64,000 bases of DNA, from the NCBI RefSeq assembly GCF_003790525.1, contig NZ_CP033635.1. One strand, 5' to 3'. Each line of letters starts with the position of its first letter. The stretch's first letter is position 1. This document shows, one piece after another, positions 1 through 64,000 of this stretch. Made by a program: the position numbers and the translations under genes. The notes beneath the pieces are model-generated. The model had not been told where the DNA came from. It ran no database searches and saw nothing but the letters and a program-made list of their open reading frames with translations. This DNA comes from Escherichia coli (lineage in GTDB: Bacteria > Pseudomonadota > Gammaproteobacteria > Enterobacterales > Enterobacteriaceae).

Positions 1-293
1 ATGACAAAGAACGCTCGGTGCTGATCTTTGTGCGTCGCGATAAAGAGGGTAACGAAATCATCGTTGCCAGTAACTTTACTCCGGTGCCGCGTCATGATTA
101 TCGCTTCGGCATTAACCAGCCGGGTAAATGGCGTGAGATCCTCAATACCGATTCCATGCACTATCACGGCAGTAATGCAGGCAATGGCGGCACGGTACAC
201 AGCGATGAGATTGCCAGCCACGGTCGTCAGCATTCACTAAGCCTGACGCTACCACCTCTGGCCACTATCTGGCTGGTTCGGGAGGCAGAATGA
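1..293 (+). CDS. glgB: 1,4-alpha-glucan branching enzyme, C-terminal fragment (5' end lies outside the window)
   Basis: Open frame runs from the window edge to a stop at 291-293; C-terminal peptide ...[16 protein letters not shown]; sits immediately upstream of glgX as in the glg operon; stop overlaps the glgX start. Confidence 0.8.
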
Positions 294-2263
294 CACAACT
301 CGCCATTGGCAAACCCACTCCCCTCGGCGCGCATTACGACGGTCAGGGCGTCAATTTCACACTTTTCTCCGCTCATGCCGAGCGGGTAGAGCTGTGTGTC
401 TTTGACGCCAATGGCCAGGAACATCGCTATGACTTGCCAGGGCACAGTGGCGACATTTGGCACGGTTATCTGCCGGATGCGCGTCCGGGTTTGCGTTATG
501 GTTATCGCGTTCATGGCCCCTGGCAACCCGCCGAGGGGTATCGCTTTAACCCGGCGAAGTTGTTGATTGATCCTTGCGCGCGGCAAATTGACGGGGAGTT
601 TAAAGATAACCCGCTGCTACACGCCGGTCATAATGAACCTGACTATCGCGACAACGCCGCCATTGCGCCGAAATGCGTAGTGGTGGTTGATCACTATGAC
701 TGGGAGGATGATGCCCCGCCGCGCACGCCGTGGGGCAGCACCATCATTTATGAAGCCCATGTCAAAGGATTAACGTACCTGCACCCGGAGATCCCGGTCG
801 AGATCCGTGGCACTTATAAAGCCCTGGGGCATCCGGTGATGATCAACTATTTGAAACAGTTGGGCATTACCGCGCTGGAACTGCTGCCGGTGGCGCAGTT
901 TGCCAGCGAACCACGCCTGCAACGTATGGGTCTAAGTAACTACTGGGGTTATAACCCGGTGGCGATGTTTGCGCTGCATCCGGCGTATGCCTGCTCCCCA
1001 GAAACGGCGCTGGATGAGTTTCGCGATGCAATCAAAGCACTGCATAAAGCGGGTATCGAAGTCATTCTTGATATCGTGCTCAACCATAGTGCGGAACTGG
1101 ACCTCGACGGTCCGTTATTCTCTCTGCGTGGGATCGACAACCGTAGCTATTATTGGATAAGAGAAGACGGCGATTATCACAACTGGACCGGTTGTGGCAA
1201 CACGCTCAATTTGAGTCATCCGGCGGTAGTGGATTATGCCAGCGCTTGCCTGCGTTATTGGGTAGAAACCTGCCACGTCGATGGTTTCCGCTTTGATCTG
1301 GCGGCAGTCATGGGCCGTACGCCAGAGTTCCGTCAGGATGCGCCGTTGTTTACCGCTATCCAGAACTGCCCGGTGCTCTCGCAGGTGAAGTTAATTGCTG
1401 AACCGTGGGATATTGCTCCTGGTGGTTATCAGGTGGGAAATTTCCCGCCGCTGTTTGCCGAGTGGAACGATCATTTCCGCGATGCTGCCCGTCGTTTCTG
1501 GCTTCATTATGATTTGCCTCTGGGGGCGTTTGCCGGGCGTTTTGCTGCCTCCAGCGATGTTTTTAAACGTAATGATCGTCTGCCGAGTGCCGCGATTAAT
1601 CTCGTCACCGCGCATGACGGTTTTACGCTTCGCGACTGCGTTTGCTTCAACCATAAACACAATGAAGCAAACGGAGAAGAAAATCGCGACGGGACCAACA
1701 ACAATTACAGTAACAATCATGGTAAAGAAGGGTTAGGCGGTACTCTTGACCTGGTTGAACGGCGTCGCGACAGCATTCACGCCCTGTTAACAACGTTGTT
1801 GCTCTCCCAGGGTACGCCGATGTTACTGGCCGGTGACGAACATGGTCACAGCCAGCATGGCAATAACAATGCCTACTGTCAGGATAACCAATTAACCTGG
1901 TTGGACTGGTCGCAGGCAAGCAGTGGTTTAACCGCATTTACCGCCGCGTTAATCCATCTGCGCAAGCGCATTCCCGCTTTGGTGGAGAATCGCTGGTGGG
2001 AAGAAGGCGACGGCAATGTCCGTTGGCTAAATCGATATGCTCAACCTTTAAGCACGGATGAGTGGCAAAACGGGCCGAAACAGCTGCAAATTCTGCTCTC
2101 GGATCGCTTTTTGATCGCAATTAACGCCACGCTTGAGGTAACAGAGATTGTTTTACCTGCTGGGGAGTGGCACGCCATTCCCCCATTCGCTGGAGAGGAT
2201 AACCCAGTGATTACGGCTGTCTGGCAGGGACCTGCACACGGATTGTGTGTGTTCCAGAGATGA
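290..2263 (+). CDS. glgX: glycogen debranching enzyme (657 aa)
   Basis: Full-length ORF; GH13 catalytic motifs (GFRFDLA, EPWD); position between glgB and glgC. Confidence 0.95.
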
Positions 2264-2280
2264 TAAAAAAGGAGTTAGTC

Positions 2281-3576
2281 ATGGTTAGTTTAGAGAAGAA
2301 CGATCACTTAATGTTGGCGCGCCAGCTGCCATTGAAATCTGTTGCCCTGATACTGGCGGGAGGACGTGGTACCCGCCTGAAGGATTTAACCAATAAGCGA
2401 GCAAAACCGGCCGTACACTTCGGCGGTAAGTTCCGCATTATCGACTTTGCGCTGTCTAACTGCATCAACTCCGGGATCCGTCGTATGGGCGTGATCACCC
2501 AGTACCAGTCCCACACTCTGGTGCAGCACATTCAGCGCGGCTGGTCATTCTTCAATGAAGAAATGAACGAGTTTGTCGATCTGCTGCCAGCACAGCAGAG
2601 AATGAAAGGGGAAAACTGGTATCGCGGCACCGCAGATGCGGTCACCCAAAACCTCGACATTATCCGCCGTTATAAAGCGGAATACGTGGTGATCCTGGCG
2701 GGCGACCATATCTACAAGCAAGACTACTCGCGTATGCTTATCGACCACGTCGAAAAAGGCGCACGTTGCACCGTTGCTTGTATGCCAGTACCGATTGAAG
2801 AAGCCTCCGCGTTTGGCGTTATGGCGGTTGATGAGAACGATAAAATTATCGAATTCGTTGAAAAACCAGCTAACCCGCCGTCAATGCCGAACGATCCGAG
2901 CAAATCTCTGGCGAGTATGGGTATTTACGTCTTTGACGCCGACTATCTGTATGAACTGCTGGAAGAAGACGATCGCGATGAGAACTCCAGCCACGACTTT
3001 GGCAAAGATTTGATTCCCAAGATCACCGAAGCCGGTCTGGCCTATGCGCATCCGTTCCCGCTCTCTTGCGTACAATCCGACCCGGATGCCGAGCCGTACT
3101 GGCGCGATGTGGGTACGCTGGAAGCTTACTGGAAAGCGAACCTCGATCTGGCCTCTGTGGTGCCGGAACTGGATATGTACGATCGCAATTGGCCAATTCG
3201 CACCTACAATGAATCATTACCGCCAGCGAAATTCGTGCAGGATCGCTCCGGTAGCCACGGGATGACCCTTAACTCACTGGTATCCGGCGGTTGTGTGATC
3301 TCCGGTTCGGTGGTGGTGCAGTCCGTTCTGTTCTCGCGCGTTCGCGTGAATTCATTCTGCAACATTGATTCCGCCGTATTGTTACCGGAAGTATGGGTAG
3401 GTCGCTCGTGCCGTCTGCGCCGCTGCGTCATCGATCGTGCTTGTGTTATTCCGGAAGGCATGGTGATTGGTGAAAACGCAGAGGAAGATGCACGTCGTTT
3501 CTATCGTTCAGAAGAAGGCATCGTGCTGGTAACGCGCGAAATGCTACGGAAGTTAGGGCATAAACAGGAGCGATAA
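2281..3576 (+). CDS. glgC: glucose-1-phosphate adenylyltransferase (431 aa)
   Basis: Track ORF 2245-3576; start trimmed to ATG 2281 ([17 protein letters not shown]...), giving the canonical length; nucleotidyltransferase motif GGRGTRL. Confidence 0.95.
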
Positions 3577-5009
3577 TGCAGGTTTTACATGTATGTTCAG
3601 AGATGTTCCCGCTGCTTAAAACCGGCGGTCTGGCTGATGTTATTGGGGCATTACCCGCAGCACAAATCGCAGACGGCGTTGACGCTCGCGTACTGTTGCC
3701 TGCATTTCCCGATATTCGCCGTGGCGTGACCGATGCGCAGGTAGTATCCCGTCGTGATACCTTCGCCGGACATATCACGCTGTTGTTCGGTCATTACAAC
3801 GGGGTTGGCATATACCTGATTGACGCGCCGCATCTCTATGATCGTCCGGGAAGCCCGTATCACGATACCAACTTATTTGCCTATACCGACAACGTATTGC
3901 GTTTTGCGCTGCTGGGGTGGGTTGGGGCAGAAATGGCCAGTGGGCTTGACCCATTCTGGCGTCCTGATGTGGTGCATGCGCACGACTGGCATGCAGGCCT
4001 TGCGCCTGCGTATCTGGCGGCGCGCGGGCGTCCGGCGAAGTCGGTGTTTACTGTGCACAACCTGGCCTATCAAGGCATGTTTTATGCACATCACATGAAT
4101 GACATCCAATTGCCATGGTCATTCTTTAATATTCATGGGCTGGAATTCAACGGACAAATCTCTTTTCTGAAGGCCGGTCTGTACTATGCCGATCACATTA
4201 CGGCAGTCAGTCCAACCTACGCTCGCGAGATCACCGAACCGCAGTTTGCCTACGGTATGGAAGGTCTGTTGCAACAGCGTCACCGTGAAGGGCGTCTTTC
4301 CGGCGTACTGAACGGCGTGGACGAGAAAATCTGGAGTCCAGAGACGGACTTACTGTTGGCCTCGCGTTACACCCGCGATACGTTGGAAGATAAAGCGGAA
4401 AATAAGCGCCAGTTACAAATCGCAATGGGGCTTAAGGTTGACGATAAAGTGCCGCTTTTTGCAGTGGTGAGCCGTCTGACCAGCCAGAAAGGTCTCGACC
4501 TGGTGCTGGAGGCCTTACCGGGTCTTCTGGAGCAGGGCGGGCAACTGGCGCTACTCGGCGCGGGCGATCCGGTGCTGCAGGAAGGTTTCCTTGCGGCGGC
4601 AGCGGAATACCCCGGCCAGGTGGGCGTTCAGATTGGCTATCACGAAGCATTTTCGCATCGCATTATGGGCGGCGCGGACGTCATTCTGGTGCCCAGCCGT
4701 TTTGAACCGTGCGGCTTAACGCAACTTTATGGATTGAAGTACGGTACGCTGCCGTTAGTGCGGCGCACCGGTGGGCTTGCTGATACGGTTTCTGACTGTT
4801 CTCTTGAGAACCTTGCAGATGGCGTCGCCAGTGGGTTTGTCTTTGAAGATAGTAATGCCTGGTCGCTATTACGGGCTATTCGACGTGCTTTTGTACTGTG
4901 GTCCCGTCCTTCACTGTGGCGGTTTGTGCAACGTCAGGCTATGGCAATGGATTTTAGCTGGCAGGTCGCGGCGAAGTCGTACCGTGAGCTTTACTATCGC
5001 TTGAAATAG
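3576..5009 (+). CDS. glgA: glycogen synthase (477 aa)
   Basis: [22 protein letters not shown]... with KTGGL motif; ATG overlaps the glgC stop (TAATG). Confidence 0.95.
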
Positions 5010-7475
<2,466 letters not shown>

Positions 7476-7488
7476 GTTCGCTAAAAAA

Positions 7489-7520
7489 CAGAACGGGGCC
7501 AAAAGGTCCCGTTTTTTTTC
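7489..7520 (+). terminator. rho-independent terminator downstream of glgP
   Basis: Imperfect GC-rich hairpin (acggggcc aaaa ggtcccgt) followed by T8 at 7512-7519. Confidence 0.6.
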
Positions 7521-7591
7521 GCCTTTATTTAGGAAAAGTGTCCAGAGGGGGCGAGGGTTATCGGGGAGTATAATTTCGCCATTCAGCAAGA

Positions 7592-9109
7592 ATGGAAAGA
7601 ATAATGCAAAACGGAAAATGGATTTTGACCTCGCTGGTAATGACTTTTTTTGGCATCCCCATACTGGCGCAATTTTTGGCAGCGGTTGTTGCCATGCTGG
7701 GGGCCGGGCTTGCCGCTATTTTTGATGTTTGCAATTTACTCTTTACGCCAACAATTTATCTTCTACTCAACGTCTTTATGCTGACGCTGGGCGCATTACT
7801 GCTATTTTTCTCTGGGCGAGTGTGGGCGGGCGATAGCGCACCAGAAAACAGAGAAATAGCCGCCTGGCGACAATGTCTTTTTTTAGTTCCCGCTTTATTA
7901 ACCCTGGTTGGCTGGATAATCACGCTACATCTGGCAGATTATCAATTTCGCCAGATGGTTTCAGGTTGGTTGGCAAACCTTATGCTTCCCTGGTTGGGCG
8001 TTTTTACAGTCTCATTCGTCGGTGGTGAGTACTGGTGGATAGTCATTATTCCCGTTGGCGCGCATATCAGTTTTTCACTGGGATACGGCTGGCCGACCAG
8101 ACACCCTTTAACCGGCACCTCCGGTCTACGTTGCCGTAATTTACTTCTGTTCATTCTTCTCTTACTGGGTATTGTCGCTGGTTATCAGGCTTATTTATAT
8201 AAACAGCTTAATCCCGGCGTCGGTGTGCGTGAAAATATTGATACCTGGGCCTGGCGACCCGATAAACTTAATAATCAACTGACGCCACTGCGTGGTAAAC
8301 CACAAATTCAATTTACGCAAAACTGGCCGCGACTCGATGGCGCTACGGCGGCGTACCCCATTTATGCCTCTGCATTTTATGCATTAAGTGTAATACCAGA
8401 GGATTTTCACGTTTGGGATTATCTGGATAACTCTCGTACGCAAGAAGCATATAACAAAATCGTTAAGGGCGATGCTGATATTATTTTCGTGGCGCAACCT
8501 TCCGATGGGCAAAAAAAACGCGCTGAGAAATCGGGCGTCACTTTGCTGTACACGCCATTTGCCCGTGAAGCGTTTGTTTTCATCGTCAATGCGGATAATC
8601 CGGTTAATTCCCTGACTGAACAACAAGTGCGTGACATTTTTAGTGGCGCAATTACCAACTGGCGCACGGTTGGCGGTAACGATCAGGAGATCCAGACCTG
8701 GCAACGCCCGGAAGACTCTGGCAGCCAGACAGTGATGCAATCGCAGGTCATGAAAAATGTCCGCATGATCTCGCCGCAGGAAACCGAAGTGGCAAGCATG
8801 ATGGAGGGAATGATTAAAGTCGTTGCCGAATACCGTAATACAAACAACGCAATAGGCTACACCTTCCGCTATTACGCAACACAAATGAATGCCGATAAAA
8901 ATATAAAACTGCTAGCGATTAACGGTATTGCACCGACTGCGGAAAATATTCGTAACGGCAAATATCCGTATATCATCGATGCCTTTATGGTAACGCGGGA
9001 AAATACTACGTCAGAAACACAAAAACTGGTCGAATGGTTTTTAACGCCGCAGGGACAGAGTCTGGTGGAAGATGTGGGCTATGTGCCGCTGTATCCAACA
9101 ATGAAATAA
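7592..9109 (+). CDS. membrane-anchored PstS-like (phosphate-binding-protein fold) protein: N-terminal polytopic TM domain plus C-terminal PBP domain
   Basis: 505-aa ORF (a second ATG at 7604 has a better-spaced GGAAAG RBS). Residues 1-210 carry about 5-6 hydrophobic helices; the C-terminal 270 aa show PstS-like motifs (AAYPIYASAFY, RPEDSGSQTVM, AIGYTFRYYA) that align with E. coli PstS (FPAPVYAKWA, DGSGTSFVFTSY, AIGYVEYAYA). Possible -10 TATAAT at 7568-7573. Confidence 0.7.
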   Translation: MERIMQNGKWILTSLVMTFFGIPILAQFLAAVVAMLGAGLAAIFDVCNLLFTPTIYLLLNVFMLTLGALLLFFSGRVWAGDSAPENREIAAWRQCLFLVPALLTLVGWIITLHLADYQFRQMVSGWLANLMLPWLGVFTVSFVGGEYWWIVIIPVGAHISFSLGYGWPTRHPLTGTSGLRCRNLLLFILLLLGIVAGYQAYLYKQLNPGVGVRENIDTWAWRPDKLNNQLTPLRGKPQIQFTQNWPRLDGATAAYPIYASAFYALSVIPEDFHVWDYLDNSRTQEAYNKIVKGDADIIFVAQPSDGQKKRAEKSGVTLLYTPFAREAFVFIVNADNPVNSLTEQQVRDIFSGAITNWRTVGGNDQEIQTWQRPEDSGSQTVMQSQVMKNVRMISPQETEVASMMEGMIKVVAEYRNTNNAIGYTFRYYATQMNADKNIKLLAINGIAPTAENIRNGKYPYIIDAFMVTRENTTSETQKLVEWFLTPQGQSLVEDVGYVPLYPTMK

Positions 9110-9134
9110 CGCTCGAGAGAAAGGAATCAGCGCA

Positions 9135-10127
9135 ATGAATAAATTCACCGGTGTTTTACTATTAGGTACGGCGCTACTGGCGGGATGTGTCGACCGGGAA
9201 GGGTACTATAACAGCGTCAGGGAAGAAGACAGCCATGGACTGACGTCTCTGCGGGGGCAACCTGAATTACGTTACAACGATGATTGGTCAAGATGGCCGA
9301 GAGTGTACGGCGCTACAGCCTTATACCCGCTGTATGCCTCCGCGTATTATGAATTAGTACCCGAGCCAAAAGATAAGGATCGAACCTCGCTGGCCTGGCA
9401 GGCGTATGGTTTGCAACAAACCCGAACAGCTGAAGCCTACGATAGTCTGATTAAGGGTACCGCGACGGTTATTTTTGTTGCACAACCGTCGGAAGGACAG
9501 AAAAAACGTGCAGAAGAAGCAGGTGTTAAACTCAAATATACCGCTTTCGCCCGCGAAGCCTTTGTCTTTATCGTTGATATCAAAAACCCGGTTAATTCAC
9601 TTAGCGAACAGCAGGTCAAAGACATTTTTAGCGGTAAAGTGAGTCGCTGGAATAAAGTGGGCGGCGGTGACGAAAGTATAAAAGTCTGGCAGCGGCCAGA
9701 AGATTCTGGAAGCCAAACGGTTATGAAGGGACTGGTTATGCAAGATACTCCAATGCTGCCAGCCAAAAAATCCACTGTTATCGATCTTATGGGCGGTTTA
9801 ATTACCGAAGTCGCCGACTACCAAAATACACCATCTTCTATTGGATACACCTTCCACTATTACGTCACACGTATGAATGACAATATGCTCAAAATGCGCA
9901 AACAGATCAAACTGCTGGCTATAAATGGCGTTGCACCTACAGAGGAAAATATCCGTAACGGCACTTATCCGTACATAATTCATGCTTATATGGTGACGCA
10001 CGAAAACCCTACGCTGGAAACGCAGAAATTCGTCGACTGGTTTTTAAGCCCGCAGGGACAGCAATTGGTAGAGGATGTGGGCTATGTGCCGATTTATGAC
10101 GCATCATCCGAATCATCAGGACAATAA
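9135..10127 (+). CDS. PstS-like substrate-binding lipoprotein, tandem paralog of the upstream gene
   Basis: 330-aa ORF; lipoprotein signal MNKFTGVLLLGTALLAGC (lipobox LAGC); mature part colinear with and clearly similar to the C-terminal domain of ORF 7592-9109 (ALYPLYASAYY, RPEDSGSQTVM, SIGYTFHYYV). Confidence 0.7.
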   Translation: MNKFTGVLLLGTALLAGCVDREGYYNSVREEDSHGLTSLRGQPELRYNDDWSRWPRVYGATALYPLYASAYYELVPEPKDKDRTSLAWQAYGLQQTRTAEAYDSLIKGTATVIFVAQPSEGQKKRAEEAGVKLKYTAFAREAFVFIVDIKNPVNSLSEQQVKDIFSGKVSRWNKVGGGDESIKVWQRPEDSGSQTVMKGLVMQDTPMLPAKKSTVIDLMGGLITEVADYQNTPSSIGYTFHYYVTRMNDNMLKMRKQIKLLAINGVAPTEENIRNGTYPYIIHAYMVTHENPTLETQKFVDWFLSPQGQQLVEDVGYVPIYDASSESSGQ

Positions 10128-10129
10128 AG

Positions 10130-10730
10130 ATGAATAAAATCAGACTTTATATTCCTCCGTTAATTCTTGGTTTTGTTATTGTGCCGTTGTTGGTGTGGCC
10201 GACGGTGGTTGCTCTGGCTGCTTGTGTTATCACGCTGAGTTTTATGGGAGAAATACTGTTCTCTATCCCGCTCATGTTCAGGCGTATTTCACTTCTGGAA
10301 TTCCAACTTGGGTTATTGGCTGAATATGCACTTTTTTTTTCTGTGCCATGTGTTGCGTTGGTTGGCAATTTTCTTGCAGAGCTCAATCTGAACTGAAAAG
10401 CAGACTCCATTGTTGGTTGGTATTTGCACCAGTTTATTTCTGGTTGCTCCTGTGGAATATCATTTTCTATGTCGCGCCAGCGCAAATTGCTTTGCTGGAA
10501 AATATGCGCAATTTCTTTCTGACCATTGTCTGGTTACCCCTGAATTTTTTCAATTTGGGTCTCAGCCGTGGACTGACTTTATCGGTCCGATAAGCGCCCA
10601 GCTTGGTTTTGCATTGGGATATTATTGCCAGTGGCGTAGCAAAAATAGAAGTCAGAGGAAGAAGTGGGGCGAGTGGGTAATGTGTCTGAGTTTTGTTACG
10701 TTGGGTATGATTGCGTGGGCTTTGCGGTAA
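10130..10730 (+). pseudogene. small integral membrane protein gene split over three reading frames (likely frameshift-inactivated), translationally coupled to the upstream PstS-like gene
   Basis: Three overlapping hydrophobic ORFs in three different frames (10130-10396, 10348-10593, 10410-10730). A T9 homopolymer at 10332-10340 sits exactly where restoring one T would join frame 1 to frame 2; a second one-base shift is needed before 10593 (a T6 run lies at 10545-10550). ATG 10130 is 2 nt after the upstream stop. Confidence 0.45.
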
Positions 10731-10855
10731 TTCCTTGAATCAAAAAGTAGGTCAGATTGTTGACGAAGTGCGCTTTGTTTATGCCGGATGCTGCGTGAAC
10801 GCCTTATTTTGTCTACAAAATCATGCAAATTCAATATATTGCATAAACCACGTAG

Positions 10856-10880
10856 GCCTGATAAGCGTAGCGCATCAGGC
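10856..10880. repeat. REP (repetitive extragenic palindrome) element, followed by a T7 run
   Basis: gcctgataagcgtagcgcatcaggc is a typical enterobacterial REP palindrome; T-run at 10883-10889 could terminate plus-strand transcripts. Confidence 0.5.
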
Positions 10881-10897
10881 AGTTTTTTTGTTTATCA

Positions 10898-10921
10898 TCA
10901 GTCTCAGGTCAGATTGAAATC
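10898..10921 (-). terminator. perfect inverted repeat downstream of glpD (candidate glpD terminator hairpin)
   Basis: ggtcagat tgaa atctgacc, 24 nt beyond the glpD stop; no strong U-tract on the glpD strand, so function is uncertain. Confidence 0.35.
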
Positions 10922-10944
10922 TGACCTGGCCACCTTACGTTAAT

Positions 10945-12450
10945 TTACGACGCCAGCGACAACTTCTGCTGCGTATACTCCACCAGCCACTGACTCACAC
11001 GAGATTGTTGATCCGCATTTAGCCACATGCCTTGTTTTGTGCGACGCCACAGGGCATCGTCGGCGCGACGGACCCATTCGTGATCCACCAGGTATTTCAG
11101 TTCCGCTTCGTAGAACTCATGACCGAAATCCTCCCCGAGGTCGCTTATCGCCCCCGCATTGCCGAGCAGCAGTTCGCTGTTGCTGCCGTAAGTGCGCGCG
11201 TAGTGACGTGCCAGCGATTCAGTCAGGAACGGGTAACGGCGGCGCAGGCGAGCGGCATAATCGTCGCGATCGCCTTCAATGGCACCACCCGGCAGCACGC
11301 TCTCTTTCGTCCACGCCGGGCCAATACCCTGATAATACGGCGTTAGTTTTTCCAGCGCATGTTCCGCCAGTTTGCGGTAGGTGGTCAGCTTACCGCCGAA
11401 TACCGACAGCAGCGGTGCTTTGCCGTTTTCGTCATGGATATCAAGGGTGTAATCACGGGTAATTGCCTGCGGCGAGTCGGACTCATCATCACACAGCGGA
11501 CGCACGCCGGAGTAAGTCCAGACGATATCGTCACGGCTTAGCTGCTTTTTAAAGTGCGTGTTATACACTTTCAGCAGGTAATTGATTTCACTCTCTTCAA
11601 TCTTCACGGCTTTCGGATCACCTTTGTATTCCACATCGGTGGTGCCGATGATGGAAAACTCGTCCATCCACGGGATCACGAACACAATACGTTTATCTTC
11701 GTTTTGCAGAATGTAGGCTTGCTTCTGGGTATGCACGCGTGGCACCACAATATGGCTGCCTTTGATCAGGCGAATGCCATAAGGTGAAGGCAGATGCATC
11801 CCGTCGTCGAAAAATTGTTTCACCCACGGGCCGGTGGCGTTCACCAGGCCGCGCGCCTGCCAGGTGTATTTTTTGCCGGTATCGATATCTTCTGCTTCCA
11901 CAATCCACAGGCCGTTTTCGCGGCGAGCAGAAGTGGCACGAGTACGAGTAAGCACTTCACCGCCTTTACGTACCACCATCTGGGCGTTGGCGAGTACCAG
12001 ACGGGCGTCGTCTACCCAACAGTCAGAATATTCGAATCCGCGCTTAATTTCCGGTTTTAACACTGAGTTTGCGCCAAAACGCAAACCGGTTGATCCCGGC
12101 AGGCTGGTGCGTTTACCCAGATGATCGTACATAAACAGACCAATGCGAATCATCCACGCCGGGCGCAGATGCGGACGATGTGGCAGGCGAAAACGCATCG
12201 GGAAGGCGATATGCGGAGCCATTTTCAGCAACACTTCACGTTCAGCCAGCGCCTCGCTGACCAGGCGGAATTCATAGTGCTCAAGGTAGCGCAGGCCACC
12301 GTGAATGAGTTTTGAACTGGCGGAAGAGGTCGCGCAAGCGAGATCCTGCGCCTCCAGCATCAGCACGGATAAACCGCGTCCAGCGGCGTCTGCCGCGATA
12401 CCAGCACCATTGATGCCGCCACCTATCACAATCAGATCTTTGATTTCCAT
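10945..12450 (-). CDS. glpD: aerobic glycerol-3-phosphate dehydrogenase (501 aa)
   Basis: Track ORF extends to 12465; start trimmed to the Met of MEIKDLIVIGGGINGAGIAADAAGRG (FAD-binding GxGxxG). Confidence 0.95.
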   Translation of the reverse strand: MEIKDLIVIGGGINGAGIAADAAGRGLSVLMLEAQDLACATSSASSKLIHGGLRYLEHYEFRLVSEALAEREVLLKMAPHIAFPMRFRLPHRPHLRPAWMIRIGLFMYDHLGKRTSLPGSTGLRFGANSVLKPEIKRGFEYSDCWVDDARLVLANAQMVVRKGGEVLTRTRATSARRENGLWIVEAEDIDTGKKYTWQARGLVNATGPWVKQFFDDGMHLPSPYGIRLIKGSHIVVPRVHTQKQAYILQNEDKRIVFVIPWMDEFSIIGTTDVEYKGDPKAVKIEESEINYLLKVYNTHFKKQLSRDDIVWTYSGVRPLCDDESDSPQAITRDYTLDIHDENGKAPLLSVFGGKLTTYRKLAEHALEKLTPYYQGIGPAWTKESVLPGGAIEGDRDDYAARLRRRYPFLTESLARHYARTYGSNSELLLGNAGAISDLGEDFGHEFYEAELKYLVDHEWVRRADDALWRRTKQGMWLNADQQSRVSQWLVEYTQQKLSLAS

Positions 12451-12561
12451 GCTGCCCTCATTCACTTTCGTTAAAGTTCATAAATGTTCGTTATCGAACA
12501 TATTAGCAAAGAATCGCGCTTTGGGTAACATTGAAAAAACATTTTAGAGTGATATGTATAA

Positions 12562-12966
<405 letters not shown>

Positions 12967-12998
12967 CGCTTTATACTGTCCCCTTTTGTGTGGAATAA

Positions 12999-13841
<843 letters not shown>

Positions 13842-13857
13842 TTCCAGGGATTTAGAA

Positions 13858-14616
13858 ATGAAACAAACACAACGTCACAACGGTATTATCGAACTGGTTA
13901 AACAGCAGGGTTATGTCAGCACCGAGGAGCTGGTAGAGCATTTCTCCGTTAGCCCGCAGACTATTCGCCGCGATCTCAACGAGCTGGCAGAGCAAAACCT
14001 GATCCTGCGCCATCATGGCGGTGCGGCGCTGCCTTCCAGTTCGGTTAATACGCCGTGGCACGATCGCAAGGCCACCCAGACCGAAGAAAAAGAGCGCATC
14101 GCCCGCAAAGTGGCGGAGCAAATTCCCAATGGCTCGACGCTGTTTATCGATATCGGCACCACGCCGGAAGCGGTGGCGCACGCGCTGCTTAATCACAGCA
14201 ATTTACGCATTGTGACCAACAATCTCAACGTCGCTAACACGCTGATGGTAAAAGAGGATTTCCGTATCATTCTTGCCGGTGGCGAATTACGCAGCCGCGA
14301 TGGCGGGATCATTGGCGAAGCAACGCTCGATTTTATCTCCCAGTTCCGCCTTGATTTCGGCATTCTGGGGATAAGCGGCATCGATAGCGACGGCTCGCTA
14401 CTGGAGTTCGATTACCACGAAGTTCGCACCAAACGCGCCATCATTGAGAACTCGCGCCACGTTATGCTGGTTGTCGACCACTCAAAATTTGGCCGTAACG
14501 CGATGGTCAATATGGGCAGTATCAGCATGGTAGATGCCGTCTACACCGACGCCCCGCCGCCAGTAAGCGTGATGCAGGTGCTGACGGACCACCATATTCA
14601 ACTGGAGCTGTGCTGA
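13858..14616 (+). CDS. glpR: glycerol-3-phosphate regulon repressor, DeoR family (252 aa)
   Basis: MKQTQRHNGIIELVKQQGYVSTEELVEHFSVSPQTIRRDL (DeoR HTH); start trimmed from track ORF 13807. Its 3' end overlaps the convergent rtcR 3' end by 19 nt. Confidence 0.9.
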   Translation: MKQTQRHNGIIELVKQQGYVSTEELVEHFSVSPQTIRRDLNELAEQNLILRHHGGAALPSSSVNTPWHDRKATQTEEKERIARKVAEQIPNGSTLFIDIGTTPEAVAHALLNHSNLRIVTNNLNVANTLMVKEDFRIILAGGELRSRDGGIIGEATLDFISQFRLDFGILGISGIDSDGSLLEFDYHEVRTKRAIIENSRHVMLVVDHSKFGRNAMVNMGSISMVDAVYTDAPPPVSVMQVLTDHHIQLELC

Positions 14617-16196
14617 TCCTGCACGGCTTCCCACGTCAGATTAAAACGCGCCAGGTATTTGCGTAGCCGATCCGCGTCGTTGACGCTGGCTTTCCCCTGG
14701 CGCGAAACGTCAAAAAGCTGGCGTCCGGCAGCGGAAAGCGACTTTGCCTGCCGGCAGATAGCTATAACATGTTCCAGTTGCATACGGTCAAAGAGGTCGA
14801 TGTTTTCTGCCTCAGCGCCCAGCAACGCCGTAAGCGCGGAAGGACGACTCTCCTGCCAGTTATAGCGCAGACGGTTTATCTCATCTCCAACCACTTCCAG
14901 AGTGATGCGTCCGCTAGTGGCAAAGGTTGCCATTCGCGTGACGCTGGCAGAAAGCTCGCGAAAGTTACCGCGCCATGCCGCCTGAGATGATGTTGCAAAG
15001 GCCAGCCAGGCGCGCCGCGCTTCGGTGTTAAAACGCACGCTGTCGCCGGTAAGTGAGGCGTGGCGCTCCACTTCATAATCCAGGTTAGGTTCAATATCTT
15101 CCTGGCGCTGGCGTAGCCCCGGCAGGGTGAAGGTCCAGAGATTGATCCGCGCGTACAGATCTTCGCGGAATTTGCCTTCGGCAACCAGCTGACGCAAATC
15201 GCGCACCGTTCCGGCGATCAGCTGAAAGTCGCTACTCACCTGGCGATCGCTGCCAAACGGATAAAAGGTTTTCTCTTCAATGGCTTTCAGCAGCATTGCC
15301 TGTTCGTCTGCGCCCAGTTCGCCAATCTCATCAAGAAATAACATCCCGCCGTTGGCGCTGCGTAATAATCCTTCCCGCGACTCCCGCGCCCCGGTAAACG
15401 CGCCTTTCACATGACCAAACAGCGCTGACATGGCGGTATCGCCGCGCAGAGTGGCACAGTTCACCTCCACAAACGCGCCGCTAAACTGATGCCGCGCCTG
15501 TTTTAACTCGAAGATGCGTCGTGCCAGAAACGACTTTCCCGCACCGGTTGGGCCGTTGAGCAGGATCGGTGCGCGGGATTTGATCGCCACTTTTTCGATC
15601 TGCTCAATCATGCGGTTGAAGTGGGCGTTACGCGTGGCAATGCCGGACTTAAGAAAATCGAGCGTTTGCTGGCGTTCCTCGGCAAAGCGGCTGGCGATGG
15701 CGTTATAACGGCTTAAATCGAGATCGATAATCGTCACTTCACCTGCACCGCGCGGCTGTTCTTTTTTACGCGGTGGCGAAGATTGTATTAACCTGGCGGG
15801 CAGGTAACGTGCTTCCGCCAGCAGAAACCAGCAAATCTGCGCGACGTGGGTACCGGTGGTGATGTGAATTAAATAGTCTTCTTTATCAGGTTCGAACGCG
15901 TAACCACGGGCGAAATCATGCAGGCAGGCGTAAACCTCCTCGAAATCCCATGGGTTATGCAGTTCAATCTCAACGCCCACCACTTTTGTTTCTGGCGAAA
16001 CATTGGCGATATCGCGTTTAAGCGTTTCAAACAGCGAGCGTGAGCGGGCGTCGTGCAACAATTCCAGTCGATTGATGACTAACGATTCTTGCTGGCATAG
16101 ACAGAGTGACGGACGCCATTTTGACCAGCGCTGACTGCCGCGCCCGGCATAATCCAACACCGTTCCGACAAAACCAAAAGCCACTGTTTTACGCAT
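14598..16196 (-). CDS. rtcR: sigma-54-dependent transcriptional activator of rtcBA (532 aa)
   Basis: AAA+ sigma-54 activator domain ([14 protein letters not shown] motif) with a C-terminal HTH; divergent from rtcB. Confidence 0.95.
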
Positions 16197-16329
16197 CTTA
16201 GATATCCTTATAAAAGACGATATTTCATTATCGGTAAATTGGCTTTGCGGGAAATCTCCGTTTACGGACGTAAAGATTTAATCTATTAAAAACAATGAAT
16301 TAAAAAATTAAGCTGCTTAATTAATTTTC

Positions 16330-16346
16330 TGGCACGACGGTTGCAA
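16330..16346 (+). promoter_or_regulatory. sigma-54 (-24/-12) promoter of rtcBA
   Basis: cTGGCACgacggTTGCAat matches the TGGCAC-N5-TTGCA consensus, about 40 nt upstream of the rtcB ATG and next to the sigma-54 activator gene rtcR. Confidence 0.7.
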
Positions 16347-16383
16347 TTATCTGGACAGCAAACAACGAAAAGAGAAAAATAAA

Positions 16384-17610
16384 ATGAATTACGAATTACT
16401 GACCACTGAAAATGTCCCGGTAAAAATGTGGACCAAAGGCGTACCGGTAGAAGACGATGCGCGTCAGCAACTGATAAATACGGCGAAGATGCCGTTTATT
16501 TTCAAACATATTGCGGTAATGCCTGATGTACATCTGGGTAAAGGTTCCACCATTGGTAGCGTGATCCCAACCAAAGGAGCGATTATTCCGGCGGCGGTGG
16601 GGGTAGATATCGGTTGTGGAATGAACGCGCTGCGTACCGCGTTAACGGCGGCTGACCTGCCTGAAAACCTGGCGGAGCTGCGTCAGGCGATTGAAGCTGC
16701 CGTGCCGCATGGGCGTACCACAGGCCGTTGTAAACGTGATAAAGGCGCATGGGAAAAACCGCCTGTTAACGTCGATGCGAAATGGGCTGAGCTTGAAGCC
16801 GGTTATCAGTGGTTAACGCAAAAATATCCGCGTTTCCTTAATACCAATAACTATAAACACCTGGGAACGCTGGGAACGGGTAACCACTTTATTGAAATTT
16901 GCCTTGATGAGTCGGATCAGGTGTGGATTATGCTGCACTCCGGTTCACGCGGAATTGGTAATGCCATCGGGACTTACTTTATCGATCTGGCGCAAAAAGA
17001 GATGCAGGAAACACTTGAAACGTTGCCATCGCGTGACCTGGCGTACTTTATGGAAGGTACGGAATATTTTGACGATTACCTGAAAGCGGTGGCCTGGGCG
17101 CAGCTTTTTGCCAGCCTTAACCGCGATGCGATGATGGAAAACGTGGTAACGGCGTTGCAGAGCGTTACGCAGAAAACGGTAAGACAGCCACAAACGCTGG
17201 CGATGGAAGAGATCAACTGTCACCACAACTATGTGCAAAAAGAACAGCACTTTAGCGAAGAGATCTATGTGACGCGTAAAGGCGCGGTGTCTGCTCGTGC
17301 TGGTCAATATGGAATTATTCCCGGTTCGATGGGGGCGAAAAGCTTTATTGTCCGTGGGCTGGGAAATGAAGAGTCGTTCTGTTCGTGCAGCCACGGTGCC
17401 GGGCGGGTAATGAGCCGTACTAAAGCGAAAAAACTGTTCAGTGTGGAAGACCAAATTCGTGCCACCGCGCATGTGGAATGCCGTAAAGATGCCGAAGTGA
17501 TCGACGAAATCCCGATGGCGTATAAAGATATTGATGCGGTGATGGCGGCACAAAGCGATCTGGTGGAAGTTATCTATACCCTGCGTCAGGTGGTGTGCGT
17601 AAAAGGATAA
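16384..17610 (+). CDS. rtcB: RNA-splicing ligase RtcB (408 aa)
   Basis: Full-length ORF with conserved RtcB metal-binding His/Cys motifs (GNHF, HSGSRG, CSHGAGR). Confidence 0.95.
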   Translation: MNYELLTTENVPVKMWTKGVPVEDDARQQLINTAKMPFIFKHIAVMPDVHLGKGSTIGSVIPTKGAIIPAAVGVDIGCGMNALRTALTAADLPENLAELRQAIEAAVPHGRTTGRCKRDKGAWEKPPVNVDAKWAELEAGYQWLTQKYPRFLNTNNYKHLGTLGTGNHFIEICLDESDQVWIMLHSGSRGIGNAIGTYFIDLAQKEMQETLETLPSRDLAYFMEGTEYFDDYLKAVAWAQLFASLNRDAMMENVVTALQSVTQKTVRQPQTLAMEEINCHHNYVQKEQHFSEEIYVTRKGAVSARAGQYGIIPGSMGAKSFIVRGLGNEESFCSCSHGAGRVMSRTKAKKLFSVEDQIRATAHVECRKDAEVIDEIPMAYKDIDAVMAAQSDLVEVIYTLRQVVCVKG

Positions 17611-18630
<1,020 letters not shown>

Positions 18631-18643
18631 TATAAAGATGTAA

Positions 18644-18667
18644 GCCGGATCCGACGTATTATCCGGC
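18644..18667. terminator. inverted repeat between the convergent rtcA and malT 3' ends (candidate bidirectional terminator)
   Basis: gccggat ccgacgtatt atccggc. Confidence 0.45.
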
Positions 18668-18672
18668 TAAAC

Positions 18673-21384
<2,712 letters not shown>

Positions 21385-21862
21385 TCACTTCACTGTGGAA
21401 TATGAGGAAATATTATTTTTTTTGCGCTTCGTAATTAATGGTTATAAGGTCGGCCAGAAACCTTTCTAATGCAAGCGATGACGTTTTTTTATGTGTCTGA
21501 ATTTGCACTCTGTCACAATTCCAAATCTTTATTAATGACTCACCTAAAACGACGCTGATCCAGCGTGAATGCTGGGTTGTACGGTATTTTCCTTATGTTC
21601 ATCAGTTTCATTTAAGCAAGGGTTTCTTCTTTATCCCTGATGAAAGTGCCATCTAAAAAGATGATCTTAATAAATCTATTAAGAATGAGATGGAGCACAC
21701 TTGATATTTTACTTATGAAACTGTTTCACTCCTTTACTTAATTTATAGAGTTACCTTCCGCTTTTTGAAAATACGCAACGGCCATTTTTTGCACTTAGAT
21801 ACAGATTTTCTGCGCTGTATGGCATTGATTTGCTGCTAATCCTGTGGTTTGCACTAGCTTTA

Positions 21863-21880
21863 AGTGGTCGAGATCACATT
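21863..21880. promoter_or_regulatory. candidate CRP-binding site in the malT-malP divergent region
   Basis: aaGTGGTcgagaTCACAtt resembles TGTGA-N6-TCACA; both mal promoters are known to be CRP-dependent. Confidence 0.3.
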
Positions 21881-21884
21881 TCCT

Positions 21885-21935
21885 TGCTCATCCCCGCAAC
21901 TCCTCCCTGCCTAATCCCCCGCAGGATGAGGAAGG
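21885..21935 (+). promoter_or_regulatory. malPQ promoter region with MalT-box hexamers
   Basis: GGATGA at 21924-21929, its reverse complement TCATCC at 21888-21893, and TCCTCC (reverse complement of GGAGGA) at 21901-21906, 70-110 nt upstream of the malP ATG. Confidence 0.5.
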
Positions 21936-21976
21936 TCAACATCGAGCCTGGCAAACTAGCGATAACGTTGTGTTGA

Positions 21977-24394
<2,418 letters not shown>

Positions 24395-24403
24395 GGAAGC
24401 TCG

Positions 24404-26488
24404 ATGGAAAGCAAACGTCTGGATAATGCCGCGCTGGCGGCGGGGATCAGCCCCAATTACATCAATGCCCACGGTAAACCGCAGTCGATTAGCGCCGAAA
24501 CCAAACGGCGTTTGCTTGACGCGATGCATCAACGTACCGCCACGAAAGTGGCGGTAACGCCAGTCCCGAATGTCATGGTTTATACCAGCGGCAAAAAAAT
24601 GCCGATGGTGGTGGAGGGCAGCGGCGAATATAGCTGGCTGCTGACCACCGAAGAAGGAACGCAGTACAAAGGCCATGTAACGGGGGGCAAAGCGTTCAAT
24701 CTACCGACGAAGCTGCCGGAAGGTTATCACACGCTGACACTCACCCAGGACGACCAGCGTGCTCATTGCCGGGTGATTGTGGCACCGAAACGCTGTTACG
24801 AACCGCAGGCGTTGCTGAACAAACAAAAGCTGTGGGGGGCCTGCGTTCAGCTTTATACGCTGCGATCGGAAAAAAACTGGGGTATTGGGGATTTTGGCGA
24901 TCTCAAAGCGATGCTGGTGGATGTGGCAAAACGTGGCGGGTCGTTCATCGGTCTGAACCCGATTCATGCGCTCTATCCGGCAAATCCGGAAAGTGCCAGC
25001 CCGTATAGCCCGTCTTCTCGCCGTTGGCTGAATGTGATTTATATCGACGTTAACGCCGTTGAAGATTTCCATCTTAGCGAAGAGGCTCTGGCCTGGTGGA
25101 AGTTGCCGACCACGCAACAGACGCTGCAACAGGCGCGGGATGCCGACTGGGTCGATTACTCCACGGTTACCGCCCTAAAAATGACAGCATTACGAATGGC
25201 GTGGAAAGGTTTCGCGCAACGTGATGATGAACAGGTGGCCGCGTTTCGCCAGTTTGTTGCAGAGCAAGGCGACAGCCTGTTCTGGCAGGCGGCGTTTGAC
25301 GCACTACATGCCCAGCAAGTGAAAGAGGACGAAATGCGCTGGGGCTGGCCTGCATGGCCAGAGATGTATCAGAACGTGGATTCACCAGAAGTGCGCCAGT
25401 TCTGCGAAGAACATCGTGATGACGTCGATTTTTATCTCTGGTTGCAGTGGCTGGCTTACAGCCAGTTTGCCGCCTGCTGGGAGATAAGCCAGGACTATGA
25501 AATGCCGATTGGCTTGTATCGTGATCTGGCCGTTGGTGTAGCAGAAGGTGGGGCAGAAACCTGGTGCGACCGTGAACTGTATTGCCTGAAAGCGTCGGTT
25601 GGCGCGCCGCCGGATATCCTCGGCCCGTTGGGGCAGAACTGGGGATTGCCGCCAATGGACCCGCATATTATCACCGCGCGTGCCTATGAACCGTTTATCG
25701 AGCTGTTGCGTGCCAATATGCAAAACTGCGGCGCATTACGAATTGACCATGTGATGTCGATGCTGCGTTTGTGGTGGATACCGTATGGCGAGACGGCGGA
25801 TCAGGGGGCATATGTTCACTATCCAGTGGATGATCTGCTCTCGATTCTGGCACTCGAAAGTAAACGTCATCGCTGCATGGTGATTGGTGAAGATCTCGGT
25901 ACCGTACCGGTAGAGATTGTCGGTAAGCTGCGCAGCAGCGGTGTGTACTCCTACAAAGTGCTCTATTTCGAAAACGACCACGAGAAGACATTCCGCTCAC
26001 CGAAAGCGTACCCAGAGCAGTCGATGGCGGTTGCGGCGACACACGACCTGCCTACGCTACGCGGCTACTGGGAGAGCGGGGATCTAACGCTGGGCAAAAC
26101 GCTGGGGTTGTATCCGGATGAAGTGGTACTGCGCGGTCTGTATCAGGATCGCGAACTGGCGAAGCAAGGACTACTGGATGCTCTGCATAAATATGGTTGT
26201 CTGCCAAAACGTGCCGGGCATAAGGCATCGTTGATGTCGATGACGCCGACGCTGAATCGTGGCTTACAGCGCTACATCGCCGATAGCAACAGCGCCCTGT
26301 TAGGACTACAGCCAGAAGACTGGCTGGATATGGCGGACCCGGTAAATATTCCCGGCACCAGTTACCAGTATAAAAACTGGCGGCGCAAGCTCTCCGCAAC
26401 GCTTGAGGCGATGTTTGCCGATGATGGCGTGAACAAGTTGCTGAAGGATTTGGACAGACGGCGCAGAGCGGCAGCGAAGAAGAAGTAG
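24404..26488 (+). CDS. malQ: 4-alpha-glucanotransferase / amylomaltase (694 aa)
   Basis: Full-length ORF immediately after malP. Confidence 0.95.
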   Translation: MESKRLDNAALAAGISPNYINAHGKPQSISAETKRRLLDAMHQRTATKVAVTPVPNVMVYTSGKKMPMVVEGSGEYSWLLTTEEGTQYKGHVTGGKAFNLPTKLPEGYHTLTLTQDDQRAHCRVIVAPKRCYEPQALLNKQKLWGACVQLYTLRSEKNWGIGDFGDLKAMLVDVAKRGGSFIGLNPIHALYPANPESASPYSPSSRRWLNVIYIDVNAVEDFHLSEEALAWWKLPTTQQTLQQARDADWVDYSTVTALKMTALRMAWKGFAQRDDEQVAAFRQFVAEQGDSLFWQAAFDALHAQQVKEDEMRWGWPAWPEMYQNVDSPEVRQFCEEHRDDVDFYLWLQWLAYSQFAACWEISQDYEMPIGLYRDLAVGVAEGGAETWCDRELYCLKASVGAPPDILGPLGQNWGLPPMDPHIITARAYEPFIELLRANMQNCGALRIDHVMSMLRLWWIPYGETADQGAYVHYPVDDLLSILALESKRHRCMVIGEDLGTVPVEIVGKLRSSGVYSYKVLYFENDHEKTFRSPKAYPEQSMAVAATHDLPTLRGYWESGDLTLGKTLGLYPDEVVLRGLYQDRELAKQGLLDALHKYGCLPKRAGHKASLMSMTPTLNRGLQRYIADSNSALLGLQPEDWLDMADPVNIPGTSYQYKNWRRKLSATLEAMFADDGVNKLLKDLDRRRRAAAKKK

Positions 26489-26500
26489 AGTGCGGTTGAT

Positions 26501-26521
26501 GCCGGATGCGATGCATCCGGC
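26501..26521. terminator. palindrome between the convergent malQ and gntT 3' ends
   Basis: gccggatgc gatgcatccggc, a near-perfect inverted repeat. Confidence 0.45.
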
Positions 26522-26532
26522 AGTCAGTGTTA

Positions 26533-27849
26533 TCAAATCACCATATTCAGCAGCAGACAGCCTACCAGACCGCACACCGAGATAATGGTTTCCAGCATCG
26601 ACCAGGATTTGATGGTCTCGCCGATAGTCAGGTTAAAGTACTCTTTGAACAACCAGAAGCCCGGATCGTTCACGTGAGAGAAAATCACACTACCGGAACC
26701 AACCGCAATAACCATCAGCTCCGGGCTAACACCCGTCGTTGCAATCAGCGGTGCCGCGATACCACCCGCAGTGATTGCCGCAACGGTTGCGGAACCCAGC
26801 GCGATACGCAGTACGGCAGCAATCGACCAGGCCATCAGCAGCGGAGAAATGTTGGTTTCGTGCATCATGGAAGCAATGTATTTGTCCACGCCGCTGTCTA
26901 CCAGCACCTGCTTGAACGCACCGCCACCACCGATAATCAACAGCATCATCGCAATGATTTTGATGGAAGAAACCAGCGTGTCGTTAATCTGATCCATTGA
27001 ACGACCACGGTTCAGACCAAAGGTGAACATCGCAATCAGTACGGCAATCAGCGTAGCCATTACCGGGTCACCGAGGAACTCCGCTACCGGCAGGAAAGCG
27101 TGACCTTTCGGCAGGATCATTTCGGCAATCGCACGCATCGCCATCAGCACTACCGGCACCAGAGAGGTCCAGACGCTGACGCCAAAGCTCGGCATCTCTT
27201 CTTCGCTGAAGGTTTTCGCGCTGTACAGACCTTCCGGGATCGGCTTATCGATACCTTTCAACACGCGAGCGTAAACCGGACCGGCGAGAATCACGGTCGG
27301 GATTGCCAGAATAGTCCCGTACAGCAGAGTTTTACCCATATCGGCATTGAAAATGGTGGCAATCGCAGTCGGACCCGGATGCGGTGGCAGGAAGCCGTGG
27401 GTCACAGACAGTGCAGCCGCCATTGGTACACCAACATACAGCAGTGGAATATTCGCGGAAGCCGCGATGGTAAACACCAGCGGCAGCATCAGCACGAAAC
27501 CCACTTCATAGAACAGGGCAAAACCAACGGTAAAACCGGTCAGTACCACCGCCCACTGGATGTGTTTTTTACCAAATTTAGCAATCAGCGTGGTGGCGAT
27601 ACGTTGTGCGCCACCGCAGTCTGCCAGCATTTTGCCCAGCATCGCGCCAAAACCCATGATCAGGGCAAGGCTACCGAGCGTTCCGCCGACACCGGCTTTG
27701 ATGGAGCCAATAACTTTATCCAGCGGCATCCCTTGCATTAATCCAACAGCAAGCGCCACGAGGACGAGAGCGATGAAACCGTTCATTTTGAAGCGGATCA
27801 TCAGGAGCAACAACAAGATTACACCGATAGCAACAATGACTAATGGCAT
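26533..27849 (-). CDS. gntT: high-affinity gluconate:H+ symporter (438 aa)
   Basis: Polytopic GntP-family permease (MPLVIVAIGVILLLLLMIRFKMNGFIALVL...). Confidence 0.9.
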   Translation of the reverse strand: MPLVIVAIGVILLLLLMIRFKMNGFIALVLVALAVGLMQGMPLDKVIGSIKAGVGGTLGSLALIMGFGAMLGKMLADCGGAQRIATTLIAKFGKKHIQWAVVLTGFTVGFALFYEVGFVLMLPLVFTIAASANIPLLYVGVPMAAALSVTHGFLPPHPGPTAIATIFNADMGKTLLYGTILAIPTVILAGPVYARVLKGIDKPIPEGLYSAKTFSEEEMPSFGVSVWTSLVPVVLMAMRAIAEMILPKGHAFLPVAEFLGDPVMATLIAVLIAMFTFGLNRGRSMDQINDTLVSSIKIIAMMLLIIGGGGAFKQVLVDSGVDKYIASMMHETNISPLLMAWSIAAVLRIALGSATVAAITAGGIAAPLIATTGVSPELMVIAVGSGSVIFSHVNDPGFWLFKEYFNLTIGETIKSWSMLETIISVCGLVGCLLLNMVI

Positions 27850-28004
27850 GATTTACCTGGCCTTTCATTTGTTATGGGTAACGTCAATTTTCTGACGACA
27901 AACTCTAATTATCCCAATCGGGAACAGAGATATTGCGGCACCACGACTGATACCCACTAAAACTAATTATTGTAGTCAGATGTCAGGAGTATGTTTGGTA
28001 CCCA

Positions 28005-28022
28005 CGTGAATGATACGGGTAA
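28005..28022 (-). promoter_or_regulatory. candidate GntR operator upstream of gntT
   Basis: Minus-strand ATGTTACCCGTAT resembles the GntR operator half-site ATGTTACC; a second similar motif (gttatgggtaac) lies at 27872-27884. Confidence 0.3.
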
Positions 28023-28153
28023 CATCTGGCGTTTGAGAATCACCAGAGCGGGGTAAATTTAAATTATGAGAGGTTGGTCATATTATCGCGGGGAAACGAA
28101 GGGAGGGATTTGCCAAAGCAATGCAGCGCCAACGTCTGGCACATGTTCAACGT

Positions 28154-28209
<56 letters not shown>

Positions 28210-28785
28210 TTAGTAGTAGGAGTGTTCGCCGCGCTGGTGTTCGGTGAGATCGCGCACACCTTTCAGCTCCGGGAATTCGTTTAGCAGCTGCTTCTCGATC
28301 CCTTCTTTCAGCGTCACATCGACCATGGAACAACCGTTACAGCCGCCACCAAATTGCAGAATGGCGTAACCGTCTTCGGTGATTTCCATCAGCGAAACGC
28401 GACCACCGTGACCAGCCAGTTGCGGGTTGATCTGCGACTGCAGCATATACTCAACGCGCTCCATCAGCGGCGCATCGTCTGCGACTTTACGCATTTTGGC
28501 GTTAGGCGCTTTCAACGTTAACTGGGAACCCAACTGGTCGGTAACAAAGTCGATCTCTGCATCTTCCAGGTAAGGAGCGCTTAACTCATCAACATACGCG
28601 GTCAGCAGGTCAAATTTCAGGGCAGTGTCGGTGGCTTCCACAGCATCCGGCGGACAATAAGAAACGCCACATTCAGCGTTAGGCGTGCCAGGGTTAATCA
28701 CAAATACGCGGATTTGTGTCCCTTCTTCCTGATTTGCCAGCAGTTTGGCAAAGTGCGCTTGTGCAGCATCGGAAATACGGATCAT
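28210..28785 (-). CDS. nfuA: Fe-S cluster carrier protein NfuA (191 aa)
   Basis: [44 protein letters not shown]... with C-terminal Nfu CxxC (GGGCNGCSM). Confidence 0.9.
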
Positions 28786-28843
28786 AGTAATGGCCTAATA
28801 GTTGACTATTTTAGTTGGTTATAATACGCCCATCATCGAGGCT

Positions 28844-30335
<1,492 letters not shown>

Positions 30336-30363
30336 GTGGCTTTTGAAATGGCGAGACAGAACT

Positions 30364-31242
30364 TTACTGACTCGCCGCAGCCAACTCTTCTTCTGACACC
30401 CCGGTAAAACGCATGATGTCCGCAAGAGGGACTCCGGATTCAAGCATTATTTTTGCTATATGCAAGGCTTTGGATTGTTCCCCCTCTTGCCGCAATCTTT
30501 CCGCAATAGTCATTAAGCTCTCCTTGTGTTTCGGTGAATGTTCGGCAACGCCGTCGATAAAATCGTTAAAACGTACCGCATCGCCGGTTTGCAAGATGTA
30601 ATTAAACAGCCCTTTGATTTGTCTGTCATTAGCGTATCCACTACTTAATAAGCAGGCCATTTGCTCTACCAGCCCCATCAGATCGCGTTGACGTATATGT
30701 TTTTGAATTAGCTCCAGCAGCGCCATGCGCCGGTGCTGCATGATTTCATCATCAGGCATGACAGTGACATCAATCAGCGGAAATGCAGAGGCATAAAGCT
30801 GCCTTGCCAGTTTGGGATCGGCGAAACAATCCAGCCAACACAGTGAATAGGGATAGGGGCTTTCAATGCCGTGGTAAAACAACAATGGCACCACCATCGG
30901 CAACGTTTTGTATCCGGCATCCAGGTGATTTTGCATTGCGGCAATAGCGTAACGCATCATGCGAAATGCGATCAGTTTGTTTGAGGTGCTTTGATGTTCA
31001 ATCAGACAATAGATGTATCCTGGTCCTTGTTCCGTTTTCACCGACCACAGCACATCGGAATAGCTTTCACGCAGATCGTCATCAATAAAGCTGCTCGACT
31101 CCAGCTTGAGGGTTTTCATATCACAGAGCGCGTGAATGGGTGCCGGTAAATGAAACGCAAGAAAATCGCGTGCCGTCTCCGGTTGGCGTAAAAAGAGTTT
31201 GAACAGCGCATCGTGTGGGGTGGAACTCTGCTTTTTGCTCAT
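30364..31242 (-). CDS. rpnA: Rpn-family recombination-promoting nuclease / transposase_31-like protein (292 aa)
   Basis: [28 protein letters not shown]... typical Rpn (YhgA-like) N-terminus. Confidence 0.85.
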
Positions 31243-31444
31243 GGCGTTCCTTCACCTGTTGTTTGAATGCCGCGACTCTACGCGCCACTCAACACCTGTG
31301 CATTAGCGAGTTTTTATCCCTGCGAGACGCTTTCAGAGGAACTTGCGCCGTGCTGCAAGGGTTACATTTTTATGGAAAGCCGCACGCAAAAAAGCCCGGA
31401 TGCAAACGCATACCGGGCTTTTCAAAACAGGCGATGGAGTATGG

Positions 31445-31681
31445 TTAACGCAGCGCCCACCACTCGCGCAGACAGGCTTTGCCTTCCGGGCAGCTTTTAC
31501 AACTGCCAGAGAGGCAGCCGTCAGGTTCTTCCTGAATCCGCACGGCTTTGCCCATGCTTTCCAGCTGTTGCAGCATGGCGTTAATCATTGGCTGCGGAGT
31601 GTTCAATGTCTGGCTTATCTGGGCCGCTTCCATACGGCCCCGTAACGCCAGCAAATCACGCACCTGAATAAGTGAAGCCAT
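31445..31681 (-). CDS. feoC: ferrous iron transport protein FeoC (78 aa)
   Basis: [24 protein letters not shown]... winged-helix protein with a C-terminal Cys cluster; overlaps the feoB stop. Confidence 0.85.
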
Positions 31682-34002
31682 TAATGGCAATCACCGGTGG
31701 TGCTGGCTGCGCAGCAACTGCTTACCGACTTGCGGGTTGCCAGCAGTTCGATATCCACCCGGCTACGCGCGCGGCGCAGCAGACCGATAACCACGATGTT
31801 AAACAGGATAACCGCCAGAATGCACACCAGGCTGTAAGTTGGGTGCTGACTGTAGCTGGCGACCTGATAGAACAATGTTGCCAGTGAGTAAGCGATATTC
31901 AGCCCCCACAGGATGGAGAAGCCCATCCAGCCACGGCTTGATTCACGGGCGATAGCCCCCATCACCGAGATGCACGGTACATACAGCAGGACGAAAATCA
32001 GGTAGCTGTATGCGGCAGCTGCGCTACCGAATTTCTGATCCATCACGCCCATCGCCCCGGTACCCATTTCGCCGTCGCCTTTGCTGGCTTCAATGGGGTT
32101 CATCAGTACGCTAAGGCTGAAGGTGTCTTTCAGGCTCTGCCAGGTTTCATCTATCGCACTGAACAGCTCTTCACCGAGGTTAAACTCTGCCGGATTGAAC
32201 TCTTCGTCCTGAATATTTTCTGCGGTGTAGAGGGTGTTGAGCGTACCCACTACCACTTCTTTCGCCATGGCACCTGTAAACAGGCCAACCGTTGCCTGCC
32301 AGTTATCTTCATGCACGCCAATTGGCTTGAAGACCGGGGTGATCACCCGGCTGACGGACGCCAGCGCCGAGTCGTTGATGTTATCGACGATTTTCCCGCT
32401 CAGCGAGAAGCTGTTGAAAGCGCTCAGGAAAATGCTGACGATGATAATCACTTTACCAGCACGCAGAACGAAGCCTTTCAGACGCTGCCAGGTCTGGATA
32501 ATCAGGCTTTTAACGTGTGGTACATGATAGACCGGCAACTCCATGACAAACGGCGTCGCTTCACCGCGCATGATGGTGTACTTGAGCATCAGGCCAGTCA
32601 GCACCGCCATCACGATACCCAGCATATACAGCGAGAAGACCGCCAGCGCACCGTTCTGCCCGAAGAAAGCAGCCGCAAATACGGCGAAGATAGCCAGACG
32701 CGCGCCGCAGGACATAAACGGTGCCATCATGATGGTCATCAGACGTTCACGCGGTGCATCAAGCGTACGTGCGCCCATTACCGACGGTACGTTACAACCG
32801 AAACCAACGATCAGCGGTACAAAGGATTTCCCCGGCAAGCCCAGCGCCTGCATCAGACGGTCCATCACAAACGCCGCACGCGCCATATATCCGGAGTCCT
32901 CGAGGAAGGAGAGGAACAGGTACATCATGCCGATCTGCGGCACCAGTGGCAGCACGGTGTTAATACCGCCGCCCAGGCCCTGGGCGAGGAAGATAGTCAG
33001 CCAGTCCGGGAAGTGGAGCGTGTAGCCAATCCACTGAATACCATGCACAAATAGCGCCACGGAGCCGACGTCAAACAGCGGCTGTAACGCCCCGCCGATG
33101 TTGATAGCCAGCAGGAACATCAGGTACATCACAAAGAGGAAAATCGGCAGACCGAGGAAACGGTTGAGCACGATTTTATCTACCGCAGTGGTGAAACGGC
33201 TGGGTTCTGCCGTCAAGGTGTTGCTTACCACATCACAGATAGCAGCAATGCACTGGTAACGCGCATCGGCAATGTGCAGCGCCGGATCGTCCATCTCATT
33301 ACGCAGACGGGCGAGGGCGGCATCAAGATGCTGCGACGCTTCACCGGCGTAGGCGCGGCTGTAGATATCGCCTTCCAGCATTTGCAGACCCAGCCAGCGA
33401 CGTTGTTTCAGCGGGATGTCGGAAGGCATCACTTTTGCCAGTGAATCTGCTTCGTTGAGTAGCGGCTGTGCGTAATGCACCAGTTCCACATTCTCGTTAG
33501 CTTTATAGCGATCAATCGCCAGCTTGAGCGCTTCAATACCGCGACCACGGGTTGAAACCAGCGGGATCACCGGGCAGCCAAGACGCGCCGACAGAGCATC
33601 AATTTCAATACGAATATTTTGCTTCTCGGCAATGTCGAGCATGTTCAGCGCCACGATGCAGGGAATGCCGAGTTCCAGCAGTTGCAGCGTCAGGTACAGG
33701 TTACGCTCAAGGTTAGACGCATCCACCACGTTAATCAGCAGGTCGGCGTCGCCACTCAGAATATAGTGACAGGCGATTTGCTCATCGAGCGAGGTCTGCG
33801 ATGAGATGGTGGTCAGAGAATAGGTGCCAGGCAGGTCCACCAGGGTGACCTGATGATCGGTGGTGGAGAATTGCCCTTCTTTACGTTCGACGGTAACGCC
33901 AGCCCAGTTACCTACACGCTGACGTGCGCCAGTGAGCTGGTTAAATAAGGTTGTCTTGCCAGAATTTGGATTACCAATTAAGCCAATGGTTAATTTTTTC
34001 AT
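31681..34002 (-). CDS. feoB: ferrous iron transporter FeoB (773 aa)
   Basis: N-terminal G-domain (GNPNSGKTT) plus a polytopic membrane domain; start trimmed to [10 protein letters not shown]. Confidence 0.95.
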
Positions 34003-34018
34003 TGTTGTTATCACCGTA

Positions 34019-34246
34019 TTAACAGGAAACCGCTTCCACTTCTAATAAGGCCAGATCTTTTTTGCGTAATACCAGGCTCACACGACGGGTTTCGATATGA
34101 ATGGGGTCGCCGAGTGGAGCGACGCGCACCACATTAAAAGAGGAGCCAGGTAACATGCCAAGAGAAAGCAGTTTTTGGCGATATGCCGGGCTGATTTCAC
34201 GGGAAAAGCCAGTGATTTTCCACGCAGTATCTGGAGTGTATTGCAT
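34019..34246 (-). CDS. feoA: ferrous iron transport protein FeoA (75 aa)
   Basis: Small SH3-like FeoA ORF directly upstream of feoB. Confidence 0.9.
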
Positions 34247-34355
34247 AGGTGCCTACTTGTTTCTCATTAACTGGATAACTACCTCATGGGGCGTTTGACA
34301 GCGACATGAGACCAGATGATTTGCCAACGAAGGAGAGATTAAATAATCAACAGTA

Positions 34356-34374
34356 CAATGATAATGAGAATGGT
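34356..34374. promoter_or_regulatory. candidate Fur box in the feoABC promoter
   Basis: caATGATAATGAGAATGGt matches about 12 of 17 positions of the Fur consensus GATAATGATAATCATTATC, about 110 nt upstream of feoA. A TTGAT-N4-CTCAA FNR-like motif lies at 34436-34449. Confidence 0.4.
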
Positions 34375-34575
34375 TTCTATCAGCAATACTTAAAATGTGT
34401 GTGAATGTTGGTTTGAATAATAATCTGACTCAATGTTGATATGGCTCAAGGTTATATCGCAGCGAAAATATAATTCGCATGACGAATTATTAGGGCTGGT
34501 TAATGTTTAATTAAGGTTTCAGTTGTTAATGAAATGATAAATATTAACGGGATATATTATGAGTTTGCTTGTGGA

Positions 34576-34603
34576 ATAAAAAGGCCGGAGATATTCTCCG
34601 GCA
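34576..34603 (-). terminator. rho-independent terminator downstream of tex
   Basis: Hairpin ggccggag atatt ctccggc with an A-run on the plus strand (a U-run on the minus-strand transcript). Confidence 0.5.
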
Positions 34604-34683
34604 CTTTTATGTCAGGCAAGGCGTTCGTTGCCAGATGTGGCGTGAACGCCTAATCGCGCAGGTTTAGGGGCCAGTCCGGGCGT

Positions 34684-37005
34684 TTAACGTTTTTTGCCCA
34701 TTGCCGCCGCCAGCGCATCCATCATCGCGCTATTACCGGCAGGCTGCGCTTCACGCCCACGCGGTTTGGCTGCCGGGCGGTTGTTCTGCGGACGTTCATT
34801 ACCGCCGCCGCGACGAGCGTTGGTTTCGCCAGGCTGCTCGTCCAGACGCATAGTCAGGGCGATACGTTTGCGCTGAAGATCCACTTCCAGCACTTTCACC
34901 TTCACAATATCGCCCGCTTTCACCACGGTATGCGGATCTTCCACAAACTTGTTCGACAATGAAGAGATGTGAACCAGGCCGTCCTGATGAACGCCAATAT
35001 CGACAAACGCGCCAAAGTTGGTGACGTTGGTCACCGCACCTTCGAGGATCATACCCGGTTGCAGGTCGTTCATCGTTTCGACGCCATCGGCAAACTGAGC
35101 GGTTTTAAATTCCGGACGCGGATCGCGACCCGGTTTTTCCAGCTCTTTGATGATGTCAGTTACCGTCGGTACACCGAATTTTTCATCAGTAAAGTCAGAC
35201 GCTTTCAGGTTACGCAACTCGCTGCTGTTACCCATCAGATCTTTCAGTGCCTGCTGTGTTGCTGCCAGAATGCGTTCCACCACCGGATAGGCTTCCGGGT
35301 GGACGGTAGACGCGTCCAGCGGGTTATCACCATGGTTAATGCGCAAGAAGCCCGCGCACTGCTCGAAGGCTTTCGGCCCCAGACGGCTCACTTTCAGCAG
35401 TTGCTGACGGTTCTGGAACTGACCGTTCTCATCGCGCCAGGCAACGATGTTTTGCGCCATCATGCGCGTCAGGCCCGCCACGCGAGTTAACAGCGGAACA
35501 GAAGCGGTGTTGAGATCGACGCCAACGGCGTTTACGCAGTCTTCTACTATTGCGTCCAGTTTGCGGGCCAGTTGCGTCTGGCTGACGTCATGCTGATACT
35601 GACCTACGCCGATAGATTTCGGATCGATTTTCACCAGCTCCGCCAGCGGATCCTGCAAACGGCGGGCTATAGACACCGCGCCACGCAGCGAAACGTCGAG
35701 ATCCGGGAACTCCTGTGCTGCCAGCTCGGAAGCCGAGTAAACCGACGCGCCAGCTTCGCTGACGATCACTTTCTGCGCGGTCACTTTCGGGAACTGCTTC
35801 TGCACGTCGAGATAGAAACGCTCGGTTTCGCGGGAAGCTGTACCGTTGCCGATCGCCACCAGTTCAACGTTATGCTTTTCACACAGGGCAGCAACGGTCA
35901 TCGCTGCTTTTGCGGCTTGTCCGGTATGTGGATAAATGGTATCGGTCGCCACCAGTTTGCCAGTTGCATCGACCACCGCTACTTTTACCCCGGTACGCAG
36001 ACCCGGATCGAGGCCCATCGTTGCACGCAGTCCGGCTGGGGCCGCCATCAGCAGATCGTGCAGGTTACGGGCAAAGACGTTGATTGCTTCATCTTCCGCG
36101 CGTTCGCGCACGGTGCCCATCAGTTCGGTTTCCAGATGCATCAGCACCTTGATGCGCCACGTCCAGCTCACCACGCCTTTGCGCCAGCTATCCGCCGGGG
36201 CATTGTTCAGGCGCAGGCCAAGGTGATCCATGATGATTTGCTCGCAATAGCTCTCTTTCGGCGGCTCTTCGAACTGCGGATCGGCATTCAGCGAAAGCTG
36301 AAGTATGCCTTCGTTACGCCCACGGAACATCGCCAGCGCGCGGTGAGAAGGCACCGTGGATAGCGGTTCGTGATGATCGAAATAGTCGCGGAATTTCGCC
36401 CCTTCCTCTTCTTTACCGCTCACCACCGTCGAAACCAAATGCGCGTTCTTCCACAGATAATCACGCACTTTTGCCAGCAGCGCGGCATCTTCGGCAAACC
36501 GTTCCATCAGGATATAGCGCGCGCCGTCCAGCGCGGCTTTGGTATCTGCCACGCCTTTATCTGCATCAACATATTGTGCAGCCGCGACTTCTGGCGTGTG
36601 TGACGGATCGCTCCACAGCAGGTCAGCCAACGGCTCAAGCCCTGCTTCAATGGCGATTTGCCCGCGGGTGCGGCGTTTAGGTTTGTAGGGTAGGTAGAGG
36701 TCTTCGAGTTCGGTTTTGCTTAAGGTGGCGTTGATGGCCTTCGCCAGATCATCGGTGAGTTTGCCTTGCTCGGAAATGGATTTGAGGATCGCCTGACGCC
36801 TCTCTTCCAGCTCGCGCAGATAGCTCAGACGCGTTTCCAGATTACGCAGCTGCGTGTCATCCAGACCGCCGGTGATTTCCTTACGATAACGTGCGATAAA
36901 CGGCACGGTATTCCCTTCGTCAAGCAGGCGAACGGCAGCGTCAACCTGTTCCGGGCGCGCCTGAATTTCACCCGCAATAATGCGGCAGAACGAATCATTC
37001 ATCAT
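34684..37005 (-). CDS. tex: transcription accessory protein Tex (773 aa, S1 RNA-binding domain)
   Basis: Full-length ORF with a YqgF/RuvC-like fold, HhH and C-terminal S1 domain ([21 protein letters not shown]). Confidence 0.9.
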
Positions 37006-37101
37006 GGTTTGAGTTCATCTTTTCGGATCAAAAATCAGGGGATAGTTATACGGACTGGCTGGCAAAAATGCCAGCCATCGGCAGGAGGTTAAGACTCTTC
37101 C

Positions 37102-37578
37102 TTACGGTTTCACGTACTCGATAGCATTAACATACCAGCTCGCTTCCCCGGCAGGGGTATTCACCACCGCCAGATCGCCGACTTCTTTTTTCAGCAATGC
37201 GCGGGCCATCGGGGAATCGATAGAGATGTAATCTTTACGGCCAAAAATTTCATCGTAGCCGACAATACGGAAACGGTGAGTCACGCCATCGTCGTTTTCA
37301 ATCTCCACCCACGCGCCAAAAAAGACTTTGCCTTCCTGCTGCGGGGAGTAATCGACGATTTTGAGATTTTCCATGCATTTAGTGAGATAGCGCACGCGAC
37401 GGTCGATTTCACGCAGGCGCTTTTTATTATACTGATAGTCAGCATTTTCGCTGCGGTCGCCCAAACTTGCGGCCCAGGTCACTTTCTTTGTGACCTCCGG
37501 GCGTTCTTCACGCCAGAGATAATTAAGCTCTTGTTTGAGTTTTTCATACCCTTCCCGGGTAACCAGGGGCGTTTTCAT
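37102..37578 (-). CDS. greB: transcript cleavage factor GreB (158 aa)
   Basis: MKTPLVTREGYEKLKQELNYLW...; start trimmed from track ORF 37614. Confidence 0.9.
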   Translation of the reverse strand: MKTPLVTREGYEKLKQELNYLWREERPEVTKKVTWAASLGDRSENADYQYNKKRLREIDRRVRYLTKCMENLKIVDYSPQQEGKVFFGAWVEIENDDGVTHRFRIVGYDEIFGRKDYISIDSPMARALLKKEVGDLAVVNTPAGEASWYVNAIEYVKP

Positions 37579-37805
37579 CTCGTTGATTCCCTTTGTCTGT
37601 TTGATAATGCGCACATTGGGTATAACGTGATCATATCAACAGAATCAATAATGTTTCGCCGAATAAATTGTATACTTAAGCTGCTGTTTAATATGCTTTG
37701 TAACAATTTAGGCTGAAATTCATACCAGATTTAGCTGGTGACGAACGTGAGCTTTTTTAAGAATACACGCTTACAAATTGTTGCGAACCTTTGGGAGTAC
37801 AAACA

Positions 37806-39874
<2,069 letters not shown>

Positions 39875-39877
39875 ATA

Positions 39878-39908
39878 AAACGGGAGGTGAAGGTGCCTCC
39901 CGTTTTTA
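39878..39908 (+). terminator. rho-independent terminator of ompR-envZ
   Basis: Hairpin cgggagg tgaaggtg cctcccg followed by T5; the stop codon of the minus-strand ORF 39906-40202 lies inside the T-run. Confidence 0.65.
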
Positions 39909-40202
39909 GATTGTTTTCAATTGATTGATAATGAAAGGATTCGCTTGCAAAAGCAGGAGCAATTTTCGGGGTGCTCCGGTAGGCTGACGGCGTTTGGTTT
40001 CCCAGCTTTTGACCAGGTCATAACTTACCCCTACGGCGACAGCAAAATCTTGCTGACGTAAACCCGTTGCTTCACGGATCGCTTTTACATCGATTTCGCT
40101 AAAAGTATGGACGTGCTCTGGTTCTGGCGTTTCTTCACCCTTTTCGATGCGTACCATTTCTTCTGCGCTGGCAAGAAGATCAGCAAATAATTCATCTTTC
40201 AT
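39906..40202 (-). CDS. putative antitoxin, helix-turn-helix (XRE / HigA-2-like) DNA-binding protein (98 aa)
   Basis: Small acidic ORF immediately downstream of a toxin-like gene; central-to-C-terminal segment GLRQQDFAVAVGVSYDLVKSWETKRRQPTGAPRKLLLLL resembles an HTH antitoxin module; absent from the compact envZ-pck junction I expect in E. coli K-12. Confidence 0.6.
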   Translation of the reverse strand: MKDELFADLLASAEEMVRIEKGEETPEPEHVHTFSEIDVKAIREATGLRQQDFAVAVGVSYDLVKSWETKRRQPTGAPRKLLLLLQANPFIINQLKTI

Positions 40203-40260
40203 CTGTTTTCAATGCCTCCGTTGACATTTCGGCCATGGTGGAATTTGTGGAGCTTCAACA

Positions 40261-40578
40261 TTAAAGCAGCTTCTCGGACAATAGTTTCAATGCCTTTCTT
40301 TGTTCTTCTGTTAAATCATCCTGTTCATTTTTAGGATAAATCAACGCCAGATAAATTCGGCCATTGCGTGTTACGTTGTAATAAATTATCCGAGTGCCAC
40401 CCCGTTTCCCCATTCCAGAACGGTTCCAGCGAATTTTTCTAAAACTGCCTGTGCCTGCGATAATGTCACCGGCAGTGGGATCTTGAATGAGTAGTTCCTG
40501 AAAAGCCCGGAACTCATCATCAGGTAGCAATAACTGGCGGCGTTTGCTAAATCCTTGTAGTTCAATAAAGGTGAACAT
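40261..40578 (-). CDS. putative type II toxin, RelE/ParE superfamily (HigB-2 / Gp49-like), 105 aa
   Basis: Signature GTGSFRKIRW...GKRGGTRIIYY...YLALIYPKNEQDDLTEEQ closely matches my recollection of HigB-2/Gp49-family toxins; toxin-first gene order with a 58-nt gap to the downstream HTH gene; AT-rich relative to flanking core genes. Confidence 0.6.
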   Translation of the reverse strand: MFTFIELQGFSKRRQLLLPDDEFRAFQELLIQDPTAGDIIAGTGSFRKIRWNRSGMGKRGGTRIIYYNVTRNGRIYLALIYPKNEQDDLTEEQRKALKLLSEKLL

Positions 40579-40641
40579 AATGCATCCTGCGGTCTATTGA
40601 TAATTATAAGTGTACCGTGTACATATTGGTAGCTAATTAGA

Positions 40642-40674
40642 TAAAAAAACCCCTTATCCGTTTGGATAAGGGGT
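40642..40674 (-). terminator. rho-independent terminator of pck
   Basis: Hairpin ccccttatcc gtttg gataagggg with an A8 run on the plus strand (U-run on the pck transcript), about 20 nt after the pck stop. Confidence 0.6.
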
Positions 40675-40692
40675 CAATGAGATATCAGCTGA

Positions 40693-42315
40693 TTACAGCT
40701 TAGGACCTGCCGCTACCAGCGCGGCACCCGCAGGGGTGTCGGTGTATTTATCAAAGTTGTCGATAAACAGTTTCGCCAGGGTTTCGGCTTTTTCCTGCCA
40801 CTGTTCCGGGGAAGCGTAGGTGTTACGCGGATCGAGGATCTTCGTGTCTACGCCCGGCAGTTCGGTTGGGATCGCCAGGTTAAACATCGGCAGAGTGAAG
40901 GTTTCTGCGTTATCCAGCGAACCGTTGAGGATGGCGTCGATAATGGCGCGGGTATCTTTAATCGAGATACGTTTGCCAGTGCCGTTCCAGCCGGTGTTAA
41001 CCAGATACGCCTGCGCGCCTGCCGCCTGCATACGTTTCACCAGCACTTCTGCGTACTGAGTTGGGTGCAGCGACAGGAATGCCGCGCCGAAGCAGGCGGA
41101 GAAGGTTGGCGTCGGTTCGGTGATGCCGCGCTCTGTACCAGCCAGTTTGGCGGTGAAGCCAGAGAGGAAGTGGTACTGGGTTTGATCGGCAGTCAGACGA
41201 GAAACCGGCGGCAGCACGCCGAAAGCATCAGCAGTCAGGAAGATAACCTTAGTTGCGTGGCCCGCTTTGGACACCGGCTTAACGATGTTTTCAATGTGAT
41301 AGATAGGATAAGAAACGCGGGTGTTCTCGGTTTTTGAACCATCATCAAAGTCGATAGAACCATCTTCACGCACGGTGACGTTTTCCAGCAGCGCATCACG
41401 ACGGATAGCGTTGTAGATTTCAGGTTCCGCTTCTTTCGACAGCTTGATAGTTTTTGCGTAGCAGCCGCCTTCAAAGTTAAACACGCCGTCATCGTCCCAG
41501 CCGTGTTCGTCATCGCCAATCAGGCGACGTTTCGGGTCGGTGGAAAGGGTGGTTTTACCGGTGCCGGAAAGGCCGAAGAACACCGCAACATCGCCTTTCT
41601 CACCAACGTTGGCGGAGCAGTGCATAGAAGCGATACCTTTCAGCGGCAGCAGGTAGTTCATCATTGAGAACATCCCTTTCTTCATTTCGCCGCCGTACCA
41701 GGTGCCGCCAATCAGCTGCATGCGCTCGGTCAGGTTAAACGCCACGAAGTTTTCGGAGTTCAGACCCTGTTCTTTCCACTGCGGGTTAGTGCACTTCGCG
41801 CCGTTCATAACGATAAAGTCTGGTTTGAAACCTGCCAGCTCTTCATCGCTCGGGCGAATAAACATGTTTTTGACAAAATGCGCCTGCCAGGCCACTTCGG
41901 TGATGAAACGGACGGAAAGACGAGTATCCGGGTTCGCACCACAGAAAGCGTCGACAACGAACAGACGTTTGCCGGAAAGCTGTTTGGTCACCAGGCCTTT
42001 AAGATGCTGCCAGGTTTCCGGAGAGAGAGGTTTGTTGTCGTTCTTACCTTTGCCTTTGTCTGCCCACCAGAAAGTATCGCGAGTGGTATCGTCACGGACG
42101 ATATACTTATCTTTTGGTGAACGACCGGTGAAGATCCCGGTATCGACGGCAACGGCACCCAGATTAGTTAACACCCCGCGCTCATAACCTGTCAGGCTCG
42201 GATCGAGCTCTTCCTGATACAGCAGGTCGTAGCTTGGGTTGTAAACGATATCATGTACGTCACTGATACCATAAGCCTCGAGTTCTTGCGGGGTCAAACC
42301 ATTGTTAACGCGCAT
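40693..42315 (-). CDS. pck: phosphoenolpyruvate carboxykinase (ATP), 540 aa
   Basis: [36 protein letters not shown]...; kinase P-loop GLSGTGKTT; start trimmed from track ORF 42384. Confidence 0.95.
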
Positions 42316-42433
42316 TTCACTGCTCCTTAGCCAATATGTATTGCCTGAATAGTAAAGTCTTTTTGGGGGTGTTAACCGCGACAAGGCTCATAGATTTACG
42401 TATCTGGAGAAATTCATATTTGACAAAAAACTC

Positions 42434-42449
42434 CGTGATTCCTGTCACG
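42434..42449. promoter_or_regulatory. candidate CRP site in the pck / yhgE divergent region
   Basis: cGTGAttcctgTCACg matches TGTGA-N6-TCACA at 8 of 10 core positions; pck is known to be cAMP-CRP activated. Confidence 0.35.
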
Positions 42450-42693
42450 AAACGGTTGCTATTATCGCAGAAATAGCATTTTAGGTGTGGAAAATGTTCT
42501 CAAAAGGTTAAATCTTGGTTTATATGGCGGGAATATTGTGAGTGGAATCGCATTCCTGAATGAAATTGATGCAAATTCAATCGGTAAAGTATCGATTCAC
42601 CACGCTAACTTTTTTTGATTATTTTCTGAAAAAAGCAAAATACTACGGCCTGGATGCGATAATTAACCCACTTTTTGATTCTGGATAACTAAC

Positions 42694-44418
42694 ATGGATA
42701 GCGTTGAACTTTCACCCGCAACACGTTGGGGGATGATTGCTACCGGATTACTTCAGGGTCTGGTTTGCTACCTGCTGATCGCCTGGCTTGCAGGAAAAAA
42801 TCTCAGTTGGATTGTTTATGGCGTGCCTGCGACCGTCGCGTTTTCATCCGTTTTACTCTTCTCCGTGATCTCCTTTAAACAGAAGCGCCTTTGGGGATGG
42901 CTGGCGCTGGTGTTTATTGCCACGCTAGGGATGAGCGGTTGGCTAAAGTGGCAAATTGATGGCATGACCCCCTGGAGAGCTGAAAAGGCGATTTGGGATT
43001 TTGGCTGCTATCTGCTGCTGATGGCAATGTTGTTGCTACCGTGGATACAACAAAGCCTTCGCATCCGCAATGACAGTAGCCGCTATCGCTATTTTTACCA
43101 GTCAGTATGGCATAACGTACTTATATTACTGGTGATTTTTCTCGCCAATGGCCTGACGTGGCTGGTGCTTTTACTGTGGAGTGAGTTGTTTAAACTTGTT
43201 GGCATCACGTTTTTCAAAACGCTCTTTTTTGCAACCGACTGGTTTATTTATCTAACGTTAGGTCTGGTTACCGCGCTGGCGGTGATCCTCGCGCGAACAC
43301 AGTCACGTTTAATCGACTCTATTCAAAAGTTGTTCACGTTAATCGCCACGGGGTTGCTGCCGTTAGTATCATTGCTAACCCTGATGTTTATTATCACCCT
43401 GCCGTTTACGGGCCTGAGCGCGATTTCTCGCCACATCTCCGCCGCTGGGTTGCTGTTAACGCTGGCCTTTTTGCAATTGATCTTAATGGCTATTGTCCGC
43501 GATCCGCAAAAAGCGTCACTTCCCTGGACGGGGCCGTTGCGTTGCCTGATTAAAACCGCTCTGCTGGCTGCTCCGCTGTATGTGTTCGTCGCCGCCTGGG
43601 CGTTATGGCTGCGGGTCGCTCAGTACGGCTGGACTGTCGACCGCTTGCAGGGCGCGCTGGCGGTGCTGGTGTTACTGGTATGGTCGCTGGGGTATTTTGT
43701 CAGTATCGTCTGGCGTAAAGAGCAAAACCCTCTTGTTCTTCAGGGCAAAGTGAACCTTGCGGTTTCGTTATTGGTGTTGGTAATACTGGTGCTTCTTAAT
43801 TCGCCGGTGCTGGATAGTATGCGCATTAGTGTGAACAGTCATATGGCGCGTTATCAGAGCGGCAAAAACACGCCAGACCAGGTAACTATCTACATGCTCG
43901 AACAGAGCGGTCGCTATGGACGTGCGGCGCTTGAGTCGCTGAAAAGCGATGCCGGGTTTATGAAAGACCCGAAACGCGCGCGGGATCTGCTGATGGCGTT
44001 AGATGGAGAGCAACATCTTCAGGAACAGGTATCGGAAAAAGTATTAGCCGATAATGTGTTAATTGCCCCAGGTTCTGGTAAACCGGATGCGACATTCTGG
44101 TCGGCCTTAATCCAGGATCGCTTTAACGTGATGACCTGTATTGAAAAAGACGCCTGCGTACTGGTCGAGCAAGATCTGAATAGTGATGGTCAGGCGGAGC
44201 GGATCCTGTTTGCTTTTAATGATGACAGAGTCATTGTCTATGGCTTTGACTCAGATAGAAAAGAATGGGACGCGCTTGATATGAGTTTACTTCCGCGCCA
44301 AATAACGAAAGAAAAATTACTCGCTGCTGCGAAGGATGGAAAGCTGGGGACGAGGCCTAAAGCGTGGCGCGATCTGACGGTAGATGGTGAAACGCTGGAA
44401 ATAAACTTAAGTAAGTGA
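42694..44418 (+). CDS. yhgE: polytopic inner-membrane protein YhgE (574 aa)
   Basis: Long multi-TM ORF in the conserved position between pck and hslO. Confidence 0.8.
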
Positions 44419-44479
44419 CAACGCTTTTAACGGATACGACGCTGTATCTGACCAAAATAACTTGCGATTTATTTCATAG

Positions 44480-44504
44480 GCCTGGTAAGCGCAGCGCATC
44501 AGGC
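44480..44504. repeat. REP element between yhgE and hslO
   Basis: gcctggtaagcgcagcgcatcaggc; a second hairpin (ccggcagag ccc tctctgccgg) lies at 44521-44542. Confidence 0.5.
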
Positions 44505-44551
44505 CATTACGTCGTAAAATCCGGCAGAGCCCTCTCTGCCGGACATACTCA

Positions 44552-45430
44552 TTAATGAACTTGCGGATCTGCCGGAGACGCGTTGTTGCGGATTTCAGCA
44601 ATATCCATCGCATTGAACAGATAGTGGTTACCGCAGTAATCACAATGCATGTCAATTTCGCCATCTTCCGCCAGGATGCTATCGACTTCTTCATCCGGCA
44701 GCGTTTTTAGCGCGTCGGCGCAACGTTCACGCGAGCAGGTGCATTTGAACTCCACATCCTGCGGATCGTAAACCGTCACCTCTTCTTCGTGATACAAACG
44801 CCACAACACTTCGTTTGCCGGTAAGGTCAGCAGTTCTTCGGTTTTGATGGTTTCGGTTAGCGTCGCCAGGTGGTCAAAGTCGTCCTGCTGGGCATTTTGC
44901 GCAGGCATTACCTGCAACAACATACCGCCTGCAGCCGGTTTGCCGTCTACGTCGCCGGTGCGAATAAACAGGCGCGTCGGCAACTGTTCAGAACGCATAA
45001 AGTAATCTTCCAGGCAGGCCGCCAGGGTATCACCTTCCAGACCCACCACGCCCTGATAGCGTTCGCCTTCGCTTGGGGTGATGGTGATCACCACGTAACC
45101 ATTGCCGACCAGCGTTTTCAGGTCGGCATTTTCTGGAATTTCGCCCTGCACGCGCGCTACACCGCGCATCTGCTGGTTGTTGTTACCGTTAATAACCGCC
45201 AGATTCATCGGACCGTCGCCTTGCAGCTGTACGGTGATATCACCATCAAACTTCAACGTAGCGGTTAACAGGCTGGTCGCAACCAGCAGTTCTGCCAGCA
45301 CGTTTTTAACGGGCTGCGGATAATCGTGATTCTCAAGGATCTGTTGCAGGGTTTCCGAAACGGTTACCAGTTCGCCGCGAACGGCAAAGTTTTCAAACAG
45401 ATAGCGATGTAATTGGTCATGTTGCGGCAT
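44552..45430 (-). CDS. hslO: redox-regulated chaperone Hsp33 (292 aa)
   Basis: C-terminal zinc centre CTCSRERC...CDYCGNHY; start taken at MPQHDQ (track ORF begins two codons earlier, at 45436). Confidence 0.9.
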
Positions 45431-45454
45431 AATCATCTCTCTTGCAGGTGACAG

Positions 45455-45856
45455 TTATTCACTGTCGCCGTGTTTAAATCGTAACAGGTCGCGGCGCTCT
45501 TTTTTGTCCGGGCGTCGGTCCGGATGCGGCATGGTTAAGGCATTAAGTTTACGTGCCAGCGCCATTTTTTCGCGTTTCTCTACACTTTCCGCAGTCTCTT
45601 CATACAGCAAGGCTGCCTCGCTGGCGGGGCGACGCTGTTCAGTAATCGCCTTTACAATCACCGTGCGTTCGTCATTTCCCTGGCGCAGAGTGAGCGTGGC
45701 ATTCAGCTCGACGATTTTGCTTGGCTTGCTGCGCTGCCCGTTGTAATGCACCTTACCGCCTTCAATCATTTCACGGGCCAGCGCGCGGGTTTTATAAAAA
45801 CGGGCAGCCCATAGCCATTTATCCAGTCGAACCTCAACAGCAGGTTTTTCTTTCAT
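45455..45856 (-). CDS. hslR: ribosome-associated heat shock protein Hsp15 (133 aa)
   Basis: S4-like RNA-binding ORF directly upstream of hslO (VRLDKWLWAARFYKTRALAREMIEGGKVHYNGQ). Confidence 0.9.
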   Translation of the reverse strand: MKEKPAVEVRLDKWLWAARFYKTRALAREMIEGGKVHYNGQRSKPSKIVELNATLTLRQGNDERTVIVKAITEQRRPASEAALLYEETAESVEKREKMALARKLNALTMPHPDRRPDKKERRDLLRFKHGDSE

Positions 45857-45866
45857 GGCATCTCCT

Positions 45867-46535
45867 TCACATTAGCGAGGGGATCAGGCGGCGGTAGTCA
45901 TTCAGTGACGGATGGCGTTGATACTGTTTCTCGGCAATCCCGGAGTCAGGATTAGTCACACCGAGGCAGTAACGAATACCAAATTGCGCGGCAGCATCGA
46001 GAATCGCTTCGCTGTCATCAATAAACAGCGTTCTTTCAGCTTTAAGACCCGTAGCTTCGGCCACCGCATGCCATAACCGCTGATCCTCTTTCGGATAACC
46101 AAATGTGTGGGTGGAAAGTAATAAATCAAGGTGTGCGTCCAGACCGGTATGCTCAAGTTTTACCGCCAGGTTGTGCGGATGCGCATTGGTGAGCAAAATT
46201 CGCTGCTTACCGCTGGCTTTCAGTGCCTCAAGAAACGGAATGGTATCTTCACGCAGTACGGCGCGCGGTCCCATCTCGGTGGTCATCGCACAGATATCCA
46301 GACCCAGTTGCTCACTCCAGTAATCAAGACAGTACCAGTTTAGCGTATGCTGTACGTCGTGATATTGCTGGCGCATATATTCCATCGCTTCCTGTGGCGT
46401 AACCCCGTTTTTCGCGCCCCATGTTTCAGGCACCAGCTTTTGCCAGAAATAGTTATCGAAGGCGAGGTCGAGCAACGTGCCGTCCATATCCAGCAGAACG
46501 GTATCTACGTCCTGCCAGGCAATGTTGATATGCAT
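45867..46535 (-). CDS. yrfG: HAD-family GMP/IMP nucleotidase (222 aa)
   Basis: HAD motif I LLDMDGTLLD; start trimmed to MHINIAWQDVDT (track ORF starts at 46580). Confidence 0.85.
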   Translation of the reverse strand: MHINIAWQDVDTVLLDMDGTLLDLAFDNYFWQKLVPETWGAKNGVTPQEAMEYMRQQYHDVQHTLNWYCLDYWSEQLGLDICAMTTEMGPRAVLREDTIPFLEALKASGKQRILLTNAHPHNLAVKLEHTGLDAHLDLLLSTHTFGYPKEDQRLWHAVAEATGLKAERTLFIDDSEAILDAAAQFGIRYCLGVTNPDSGIAEKQYQRHPSLNDYRRLIPSLM

Positions 46536-46599
46536 GAGGGAAATCTCCAGAGTGAAGCAATTTGCGCGACAGGGTAGCATAACCTGCCGCGCAAACGTG

Positions 46600-48735
46600 T
46601 TATTCGATAAGGCTTTCTGAAGGGGTGATCAGTTGCGGGTTCAGGCAGCTTTCATAATAGGCCTGAATCTTCATCATGCGAGTGCGATGACGCTGGTAAC
46701 GACGCCAGGCCTGTACGCCATTATAAATGGCGCTACCCAGCATCGTCAGTAGCAGCAGCGTGGTGCTGAGATAGCGCCACAGGCCGGAACGATCCGGGAT
46801 CGGATGAAGGCCAATATGCTGCGTACCATTGGCGTCAGTGAAGATTTTTGTGACGATACCTTCGGCGTTAAACGGCGTATGCATCAGCATTTGTGCCAGT
46901 TTCTGGAAAGCGTTCCACTGTTCTTGCGGCGGGTAGTCGTAAAGTGATGCCGAAGGCCAGGGCTGATCAACAAAATCGCTGCCTTCGTCGCTGACAATCA
47001 GGAATCCACCGGGGGCCGGACTGTTTAGTGATTGTGCCGCTCGCGCCGTTTCATGCGTGATAAACGGCGCGGTGGAGGTTGCCACCAGGTTATCCAGTGA
47101 TTCCGCACTCACCGGGCGTAATAACACATTCACGCCATCGAGTTTCCCGGCGTTGGCGCGTTTTACCAGCGCGTCCCAGTCTTTACTGTTGCCGAGATTG
47201 ACCAGCGCATTTTTCAGTCGCACACAGTCATCTTTGGCAGAACATAAATCCGCTGTCTTCAGTACAATGTCGCCAAAATCATCAAGCAATACCATGCCGG
47301 ATTTTTGAATTGCTGAACGTAATGAGGCGCTGACGCGAGATTCATCTTCCGGTTTAGGGTGCAGCTGGCGATTAACTGCTTCGGTCAAAGCCGTCGCTTT
47401 GTTGACCAGTTCAGATTCTGGTAATGGCAATGAGCGGGCGTCATTCCAGATGATCTGCGAGCAGTCAAACGGTAAAAAAGGTGAATTGGTTTTCGCGCTC
47501 CAGGTTCCGGAAGTGCGAATATTACACATTCCCGTACCGCTAATACGCAATGTATCGCCAACCCGCACGCCAGCGTCAGCCAGTTGTTTTACGCTGGTGG
47601 CTTCAATGGTCTGTGCGCCTTTCATCCACGAGAGGGTGAATTTCAGCGGCATATCCAGCGGGATCCAGAATAACAGCATAAACAGCACCAGCAGCGAGCC
47701 CGCAGCGATAATCGTACTGCGCAGCCAGTGCTGTAACGGAAAGTTTTTTACTTCATCATGCAGCGAAAGATATCGCCCCTGACGCACTACGTGGCGGTCG
47801 AGATAGATATCGATATCGGTTTGTTGACCAAGATCCTGAGCAATGTAGGGCTGCCAGTGTGCGGGATAGACCAGGTCGATAATACCGAGTGAAATATTGT
47901 TGATCTGTTCCTGATCGTTTTCGCCAAACAATCCCCAACGACGGGGTGTGCCGCGTAGACAATGAATTTCCCGCAGGGAGGATTTTGCCGGGGGCGCGAA
48001 TAGCCCCCACAGTCCTGCGCCCAGCAGCAGTAACGCGCCGCCTGCCAGCCACGGAACAAATACATCCGGGGTAATCAGGCAGAAAAAGAACATCAGGAAG
48101 GAGGCTACAATCAGCAACGCTTCGCGCAGCCCGCGCGGACGACTTAGCGCATACTCTTCGTGCGTTTCTTTGCGAATATTGAGTAGCTCGATTTGCTCAC
48201 TCTCTTCCCCGCGAATCGACGCCTGTGTTGACGGAACAGGTTGCAAGGCATAGCCGCGAGTTTCCTGCATGTACTCCTGCAGCGTATGACCGTTGAGTGA
48301 AATAACCAGCGGCAGCGAATCGGTATGAATCAGTTCAACGGTATTCTCATCGTTGATGTACTGCTCCCAGAAAGGGGGCAGGTGGACTTCTACCGAATCG
48401 AGGTAGTAACGCCATTTATTCGGATCGTCGGTAGAGATGCCGTAACGCGTGATAGCGTGTGTTAGCATCATGACGTTGTTGCTTTCGGCATTCAGCGCCA
48501 GAGAGATCGGTGCCGCGCTGGCTCCCGTTGGGCCAGGCACCTGTAATACCTGCGTCAGGCTCTCAAGATAATTTTCAACGGCGCTACGTTCTTCAGGTGT
48601 GAGTTTGCGCGTTTGCGCGTCTGCGAAAGCGTTGGTCCAGGGCAGTTGACGCCGTCTGGATCGCACTTTTATCAGCCATCCCGCAAGTAGTGAGCAGGCC
48701 AGCAAAGCAGCTAAAAAAATCACAATGGTGCTCAT
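46600..48735 (-). CDS. igaA: inner-membrane regulator of the Rcs phosphorelay, IgaA (711 aa)
   Basis: Full-length ORF with N-terminal TM segments and large soluble domains; conserved position next to yrfG. Confidence 0.85.
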   Translation of the reverse strand: MSTIVIFLAALLACSLLAGWLIKVRSRRRQLPWTNAFADAQTRKLTPEERSAVENYLESLTQVLQVPGPTGASAAPISLALNAESNNVMMLTHAITRYGISTDDPNKWRYYLDSVEVHLPPFWEQYINDENTVELIHTDSLPLVISLNGHTLQEYMQETRGYALQPVPSTQASIRGEESEQIELLNIRKETHEEYALSRPRGLREALLIVASFLMFFFCLITPDVFVPWLAGGALLLLGAGLWGLFAPPAKSSLREIHCLRGTPRRWGLFGENDQEQINNISLGIIDLVYPAHWQPYIAQDLGQQTDIDIYLDRHVVRQGRYLSLHDEVKNFPLQHWLRSTIIAAGSLLVLFMLLFWIPLDMPLKFTLSWMKGAQTIEATSVKQLADAGVRVGDTLRISGTGMCNIRTSGTWSAKTNSPFLPFDCSQIIWNDARSLPLPESELVNKATALTEAVNRQLHPKPEDESRVSASLRSAIQKSGMVLLDDFGDIVLKTADLCSAKDDCVRLKNALVNLGNSKDWDALVKRANAGKLDGVNVLLRPVSAESLDNLVATSTAPFITHETARAAQSLNSPAPGGFLIVSDEGSDFVDQPWPSASLYDYPPQEQWNAFQKLAQMLMHTPFNAEGIVTKIFTDANGTQHIGLHPIPDRSGLWRYLSTTLLLLTMLGSAIYNGVQAWRRYQRHRTRMMKIQAYYESCLNPQLITPSESLIE

Positions 48736-49054
48736 GCTTTCCCCATCTTACTTAGTCTGTCAGGCGTGGTCAGTCGCACCGGACACAATACATGATTCTG
48801 CGGTTGGCTATCGGCAAGCGTGGAGTTTAACTTGAGCATCATTAAGCACATCACAGTAACCGCTGATCATAGCAAACCCTCTGAAGGCGGAATATCAGCA
48901 AATTCCTGGAGTTATTTCAACCTATTGACTTTTAATTTGATTTGAGGATGATTATTTAATAAGTTACATAAATGTAAATAACATGCAATTCACATTGCCG
49001 AAAGCGTGTCCGATATCGCACAATAACCGCTGATTTCACAGCATAGATCCCACG

Positions 49055-49615
49055 ATGAGCAAATCATTACAAAAACCCACCATTCTGAATGTTGAAACTG
49101 TAGCCCGTTCACGACTGTTTACCGTCGAAAGCGTGGATCTGGAGTTCAGCAATGGCGTGCGGCGTGTTTATGAACGAATGCGTCCAACCAACCGGGAAGC
49201 GGTGATGATTGTGCCGATTGTGGACGATCACCTGATCCTGATCCGCGAATACGCAGTGGGAACGGAATCCTACGAATTAGGTTTTTCGAAAGGATTAATT
49301 GATCCGGGTGAAAGCGTCTACGAAGCCGCTAACCGCGAGCTAAAAGAAGAAGTGGGATTTGGTGCGAACGATCTGACTTTTTTGAAGAAGCTCAGCATGG
49401 CGCCGTCTTACTTTTCCAGCAAAATGAATATCGTGGTAGCGCAAGATCTCTATCCGGAATCGCTGGAAGGCGATGAGCCAGAGCCGCTACCACAGGTGCG
49501 CTGGCCGCTGGCGCATATGATGGATTTGCTGGAAGATCCTGACTTCAATGAAGCGCGTAATGTCAGCGCGCTGTTCCTCGTGCGCGAATGGTTGAAGGGG
49601 CAGGGGCGGTTGTAA
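49055..49615 (+). CDS. nudE: ADP compounds hydrolase (Nudix), 186 aa
   Basis: Nudix-box region GLIDPGESVYEAANRELKEEVG. Confidence 0.9.
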   Translation: MSKSLQKPTILNVETVARSRLFTVESVDLEFSNGVRRVYERMRPTNREAVMIVPIVDDHLILIREYAVGTESYELGFSKGLIDPGESVYEAANRELKEEVGFGANDLTFLKKLSMAPSYFSSKMNIVVAQDLYPESLEGDEPEPLPQVRWPLAHMMDLLEDPDFNEARNVSALFLVREWLKGQGRL

Positions 49616-49628
49616 ATGCGTGAAGTTT

Positions 49629-49653
49629 GCCTGATGCATAATGCTTATCAGGC
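49629..49653. repeat. REP-like palindrome downstream of nudE
   Basis: gcctgatgcataatgcttatcaggc. Confidence 0.4.
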
Positions 49654-49755
49654 CTGTGCGGCTCCTGCAATATATTGATTTTTCTAGATGTTGCCAGACG
49701 GGTAAAGTGTTCACGCCGTATCCGGTATAAACAAAGTGCACTTTGTCAGCAAACA

Positions 49756-49779
49756 GAAAAAGGCGCCGAAGCGCCTTTT
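49756..49779. terminator. bidirectional rho-independent terminator between nudE and mrcA
   Basis: aaaaa ggcgc cgaa gcgcc ttttt: hairpin with an A-run on one side and a T-run on the other, 4 nt from the mrcA stop. Confidence 0.6.
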
Positions 49780-49782
49780 TAA

Positions 49783-52335
49783 TCAGAACAATTCCTGTGC
49801 CTCGCCATTATCGATAATGGTCGTTCCCACCTCGTGCACCGCCTGTTGTGTCGGCTGCGTACCTTCGATGAAATACTCTTCGCGGCTGTTGCCACCATTA
49901 GCTAACTGCCCGGTGCTGCGATCGATATTCACCGTCACAATACCCGGCGGCGGCGTCAGCGGCTGCTCCGGCACACCTTCAAGAACGGCTTTCATATAAG
50001 CGTCCCATGCAGGCTGGGCACTCTTGGCACCGCCTTCGTAACCTGAGATCTGATCTTTAATCGCTCCAGAAGCCGTTGTATGACCGAGATTACGACGGTG
50101 ATCATCAAAGCCAATCCAGACCGAGGTCACAACGCCCGGACCGTAACCCGAGAACCACGCATCTTTCGAACTGTTAGTGGTACCCGTTTTTCCGCCTATA
50201 TCATGCCGTTGTAAATCACGACCTGCTCGCCAGCCAGTACCCTGCCAGCCTGGTTCACCAAAAATATTGGTGTTCAAGGCACTCTTAATCAGGAATGCCA
50301 GCGGTGTGTTGATGACGTGCGGTGCGTACTCCTGCGCGCCAGTCTTCGCCACTAACGCCTGATTTGCCTGCTCCAGCTGCGGCATTGGTACAGAAACATT
50401 CTGCTGCTCGCGGGAGATAGCGACATCTTCAACATCGTTATTTTCCAGAACGTTCGATTTCTGCGTATCACCGTAAATCACCGGAATATCGCATTCCGGG
50501 CAGGCTACTTTCGGTTTCGCTTCGAAAATCACGCCGCCCTGATCGTTTTCAATTTTGCTGATAAACCACGGGTCCACCAGGAAGCCGCCGTTCGCCATGA
50601 CCGCGTAGCCACGCGCCACCTGCATTGGGGTGAAGGACGCTGAACCCAGCGCCAGCGATTCGGTGTGGACAATGTTTTGTGCCGGGAAGCCGAAGCGTTG
50701 CAGATATTCTGCAGCGTAGTCGACGCCCATCGCCCGCATTGCGCGTACCATCACCACGTTTTTCGACTGACCCAGCCCCTGACGTAAGCGAATTGGACCA
50801 GCATATTGTGGCGGCGAGTTTTTCGGCTGCCAGTCAGAACCGGCACCTGCGTCCCAGCGAGAAATTGGCACATCGTTCAACATACTTGCCAGCGTCAGAC
50901 CTTTATCCATCGCCGCGGTGTAGAGGAACGGTTTGATGTTGGAACCCACCTGACGCAGTGCCTGGGTGGCGCGGTTAAACTTGCTCTGATTGAAATCAAA
51001 GCCACCGACCAGCGCCATAACGGCACCGTTTTGCGGATTGATCGACACCAGCGCCGAGTTCACTTCCGGCACTTGTGCCAGCCACCATGCATCGCCAACC
51101 TGACGAACCCAGATTTGCTGACCCGTTTGCAAAACATCGGTCACTTTACGCGGCGTCGGTCCCTGCTGAGTATCCGAACGGTAAGGACGCGCCCAGCGAA
51201 CGCCTTCCATACTCAATGCGACGGTCGACCCGTCCGCCAGCATCGCCGTCGCTTCCTGAGGATTGGCGCTGGTGACTGCGGCAGGCAGCAGAGGACCATA
51301 GGTCGGCAGCGCCTTCAACGTATCGGTAATCTTGTTGTTATCCCACGCCGATTCGCCCACTTTCCACAGCACATTTGCCGGGCCGCGATAGCCGTGGCGC
51401 ATGTCGTAGTCCAGCACGTTATTACGTACTGCCTGCTGTGCGGCCTGCTGTACTTTGCGGGTGATGGTGGTGTAAATGCGATAACCGTCTTCATAGGCAC
51501 TTTCGCCATAACGGTTATACATCTCCTGGCGCACCATTTCGCTCAGGTACGGCGCAGAGAAAACAATCTCCGGCGCGTGATAGTTAGCGTTAATCGCCTC
51601 AGTGTGTGTCTGATCGAACTGTTGTTGGGTGATATACCCTTCATCCAGCATCCGCGACAGTACGACGTTACGCCGCGCGACGGCACGATCCATTGAGTAG
51701 AGCGGATTAAAGGTGGAAGGCGCTTTCGGCAGCCCGGCTATCACCGCCATTTCGTTCAGCGTCAGTTGGTCGACCGTTTTACCGAAATAGACTTGTGCCG
51801 CAGCACCGACACCATAGGCGCGGTAACCGAGGTAAATCTTGTTCAGATAAAGCTCGAGGATCTCGTCTTTCGTCAGCAACTGTTCAATGCGAATCGCGAG
51901 GAAGACTTCCTTAATCTTACGCATCAGCGTGCGTTCTGGACTGAGGAAGAAGTTTCTCGCCAGCTGCTGGGTAATGGTACTCGCCCCTTGTGACGCGTGG
52001 CCGGAGAACAGCGCCACACTTGCCGCACGGAAGATCCCCACCGGGTCAACGCCGTGATGCTCGTAGAAGCGGCTGTCTTCCGTCGCGATAAAGGCTTTCA
52101 CCATCTCCGGCGGGATTTGATCCAACGTAACCGGAATACGACGTTTCTCACCGTATTGAGCAATCAGCTCGCCATCGGCGCTGTAAATCTGCATCGGAAT
52201 TTGCAGGCGAACATCTTTTAATGTCGCCACATCCGGCAGTTGTGGCTCGATGTAGCGGTATAGGCCATAAATCGAGCCTGCTCCCAGCAGAATGCAACAG
52301 ACTGCAAGGATCAAAAAATACTTTACGAACTTCAC
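49783..52335 (-). CDS. mrcA: penicillin-binding protein 1A (850 aa)
   Basis: Glycosyltransferase and transpeptidase motifs (SxxK ...SNIKPF..., KTGTT); N-terminus at a GTG codon (VKFVKYFLILAV) rather than the upstream ATG at 52359 used by the ORF track. Confidence 0.9.
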   Translation of the reverse strand: MKFVKYFLILAVCCILLGAGSIYGLYRYIEPQLPDVATLKDVRLQIPMQIYSADGELIAQYGEKRRIPVTLDQIPPEMVKAFIATEDSRFYEHHGVDPVGIFRAASVALFSGHASQGASTITQQLARNFFLSPERTLMRKIKEVFLAIRIEQLLTKDEILELYLNKIYLGYRAYGVGAAAQVYFGKTVDQLTLNEMAVIAGLPKAPSTFNPLYSMDRAVARRNVVLSRMLDEGYITQQQFDQTHTEAINANYHAPEIVFSAPYLSEMVRQEMYNRYGESAYEDGYRIYTTITRKVQQAAQQAVRNNVLDYDMRHGYRGPANVLWKVGESAWDNNKITDTLKALPTYGPLLPAAVTSANPQEATAMLADGSTVALSMEGVRWARPYRSDTQQGPTPRKVTDVLQTGQQIWVRQVGDAWWLAQVPEVNSALVSINPQNGAVMALVGGFDFNQSKFNRATQALRQVGSNIKPFLYTAAMDKGLTLASMLNDVPISRWDAGAGSDWQPKNSPPQYAGPIRLRQGLGQSKNVVMVRAMRAMGVDYAAEYLQRFGFPAQNIVHTESLALGSASFTPMQVARGYAVMANGGFLVDPWFISKIENDQGGVIFEAKPKVACPECDIPVIYGDTQKSNVLENNDVEDVAISREQQNVSVPMPQLEQANQALVAKTGAQEYAPHVINTPLAFLIKSALNTNIFGEPGWQGTGWRAGRDLQRHDIGGKTGTTNSSKDAWFSGYGPGVVTSVWIGFDDHRRNLGHTTASGAIKDQISGYEGGAKSAQPAWDAYMKAVLEGVPEQPLTPPPGIVTVNIDRSTGQLANGGNSREEYFIEGTQPTQQAVHEVGTTIIDNGEAQELF

Positions 52336-52454
52336 TGGAAATTTCCCATTTAGTTTCATTTGGGCAGTTTATAAACAAACGCGCGGTAGTATAAAGGCAA
52401 GCCAGACGCATTGATATACCCGTCAGAGTGACGGGTGATAAGGAGATCATCACA

Positions 52455-53234
52455 ATGGCATTTAAGATCTGGCAAATTGGTTTGCATTTACAACAGCAAG
52501 AAGCGGTAGCGGTTGCGATCGTGCGGGGCGCAAAAGAATGCTTTTTGCAACGCTGGTGGCGGTTGCCGCTGGAGAATGACATTATCAAAGATGGGCGGAT
52601 TGTTGATGCGCAGCGGCTGGCTAACACGTTGTTACCGTGGAGCCGCGAACTGCCGCAGCGTCATCACATTATGTTGGCGTTTCCCGCCAGTCGCACATTA
52701 CAGCGGTCATTTCCGCGCCCGTCGATGTCCCTTGGTGAGCGGGAGCAAACGGCCTGGCTGTCCGGGACGATGGCCCGTGAACTGGATATGGATCCGGACT
52801 CCCTGCGCTTCGATTACAGCGAAGACTCACTCAGTCCCGCCTATAACGTGACTGCCGCGCAAAGCAAAGAGCTGGCAACGCTGCTTACTCTGGCAGAAAG
52901 GTTGCGTGTTCATGTTAGCGCGATCACCCCGGATGCCAGTGCATTACAGCGATTCCTGCCTTTTTTACCTTCTCATCAGCAATGTCTGGCCTGGCGTGAT
53001 AACGAACAGTGGCTGTGGGCGACGCGCTATCGCTGGGGGCGCAAACTGGCGGTGGGGATGACTAGCGCGAAGGAGCTGGCGGCAGCGTTATCCGTTGATC
53101 CCGAAAGCGTCGCGCTATGTGGCGAAGGCGGATTTGATCCCTGGGAGGCCGTTTCTGTTCGTCAGCCGCCGCTACCGCCGCCAGGTGGAGACTTTGCCAT
53201 CGCGCTGGGGCTGGCGCTAGGGAAGGCGAACTGA
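52455..53234 (+). CDS. hofM: type IV pilus/competence assembly protein HofM (PilM-like), 259 aa
   Basis: MAFKIWQIGLHLQQQEAVAVAIV...; first gene of the five-gene overlapping hof cluster, divergent from mrcA. Confidence 0.8.
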   Translation: MAFKIWQIGLHLQQQEAVAVAIVRGAKECFLQRWWRLPLENDIIKDGRIVDAQRLANTLLPWSRELPQRHHIMLAFPASRTLQRSFPRPSMSLGEREQTAWLSGTMARELDMDPDSLRFDYSEDSLSPAYNVTAAQSKELATLLTLAERLRVHVSAITPDASALQRFLPFLPSHQQCLAWRDNEQWLWATRYRWGRKLAVGMTSAKELAAALSVDPESVALCGEGGFDPWEAVSVRQPPLPPPGGDFAIALGLALGKAN

Positions 53235-53773
53235 TGAACCCGCCAATTAATTTTTTGCCCTGGCGACAGCAACGCCGGACCGCTTTTCTGCGTTTCTGGT
53301 TGCTGATGTTCGTTGCGCCTCTGCTGCTGGCCGTCGGGATTACGCTAATAATGCGTCTGACAAGCAACGCCGAAGCACGCGTAAACGCCGTTTTGCTTCA
53401 GGCGGAACAACAACTCGCTCGCAGCTTACAGATAACGAAACCACGTTTGCTGGAGCAACAGCAGTTACGCGAACAGCGTTTGCAAAGGCAGCGCCAGCGA
53501 CAATTTACCCGCGACTGGCAATCTGCGCTGGAAGCACTGGCGGCGCTTTTACCCGAGCACGCCTGGCTGACAACGATAAGCTGGCAGCAGGGAACGCTGG
53601 AGATCAAGGGGCTGACAACAAGCATTACCGCGTTAAACGCACTAGAAACGTCACTCCGCCAGGATGCATCTTTTCATCTCAATCAGCGGGGGGCCACGCA
53701 GCAGGATGCGCAGGGACGCTGGCAATTTGAGTATCAGTTAACAAGGAAGGTTAGCGATGGACATGCTCTTTGA
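53234..53773 (+). CDS. hofN: HofN (PilN-like), 179 aa
   Basis: Single N-terminal TM segment then coiled-coil region; start overlaps the hofM stop. Confidence 0.8.
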   Translation: MNPPINFLPWRQQRRTAFLRFWLLMFVAPLLLAVGITLIMRLTSNAEARVNAVLLQAEQQLARSLQITKPRLLEQQQLREQRLQRQRQRQFTRDWQSALEALAALLPEHAWLTTISWQQGTLEIKGLTTSITALNALETSLRQDASFHLNQRGATQQDAQGRWQFEYQLTRKVSDGHAL

Positions 53774-54197
53774 CTGGTGGTTCGCCGCATCACCCCGCCT
53801 CCGCCAGCTTTGCTGGGCATTCTGGTTGATGATGTTAGTTACGCTCATTTTTCTGTCATCGACACACCAGGAAGAGAGCGACGCATTAATTCGACTACGG
53901 GCGAGTCATCACCAGCAGTGGGCCGCACTGTATCGCCTGGTAGACACCACTTCCTTCAGCGAAGAAAAAACGCTGCCCTTTTCGCCACTGGATTTTCAGT
54001 TGCCCGGCGCGCAACTGGTTTCCTGGCATCCATCCGCGCAGGGAGGTGAGTTGGCGTTGAAAACGCTGTGGGAAGCAGTGCCGTCGGCATTTACACGGCT
54101 GGCAGAGCGCAACGTCAGCGTGAGCCGTTTTTCGTTAAGCGTGGAAGGTGATGATCTTTTGTTCACGCTACAACTGGAGACGCCGCATGAGGGGTAA
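53757..54197 (+). CDS. hofO: HofO (PilO-like), 146 aa
   Basis: Overlapping ORF in conserved operon position. Confidence 0.75.
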   Translation: MDMLFDWWFAASPRLRQLCWAFWLMMLVTLIFLSSTHQEESDALIRLRASHHQQWAALYRLVDTTSFSEEKTLPFSPLDFQLPGAQLVSWHPSAQGGELALKTLWEAVPSAFTRLAERNVSVSRFSLSVEGDDLLFTLQLETPHEG

Positions 54198-54591
54198 ACG
54201 CTGGTTGTTGGCAGGTATTGCATTGTGCCTTTTAACCGGTATGCGTGACCCTTTTAAACCGCCGGAAGATCTATGCCGGATTAGCGAACTTAGCCAGTGG
54301 CGCTATCAGGGGATAGTAGGGCGAGGCGAGCGCATCATCGGTGTAATAAAAGACGGGCAAAAGAAATGGCGACGGGTGCAGCAAAACGATGTGCTGGAAA
54401 ACGGCTGGACAATTTTACAGCTGACGCCAGACGCACTAACGCTGGGAACCGGAACAAACTGCGAACCGCCACAATGGTTGTGGCAACGGCAAGGAGATAC
54501 AAATGAAGCAATGGATAGCCGCACTACTGTTGATGCTGATACCCGGCGTACAGGCGGCAAAGCCGCAAAAAGTGACACTGATGGTGGATGA
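54187..54591 (+). CDS. hofP: HofP (PilP-like lipoprotein), 134 aa
   Basis: MRGKRWLLAGIALCLLTGM...; start trimmed from track ORF 54148. Confidence 0.7.
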   Translation: MRGKRWLLAGIALCLLTGMRDPFKPPEDLCRISELSQWRYQGIVGRGERIIGVIKDGQKKWRRVQQNDVLENGWTILQLTPDALTLGTGTNCEPPQWLWQRQGDTNEAMDSRTTVDADTRRTGGKAAKSDTDGG

Positions 54592-55741
54592 CGTTCCGGT
54601 AGCTCAGGTGTTGCAGGCGCTGGCTGAACAGGAGAAGTTGAACCTGGTGGTGTCGCCAGACGTCAGCGGTACGGTGTCGTTACATCTAACAGATGTTCCC
54701 TGGAAGCAGGCACTACAAACTGTAGTGAAAAGCGCCGGACTGATAACGCGCCAGGAGGGCAACATTCTCTCAGTGCATTCCATTGCCTGGCAGAATGACA
54801 ATATCGCCCGTCAGGAAGCGGAGCAGGCGCGGGCGCAGGCAAATCTGCCGCTGGAAAATCGCAATATTACTCTGCAATACGCCGACGCCGGAGAGCTGGC
54901 GAAAGCTGGGGAGAAGCTACTGAGTGCCAAAGGGAGTATGACCGTCGATAAACGCACCAATCGCCTTTTGCTGCGAGATAACAAAACGGCGTTAAGCGCC
55001 CTTGAACAGTGGGTAGCGCAAATGGATCTGCCGGTCGGGCAAGTTGAGCTGTCGGCGCATATTGTCACCATTAATGAAAAAAGTTTGCGTGAGTTAGGCG
55101 TGAAATGGACGCTGGCCGATGCGCAACAAGCTGGTGGCGTTGGGCAAGTCACCACGCTTGGCAGCGACCTCTCCGTAGCGACGGCGACAACGCATGTCGG
55201 TTTTAACATTGGGCGTATCAACGGACGTTTGCTGGATCTTGAGCTTTCTGCGCTCGAACAAAAACAGCAGCTGGATATTATCGCCAGTCCGCGTCTGCTG
55301 GCCTCACATCTTCAGCCTGCCAGCATTAAACAGGGGAGCGAAATTCCATATCAGGTTTCCAGCGGGGAAAGTGGCGCGACGTCGGTGGAATTTAAAGAGG
55401 CCGTCCTGGGGATGGAGGTCACGCCCACGGTGTTACAAAAAGGTCGCATCCGGCTGAAATTACACATCAGCCAGAACGTTCCGGGGCAGGTGCTACAGCA
55501 GGCCGATGGCGAAGTGCTGGCGATTGATAAGCAGGAGATCGAAACGCAGGTCGAGGTCAAAAGCGGAGAAACGTTGGCGCTGGGCGGCATTTTTACCCGT
55601 AAAAATAAATCGGGTCAGGATAGCGTACCGTTGCTTGGCGACATTCCCTGGTTCGGGCAATTATTTCGTCATGACGGAAAAGAAGATGAACGACGCGAGT
55701 TAGTGGTGTTTATCACGCCACGACTGGTTTCCAGTGAGTAA
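54503..55741 (+). CDS. hofQ: outer-membrane secretin HofQ (412 aa)
   Basis: Signal peptide plus secretin C-domain (GETLALGGIF...VVFITPRLV). Confidence 0.85.
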   Translation: MKQWIAALLLMLIPGVQAAKPQKVTLMVDDVPVAQVLQALAEQEKLNLVVSPDVSGTVSLHLTDVPWKQALQTVVKSAGLITRQEGNILSVHSIAWQNDNIARQEAEQARAQANLPLENRNITLQYADAGELAKAGEKLLSAKGSMTVDKRTNRLLLRDNKTALSALEQWVAQMDLPVGQVELSAHIVTINEKSLRELGVKWTLADAQQAGGVGQVTTLGSDLSVATATTHVGFNIGRINGRLLDLELSALEQKQQLDIIASPRLLASHLQPASIKQGSEIPYQVSSGESGATSVEFKEAVLGMEVTPTVLQKGRIRLKLHISQNVPGQVLQQADGEVLAIDKQEIETQVEVKSGETLALGGIFTRKNKSGQDSVPLLGDIPWFGQLFRHDGKEDERRELVVFITPRLVSSE

Positions 55742-56141
55742 ACAGCCGTAAAAGCGGTAATGTTTTTACGCTGAACGTGTTTCATCTATTTGACGCGCGC
55801 AGGTATTTAGCATACAAGGAGTACCGATTTGAGAGTTGGTGCTCTTCGCTGCCTGCGTTCCATGATGATGATTTATCATTCAGGCGGCATTTTGCTGTCT
55901 TTTTTACGCTAATCTTACCCGGTGATTTATCGCCAGAGCGGTGGTAGCAAGGCAGCGCGCTTGCAGCGACCAGATATGCAGAGGGATGGGTGATTTATTC
56001 AGTTGCCAAACCCGCTGGAGTATTGAGATAATTTTCAGTCTGACTCTCGCAATATCTTATGAGGTTTCAGTTCATGTCCTGCGGCGCTCTCTGAGCGAAG
56101 CGGGTTTATCATTAACGAATAGTCTTAGTAGTACCGAAAAA

Positions 56142-56663
56142 ATGGCAGAGAAACGCAATATCTTTCTGGTTGGGCCTATGGGTGCCGGAAAAAGCACTAT
56201 TGGGCGCCAGTTAGCTCAACAACTCAATATGGAATTTTACGATTCCGATCAAGAGATTGAGAAACGAACCGGAGCTGATGTGGGCTGGGTTTTCGATTTA
56301 GAAGGCGAAGAAGGCTTCCGCGATCGCGAAGAAAAGGTCATCAATGAGTTGACCGAGAAACAGGGTATTGTGCTGGCTACTGGCGGCGGCTCTGTGAAAT
56401 CCCGCGAAACGCGTAACCGTCTTTCCGCTCGTGGCGTTGTCGTTTATCTTGAAACGACCATCGAAAAGCAACTTGCACGCACGCAGCGTGATAAAAAACG
56501 CCCGTTGCTGCACGTTGAAACACCGCCGCGTGAAGTTCTGGAAGCGTTGGCCAATGAACGCAATCCGCTGTATGAAGAGATTGCCGACGTGACCATTCGT
56601 ACTGATGATCAAAGCGCTAAAGTGGTCGCAAACCAGATTATTCACATGCTGGAAAGCAACTAA
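56142..56663 (+). CDS. aroK: shikimate kinase I (173 aa)
   Basis: [25 protein letters not shown] (P-loop); the track ORF beginning at 55941 is an upstream over-extension. Confidence 0.95.
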
Positions 56664-56719
56664 TTCTGGCTTTATATACACTCGTCTGCGGGTACAGTAA
56701 TTAAGGTGGATGTCGCGTT

Positions 56720-57808
56720 ATGGAGAGGATTGTCGTTACTCTCGGGGAACGTAGTTACCCAATTACCATCGCATCTGGTTTGTTTAATGAACCAGCTTCA
56801 TTCTTACCGCTGAAATCGGGCGAGCAGGTCATGTTGGTTACCAACGAAACCCTGGCTCCTCTGTATCTCGATAAGGTCCGCGGCGTACTTGAACAGGCGG
56901 GTGTTAACGTCGATAGCGTTATCCTCCCTGACGGCGAGCAGTATAAAAGCCTGGCTGTACTCGATACCGTCTTTACGGCGTTGTTACAAAAGCCGCATGG
57001 TCGCGATACTACGCTGGTGGCGCTTGGCGGCGGCGTAGTGGGCGATCTGACCGGCTTTGCGGCGGCGAGTTATCAGCGCGGTGTACGTTTCATTCAAGTC
57101 CCGACGACGTTACTGTCGCAGGTCGATTCCTCCGTTGGCGGCAAAACTGCGGTCAACCATCCCCTCGGTAAAAACATGATTGGCGCGTTCTACCAGCCTG
57201 CTTCAGTGGTGGTGGATCTCGACTGTCTGAAAACGCTTCCCCCGCGTGAGTTAGCGTCGGGGCTGGCAGAAGTCATCAAATACGGCATTATTCTTGACGG
57301 TGCGTTTTTTAACTGGCTGGAAGAGAATCTGGATGCGTTGTTGCGTCTGGACGGTCCGGCAATGGCGTACTGTATTCGCCGTTGTTGTGAACTGAAGGCA
57401 GAAGTTGTCGCCGCCGACGAGCGCGAAACCGGGTTACGTGCTTTACTGAATCTGGGACACACCTTTGGTCATGCCATTGAAGCTGAAATGGGGTATGGCA
57501 ATTGGTTACACGGTGAAGCGGTTGCTGCGGGTATGGTGATGGCGGCGCGGACGTCGGAACGTCTCGGGCAGTTTAGTTCTGCCGAAACGCAGCGTATTAT
57601 AACCCTGCTCACGCGGGCTGGGTTACCGGTCAATGGGCCGCGCGAAATGTCTGCGCAGGCGTATTTACCGCATATGCTGCGTGACAAGAAAGTCCTTGCG
57701 GGAGAGATGCGCTTAATTCTTCCGTTGGCAATTGGTAAGAGTGAAGTTCGCAGCGGCGTTTCGCACGAGCTTGTTCTTAACGCCATTGCCGATTGTCAAT
57801 CAGCGTAA
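56720..57808 (+). CDS. aroB: 3-dehydroquinate synthase (362 aa)
   Basis: Full-length ORF with the NAD-binding [14 protein letters not shown] region. Confidence 0.95.
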
Positions 57809-57899
57809 CAACAAGAAAGGTCAGGCCGCTTATCAAGCGGTCTATTAGCTTCAGGTTAATTGCAACGTGGTAAGCATTAACCTTTTAGTGGGGTGTTAA

Positions 57900-59186
57900 A
57901 TGGATGAATTCAAACCAGAAGACGAGCTGAAACCCGATCCCAGCGATCGTCGTACTGGTCGTTCTCGTCAATCTTCTGAACGTTCTGAGCGTACTGAACG
58001 TGGCGAACCGCAGATCAATTTTGATGATATTGAACTTGATGACACTGACGATCGCCGTCCGACTCGTGCGCAAAAAGAGCGCAATGATGAGCCGGAAATC
58101 GAAGAAGAAATTGACGAATCCGAAGATGAAATCGTGGATGAAGAGCGCGTAGAGCGTCGTCCGCGTAAGCGCAAAAAAGCAGCCAGTAAACCCGCTTCTC
58201 GTCAGTATATGATGATGGGGGTCGGCATTCTGGTTCTCCTACTGTTGATCATCGGTATCGGTTCTGCGCTAAAAGCCCCCTCGACCTCTTCCAGCGATCA
58301 AACCGCGTCTGGCGAGAAGAGTATTGATCTTGCAGGCAATGCGACCGATCAGGCGAATGGTGTGCAGCCAGCGCCGGGAACCACGTCTGCGGAAAATACT
58401 CAGCAGGATGTTTCTCTGCCGCCGATCTCTTCTACGCCGACTCAAGGGCAAACCCCGGCGGCAACGGATGGTCAACAACGTGTTGAAGTGCAGGGTGACC
58501 TGAACAATGCGCTGACCCAGCCACAAAATCAGCAACAGTTGAATAATGTGGCGGTCAATTCCACGTTGCCGACTGAACCCGCGACGGTCGCGCCTGTTCG
58601 CAATGGCAATGCATCGCGTGACACGGCGAAAACGCAAACCGCTGAACGTCCGGCCACTACGCGTCCAGCTCGCCAGCAGGCGGTGATTGAACCGAAAAAA
58701 CCGCAAGCAACCGTGAAAACGGAGCCGAAGCCGGTAGCACAGACGCCGAAGCGTACTGAACCAGCTGCTCCTGTGGCAAGCACGAAGGCACCGGCTGCGA
58801 CCTCTACGCCAGCACCAAAAGAGACCGCAACTACGGCTCCAGTACAGACGGCATCCCCGGCGCAAACCACGGCAACACCAGCCGCTGGAGGGAAGACCGC
58901 AGGTAATGTGGGTTCGTTGAAATCGGCACCGTCCAGCCATTACACTCTGCAGCTGAGCAGTTCCTCTAACTACGACAACCTGAACGGTTGGGCGAAGAAA
59001 GAGAATCTGAAAAACTACGTTGTCTATGAAACGACGCGTAATGGTCAGCCGTGGTATGTCCTGGTTTCTGGCGTGTACGCTTCGAAAGAAGAGGCGAAAA
59101 AAGCGGTATCTACATTGCCAGCCGATGTCCAGGCCAAAAACCCGTGGGCGAAACCGCTGCGTCAGGTACAGGCCGATCTGAAGTAA
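57900..59186 (+). CDS. damX: cell-division protein DamX (428 aa; SPOR domain)
   Basis: Acidic N-terminus, single TM segment, long Pro/Thr/Ala/Gln-rich linker and C-terminal SPOR domain; precedes dam. Confidence 0.9.
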
Positions 59187-59292
59187 TCAAGGTTATCTCC
59201 CGCAATGGTTTATCATCGCGGGAGTTGCCTGAAGCGCTGGATGCTGTCGGAGCTTTCTCCACAGCCGGAGAAGGTGTAATTAGTTAGTCAGC

Positions 59293-60129
59293 ATGAAGAA
59301 AAATCGCGCTTTTTTGAAGTGGGCAGGGGGCAAGTATCCCCTGCTTGATGATATTAAACGGCATTTGCCCAAGGGCGAATGTCTGGTTGAGCCTTTTGTA
59401 GGTGCCGGGTCGGTGTTTCTCAACACCGACTTTTCTCGTTATATCCTTGCCGATATCAATAGCGACCTGATCAGTCTCTATAACATTGTGAAAATGCGTA
59501 CTGATGAGTACGTACAGGCCGCACGCGAGCTGTTTGTTCCCGAAACAAATTGCGCCGAGGTTTACTATCAGTTCCGCGAAGAGTTCAACAAAAGCCAGGA
59601 TCCGTTCCGTCGGGCGGTACTGTTTTTATATTTGAACCGCTACGGTTACAACGGCCTGTGTCGTTACAATCTGCGCGGTGAGTTTAACGTGCCGTTTGGC
59701 CGCTACAAAAAACCCTATTTCCCGGAAGCAGAGTTGTATCACTTCGCTGAAAAAGCGCAGAATGCCTTTTTCTATTGTGAGTCTTACGCCGATAGCATGG
59801 CACGCGCAGATGATGCATCCGTCGTCTATTGCGATCCGCCTTATGCACCGCTGTCTGCGACCGCCAACTTTACGGCGTATCACACAAACAGTTTTACGCT
59901 TGAACAACAAGCGCATCTGGCGGAGATCGCCGAAGGTCTGGTTGATCGCCATATTCCTGTGCTGATCTCCAATCACGATACGATGTTAACGCGTGAGTGG
60001 TATCAGCGCGCAAAATTGCATGTCGTCAAAGTTCGACGCAGTATAAGCAGCAACGGCGGCACACGTAAAAAGGTGGACGAACTGCTGGCTTTGTACAAAC
60101 CAGGAGTCGTTTCACCCGCGAAAAAATAA
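59293..60129 (+). CDS. dam: DNA adenine methyltransferase (GATC), 278 aa
   Basis: N6-MTase motifs ([11 protein letters not shown]-binding region, DPPY catalytic motif). Confidence 0.95.
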
Positions 60130-60146
60130 TTCTCAAGGAGAAGCGG

Positions 60147-60824
60147 ATGAAACAGTATTTGATTGCCCCCTCAATTCTGTCGGCTGATTTTGCCCGCCTG
60201 GGTGAAGATACCGCAAAAGCCCTAGCAGCTGGCGCTGATGTCGTGCATTTTGACGTCATGGATAACCACTATGTTCCCAATCTGACGATTGGGCCAATGG
60301 TGCTGAAATCCTTGCGTAACTACGGCATTACCGCCCCTATCGACGTACATCTGATGGTGAAACCCGTCGATCGCATTGTGCCTGATTTCGCTGCCGCTGG
60401 TGCCAGCATCATTACCTTTCATCCAGAAGCCTCCGAGCATGTTGACCGCACGCTGCAACTGATTAAAGAAAATGGCTGTAAAGCGGGGCTGGTATTTAAC
60501 CCGGCGACACCGCTGAGCTATCTGGATTACGTGATGGATAAGCTGGATGTGATCCTGCTGATGTCCGTTAATCCTGGTTTCGGCGGTCAGTCTTTCATTC
60601 CTCAAACACTGGATAAACTGCGCGAAGTACGTCGTCGTATCGACGAGTCTGGCTTTGACATTCGACTGGAAGTGGACGGTGGCGTGAAGGTGAACAACAT
60701 TGGCGAAATCGCTGCGGCGGGCGCGGATATGTTTGTTGCTGGTTCGGCAATCTTCGACCAGCCAGACTACAAAAAAGTCATTGATGAAATGCGCAGTGAA
60801 CTGGCAAAGGTAAGTCATGAATAA
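60147..60824 (+). CDS. rpe: ribulose-phosphate 3-epimerase (225 aa)
   Basis: [21 protein letters not shown]... Confidence 0.95.
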
Positions 60825-61575
60825 GTTTGAAGATATTCGCGGCGTCGCTTTTGATCTCGACGGTACGCTGGTGGACAGTGCTCCTGGCTTGGCTACCGCA
60901 GTAGATATGGCGCTGTATGCGCTGGAGTTGCCCGTCGCAGGTGAAGAACGCGTTATAACCTGGATTGGTAACGGCGCAGATGTTCTGATGGAGCGCGCAT
61001 TGACCTGGGCGCGTCAGGAACGTGCGACTCTGCGTAAAACAATGGGTAAACCGCCCGTTGATGACGACATTCCGGCAGAAGAACAAGTACGTATTCTGCG
61101 TAAACTGTTCGATCGCTACTATGGCGAGGTTGCCGAAGAGGGGACGTTTTTGTTCCCGCACGTTGCCGATACGCTGGGCGCATTGCAGGCTAAAGGCCTG
61201 CCGCTAGGTCTGGTCACCAACAAACCGACGCCGTTCGTCGCGCCGCTGCTCGAAGCCTTAGATATCGCCAAATACTTCAGCGTGGTAATTGGTGGTGATG
61301 ATGTGCAAAACAAAAAACCGCATCCGGACCCGCTGTTACTGGTGGCTGAGCGGATGGGAATTGCTCCACAACAGATGCTGTTTGTTGGCGACTCACGCAA
61401 TGATATTCAGGCAGCAAAAGCGGCAGGTTGCCCATCAGTTGGCTTAACCTACGGATATAACTACGGCGAGGCTATCGATCTCAGCCAGCCTGATGTAATT
61501 TATCAGTCTATAAATGACCTTCTGCCCGCATTAGGGCTTCCGCATAGCGAAAATCAGGAATCGAAAAATGACTAA
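60817..61575 (+). CDS. gph: phosphoglycolate phosphatase (252 aa)
   Basis: HAD motif [10 protein letters not shown]; start overlaps the rpe 3' end. Confidence 0.9.
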
Positions 61576-62572
61576 GCCCATCGTTTTTAGTGGCGCACAG
61601 CCCTCAGGTGAATTGACCATTGGTAACTACATGGGTGCGCTGCGTCAGTGGGTAAACATGCAGGATGACTACCATTGCATTTACTGTATCGTTGACCAAC
61701 ACGCGATCACCGTGCGCCAGGATGCACAGAAGCTGCGTAAAGCGACGCTGGATACGCTGGCCTTGTATCTGGCTTGTGGTATCGATCCTGAGAAAAGCAC
61801 CATTTTTGTTCAGTCCCACGTGCCGGAACATGCGCAGTTAGGCTGGGCACTGAACTGCTATACCTACTTCGGCGAACTGAGCCGCATGACGCAGTTTAAA
61901 GATAAATCTGCGCGTTATGCCGAGAACATCAATGCTGGTCTGTTTGACTATCCGGTGCTGATGGCTGCGGACATCCTGCTGTATCAAACTAATCTGGTAC
62001 CGGTGGGTGAAGACCAGAAACAGCACCTGGAACTGAGCCGCGATATCGCCCAGCGTTTCAACGCGCTGTATGGCGATATCTTTAAAGTGCCGGAGCCGTT
62101 TATTCCGAAATCCGGCGCGCGCGTAATGTCGCTGCTGGAGCCGACCAAAAAGATGTCCAAGTCTGACGATAACCGCAATAACGTTATCGGCCTGCTGGAA
62201 GATCCGAAATCGGTAGTGAAGAAAATCAAACGTGCGGTCACTGACTCCGACGAGCCGCCGGTAGTTCGCTACGATGTGCAGAACAAAGCGGGCGTTTCCA
62301 ACCTGCTGGATATCCTTTCTGCGGTAACGGGCCAGAGCATCCCGGAACTGGAAAAACAGTTCGAAGGCAAGATGTATGGTCATCTCAAAGGCGAAGTGGC
62401 TGATGCCGTTTCCGGTATGCTGACTGAATTGCAGGAACGTTATCACCGTTTCCGCAACGATGAAGCCTTCCTGCAACAGGTGATGAAAGACGGCGCGGAA
62501 AAAGCCAGTGCACACGCTTCTCGTACGCTGAAAGCGGTGTACGAAGCGATTGGTTTTGTGGCGAAGCCGTAA
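61568..62572 (+). CDS. trpS: tryptophan--tRNA ligase (334 aa)
   Basis: Class I aaRS motifs (HIGN-type TIGNYMG and KMSKS); start overlaps the gph 3' end. Confidence 0.95.
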
Positions 62573-62590
62573 TTTAACATTAATGCCAAA

Positions 62591-62614
62591 AACCGGGGAA
62601 ACCCGGTTTTTTTA
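62591..62614 (+). terminator. rho-independent terminator of the aroK...trpS gene string
   Basis: Hairpin ccggg gaaa cccgg followed by T7. Confidence 0.7.
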
Positions 62615-62731
62615 TCCTCATTTGCAATAATCCGAAAAAATGTGAAGCACCTCGCCGTTTCCACATCTCACAGTTGCCACTTATCTTCATTTTAATGAAG
62701 ATATAAACATTCATTTTATTGAAAATATATT

Positions 62732-63637
62732 ATGCGTCGAACGTTTATCAAAAAAGAAGGCGTCGTTATCACGACACTGGCCCGTTATTTGTTGGGTGAA
62801 AAGTGCGGTAATCGACTGAAAACCATAGATGAGCTGGCAACTGAATGCCGTTCATCGGTTGGCCTGACGCAGGCCGCGTTGAAAACGCTGGAATCAAGCG
62901 GAGCGATACGGATTGAACGCCGTGGGCGCAATGGCAGTTATCTGGTCGAGATGGATAACAAAGCATTGCTGACTCATGTAGATATCAACAATGTGGTGTG
63001 CGCGATGCCCTTGCCCTATACCCGTTTGTACGAAGGCCTGGCGAGCGGATTGAAAGCTCAGTTTGATGGTATTCCTTTTTACTATGCGCATATGCGCGGC
63101 GCGGATATTCGCGTGGAGTGTTTACTTAACGGCGTGTATGACATGGCGGTTGTTTCCCGACTGGCGGCGGAAAGTTATCTCACGCAAAAAGGCTTATGCC
63201 TCGCGCTGGAGTTGGGGCCGCACACCTACGTTGGCGAGCACCAGTTGATTTGCCGTAAAGGCGAGTCCGCAAACGTGAAGCGCGTGGGGCTGGATAACCG
63301 TTCGGCGGATCAGAAAATCATGACCGATGTCTTTTTTGGCGATAGTGATGTGGAACGTGTCGATCTCTCTTATCACGAGAGTTTACAACGCATTGTTAAA
63401 GGCGATGTCGATGCGGTGATCTGGAACGTGGTGGCGGAAAACGAACTGACCATGCTGGGATTAGAAGCGACGCCGCTCACAGACGATCCGCGATTTTTAC
63501 AGGCCACCGAAGCCGTGGTTTTGACGCGAGTCGATGATTACCCGATGCAACAATTGCTGCGTGCAGTTGTTGATAAACAGGCCCTGCTTGCCCATCAACA
63601 ACGAGTGGTCAGTGGGGAACAGGAACCCAGTTATTAA
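62732..63637 (+). CDS. yhfZ: uncharacterised regulator-like protein YhfZ (301 aa)
   Basis: Full-length ORF in the position I expect for yhfZ, downstream of trpS; N-terminal HTH-like segment. Confidence 0.7.
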   Translation: MRRTFIKKEGVVITTLARYLLGEKCGNRLKTIDELATECRSSVGLTQAALKTLESSGAIRIERRGRNGSYLVEMDNKALLTHVDINNVVCAMPLPYTRLYEGLASGLKAQFDGIPFYYAHMRGADIRVECLLNGVYDMAVVSRLAAESYLTQKGLCLALELGPHTYVGEHQLICRKGESANVKRVGLDNRSADQKIMTDVFFGDSDVERVDLSYHESLQRIVKGDVDAVIWNVVAENELTMLGLEATPLTDDPRFLQATEAVVLTRVDDYPMQQLLRAVVDKQALLAHQQRVVSGEQEPSY

Positions 63638-63653
63638 ACGAAAGGCATCTGAA

Positions 63654-64000
63654 ATGGAAACCAGACTCAACCTGCTTTGCGATGCAGGCGTTATTGATAA
63701 GGACATCTGCAAAGGCATGATGCAGGTCGTCAACGTACTGGAAACAGAGTGTCATCTACCGGTGCGCAGCGAGCAAGGAATGATGGCGATGACACATATG
63801 GCGAGCGCACTGATGCGCAGTCGCCGCGGTGAAGAAATAGAGCCGCTGGATAACGAATTGCTGGCAGAACTGGCGCAATCCAGCCACTGGCAAGCCGTTG
63901 TGCAATTGCATCAGGTGTTGTTGAAGGAATTTGCACTGGAAGTTAACCCGTGTGAAGAAGGCTATTTGCTGGCCAACCTTTATGGATTATGGATGGCTGT
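63654..64000 (+). CDS. yhfY: YhfY-like PRD-domain protein, N-terminal part (3' end outside the window)
   Basis: Open frame from ATG 63654 to the window end (METRLNLLCDAGVIDKDICKGMMQVV...); not in the ORF track because it has no stop inside the window. Confidence 0.55.
   Translation, partial: METRLNLLCDAGVIDKDICKGMMQVVNVLETECHLPVRSEQGMMAMTHMASALMRSRRGEEIEPLDNELLAELAQSSHWQAVVQLHQVLLKEFALEVNPCEEGYLLANLYGLWMA

Follow-up and report, generated by a model that had tools for sequence, protein, structure and literature searches.

The HigB2-HigA2 toxin-antitoxin pair of Vibrio cholerae is a superintegron cassette. Chromosomal integration hotspots occur between conserved core genes, and convergent genes can share bidirectional intrinsic terminators. 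The V. cholerae operon has the toxin gene first (PDB 5JA8, 5JAA and 8A0X; PMC5416850, PMC11006873), an order that it has in common with the gene pair described here, and the HigA2 footprint, TGTACGC-N5-GCGTACA, extends from after the -35 element across the -10 element (PMC11006873). In the literature collection searched, we found no paper that ties the present cassette to envZ/pck: HigB-2/HigA-2 is present in PMC10304320 only as a gene-list entry, and the "nadS" of PMC12350097 is a different K-12 gene rather than the antitoxin gene considered here.

We analyzed a stretch of 64,000 nt of Escherichia coli DNA, hereafter the window, which is 100% identical to E. coli SMS-3-5. In the spacer of the convergent genes envZ and pck it carries a toxin-first operon on the minus strand, for which the SMS-3-5 RefSeq record already annotates a RelE/ParE toxin and nadS. 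The features of the locus, in window coordinates, are as follows.

38522 to 39874, plus strand: envZ coding sequence, its 3' end forming the left flank (ORF list; RefSeq annotation of SMS-3-5)
39877 to 39907, both strands: envZ terminator hairpin with T-run (scan, folding energy, sequence)
39906 to 40202, minus strand: antitoxin gene, 98 aa, NadS family, HigA2-like (RefSeq WP_000650976.1)
39907 to 40673, no strand: insertion/deletion difference from the K-12-type allele (pairwise alignment, DH10B and R11)
40203 to 40260, minus strand: spacer of 58 nt between toxin and antitoxin genes (from sequence)
40261 to 40578, minus strand: toxin gene, 105 aa, HigB2-like, RelE/ParE superfamily (RefSeq WP_000493757.1)
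40585 to 40588, minus strand: Shine-Dalgarno AGGA, 6 nt before the toxin ATG (from sequence)
40603 to 40608, minus strand: predicted -10 element TATAAT, 6/6 matches (sequence; position shared with relatives)
40611 to 40623, no strand: predicted operator, palindrome TGTAC-CGT-GTACA (TGTAC-N3-GTACA), inside the promoter spacer
40626 to 40631, minus strand: degenerate -35 element TACCAA, with a 17-nt spacer (from sequence)
40641 to 40675, minus strand: predicted one-directional pck terminator, hairpin 40648-40675 plus U-run from 40649 down to 40641 (scan, folding energy)
40693 to 42315, minus strand: pck (pckA) coding sequence, stop codon 40693-40695 (ORF list; RefSeq)

The toxin and V. cholerae HigB2 align over the full length (phmmer against PDB, HigB-2, E = 5e-24 over residues 3-100), and the toxin also matched Pfam PF06296 (28.4 bits, cutoff 27). 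The antitoxin was assigned to the NCBIfam NadS family (75.1 bits, cutoff 60) and has the same length and layout as V. cholerae HigA2 (HigA-2 in PDB, E = 4.9e-5), with a matching C-terminal XRE helix-turn-helix (Pfam HTH_31 and HTH_3, both over cutoff). An MqsA-family assignment was rejected, as TIGR03830 scored 31.1 bits against a cutoff of 61.8 and the match covered the helix-turn-helix part only. By toxin homology, inverted gene order in one operon and the HigA2/NadS C-terminal helix-turn-helix, the pair is of the HigB2/HigA2 type. The toxin ATG (40576-40578) is preceded by GCAGGA, which is kept in E. albertii, C. portucalensis and K. aerogenes, while the antitoxin has a GGAGG ribosome-binding site (complement of 40215-40219) 12 nt upstream of its ATG. 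We consider it likely that the pair forms a type II toxin-antitoxin operon complete in itself, of the HigB2/HigA2 kind, insulated by hairpins and equipped with its own autoregulated promoter.

The first-pass annotation had placed the cassette between two distinct terminator hairpins, and we indeed found two stable hairpins of unrelated sequence (39877-39906 and 40648-40675), both of which passed an intrinsic-terminator scan (GC-rich stem-loop plus U-run just 3' of a stop codon). The number of terminator-like sites was by itself not significant (3 versus 1.6 ± 1.2 in shuffles); the features stand out from chance by their folding energy, by their location right behind stop codons and by being conserved at related loci. 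The envZ hairpin starts 2 nt past the envZ stop and consists of perfect 11-nt arms (39877-39887 and 39896-39906), with the T-run continuing to 39907. Its RNA folding energy is -19.1 kcal/mol on the plus strand (z = -5.6) and -17.8 kcal/mol on the minus strand (z = -6.0), and 0 of 200 shuffles folded as well. It reads AAAACGGGAGG...CCTCCCGTTTTT on the plus strand and ...CCCGTTTTATTT on the minus strand, so that there is a T-run on both strands; with an A-run before it, a T-run after it and a position between convergent genes, the hairpin has the make-up of a bidirectional terminator. The antitoxin stop, which the annotation had located within this T-run, reads TTA on the plus strand (39906-39908), its TT being the final two letters of the run (39906-39907). 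In the cassette allele, minus-strand transcripts of the toxin-antitoxin operon would end at the envZ hairpin.

The pck-side hairpin lies 17-19 nt past the pck stop, with arms at 40649-40659 and 40664-40674 (the scan gives 12 pairs, from 40675 to 40648), and is followed by T7 on the pck strand (plus-strand A-run 40643-49). On that strand it folds at -20.4 kcal/mol (z = -5.9 against shuffles); it is without a T-run on the plus strand and is therefore not a bidirectional terminator. Rfam returned only sub-threshold matches, which resemble terminator hairpins. From the toxin ATG the distance is 62 nt to the end of the T-run (40641) and 70 nt to the stem, in agreement with the earlier estimate of about 65 nt. 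The stem is identical in C. portucalensis (10/10 in each arm) with a different loop and surrounding sequence that is about 70% identical, and the Pluralibacter copy carries two compensatory pair changes. We infer that this hairpin insulates the cassette promoter from pck transcription.

We set the boundaries of the insertion by affine-gap pairwise alignment with the empty sites of E. coli DH10B and R11, a junction comparison that the first-pass annotation had put forward. The two alleles differ at 39907-40673, where 767 nt in the window stand against GCTT in the K-12-type allele, with the left edge ambiguous by 1-2 nt inside the T-run; GCTT is replaced, with no target duplication at the junctions. 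The suggestion of a precise integration between convergent terminators did not hold for E. coli: in the empty K-12-type allele the spacer contains a single hairpin, that of envZ, set between an A-run and a T-run, and this is the only terminator-like one available to pck. The pck-side hairpin is absent there, and relative to this allele the inserted stretch comprises both the cassette and the pck-side hairpin. The empty E. coli sites sampled all had one spacer (657-658 nt span in the query). We found no direct or inverted repeats pairing the insert ends, no terminal inverted repeats and no attC-like site, and there is no transposase or integrase within 3 kb of the cassette. With neither end repeats, nor a duplication, nor an attC-type site, a transposable element, a MITE and an integron cassette were all rejected. 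A plasmid origin was also set aside, given that close DNA matches in the plasmid collection were confined to very large records (0.57-5.4 Mb) whose gene content is chromosome-like; on true plasmids, the toxin identity of relatives reaches 57% at most. An apparent deletion remnant in E. coli BS-04 was attributed to homopolymer noise of a poor assembly.

We then examined the region between the toxin gene and the pck-side hairpin. A minus-strand TATAAT had been noted there, which is present at 40603-40608 rather than at 40601-40606, together with a TGTAC-CG-TGTAC repeat, which exists (40611-40622) and is more aptly described as a palindrome, TGTAC-CGT-GTACA (40611-40623). The palindrome TGTAC-N3-GTACA occurs a single time in the window, and one GTAC-N3-GTAC per 64 kb is what base composition predicts. 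The shorter motif, with a variable centre, nevertheless recurs within the promoter spacer in about nine related modules or lineages, with 0 occurrences in 97 kb of background outside the upstream regions of related modules. It stands just upstream of a -10-like hexamer in C. portucalensis, K. aerogenes, Yersinia ruckeri pYR4 and viral contigs L096-L099, less clearly in viral contig L095, and P. dispersa has such sites upstream of the toxin gene too. In most relatives, -10-like hexamers (TATAAT, TATGAT, TATAGT, TATTCT) follow the proximal operator by 2-3 nt; the pYR4 operator lies within a textbook TTGATA-17-TATAAT promoter, and more distant relatives have other palindromes at the same spacer position. 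Judging from this shared layout, the first proposal, with the -10 as promoter and the TGTAC element as operator of the cassette, is very likely correct. The accompanying claim that any such promoter must overlap the pck terminator was not borne out: there is room for a core promoter, from -35 to +1, within 40596-40631, past the end of the T-run, and only an UP-element-type zone would overlap the pck T-run. We predict that transcription starts at about 40595-40598. The -35 matches the consensus at 2-3 of 6 positions (TACCAA, 2/6), where relatives carry TTGATA, TTGACT or TTGCTT and form good promoters, and a consensus sigma-70 scan returned no minus-strand promoter in 40579-40692, the -35 being too poor for the threshold. 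The cassette promoter may thus be weak, and part of the expression may come from pck read-through.

These features suggest the following course of expression. Transcription of pck would stop at its own strong one-directional hairpin and U7 (40641-40675). Some 45 nt beyond it, a sigma-70 promoter with a perfect -10 and a poor -35 would initiate the cassette RNA around 40596. Repression of the operon would take place at the palindrome 40611-40623, through the antitoxin dimer, either by itself or together with the toxin. The toxin would be translated first and the antitoxin second, and the transcript would end at the resident envZ hairpin, into whose stem the antitoxin stop runs. On the plus strand, the same hairpin would end ompR-envZ transcripts and keep antisense transcription off the cassette.

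The cassette was found in about 1330 of 5426 complete E. coli genomes (about a quarter), always at envZ-pck; carriers include Nissle 1917, E2348/69 and ATCC 25922. In other strains and genera the spacer holds a 3-gene SMI1/KNR4 island or other inserts of 0.5-1.6 kb, and E. albertii has two islands in tandem with envZ' and pck' fragments between them, an arrangement that points to exchange via flanking homology. The allele with cassette and pck-side hairpin is probably an old presence/absence polymorphism at a frequent insertion spot. Between E. coli and C. portucalensis, the antitoxin shares 95% and the toxin 80% protein identity, and 52-54% of third codon positions in the cassette match (near-saturated silent sites), whereas silent sites of the flanking genes are less diverged (64-65% identical). 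This difference fits poorly with simple vertical descent from an Escherichia-Citrobacter ancestor. Import of the Citrobacter copy with E. coli flanks was also rejected, as its envZ and pck ends are Citrobacter-like up to the spacer. Among natural variants, the operator deletion and a toxin nonsense codon occur in about 100 genomes each (107 and 103). In Nissle 1917 and E2348/69, a 7-bp deletion takes half the palindrome and the toxin is dead in both; the toxin is intact in all four of the intact-operator alleles. The link between operator loss and dead toxin consists of these two sequenced examples and the near-equal genome counts, which are not paired genome by genome, and a single shared ancestry could account for it.

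We next weighed other explanations of the layout. The cassette might have no effective promoter of its own and mainly extend pck mRNA past a leaky terminator, in which case its levels would follow the gluconeogenic induction of pck. Its position directly downstream of pck on the same strand, the degenerate -35 with no minus-strand promoter in the consensus scan, and the missing distal operator of the relatives would all fit such an arrangement. Yet the pck-side hairpin is strong and its stem is conserved between genera, and the -10, Shine-Dalgarno sequence and operator are placed as in plasmid and viral-contig relatives that have no pck upstream. A hairpin at each end argues for an insulated unit on its own promoter, and an operator conserved in the promoter spacers of relatives and absent from background favours an autoregulated promoter, so that we regard expression mainly by read-through as improbable. 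We hold it very improbable that the cassette in the window is a decaying remnant without function. Such decay does occur elsewhere, as in the roughly 100 genomes with the toxin nonsense allele and a Pluralibacter genome that retains the antitoxin alone, the toxin being gone, and the lost distal operator and good -35 could be read in the same way; in SMS-3-5, however, the palindrome, the -10, and the reading frame and ribosome-binding site of each gene are all intact, the proteins are strongly conserved against near-saturated silent sites, and most carrier genomes share the intact form.

The history of the pck-side hairpin allows more room for doubt. It could be the old native terminator of pck, with the module having landed between two pre-existing convergent terminators and the K-12-type allele being a later deletion or an unrelated spacer allele. 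The module is truncated exactly at the hairpin, which replaces the relatives' second operator, and in K. aerogenes, whose copy is without such a hairpin, homology ends just past the proximal operator. Similar C-rich/G-rich hairpins also stand 17-24 nt after the pck stop in the cassette-free Intestinirhabdus and UBA5654, and one is found in Superficieibacter, which has an unrelated 1.6-kb insert. Against a native origin, the hairpin is found in E. coli and Citrobacter only along with the cassette, the sampled empty E. coli sites are uniform, and short GC-rich terminator stems can converge. Moreover, 40 of 62 cassette-free spacers of ≤200 nt have one T-tailed perfect-stem hairpin and none has a second, pck-only one, in a crude scan that undercounts imperfect stems and A-runs including the stop codon and serves as a rough guide. 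On balance, we see a native pck terminator as a substantial possibility, short of an even chance.

Returning to the insulated operon that we favour, the envZ-pck module probably arose by trimming from an ancestor with two operators. In a more tentative extension, to which we give somewhat low credence, the module would have been both trimmed and capped, with one operator, no 3' untranslated region and a hairpin in place of the second operator. It would persist, and have passed between Escherichia and Citrobacter, because inserts that split pck from a shared terminator must restore termination and shield their own promoter; the joint loss of operator and toxin in Nissle 1917 and E2348/69 would then be a natural experiment, showing that cells put up with the toxin only while the operon represses itself, with an orphan NadS regulator left behind. 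Our results offer a tidier annotation of a variable E. coli locus, with insert boundaries, a likely promoter and operator, and probable roles for the hairpins. Current understanding is not challenged, the layout being tidy but ordinary. For HigA2-like antitoxins of the NadS branch, GTAC-N3-GTAC provides an operator consensus that can be put to the test, and the alleles with joint operator and toxin loss provide a ready comparison for studies of autoregulation.

Compared with known systems, the locus resembles integration hotspots in that the envZ-pck spacer holds different cargo by strain and genus, and differs from them in that no integrase, tRNA or repeat signature was found at envZ-pck. The V. 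cholerae pair sits in a superintegron, whereas the present pair lies between two housekeeping genes with no attC-like site. The envZ hairpin is built like bidirectional terminators (A-run, GC-rich stem, T-run), but its minus side would serve the toxin-antitoxin operon in the cassette allele and not pck. In V. cholerae the operator is an inverted repeat whose TGTAC outer half-sites overlap the core promoter, as those of the envZ-pck palindrome would. The geometry is different (5-nt arms and an N3 centre here, 7-bp arms and an N5 centre in V. cholerae), and of the base-contacting residues R68, E71, N72 and R77 of VcHigA2 only the R77 position is conserved in the envZ-pck antitoxin. Since the spacing differs and three of the four residues are not conserved, the proposed binding of the antitoxin to the palindrome is extrapolated from the conservation of the motif and not from the solved VcHigA2 complex. 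Homologous RelE/ParE-NadS pairs on plasmids and viral contigs (Y. ruckeri pYR4; IMG/VR L095-L099; toxin identity 50-80%) likewise have GTAC-N3-GTAC operators in the promoter spacer. These relatives have two operators 29-30 nt apart and a good -35, in contrast to the one operator and poor -35 of the envZ-pck module, in which, both in E. coli and in C. portucalensis, the T-run of the terminator hairpin begins 26 nt before the remaining operator, at the site of the relatives' second operator.

The cassette, a toxin-first toxin-antitoxin operon, lies between the convergent genes envZ and pck (pckA) in a region 100% identical to E. coli SMS-3-5 (NC_010498.1). The RefSeq annotation gives the order envZ, nadS (WP_000650976.1), a RelE/ParE-family toxin gene (WP_000493757.1) and pckA, with ompR-envZ on the plus strand and the two small genes, then pck, on the minus strand. 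A literature search found no paper on this locus.

Features of the envZ-pck interval (window coordinates, strand, feature, basis)
39874, plus, end of envZ (ORF list)
39877-39887 and 39896-39906, plus and minus, envZ hairpin with perfect 11-nt arms, and T-run (sequence, terminator scan)
39906-40202, minus, antitoxin ORF (ORF list; RefSeq nadS WP_000650976.1)
40576-40578, minus, toxin ATG (sequence)
40585-40588, minus, Shine-Dalgarno AGGA (sequence)
near 40596, minus, predicted transcription start (from the -10)
40603-40608, minus, predicted -10, TATAAT (sequence, comparison with relatives)
40611-40623, both, predicted operator, palindrome TGTAC-CGT-GTACA (only one in the window)
up to 40631, minus, end of the predicted core promoter, with a poor TACCAA at the -35 position (sequence)
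40648-40675, minus (pck strand), pck hairpin followed by seven T (sequence, terminator scan)
40693-40695, minus, pck stop (sequence)

As the first-pass annotation had described, two distinct hairpins bracket the cassette (envZ, 39877-39906; pck, 40648-40675), and they have no sequence in common. Both fold at -18 to -20 kcal/mol (z near -6, with no shuffle folding as well); the U-run is present on both strands at the envZ hairpin and on the pck strand only at the pck hairpin. The antitoxin stop does fall in the envZ T-run, two bases of its complement TTA (39906-39908) being the last two T of that run, and base pairing in the envZ stem of the cassette mRNA begins with the final A of this codon. 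The toxin start is likewise close to the pck terminator (62 nt to the T-run, 70 nt to the stem). This anatomy is real and neat, yet as expected for an autoregulated toxin-antitoxin operon between two convergent genes. On the plus strand, a promoter-like TTTAGA-16-GATAAT (39905-39932; 9/12, a consensus match only) lies just past the envZ terminator, antisense into the antitoxin 3' end.

The minus-strand TATAAT reported earlier is present, but at 40603-40608, 2 nt from the position claimed, and the reported TGTAC repeat (40611-40622) is better called the palindrome TGTAC-CGT-GTACA (40611-40623). Their proposed roles as promoter and operator are well supported by related modules, which we drew from K. 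aerogenes (74% DNA identity, at another locus, murR-yfhL), C. portucalensis and E. albertii (at envZ-pck), plasmids of Yersinia ruckeri and Pantoea dispersa, and IMG/VR viral contigs. All relatives with an antitoxin identity of 42% or more carry GTAC-N3-GTAC, with a variable centre, ahead of the toxin gene; elsewhere on these contigs, over 97 kb that exclude the toxin-upstream regions, the motif does not occur. Wherever a relative's promoter is recognisable, the gene-nearest copy stands 2-3 nt before a -10-like hexamer, and on the Y. ruckeri plasmid pYR4 it sits within TTGATA-17-TATAAT; more distant relatives carry different palindromes at the same promoter-spacer position. The V. cholerae HigA2 footprint, TGTACGC-N5-GCGTACA, extends from the -35 across the -10 (PMC11006873). 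By comparison with the relatives and this footprint, 40611-40623 is therefore the predicted operator and 40603-40608 the predicted -10. Among distant HigB2-like modules on viral contigs (L100-L128), other palindromes occur ~20-60 nt upstream of toxin homologues (for example, TTGACA-AACCCTATT-TAA-TAGGGTATTCT), and the operator sequence appears to change along with the antitoxin.

A consensus promoter scan called no promoter at the cassette -35/-10. The predicted core promoter stops 10 nt before the pck T-run; overlap with the terminator, which the first-pass annotation had considered unavoidable, is therefore not required. Expression of the cassette by read-through seems unlikely. Natural variants bear on the operator as well. 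In Nissle 1917 (L090, 755-1110) and E2348/69 (L091, 662-1020), both regions corresponding to 40515-40623 of the window, one half of the operator with its GTAC has been lost through a 7-bp deletion (TGTACACGGTACAC to TGTACAC), so that the palindrome is reduced to one half-site; both strains also carry a toxin nonsense change at codon 22 (GATGAG to AAGTAG), with an additional frameshift in E2348/69, and an intact antitoxin. The operator-deletion allele was counted in ~103 E. coli genomes and the nonsense allele in ~107, while the toxin is intact in 4/4 alleles with an intact operator. This pattern fits a working operator, and the joint loss of operator and toxin could also reflect one shared ancestry.

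The K-12-type spacer, which has the envZ hairpin only, lends no support to the first suggestion, an exact insertion between two terminators already present in E. coli. Of 5426 complete E. coli genomes, ~1330 carry the cassette, always on the chromosome and always between envZ and pck; the other E. coli genomes sampled have a common spacer of 75-76 nt, in which an A-run and a T-run flank the lone hairpin, so a single bidirectional terminator could serve both genes. Pairwise alignment sets 39907-40673 against GCTT in the empty site; the pck-side hairpin thus belongs to the difference, and junction alignment and a repeat search revealed neither a target duplication nor terminal inverted repeats at the insert ends. 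The sequence of ~19 nt that separates the hairpin from the pck stop aligns loosely to the pck-proximal portion of the empty spacer. The K-12-type allele (L001, 616-634) contains 21 additional nt (CTGGATAGATATTCTCCAGCT, a weak inverted repeat) with no counterpart in the pck-proximal part of the cassette allele, and the alleles therefore differ by more than the insertion. An apparent deletion in E. coli BS-04 (L005, 2546-2960) was rejected as biological, the mid-cassette being homopolymer-rich noise and an assembly artefact in a 'complete' RefSeq assembly.

In relatives from loci other than envZ-pck, two operator sites are spaced 29-30 nt apart. Only the proximal one is present in E. coli, E. 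albertii and C. portucalensis, and in E. coli and Citrobacter the hairpin T-run begins 26 nt upstream of it, at the place expected for the distal site. The K. aerogenes sequence is homologous only from the antitoxin stop codon to just beyond the proximal site. On these comparisons, the envZ-pck version thus amounts to a minimal module fused with a hairpin. The junction is common to the E. coli and Citrobacter copies despite ~25% DNA divergence, with identical hairpin stems and different loops; in Citrobacter, envZ and pck keep the Citrobacter type of sequence at their ends, as far as the spacer. We regard it as possible, though rather doubtful, that the hairpin is the native pck terminator of the module's first recipient: similar hairpins occur 17-24 nt past the pck stop in cassette-free spacers of Intestinirhabdus and UBA5654 and in Superficieibacter, which has an unrelated insert, and the fact that the module is cut off at the hairpin suggests that the original module lacked this hairpin, but in E. 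coli and Citrobacter it is found only together with the cassette, and cassette-free species mostly have one hairpin. The pck-side hairpin of Pluralibacter differs from that of E. coli by two compensatory pair changes; a Pluralibacter MAG (L046, 5384-5825) has an orphan nadS (86% protein identity) between envZ and pck, without toxin gene or GTAC palindrome.

Across Enterobacteriaceae, the envZ-pck spacer has received inserts repeatedly (L006, L008, L009, L014, L027, L041). A three-gene SMI1/KNR4 island occupies it in E. coli AST85, an Escherichia species and E. whittamii, and unrelated inserts, 0.5-1.6 kb long, are present there in C. amalonaticus, Superficieibacter and an Enterobacter metagenome bin. 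In E. albertii NBRC 107761 (L007, 5354-9260), an SMI1/KNR4 island of 3-4 genes with its own pck-side hairpin and, as the last element, the cassette with its hairpin lie in tandem, separated by two pieces of pck (8059-8191) and by a second copy, 245 nt long, of the envZ 3' end and terminator (8190-8465). This arrangement points to exchange through flanking homology. In K. aerogenes NCTC10006 (L004), a perfect 44-nt direct repeat (2432-2475 and 3293-3336), which covers both the murR stop codon and the beginning of the murR terminator, flanks the murR-yfhL cassette and resembles single-crossover or duplicative insertion, whereas the E. coli junctions have no repeat.

Protein identity between E. 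coli and C. portucalensis is 95% for the antitoxin and 80% for the toxin, against agreement at only 52-54% of third codon positions; both proteins have therefore been maintained by selection. The toxin, over residues 3-100, aligns to HigB-2 structures from V. cholerae (E=5e-24), and it exceeds the Pfam PF06296 cutoff. The antitoxin scores 75 bits against the NCBIfam NadS model (cutoff 60), exceeds the cutoff for two helix-turn-helix Pfam models and matches HigA-2 (E=5e-5). The gene order of the cassette, toxin first, is the same as that of higBA systems.

Follow-up and report, generated by a model that had tools for sequence, protein, structure and literature searches.

Where does translation of mrcA begin? 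In the window analysed here, the whole stretch of 64,000 nt of Escherichia coli DNA, a mechanical rule that begins each ORF at the first ATG, GTG or TTG following an in-frame stop gives mrcA (PBP1a) as an ORF of 858 aa on the minus strand (49783..52359), which has an ATG start and reads MKLNGKFPVKFVKYFLILAV..., and 24 nt inside this ORF lies a GTG from which the N-terminus reads VKFVKY. A preliminary description of the window considered this GTG the most likely start of mrcA and named 14 further genes whose ORFs begin too early, all of them regarded as artefacts of the ORF track and not as biology.

As reference for the window we used the SMS-3-5 chromosome (NC_010498.1, reverse complement, 4 mismatches), and reference starts were taken from its RefSeq PGAP annotation and from curated K-12 MG1655. 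In RefSeq SMS-3-5 the start of mrcA is at record position 3729660, i.e. window position 52335, and mrcA of strain YP3 is annotated at the same GTG. The same gene of K-12 MG1655 (b3396, NP_417855.4; 3522871..3525423, 2553 nt giving 850 aa) is likewise arranged divergently with hofM, has the same GTG start and an in-frame ATG 24 nt upstream, and its protein shows a few amino-acid differences elsewhere from that of the window, none of them at the start. The 850-aa product of the window is identical to WP_121831956.1, carries the Pfam domains Transgly (6.8e-67), PCB_OB (1.8e-33) and Transpeptidase (2.2e-25), and has the class A PBP layout of N-terminal membrane anchor, GT51 transglycosylase, OB-like insert and transpeptidase, with the hydrophobic stretch FLILAVCCILLGAGSIYGLY coming after the KFVKY segment. 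The nearest solved structures are PBP1a chains, and since PDB entries of PBP1a homologues are constructs without the N-terminus, they are uninformative on the start.

With these annotations and the comparison across species that follows, we consider it very probable that mrcA is translated from GTG 52335 (-), and the 24 nt from the upstream ATG (52359) to the GTG would be leader RNA and not coding sequence. The sample comprised 80 Enterobacterales species, from Escherichia to Yersinia, Serratia and Pantoea, and a conservation profile was made over 81 sequences. The GTG is invariant (80/80 species), and the sample is not biased to GTG, because the first scan pattern, if back-translated with ATG, could not have found these loci. 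The Shine-Dalgarno (SD)-like motif TGGGAAA in front of the GTG gives an anti-SD duplex of -4.2 kcal/mol, and its T, G, G, G, A and A are each conserved in at least 90-99% of the 81 sequences. No SD match was found before the upstream ATG, where anti-SD pairing is nil. In absolute terms the SD before the GTG is moderate only.

The upstream codon behaves quite differently across the same sample. At -24 there is no start codon in 37/80 species, and a start-type codon with open frame is found in only 43/80 (ATG in 22, GTG or TTG in 21); it is ATA in Klebsiella pneumoniae and TGA in K. oxytoca, and in K. oxytoca and Buttiauxella the upstream ATG is shifted out of frame. The start-type fraction (54% of species) is above the random-codon expectation because the TG at -23/-22 is conserved while the first base varies freely, with A, G, T and C all seen. 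An in-frame stop falls inside the 24-nt extension in five of the 80 species. These observations bear on the view that the 858-aa form is the sole product, starting at ATG 52359 as in early GenBank-style annotations and in some public entries. ATG is the commonest start codon and the ORF is open, but a protein conserved from the GTG on, an ATG absent from most of the 80 species, the codons of the two Klebsiella species, the in-frame stops, the missing SD, a non-coding pattern of substitution, and contradiction by both RefSeq and K-12 leave this view highly improbable.

The substitution pattern separates the two segments further. Along the profile, the promoter block is followed by a variable leader (-24..-14, the least conserved stretch in the 81 sequences), then by conserved TGGGAAA, a variable spacer, and finally the invariant GTG with 15 nt. 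Minor-allele fractions by codon position are 0.176/0.228/0.136 in the 24-nt extension, a non-coding pattern with no third-position excess, and 0.065/0.034/0.221 in mrcA codons 7-31, where the excess is present. Just behind the GTG almost no synonymous change is seen, with codons 2-5 invariant and two positions of codon 6 each changed in a single species. Within E. coli, variation is useless for testing the extension: of 5,426 records, 5,425 are at least 99% identical over the 171-nt start region, with the extension and the whole intergenic region invariant. The sole outlier, YP3, lacks mrcA codon 4, downstream of the GTG, through an in-frame deletion.

A start downstream of the GTG has also been deposited, in one entry (BED38630.1), which would begin at the TTG of codon 8 of the 850-aa form (52314) and give 843 aa. 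Among the species codon 8 is TTG, TTA or TTC and is thus not conserved as a start; moreover, this form would drop the conserved lysine-rich KFVKY segment ahead of the membrane anchor, and there is no suitably spaced SD. Its probability is next to nil, and we rejected it, as we did an 858-aa form made exclusively.

A mixed case, in which both ATG and GTG are used where the ATG at -24 is kept (Escherichia, Salmonella, Citrobacter, Kosakonia, Phytobacter), would yield a minor 858-aa PBP1a with a cytoplasmic tail 8 residues longer. PBP1b (mrcB) exists as alpha and gamma proteoforms from alternative in-frame starts, and mrcA resembles it in belonging to the class A PBP genes and in offering two candidate starts in the same frame close to its 5' end. 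However, the upstream candidate of mrcA is without SD and not conserved, and there is no evidence of two forms. Where a proteoform pair of the PBP1b type is taken to mean that each start has its own ribosome-binding determinants and is evolutionarily maintained, mrcA does not show one, as most species have lost or replaced the ATG or carry it out of frame. The open frame with ATG in 22/80 species and with GTG or TTG in 21 more would fit such dual use, as would an A/U-rich context 5' of the ATG, which could permit SD-independent initiation, and 858-aa forms deposited for Salmonella, although as predictions. Against this, the -24 codon drifts among ATG, GTG, TTG, CTG and non-start codons, and the longer form has been discarded by curated annotation. 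Changes in the extension are mostly non-synonymous and frame-breaking, hence selection does not act on any longer form. Overall we regard dual initiation as unlikely.

Dual initiation also touches the mrcA-hofM intergenic region, where a highly conserved block contains two -10-like hexamers and a palindrome (Table 1). This block is a probable promoter or regulatory region common to mrcA and the divergent hofM. When the intergenic region was scanned for sigma-70 promoters, the conserved block was not called and the only hit was a weak site inside the hofM coding sequence; TATAAA was missed because the scanner requires 'T at position 6'. If TATAAA were a promoter, the transcript would begin ∼2 nt before the ATG and be near-leaderless. 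A broader version of this idea, which we likewise think improbable, is that in the AUG-keeping lineages (Escherichia, Salmonella, Citrobacter, Kosakonia) a minor 858-aa PBP1a might be made from a transcript starting ∼2 nt upstream of the AUG at TATAAA, and that the invariant GUG, the 15 near-invariant nt and the 58-nt block might together belong to an undescribed mechanism controlling PBP1a synthesis. The sole ground for the near-leaderless message is the conserved TATAAA with its predicted TSS near 52361; the AUG itself is not conserved.

Returning to the GTG as the start of mrcA, RefSeq, curated K-12, the SD pattern and conservation in 80 species all bear out the placement made in the preliminary description. 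Look-ups in published data sets returned no rows for mrcA, aroK or yrfG in the supplements of TetRP, TRAINSPOTTER N-terminomics and Salmonella riboproteogenomics, no mention of mrcA in the Ribo-RET main text, no matching rows for an mrcA TSS in the Cappable-seq and SMRT-Cappable-seq supplements, and nothing relevant when the literature was searched for papers that state its GTG start explicitly. From the comparative and annotation-based support we infer that in this strain ribosomes initiate exclusively at the GTG.

The same question was asked of the 51 RefSeq CDSs in the window, where an ORF was counted as over-extended if ATG, GTG or TTG lay in frame 5' of the reference start without a stop in between. 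Compared with RefSeq starts, 18/51 genes begin too early under the longest-ORF rule. Simulation with first-order Markov upstream sequence gave a chance expectation of 28.1 ± 3.6 over-extended ORFs of 51, and 18 or fewer were reached in 0.4% of simulations; the observed count is below random expectation. Over-extension is not commoner than chance and follows from the ORF rule itself. Very probably the rule would simply pick up, by chance, start-like codons that stand in frame within 5' untranslated leaders, and the explanation given for mrcA would hold for the other 17 genes. Longest-ORF over-extension of these starts is an ordinary annotation artefact, already known, and the reference annotations carry the right starts. 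The well-known over-prediction corrected by PGAP and curated K-12 has, as here, a start-like codon upstream in frame with no stop between, a true start downstream with an SD, and an extension that is not conserved; we see no substantive difference from it, apart from a frequency (18/51) under the random expectation of 28.

Table 1. Features of the mrcA start region and over-extended ORFs in the window (SD values: reference start versus upstream candidate)
Feature	Coordinates	Strand	Remarks
mrcA (PBP1a) CDS	49783..52335	-	RefSeq and K-12; begins with GTG, 850 codons before the stop
GTG start codon of mrcA	52333..52335	-	annotated in SMS-3-5, K-12 and YP3; 80/80 Enterobacterales loci
mrcA codons 2-6 (AAG TTC GTA AAG TAT)	52318..52332	-	minor-allele fraction 0.000/0.002/0.002
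Shine-Dalgarno-like TGGGAAA	52342..52348	-	7-nt spacer to mrcA GTG (8 nt from GGGA core)
mrcA over-extension, 24 nt (MKLNGKFP)	52336..52359	-	read as putative 5' untranslated leader; no SD at ATG; not conserved as coding
Intergenic block 5' of mrcA, highly conserved	52360..52417	-	conservation profile, 81 sequences
-10-like TATACT	52393..52388	-	within conserved block
-10-like TATAAA	52373..52368	-	within conserved block; predicted TSS near 52361
Palindrome GTTTATAAAC	52376..52367	-	within conserved block
hofM over-extension, 27 nt	52428..52454	+	GTG 52428, reference ATG 52455; SD -9.8 vs -2.3
hofP over-extension, 39 nt	54148..54186	+	GTG 54148, reference ATG 54187; SD favours reference
aroK over-extension, 201 nt	55941..56141	+	GTG 55941, reference ATG 56142
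yrfG over-extension, 45 nt	46536..46580	-	ATG 46580, reference ATG 46535; SD -6.4 vs -1.7
hslO over-extension, 6 nt, 2 codons (ATG ATT ATG)	45431..45436	-	absent from preliminary description; SD favours reference
pckA over-extension, 69 nt	42316..42384	-	TTG 42384, reference ATG 42315; SD -8.3 vs -1.7
ompR over-extension, 15 nt	37791..37805	+	TTG 37791, reference ATG 37806; SD -6.8 vs -0.1; K-12 length equal
greB over-extension, 36 nt	37579..37614	-	GTG 37614, reference ATG 37578; SD and K-12 length
feoB over-extension, 12 nt	34003..34014	-	GTG 34014, reference ATG 34002; SD -9.0 vs -4.8; K-12 length
feoC over-extension, 9 nt	31682..31690	-	TTG 31690, reference ATG 31681; SD -9.9 vs -1.1; K-12 length
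gntX over-extension, 63 nt	29528..29590	-	TTG 29590, reference ATG 29527; SD -5.8 vs -1.8; K-12 length
rtcA over-extension, 3 nt, one codon (ATG ATG)	17611..17613	+	absent from preliminary description; K-12 length
glpR over-extension, 51 nt	13807..13857	+	TTG 13807, reference ATG 13858; SD -5.3 vs -3.8
glpE over-extension, 24 nt	12616..12639	+	TTG 12616, reference ATG 12640; SD and K-12 length
glpD over-extension, 15 nt	12451..12465	-	GTG 12465, reference ATG 12450; SD -6.1 vs -0.8; K-12 length
PstS-family gene over-extension, 9 nt	7592..7600	+	ATG 7592, RefSeq start non-canonical ATA 7601; absent from preliminary description; SD favours reference
glgC over-extension, 36 nt	2245..2280	+	GTG 2245, reference ATG 2281; SD AAAGGAGU -8.2 vs -6.4; K-12 length

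All 15 genes named in the preliminary description are among the 18, with no false positives, and their reference annotation supports the reading as artefacts of the ORF track; the list was incomplete in that hslO, rtcA and the PstS-family gene had been missed. The 14 named besides mrcA agree with RefSeq and K-12, except that for glpR, a frameshifted pseudogene in K-12, the agreement is with RefSeq alone. SD strength and K-12 gene lengths point the same way: the SD is stronger at the reference start than at every upstream candidate in 16/18 genes, and K-12 lengths are identical for all but glpR. The exceptions in SD strength are aroK, whose reference start has no SD, so that SD does not favour it, and rtcA, where SD cannot separate the two adjacent ATGs.

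For six genes conservation could be added, and reference starts are conserved in 90-100% of species as against 1-11% for ORF-track starts (34% in hslO). The respective counts are 57/63 and 7/63 for yrfG, 78/79 and 4/79 for hofM, 32/33 and 1/33 for hofP, 75/75 and 2/75 for aroK, and 59/60 and 1/60 for pckA; in hslO, annotated with 292 aa in K-12, the reference ATG is conserved in 69/70 and the start at -6 is kept in 24/70. As judged from sequence comparison, cross-species conservation confirms the reference start in yrfG, hofM, hofP, aroK and pckA, and less cleanly in hslO. Annotation and SD served as support for the other 11 genes, namely glgC, glpD, glpE, glpR, gntX, feoB, feoC, greB, ompR, rtcA and the PstS-family gene.

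Once the starts are corrected, mrcA and the divergent hofM are separated by 119 bp (52336..52454), not 68 bp, and both the mrcA SD and the promoter-like conserved block are placed in non-coding sequence. The 201-nt 'extension' of aroK is the hofQ-aroK intergenic region, and the gntX extension, which reaches into the 5' end of the divergent bioH, disappears together with the overlap. The GTG of mrcA, a weak start codon under strict conservation, probably keeps PBP1a synthesis low. The biology of these genes is unchanged by the corrected starts, and the practical effect is on the reading of regulatory sequence.

In the ORF listing, mrcA, the gene for PBP1a, is an 858-aa frame with an ATG start whose protein begins MKLNGKFPVKFVKYFLILAV. 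The minus-strand sequence around this start reads ctgcccaaATGaaactaaatgggaaatttccaGTGaagttcgtaaagtat, which places a GTG at 52335, exactly 24 nt inside the ORF. The preliminary description had proposed this GTG as the start, and annotation bears it out: RefSeq starts mrcA of SMS-3-5 at the GTG at record position 3729660, the curated K-12 MG1655 gene (b3396, 3522871..3525423, 850 aa, NP_417855.4) starts at this GTG as well, and mrcA of strain YP3 is annotated from the same GTG. The RBS spacing check points the same way, as the best anti-Shine–Dalgarno (anti-SD) duplex before the GTG is UGGGAA (-4.2 kcal/mol, 7-nt spacer) and no anti-SD pairing at all was found before the upstream ATG. We are highly confident that mrcA translation starts at the GTG; since this is the K-12 start and curated annotation already uses it, the point is right and useful as housekeeping, already known, and not new biology. 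Variation among E. coli in the start region is nil, chains of PBP1a homologues in the PDB are without the N-terminus, and no rows for mrcA, aroK or yrfG were found in the supplementary data of the TetRP, TRAINSPOTTER and Salmonella riboproteogenomics papers.

A scan with one genome per species gave 80 Enterobacterales mrcA loci (82–98% identity over the first 300 residues), including Escherichia albertii, Citrobacter, Klebsiella, Enterobacter, Kosakonia, Cedecea, Pantoea, Serratia and Yersinia. MKFVKYFL was the only listed scan pattern spanning the start and, if back-translated with ATG, is unable to find these loci, hence the sample is without GTG bias. The codon aligned to the E. coli GTG was GTG in 80/80 species. 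At -24, counted upstream of the GTG, 43 species had a start-type codon in an open frame (ATG 22, GTG 10, TTG 11) and 37 lacked a usable in-frame upstream start, the codon there being ATA, ATT, ACG, ACC, TTC, GCT, CTG, TGG or others. Five species (K. oxytoca, K. spallanzanii and three Serratia) had an in-frame stop within the 24-nt extension, and in K. oxytoca and Buttiauxella the upstream ATG was shifted out of frame by one base. Start-type codons are frequent at -24 because TG at -23/-22 is 70–90% conserved while the first base is freely A, G, T or C, and a true start would not be expected to behave in this way.

In the conservation profile, -24 to -14 was the least conserved part of the start region, TGGGAAA at -13 to -7 was conserved with a variable spacer to the GTG, and the GTG with the following 15 nt was invariant or near-invariant. 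Together with the conserved block at -82 to -25, this is the pattern that a promoter, leader, SD and start arranged around the GTG would be expected to give. By codon position, the mean minor-allele fractions were 0.176/0.228/0.136 in the extension, with third-position excess absent, and 0.065/0.034/0.221 in codons 7–31, the classical coding signature. Predicted extension peptides vary mainly non-synonymously (MKLNGKFP, MPLNGKSP, MTLNGKSP, VKPNGKSP, LTLNGKSQ and others), and the 'NGK' common to them falls on the SD motif.

MrcA carries the Pfam domains Transgly, PCB_OB and Transpeptidase. The exact 850-aa sequence is WP_121831956.1, and the 858-aa form of the window's MrcA was absent from a collection of 15 billion proteins. 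In its 90% cluster most entries are 850 aa long; a small number from Salmonella (MTLNGKSPVKFVKY) have 858 aa, and a single E. coli entry, of 843 aa, begins at the TTG of codon 8; thus all three starts have been deposited by different pipelines. The codon-8 start was rejected, as many species have TTA or TTC at this codon and the conserved KFVKY segment before the membrane anchor would be lost. A minor 858-aa PBP1a proteoform, which the Salmonella entries and the open upstream frames would suit and the missing SD pairing and interrupted frames would not, or an undescribed regulatory role of the ultra-conserved region flanking the start, seems to us very improbable.

Between mrcA and hofM, a 58-nt block (-82 to -25) is 90–100% conserved in the 80 species, more than the mrcA coding sequence downstream of codon 6. 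This block is putatively a promoter, a transcription-factor site or both, serving mrcA or the divergent hofM; a simple promoter scan of the intergenic region did not call it.

Except for four single-base differences, the window is the reverse complement of E. coli SMS-3-5 NC_010498.1 3717995..3781994 (window coordinate w is record coordinate 3781995 - w), with 51 complete protein genes by RefSeq, glgX through yhfZ. Given these differences and the exact match of its MrcA to WP_121831956.1, the window comes from a close relative of SMS-3-5 and not from that strain itself. Taking the first ATG, GTG or TTG after an in-frame stop as the mechanical rule and comparing it with all 51 RefSeq CDSs, we found 18 over-extended ORFs. 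All 15 genes named in the preliminary description are among them, and it had missed hslO, rtcA and a PstS-family gene. Gene lengths agree with curated K-12 for every shared gene except glpR, which in K-12 is a frameshifted pseudogene.

Over-extended ORFs, with SD energies (kcal/mol) and species counts at the two starts
Gene	Extension (nt)	SD, reference	SD, ORF track	Start codon at reference start	E. coli ORF-track start kept
glgC (AAAGGAGU)	36	-8.2	-6.4		
PstS-family gene	9				
glpD	15				
glpE	24				
glpR	51				
rtcA	3				
gntX	63				
feoC	9	-9.9	-1.1		
feoB	12				
greB	36				
ompR	15	-6.8	-0.1		
pckA	69	-8.3	-1.7	59/60	1/60
hslO	6			69/70	24/70
yrfG	45			57/63	7/63
mrcA	24				
hofM	27	-9.8	-2.3	79/79	4/79
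hofP	39			33/33	1/33
aroK	201			75/75	2/75

The SD match at the reference start beats every upstream candidate in 16 of the 18 genes, the exceptions being rtcA, where one SD is common to two adjacent ATGs, and aroK, whose reference ATG is without an SD. Six genes within the 10-kb flanks of the 80 mrcA loci were compared across species; for the other 11, annotation and SD matches point to the reference starts. Of all the cases, the two-codon hslO extension (ATG ATT ATG) is the least clear, and since its -6 start codon is kept in about a third of species, use of the upstream ATG is dismissed less firmly than for other genes. For the PstS-family gene (502 aa, WP_122991685.1) the RefSeq start is a non-canonical ATA at 7601, with ATGs 3 nt downstream (7604) and 9 nt upstream (7592), and this RefSeq start itself looks doubtful.

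With composition-matched first-order Markov sequence in place of the 240 nt upstream of each gene, 28.1 ± 3.6 of 51 genes were expected to be over-extended; the 18 observed fall towards the bottom of this null model (18 or fewer in 0.4% of simulations). Over-extension is not above chance and is an expected by-product of the ORF rule. In-frame upstream starts are, if anything, scarcer in real leaders than in the random sequence, a deficit that could reflect either selection against spurious starts or leaders rich in stops.

Two strain-specific insertions relative to K-12 were observed. In the glpD–glgP interval, which in K-12 contains nothing but the remnant yzgL, the window holds two PstS-family phosphate-binding genes and a frameshifted ORF. 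Next to this ORF, which is downstream of glpD, is a match to the ES036 (CssrF) sRNA (43.6 bits), the sole Rfam match in the window at or above the gathering threshold. The pckA–envZ interval holds a toxin gene of the RelE/ParE family with a partner of the NadS family. The 89-nt hofP/hofQ overlap is the same in RefSeq and K-12; the signal-peptide-like hofQ N-terminus MKQWIAALLLMLIPGVQA backs the hofQ start, so the long overlap would involve the hofP 3' end.

Window coordinates of features
Feature	Position	Strand
mrcA ORF as listed	49783..52359	-
mrcA extension	52336..52359	-
mrcA codons 2–6	52318-52332	-
58-nt block	52360-52417	-
Invariant TTTATACTAC with -10-like TATACT, in block	52395-52386	
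10-bp palindrome GTTTATAAAC overlapping -10-like TATAAA, in block	52376-52367	
TATCAATG, in block	52416-52409	
hslO extension	45431-45436	-
PstS-family gene start	7592-7606	+
glpD–glgP insertion	~7600-10730	
ES036 (CssrF)	10817-10859	+
pckA–envZ insertion	39906-40578	
hofP/hofQ overlap	54503-54591	+
Differences from SMS-3-5	539, 12443, 19359, 51605	

On mrcA mRNA, ribosomes most probably start translation at the GUG, aided by the GGGAA motif, and the eight 'extra' codons would be 5' leader. Codons 2–6 (AAG TTC GTA AAG TAT) are almost invariant in the 80 species, synonymous sites included, and, set against the normal third-position variation of codons 7–31, this suggests an RNA-level constraint on the translation-initiation region. 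GUG initiates translation less strongly than AUG. Since one transition would convert GTG to ATG, yet 0/80 species have done so, retention of the GTG suggests that selection may favour modest PBP1a synthesis.

Follow-up and report, generated by a model that had tools for sequence, protein, structure and literature searches.

Among bacterial secretin systems, the closest described relatives of the Escherichia coli hofMNOPQ operon are the PilMNOPQ loci of type IVa pili (in Pseudomonas, Neisseria, Myxococcus, and Vibrio), whose five-gene order it shares. Its products likewise include a PilN domain, a HofO protein in the PilO position, a PilP fold, and a PilQ secretin (with STN/N0, Secretin_N, and Secretin domains). 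Several differences separate the two: PilP and PilQ are much longer than HofP and HofQ, which lack the AMIN domain, HofQ aligns to only the C-terminal two-thirds of PilQ chains, and HofM scores below every Pfam threshold. Moreover, the most distant PilP-like/secretin clusters that we sampled have a gap of 38 to 78 nt after the P gene, in place of the overlap that joins hofP and hofQ.

The operon also has described relatives in natural competence. With respect to the comABCDE genes of Haemophilus influenzae, yrfD (hofM) has been described as the comA orthologue (PMC1635313). As in the gammaproteobacterial Sxy/CRP-S regulon, the E. coli operon carries CRP-S sites and Sxy induces it (16-fold for yrfD, via CRP-S); as a point of difference, it is essentially silent under laboratory conditions (PMC1635313). 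Sxy-dependent DNA uptake in E. coli requires hofQ (PMC3330819), and hofMNOPQ encodes the part of this Sxy/CRP-S-induced, type IV pilus DNA-uptake machinery that corresponds to PilMNOPQ, namely its alignment and secretin module.

Two further comparisons concern hofP and hofQ themselves. The first is with the GspC HR–GspD N0 pair of type II secretion: the modeled HofP core matches the HR domains of GspC/PulC (3oss_C and 6hcg_e) as well as PilP, which suggests that it has the same secretin-N0 docking role as the GspC HR domain, although GspC and GspD belong to a different secretion system. The second is with same-strand overlaps that arise through stop loss (3′ extension), in which, as in hofP, the extension is poorly conserved and its sequence is dictated by the downstream frame. 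Unlike ordinary cases of this kind, the hofP extension has its length set by signal-peptide codons that are stop-free in one register, and its end point is more conserved than expected.

The hofMNOPQ operon, including its long overlap, is an already known, annotated, and ordinary feature. We read it as a known DNA-uptake operon in which all four gene overlaps are genuine, the hofQ start is correctly placed, the hofP extension is forced by its register, and the resulting HofP tail is a by-product; for these points taken jointly, we estimate a probability of roughly 0.68.

Organization of the hofMNOPQ locus

The window (the whole 64-kb stretch of DNA that was analyzed) matches E. coli SMS-3-5 (NC_010498.1) at 100% identity, and the RefSeq-annotated hofMNOPQ operon (formerly yrfDCBA-hofQ) occupies exactly positions 52455–55741. 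Gene coordinates follow the RefSeq annotation (window coordinate = L001 coordinate + 50499):

52455–53234, + strand: hofM, 259 aa, gene in the PilM position (RefSeq CDS and ORF; AAGGAG 9 nt 5′ of the ATG)
53234–53773, + strand: hofN, 179 aa, PilN family (RefSeq CDS; PF05137)
53757–54197, + strand: hofO, 146 aa (RefSeq CDS; PF25319; AAGGAAGG 7 nt 5′ of the ATG)
54187–54591, + strand: hofP, 134 aa plus stop (RefSeq CDS; PF10748)
54503–55741, + strand: hofQ, 412 aa, PilQ-family secretin (RefSeq CDS; NF007851, TIGR02515, and Pfam)

Pfam places bitopic proteins in both the PilN and PilO positions: HofN matches PF05137 (PilN; E = 3.3e-10) and HofO matches PF25319 (HofO; E = 2.4e-25). HofM has only a weak, sub-threshold Pfam match (T2SSL; E = 0.0033, 17.3 bits versus a cutoff of 25.5) and no NCBIfam match, and the first genes of distant orthologous loci match PilM_2. 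HofP matches PF10748 (E = 7.8e-79). HofQ matches the HofQ model NF007851 with 856 bits (cutoff, 598), aligned over positions 1–412 of 412, and the PilQ model TIGR02515 with 448 bits (cutoff, 284); its Pfam domains above threshold are STN (PF07660), Secretin_N (PF03958), and Secretin (PF00263), and it matches the PilQ structure 6w6m in the PDB with E = 2e-74. The order M-N-O-P-Q and the chromosomal context (mrcA ... aroK-aroB) are conserved in the loci compared.

All five reading frames are intact, as the initial annotation had stated, and the overlap lengths that it gave (1 nt for M/N, 17 nt for N/O, 11 nt for O/P, and 89 nt for P/Q) agree with the RefSeq coordinates and with a direct reading of the junctions. 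The hofM/hofN junction is TGATG, the ATG of hofO begins 17 nt before the hofN stop, that of hofP begins 11 nt before the hofO stop, and the hofP TGA (54589–54591) lies 89 nt into hofQ. The same geometry occurs in a K-12-lineage genome and in a divergent E. coli genome, and of 5426 complete E. coli genomes, 5425 contain the hofP/hofQ junction at ≥95% identity. Overlaps are found in 10 of the 37 same-strand neighbor pairs in the 64-kb window; 89 nt is an outlier among them, the next longest being 17 nt. A parallel had been drawn to ATGA-type overlaps elsewhere in the window, which holds for ompR/envZ (a 4-nt ATGA) but not for glgC/glgA and feoB/feoC (1 nt each) or for rpe/gph and gph/trpS (8 nt each), and which left out glgB/glgX (4 nt).

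The three shorter junctions, M/N, N/O, and O/P, each place the upstream stop at or near the downstream start and are kept across genera: hofM and hofN share 1 or 4 nt in 62 of 75 other species, hofN and hofO share 17 nt in 47 of 77, and hofO and hofP share 11 nt in 67 of 79. From sequence, it is a reasonable inference that these 1-, 17-, and 11-nt overlaps couple translation. The P/Q junction lies outside the classical coupling geometry, and coupling appears least convincing there because the hofP stop comes 86 nt after the start of hofQ, which carries a strong, unpaired Shine-Dalgarno (SD) sequence of its own. The literature searched yielded no discussion of the hofP/hofQ overlap or of translational coupling in hofMNOPQ.

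Two further features flank the five genes:

52179–52304, + strand: region of the yrfD (hofM) promoter EMSA fragment, within the 5′ part of the coding sequence of mrcA, which is divergent
55745–55768, + strand: terminator-like hairpin and T-run, a possible operon end (consensus scan; 4 nt past the hofQ stop)

The published EMSA primers (PMC1635313) map to 52179–52198 and 52283–52304, and two CRP-S sites have been predicted within this fragment (PMC1635313). Our own search 5′ of hofM with the CRP-S core consensus TGCGA-N6-TCGCA, allowing ≤2 mismatches, returned no site. As for the putative terminator, the number of terminator-like sites in the region does not exceed the expectation from shuffled sequences.

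The HofP tail and the register in which it is read

The overlap divides hofP into two unequal parts, the second of which ends within the first codons of mature HofQ:

54187–54501, + strand: hofP codons 1–105, N-terminal hydrophobic helix and PilP-like beta-sandwich core (Pfam, alignment, AF2, and Foldseek)
54502–54591, + strand: hofP codons 106–134 plus TGA, 29-residue tail NEAMDSRTTVDADTRRTGGKAAKSDTDGG inside hofQ (sequence, alignment, and pLDDT)
54584–54592, + strand: hofQ codons V28-D29-D30 (GTG GAT GAC), where the T of GAT and the GA of GAC form the hofP TGA

By Pfam and by predicted structure, hofP encodes a PilP-fold protein directly 5′ of the secretin gene. The AF2 model has a pLDDT of about 90 over residues 31–100, and the top 13 Foldseek matches of the core in the PDB are all PilP or GspC/PulC/LspC HR domains (E = 8e-5 and 7e-4 for the best two; the rest are weaker, with a probability of about 1). 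The core has a pN/pS of 0.17. In the HofP alignment, conserved sequence stops at C92-E-P-x-x-W-x-W-x-R-[E/Q]-G103, past which no column reaches 90% conservation. A word-indexed search for HofP homologues recovered only Escherichia, Salmonella, and Citrobacter plus fragments, and a profile search was used in its place.

The tail is of a different character. The pLDDT drops below 50 for exactly residues 106–134, which are predicted to be disordered, and pN/pS in the hofP frame rises to 2.55; in the hofQ frame, the overlap has a pN/pS of 0.43 overall and 0.00 in the part encoding mature HofQ. Neither pN/pS nor the alignment indicates purifying selection on protein sequence in both frames of the overlap. 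Across species, the tail ranges from 0 to 46 residues (with variants of 0, 12, 20, 40, and 46), and the overlaps in other lineages amount to 4, 38, 62, 122, or 140 nt, or are missing altogether. One locus (L088) represents the un-extended state: hofP has the same frame relation to hofQ there, but its stop precedes the ATG of hofQ by 1 nt. Based on this natural variation, the tail is probably dispensable, and it is most likely a tolerated by-product, not a functional module. Whether the 29 extra residues of HofP matter is a question that the initial annotation did not raise.

The length of the overlap can be understood from its register. Within hofQ, each hofP codon consists of position 3 of one hofQ codon and positions 1 and 2 of the next, such that a hofP stop (T/AA, T/AG, or T/GA) requires a T-ending hofQ codon followed by one that begins with AA, AG, or GA, i.e., a codon for Asn, Lys, Ser (AGY), Arg (AGR), Asp, or Glu. 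Codons 1–30 of E. coli hofQ offer only three such opportunities (A19/K20, V28/D29, and D29/D30), and synonymous resampling of the gene puts the probability of a stop at D/D at 0.46 to 0.47, making it the likeliest single outcome. The frame relation is identical in 77 of 79 species, and in distant relatives the hofP-type stop again falls at the first acidic or basic residues past the signal peptide (AHA/SD/D, SWA/D/K, and LMD/DVP).

The overlap is long because no hofP stop precedes the hofQ ATG and none is possible across the signal-peptide codons. Having no stop before the hofQ start, hofP reads on into hofQ; since the hydrophobic core of the signal peptide has no codons for the stop-permitting residues, it has to run through the signal-peptide codons and ends among the first charged residues of mature HofQ, in this case at GAT-GAC (D29-D30). 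Translation of hofQ initiates at the annotated ATG from its own strong, unstructured SD, and the 29 additional residues form a rapidly evolving appendage, predicted to be disordered, on the PilP-like domain. As a general rule, one of the two alternative registers leaves no room for stops within signal-peptide codons, so that an upstream gene that loses its stop in this register would be forced across the whole of the downstream signal peptide, a consideration that could help curators to judge long overlaps 5′ of genes for exported proteins.

Position of the hofP stop across species

An alternative to a passive by-product is that selection maintains the HofP tail or the hofP termination site, which we consider unlikely, although well short of negligible. 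It can take two forms: either the tail is a disordered C-terminal extension, dependent on both length and composition, at a HofP-HofQ interface of the PilP-N0 type, or ribosomes translating hofP cross the hofQ initiation region and are released past the signal-peptide codons, thereby setting the HofP:HofQ ratio. In its favor, hofP stops at the V-D-[D/E] motif in 60 of 73 species, versus about 30 to 33 expected, and stops that fall earlier than the motif (7, versus 16 to 18 expected) or later (2, versus 7 to 8) are depleted. After dereplication, the V-D-D-motif stop is present in 32 of 41 clusters (15 to 17 expected) and in 19 of 26 (9.5 to 11 expected), although these counts still carry residual phylogenetic non-independence. 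The signal persists under both null models applied, synonymous codon resampling and context-dependent codon frequencies, and the null shows no bias: elsewhere in hofQ, the number of off-frame stops is 1.08 times that expected.

Codon usage at the motif bears on the same question. D29 is encoded by GAT in 73 of 79 species, and two of the six species with GAC have GTT at V28, which compensates by placing the hofP stop one codon earlier. The frequency of GAT at D29 (0.92) is the highest of 21 comparable hofQ columns, the others (GAT or T-ending codons) spanning 0.49 to 0.89; as a sign of a maintained stop, it is suggestive, control columns reaching 0.86 to 0.89. Synonymous divergence of hofQ in the overlap is about half that in the rest of the gene (pS of 0.19 versus 0.37), but reduced synonymous divergence at the 5′ ends of genes is common for unrelated reasons. 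Tails of 20 to 30 residues recur in distant relatives within the HofP clade, which also favors selection; against it stand the unconserved, fast-evolving, and predictedly disordered tail sequence and the natural occurrence of much shorter and longer tails.

On balance, the stop positions hint at weak selection on the length of the HofP tail or on the site at which hofP ribosomes terminate. The narrower proposition that termination 86 nt into hofQ has been selected in the Enterobacteriaceae, where read-through of the hofQ start and signal-peptide codons would tune HofQ synthesis relative to HofP or provide a length-dependent flexible tail at N0, strikes us as rather doubtful. Should the weak statistical signal be real, a conserved hofP stop would point to a minor adjustment, in translation or in structure, of DNA-uptake machinery that is itself poorly expressed.

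The hofQ start site

Start-site errors often underlie very long same-strand overlaps in bacterial annotations, and the initial annotation accordingly left two alternatives for the 89 nt, that the overlap is real or that hofQ starts at a downstream in-frame codon. The former stands and the latter does not, given the elements found at the annotated ATG:

54491–54496, + strand: Shine-Dalgarno AAGGAG of hofQ, 6 nt before the ATG, within hofP codons Q102-G103-D104
54503–54556, + strand: hofQ codons 1–18, predicted Sec signal peptide MKQWIAALLLMLIPGVQA (K/R and hydrophobicity heuristics)

The signal-peptide prediction on HofQ that had been suggested as a check was made by heuristic criteria (an n-region, an h-region of 7 to 15 residues, and small residues at −3/−1) and places a signal peptide directly at the annotated ATG (54503). 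K2 supplies a positive n-region, W4–V16 are hydrophobic, and V-Q-A/A provides small residues at −3/−1, with cleavage predicted after VQA (MKQWIAALLLMLIPGVQA/AK). The Kyte-Doolittle maximum over nine residues is 3.3 at residues 5–13, versus 1.88 anywhere in residues 31–412, and solved PilQ/HofQ structures align to HofQ with their N0 domain beginning at residue 23–27. The N-terminal K/R and hydrophobic core are kept in 79 of 79 species, an SD-like motif precedes hofQ in 78 of 79, and the annotated start, SD, and signal peptide as a whole are conserved in 78 to 79 of 79. Both the SD and the ATG are unpaired in the predicted MFE and centroid folds, which contain no structure masking the hofQ ribosome-binding site and are not more stable than shuffled sequences (z = −1.1).

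A misannotated hofQ start is thus very improbable and can be considered effectively refuted by the signal peptide, the SD, and their conservation. In-frame TTG, ATG, and GTG codons do exist at codons 10, 11, 24, 27, 28, and 36, but initiation at codons 10–28 would leave an overlap of 8 to 62 nt with hofP and cost HofQ part or all of its signal peptide, and from codon 36 onward it would fall inside the N0 domain, without a hydrophobic leader. Codon 36, within the folded N0 domain, is the first from which initiation would abolish the overlap, so that the refuting case named in the initial annotation does not arise. Among codons 1–80, no in-frame start both removes the overlap and retains a signal peptide, and none has a good SD, let alone one comparable to AAGGAG; the full-length alignment to the NCBIfam HofQ model argues likewise. 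On sequence grounds, 54503 is the right start for hofQ. It is hardly credible, and refuted by population and cross-species data, that the long hofP frame is an artefact (of a strain-specific frameshift error or of a hofP that truly ends near the hofQ start), for which only L048 and L051, both metagenome-assembled genomes in which the frame relation differs and the overlap is 4 nt, might speak: annotations of independent complete genomes give the same 134-aa HofP and the same 89-nt overlap, the junction is ≥95% identical in all but one of the 5426 matching complete E. coli records, and the frame relation is common to nearly all species. The 89-nt overlap in the reference genome is not a start-site error, a result of small value beyond annotation hygiene.

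The hofMNOPQ operon and its junctions

The five genes of the operon are annotated in RefSeq at the following positions of the window:

52455-53234, hofM
53234-53773, hofN
53757-54197, hofO
54187-54591, hofP
54503-55741, hofQ

All five open reading frames are unbroken, so the cluster is intact, and the overlaps listed in the initial annotation (hofM/hofN, 1 nt; hofN/hofO, 17 nt; hofO/hofP, 11 nt; hofP/hofQ, 89 nt) are borne out by both the RefSeq coordinates and the junction sequences. The geometry is identical in J53 (K-12 lineage) and in the divergent E. coli Esc14; the surrounding 4.2-kb stretch matches E. coli SMS-3-5 (NC_010498.1) at 100% identity, and practically all complete E. coli genomes contain it. 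The hofP/hofQ junction is present in 5425 of 5426 complete genomes. Among the matches listed, the sole shortened one (83% of the query) lies at 373098-373346 of NZ_OZ369161.1 (E. coli CNR20180903), where the annotation lists hofP, a gene for a hypothetical protein, and barA, suggesting that hofQ was lost by rearrangement or deletion. Neither the operon nor its annotation is new.

Overlaps occur in 10 of the 37 same-strand neighbor pairs of the 64-kb window, and the 89 nt of hofP/hofQ are a clear outlier, the second longest being 17 nt. A side remark that ATGA-type overlaps recur elsewhere in the window holds for ompR/envZ (4-nt ATGA) and not for the remaining pairs, which differ: the overlap is 1 nt at glgC/glgA and at feoB/feoC, and 8 nt each at rpe/gph and gph/trpS. 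In RefSeq, convergent rtcR and a DeoR/GlpR-family regulator gene share 19 nt at their 3′ ends (14598-14616). Between pckA and envZ (39906-40578) lie one gene of a RelE/ParE-family toxin and one of the NadS family; between glpD and glgP (7601-10730), two genes for PstS-family phosphate-binding proteins lie side by side, together with a frameshifted pseudogene.

HofN carries a PilN domain, HofO a HofO domain, and HofQ belongs to the PilQ family of secretins (NCBIfam HofQ, 856 bits; TIGR02515, 448 bits) with the Pfam domains STN, Secretin_N, and Secretin. HofM matches no family above its curated threshold; the first genes of distant orthologous clusters match PilM_2. HofP matches Pfam HofP, and an AlphaFold2 model built from 41 dereplicated orthologues gives its core as a confident beta-sandwich, of which the best 13 PDB matches are, every one, PilP or the HR domain of GspC/PulC/LspC, which are modules docking to the N0 domains of secretins.

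The hofQ start codon and the length of the overlap

The initial annotation had raised the possibility that hofQ truly starts downstream, at an in-frame codon, and named as refuting a downstream start that has a signal peptide and removes the overlap. The annotated ATG (54503) is preceded at 6 nt by AAGGAG, and the N terminus that it opens (MKQWIAALLLMLIPGVQA/AKPQ, the slash marking the predicted cleavage site) combines a lysine n-region with a hydrophobic core of 13 residues and has V-x-A before the cleavage site; its Kyte-Doolittle 9-residue maximum is 3.3, versus 1.88 anywhere in residues 31-412. Among 79 species from Escherichia to Klebsiella (HofQ identity, 67-98%), all 79 encode K or R within residues 2-7 together with a hydrophobic core, and 78 have a Shine-Dalgarno (SD)-like motif before hofQ. 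Alignments to solved PilQ and HofQ structures begin at HofQ residue 23-27, indicating that the folded N0 domain begins directly after the signal peptide. Starts at codons 10-28 would leave 8-62 nt of overlap and destroy the signal peptide, and codon 36, the first that would abolish the overlap, lies within N0 and lacks a leader. No in-frame start in codons 1-80 that removes the overlap thus has a signal peptide: the start at 54503 is correct, and the 89-nt overlap is real.

Its length has an ordinary, mechanical explanation. Each hofP codon within the overlap consists of position 3 of one hofQ codon and positions 1 and 2 of the next, a frame relation common to 77 of 79 species, and the possible hofP stops are T/AA, T/AG, and T/GA (slash, hofQ codon boundary). 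A stop therefore requires a T-ending hofQ codon followed by an Asn, Lys, Ser (AGY), Arg (AGR), Asp, or Glu codon; the hydrophobic core of the signal peptide lacks those residues, so that hofP cannot terminate across it. In codons 1-30 of E. coli hofQ, the only stop opportunities are A19/K20, V28/D29, and D29/D30, and the TGA used combines the T of GAT (D29) with the GA of GAC (D30), in the conserved N0 motif V-D-D. When hofQ codons are resampled synonymously, a stop exactly at D29/D30 is the likeliest single outcome (P = 0.46-0.47).

Distant relatives of the HofP clade likewise end hofP at the first acidic or basic residues past the signal peptide (AHA/SD/D, SWA/D/K, and LMD/DVP, giving overlaps of ~68, 62, and 92 nt). 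At locus L088, hofP, read in the same register, stops 1 nt ahead of the hofQ ATG, and from such a state a single stop-codon substitution would create a long overlap. In contrast, gaps of 38-78 nt are seen in the most distant of the PilP-like clusters sampled.

The HofP tail and the position of its stop

Conserved HofP sequence terminates at C92-E-P-x-x-W-x-W-x-R-[E/Q]-G103, whose R[E/Q]G codons double as the hofQ SD, and no alignment column past G103 reaches 90% identity. The tail encoded inside hofQ (residues 106-134) corresponds exactly to the residues with AlphaFold2 pLDDT of <50. In a comparison of five Escherichia lineages, the HofP core has a pN/pS of 0.17, versus 2.55 for the overlap in the hofP frame and 0.00 for that part of the overlap which encodes mature HofQ; these values indicate that HofQ dictates the overlap sequence. 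The extra tail mostly looks like a passenger.

Overlap length varies among species. Phytobacter and Kosakonia have 38 nt and several genera 62-65 nt, and the overlap is longest in L033 (Enterobacter sp. ENT03; 140 nt) and in L066 and L068 (Kluyvera ascorbata; 122 nt), where GAC replaces GAT at D29 and hofP consequently reads on, yielding natural extended-tail alleles. Two MAGs (L048 and L051) have a 4-nt ATGA overlap, a frame relation unlike that of the other 77 species, and a HofP of 103-105 aa that has no tail; either a genuine indel or a misassembled A-run ahead of the ATG could account for this. In Escherichia albertii NBRC 107761 (L004:4185-4286), a nonsense codon interrupts hofP at codon 34 (RIS*LTQ; E34 in E. 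coli), the remainder of the gene and the 89-nt geometry still being recognizable; hofP of this type strain is apparently a pseudogene.

The stop position is more conserved than the HofQ amino acid sequence predicts.

Position of the hofP stop, observed versus expected
73 species: V-D-[D/E], 60 versus ~30-33
41 clusters (90% HofQ identity): V-D-[D/E], 32 versus 15-17; earlier, 7 versus 16-18; later, 2 versus 7-8
26 clusters (85% identity): V-D-[D/E], 19 versus 9.5-11

The excess in all three data sets, together with a null that is not inflated (same-register off-frame stops over the rest of hofQ occur at 1.08 times expectation), hints at weak selection on how long the tail is or on where hofP ends, and in two of the six species with GAC at D29, GTT at V28 regains the stop one codon earlier. 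We nevertheless put the odds of such selection well below even: the counts come from related species, the GAT frequency at D29 (0.92) is only the highest of 21 comparable columns (others reach 0.86-0.89), and synonymous change at gene 5′ ends is often reduced for unrelated reasons. From hofQ codon 31 to the end (73 species), register stops are used unevenly relative to synonymous resampling (T/GA, 1.35 times expected; T/AA, 1.13 times; T/AG, 0.42 times).

Translation initiation and regulation

The initial annotation took the overlaps to imply translational coupling. At hofM/hofN, hofN/hofO, and hofO/hofP, the SD lies within the upstream gene, and the overlaps are conserved across genera (1 or 4 nt in 62 of 75 species, 17 nt in 47 of 77, and 11 nt in 67 of 79, respectively); this classic arrangement makes coupling plausible at these junctions, judging from sequence. 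At hofQ, hofP terminates 86 nt downstream of the restart site, and the SD, which has the strongest spacing in the operon, is predicted to be unpaired (z=-1.1), so that initiation independent of hofP would be the simpler reading. The searchable literature yielded nothing on coupling in this operon.

The genes from yrfD (hofM) to hofQ make up one operon, which carries CRP-S sites and is almost silent without Sxy, whose expression raises yrfD 16-fold (PMC1635313), and Sxy-dependent DNA uptake needs hofQ (PMC3330819). The published yrfD promoter EMSA primers map to 52179-52304, i.e., 151-276 nt upstream of the hofM ATG and within the 5′ coding end of the divergent mrcA. Two CRP-S sites were predicted in this fragment (PMC1635313); our scan of it for TGCGA-N6-TCGCA (≤2 mismatches) found no core match. 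The mrcA open reading frame (49783-52359, minus strand) is 8 codons longer at its 5′ end than the gene annotated in RefSeq (858 versus 850 aa), so that two in-frame ATG starts are possible.

Follow-up and report, generated by a model that had tools for sequence, protein, structure and literature searches.

The damX gene is the sole real gene at positions 57900-59186 of the 64,000-nucleotide stretch of Escherichia coli DNA analysed here (contig NZ_CP033635.1 of RefSeq assembly GCF_003790525.1; hereafter the window), and the two minus-strand open reading frames (ORFs) found within it, at 58269-58940 and 58529-58870, are almost certainly shadow ORFs of damX and not translated genes. A first-pass annotation of the same DNA had flagged long antisense ORFs in the region encoding the damX linker, among them 58269-58940, as almost certainly not genes, and had named coding-potential scoring and conservation analysis as checks. 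The ORFs exist at these positions, and the judgement passed on them is upheld by five independent lines of evidence: non-conservation, constraint on the sense frame only, codons and a product that are not gene-like, the lack of a family or promoter match, and near-absence from a collection of about 15 billion predicted proteins. The features considered are listed by position and strand, with the evidence for each in parentheses.

57900-59186, plus strand: damX coding sequence, 428 aa (ORF; matching annotation; Pfam SPOR; PDB 2LFV; sense dN/dS of 0.07-0.12; codon score)
58209-58271, plus strand: transmembrane segment of DamX, residues 104-124 (hydrophobic stretch in the translation)
58272-58919, plus strand: low-complexity periplasmic linker of DamX, residues 125-340 (composition)
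58932-59153, plus strand: SPOR domain of DamX, residues 345-418 (Pfam PF05036, E = 1.9e-14)
58269-58940, minus strand: 223-aa ORF with an ATG start, in the codon-aligned antisense frame (ORF list)
58529-58870, minus strand: 113-aa ORF with a GTG start, in the antisense frame that shares third codon positions with damX (ORF list)
58272-59186, minus strand: full stop-to-stop codon-aligned antisense frame, 305 codons (upstream TGA at 59187-59189)

Both antisense ORFs lie wholly inside damX. Of 5426 complete E. coli genomes, 5425 contain a match annotated as "cell division protein DamX", with identities of 96-100%, and the window allele shows 100% identity to that of strain FDAARGOS_497 and, at the DNA level, 97.7% identity to that of MG1655. 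The gene is flanked by aroB (56720-57808) on one side and dam (59293-60129) on the other. The same aroB-damX-dam order, and hence conserved synteny, is present in the reference E. coli genomes (six RefSeq genomes inspected), in which RefSeq places only aroB, damX and dam at this locus. As read from the sequence, the N-terminal part of the protein (residues 1-103) is acidic and basic in character; it is followed by the transmembrane segment, which has a constant length of 21 aa across 78 orthologues. At the other end of the protein, residues 334-428 match PDB entry 2LFV, "Protein damX", with an E value of 1.3e-55. This is the common layout of the bitopic SPOR-domain division proteins (DamX, FtsN and DedD), which consists of a cytoplasmic N-terminus, one membrane helix, a periplasmic spacer rich in Pro, Gln, Ala and Thr, and a C-terminal SPOR domain. 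The window protein does not differ from the DamX of the literature and is DamX itself. The ligands of SPOR domains are denuded septal glycans (Arends et al. 2010, cited in PMC12288456).

The low-complexity character that the first-pass annotation had ascribed to the linker, with its PAAT, TAPV and QQ motifs, is readily confirmed. Ala, Thr, Pro and Gln make up 55% of the linker (17%, 16%, 12% and 10%, respectively, in residues 117-334, which correspond to 58250-58900; the figures for residues 125-340 are the same), and motifs such as TPAATDG, APAATST, TVAPV, TTAPVQ, QNQQQL, GQQ and RQQ are visible in the translation. Repeats at the DNA level were considered as a source of this low complexity and rejected: Tandem Repeats Finder reports none in the linker, the single array that it detects in damX belongs to the N-terminal domain (57974-58001), and the bias is one of composition alone. 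Leu accounts for 3% of the linker residues, compared with 11% in the window's proteins. Across 79 Enterobacteriaceae, the linker keeps a length of 216-250 aa and a Pro, Thr, Ala and Gln content of 48-59%, while its identity drops to 50-66%. Because length and composition are conserved despite this low identity, and in line with established knowledge, we infer that the functional element at this locus is the DamX linker itself, a compositionally conserved and probably disordered or flexible periplasmic tether that would connect the membrane anchor to the SPOR domain.

The relationship between the 223-aa ORF and its host gene is one of exact codon register: each codon of the ORF is the reverse complement of a single codon in damX. 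The CAT codon of His347, read on the opposite strand, supplies the ATG (58938-58940), and the CTA codon of Leu124, a residue of the membrane helix, supplies the stop (58269-58271) in the same way. In this register, an antisense stop is possible only at a sense TTA, CTA or TCA codon. The whole of damX holds two such codons, CTA114 (58239-58241) and CTA124 (58269-58271), which create antisense stops at 58241 and 58271; both encode Leu, and both are inside the transmembrane segment. TCA is used for none of the 35 Ser residues of damX, and TTA for none of the 23 Leu residues; the gene prefers TCT, TCC and AGC for Ser and CTG and TTG for Leu. The linker, with 7 Leu and 16 Ser residues, is encoded without any TTA, CTA or TCA codon. 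In the upstream direction, the antisense frame is closed by the TGA at 59187-59189, just beyond the damX stop. The open frame thus continues through the SPOR domain, so that the linker by itself does not account for it.

To gauge how unusual such a frame is, a proxy gene set of 43 long non-overlapping ORFs of the window was used, which is ORF-based and not a curated annotation. In these 43 proxy genes, the codon-aligned antisense frame is the one in which stops are rarest, with 2.31 stops per 100 codons versus 3.78 and 4.22 in the other antisense frames; an average window gene carries about 5 codon-aligned antisense stops per 223 codons. Apart from damX, 10 of the 43 are open for 200-370 consecutive codons in the codon-aligned antisense frame. 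The 305-codon run of damX ranks third among the 43, and ordinary enzyme-sized genes of the window have equal or longer runs. A naive null based on base composition gives 223 open codons a probability of about 1e-3, but this null disregards the gene on the opposite strand. The relevant null is the same DamX protein with its synonymous codons redrawn from window usage, under which the longest run has a median of 144 codons, a run of at least 224 codons is reached with P = 0.09, and a run of 305 codons or longer with P = 0.014. Also with window-average codon usage, the lack of any stop-making codon from residue 125 to the end of damX has P = 0.003. The 113-aa ORF has a length that is unremarkable by codon resampling (P = 0.35). 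As a string of codons, the 223-aa ORF thus does exist, but it is not exceptional.

The contributions of composition and codon choice can be separated by simple expectations. At the rate of 2.31 stops per 100 codons, a stop-free stretch of 216-223 codons has a chance of about 0.6% (by arithmetic), which the Leu-poor linker lifts to about 4%: with window codon usage, 3.0 stops are expected in the linker and P(none) is 0.04. Codon preference adds a further, approximately three-fold, increase to the chance of an open frame. With the codon usage of the damX orthologues (TCA at 0.10 of Ser codons; TTA plus CTA at 0.055 of Leu codons), about 2.0 stops are expected and P(none) is about 0.12, again by arithmetic. 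The preference of damX for TCT and CTG thereby explains much of the absence of stops, although not rigorously all of it. The 223-aa open frame accordingly stems from its codon register with damX, in which a stop requires a sense TTA, CTA or TCA, and the lack of any such codon 3' of the transmembrane segment reflects the Leu-poor linker, the damX codon preference for TCT and CTG, and a chance of about 1 in 8. The first-pass annotation had attributed the long antisense frames to the biased composition of the linker. The direction of that explanation is right, as the shortage of Leu does help, but it is incomplete, and composition takes second place to frame register and codon choice.

Silke in 1997 and Merino et al. 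in 1994 reportedly described shadow ORFs, long stop-free frames opposite real genes that occur in the codon-aligned frame in particular, and attributed them to codon bias. The 223-aa ORF shares with these its codon alignment with a bona fide gene, substitutions that are dictated entirely by the sense frame, and comparable runs in 10 other genes of the window. No essential difference is seen, and the Leu-poor, low-complexity linker adds to the codon-bias effect. Neither damX nor the shadow-ORF phenomenon is new, and damX serves as a worked example of how codon-aligned antisense frames yield ORFs of at least 200 aa in enterobacterial genes.

To follow the antisense frame over a wider evolutionary range, a scan of species-representative genomes was carried out, which returned 80 damX loci from Escherichia to Buttiauxella; 78 of these (one partial and one truncated copy were left out) were aligned with the window gene to give 79 sequences. 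The antisense ORF is not conserved in this alignment. The linker is free of codon-aligned antisense stops in 13 of the 79 orthologues, and the mean of about 2.2 stops per linker is what codon frequencies predict. The ATG of the 223-aa ORF is present in 31 of the 79, and in 5 of them it is followed by at least 200 aa. In the remaining 48, the ATG is lost, either because the His347 codon is CAC, which is used as often as CAT, or because the residue is Asn (19 sequences). Across the 79 sequences, stop-making codons are not avoided in the linker at the level of the family: in the linker, the N-terminal domain and the SPOR domain, TCA has shares of 0.100, 0.102 and 0.093 of the Ser codons, and TTA plus CTA have shares of 0.055, 0.054 and 0.032 of the Leu codons, respectively. 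Close to E. coli, the frame is broken in E. albertii by a TTA at codon 214, and a Ser TCA codon two codons past the antisense ATG is found in E. whittamii, in Escherichia sp. E1V33 and in a locus labelled E. coli SCPM-O-B-8794. In five E. coli genomes, MG1655 among them, the 113-aa ORF is shortened and spans 65-69 aa.

Within E. coli proper, the 223-aa ORF is not visibly disrupted; disruption is confined to sister lineages. Seven alleles were read over their full length, namely those of the window, of five complete E. coli genomes and of Escherichia sp. MOD1-EC7003, and each of them retains an intact ORF with its ATG. The 41-mer around the antisense start is identical in at least 5402 of the 5426 complete E. 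coli genomes, and the start-killing TCC-to-TCA allele is absent from these 5426 genomes. Such a pattern could be read as that of a young, E. coli-restricted de novo antisense overlapping gene translated at a low level, like the candidates obtained by ribosome profiling of EHEC, and intactness across E. coli alone does not by itself exclude a species-restricted gene. The stop-free run, somewhat longer than the codon-resampling null would give (305 codons, P = 0.014), also leans this way, and antisense overlapping genes are documented in enterobacteria, as exemplified by ShET1 within pic (cited in PMC12350097). We nevertheless consider this reading very improbable, and we attach an equally slight probability to its narrower form, in which the ORF is a very young gene confined to E. 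coli sensu stricto that encodes a highly basic protein on which purifying selection is not yet detectable. The invariance of the start region is expected from the low divergence of the start of the SPOR domain in E. coli and is not evidence of selection, and the nearest sister lineages break the frame by changes that are synonymous in DamX.

The pattern of substitution speaks further against a young gene and for a shadow ORF. Nei-Gojobori estimates were made for sense codons 125-347 in 11 comparisons that extend from Escherichia to Citrobacter. In all of these, sense dN/dS lies between 0.07 and 0.12, whereas dN/dS in the codon-aligned antisense frame is 1.2-2.9 (1.8-2.9 among Escherichia alleles). 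Most of the base differences are at third positions of sense codons (counts for positions 1/2/3 are, for example, 4/5/28 and 14/9/63), and among Escherichia alleles nearly all of them alter the antisense protein. Relative to the window, the 22 base differences of E. coli AH21A060 cause no change in DamX and 22 changes in the antisense protein; the 19 differences of strain 119 cause 1 and 19 changes, and the 23 differences of MG1655 cause 4 and 21 changes, respectively. Sense dS within the span of the ORF is 1.5-2.5 times that in the rest of damX, and this increase is the opposite of what is expected from dual coding. Neither purifying selection in the 223-aa frame nor a reduced synonymous rate in the host gene is seen in the 11 comparisons, and the data show that DamX is the only target of selection. 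The frame of the 113-aa ORF has a low dN/dS of 0.09-0.18, which was rejected as evidence of coding: it is low because the third positions that this frame shares with damX echo the sense signal, and the ORF is cut to 65-69 aa elsewhere.

A codon log-odds model trained on the 42 other genes of the window also separates the antisense ORFs from real genes. The real genes score 0.345 ± 0.115 bits per codon, with a minimum of -0.070, and the codon-aligned shadows of the other genes score 0.110 ± 0.082. With 0.296 bits per codon for the whole gene and 0.174 for the linker, damX in sense is within the range of window genes. In contrast, the 223-aa ORF scores -0.178 bits per codon, which is below all 42 genes and also below the shadow ORFs of other genes, and the 113-aa ORF scores -0.092. 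The hypothetical 223-aa product would contain 26% Arg, 13% Leu and 6% Cys and would have a pI of 12.0, a make-up that is not gene-like and that counts against a young gene. Its origin is visible residue by residue, as linker Gln codons are read as Leu in antisense, those of Pro, Thr, Ala and Ser as Arg, Ala as Cys and Pro as Trp; the Arg-, Cys-, Trp-, Gly- and Leu-rich composition mirrors the Pro, Thr, Ala, Ser and Gln codons of the linker. Pfam yields no family match for either antisense ORF.

Signals for expression of the minus strand were sought by consensus scans. No promoter-like site is found on the minus strand 5' of 58940, and no Shine-Dalgarno-like sequence at the usual spacing is found in the 25 nt before the ATG (AGGAACTGCTCAGCTGCAGAGTGTA); as consensus scans, both results are weak evidence, and both point away from a translated young gene. 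Pervasive antisense transcription is known in E. coli, and the minus strand of the linker could be imagined to yield a non-coding antisense RNA that modulates expression of the damX-dam operon, in which case the ORF would be irrelevant. Nothing specific favours such an RNA, and its existence as a regulator is judged to be highly unlikely. Rfam gives no match on either strand of 57700-59400 at E values up to 1. The sole promoter-like match on the minus strand, at 58051-58024, is located downstream of and outside the ORFs, and the counts of promoter- and terminator-like matches equal the shuffled expectation. In addition, synonymous sites evolve faster in the span than elsewhere in damX, a difference that speaks against an additional constraint on the DNA.

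Verified antisense or nested overlapping genes provide a useful comparison. ShET1 (set1), antisense within pic, and olg1 and olg2 of Pseudomonas aeruginosa (cited in PMC12350097) resemble the 223-aa ORF in that each is a long ORF embedded antisense in an annotated gene. They differ in that ShET1, olg1 and olg2 have direct evidence of expression and function, while the damX ORF has an antisense dN/dS above 1, is not conserved and has codon usage that is not gene-like. If it were a true gene, the 223-aa ORF would be a large antisense overlapping gene within a cell-division gene, and the evidence is strongly against this. Since the antisense ORFs are not genes, the region calls for no extra annotation; in practical terms, there is nothing beyond damX to annotate here.

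Gene callers hardly ever predict the 223-aa ORF, an observation that also sits poorly with a young gene. Neither the window allele nor the MG1655 allele of the 223-aa ORF has an exact match among about 15 billion predicted proteins, and a homology search with the ORF found only 14 similar clusters among 5.8 billion clusters. Two of these look-alike clusters were inspected. One comes from an assembly in which dam and damX are fragmented; the other comes from a metagenome scaffold for which the gene table contains the antisense ORF and no damX call, and on which a 403-aa damX ORF is present. Gene calls for the exact 113-aa ORF exist on five contigs from read assemblies, all of them short (916-2041 bp). 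Over-annotation of damX shadow ORFs, against which the first-pass annotation had been directed, thus happens, although rarely, and the risk of mis-annotation is small but real, as a few automated calls in public data pick up shadow ORFs where damX is fragmented or uncalled.

Published data were consulted for signs of expression. A full-text literature search for damX together with antisense found nothing relevant. PIRT-Seq, a genome-wide translation-reporter screen in E. coli K-12, proposed 215 candidate coding sequences (PMC12350097); the gene column of S.Table 2, which covers these 215 candidates, has no damX entry (PMC12350097), and the 223-aa ORF was not detected in this screen, which again weighs against a young gene. 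The view that the antisense ORFs are not expressed is based on this one published screen and on the sequence signals described above. In the follow-up of the screen, a nested candidate "within damX" is reported that was seen in one replicate only (PMC12350097). Its tagging primer matches window positions 58100-58149 on the plus strand, which places the tag before the TAG at 58150-58152. This candidate was rejected as support for the antisense ORFs, as it corresponds to an ORF in the sense +1 frame at 58000-58152, in the acidic N-terminal domain. Like the antisense ORFs, it is an unannotated ORF in damX, but it was proposed from experimental data and is located on the sense strand and outside the linker. 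A Salmonella Tn-seq paper was likewise set aside as an antisense lead, as "antisense" in that paper refers only to the orientation of the resistance cassettes. The same Salmonella study scored a "hypothetical protein" locus tag, STM14_4197.J, that is attached to damX.

Antisense reading frames within damX have been entered as genes in other sequences. The features concerned are as follows, L088 being a metagenome scaffold and L087 an NCBI assembly.

L088 1330-2541, minus strand: damX ORF of 403 aa, missing from the gene table
L088 1501-2172, plus strand: antisense ORF of 223 aa, present in the gene table
L087 1501-1959, plus strand: antisense ORF of 152 aa, called

In L088, the gene table includes the antisense ORF and omits damX, even though the 403-aa damX ORF exists there. 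In L087, both dam and damX are fragmented where the antisense ORF is called. A published case of such over-annotation may be STM14_4197.J of Salmonella Typhimurium 14028S, a "hypothetical protein" that adjoins STM14_4197 (damX) in a Tn-seq list and was scored as negatively selected (PMC7242855). Because the intergenic regions given in that study leave no space between damX and its neighbours, STM14_4197.J is probably nested in damX.

The codon-aligned antisense frame can be closed only by TTA, CTA or TCA sense codons. The damX of Intestinirhabdus alba (L035, 2001-3329) has none of these codons, and thus its antisense frame is open across all 443 codons. In Citrobacter amalonaticus AUH_CA_2023_1 (L051, 2001-2270), damX itself reads through for no more than 89 aa, suggestive of a frameshift, a pseudogene or an error in the assembly.

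Comparable codon-aligned antisense open runs lie opposite four large genes of the window.

31681-34014, minus strand: large gene, run of 370 codons
22001-24394, plus strand: large gene, run of 326 codons
49783-52359, minus strand: large gene, run of 302 codons
34684-37005, minus strand: large gene, run of 290 codons

These runs, explained in the same way as that opposite damX, are just as likely to be singled out as "long antisense ORFs".

Across 79 Enterobacteriaceae (loci L001-L080), the DamX linker (58272-58919, plus strand, in the window) measures 216-250 aa with a P+T+A+Q content of 48-59%, while its identity to that of the window drops to 50-66%. Retention of length and composition despite this drop, together with a dN/dS of ~0.1, suggests from sequence comparison that these two properties, rather than the exact sequence, are constrained. 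In eight of eight comparisons, dS over the linker span (58272-58940, plus strand) is 1.5-2.5 times that of the N-terminal and SPOR parts (for example, 0.19 vs 0.08 and 1.75 vs 0.95). This excess may stem from weaker codon bias, from recombination or from alignment effects.

On the sense strand, the N-terminal domain of damX holds two further features.

58000-58152, plus strand: 50-aa ORF with a GTG start, +1 frame of the N-terminal domain
57974-58001, plus strand: 9-bp tandem repeat, TTCTGAACG x 3.1

Based on the tagging primer position, the ORF is the nested "in-damX" candidate that was SPA-tagged in the PIRT-Seq study, where it came from a single replicate only (PMC12350097). Primer IN-damX_DW.F corresponds to 58100-58149, directly ahead of the TAG at 58150-58152. 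The stop-to-stop frame has a constant length of 73 codons among the six Escherichia loci, and is variable elsewhere, in other genera. The tandem repeat codes for a SERSERTER stretch.
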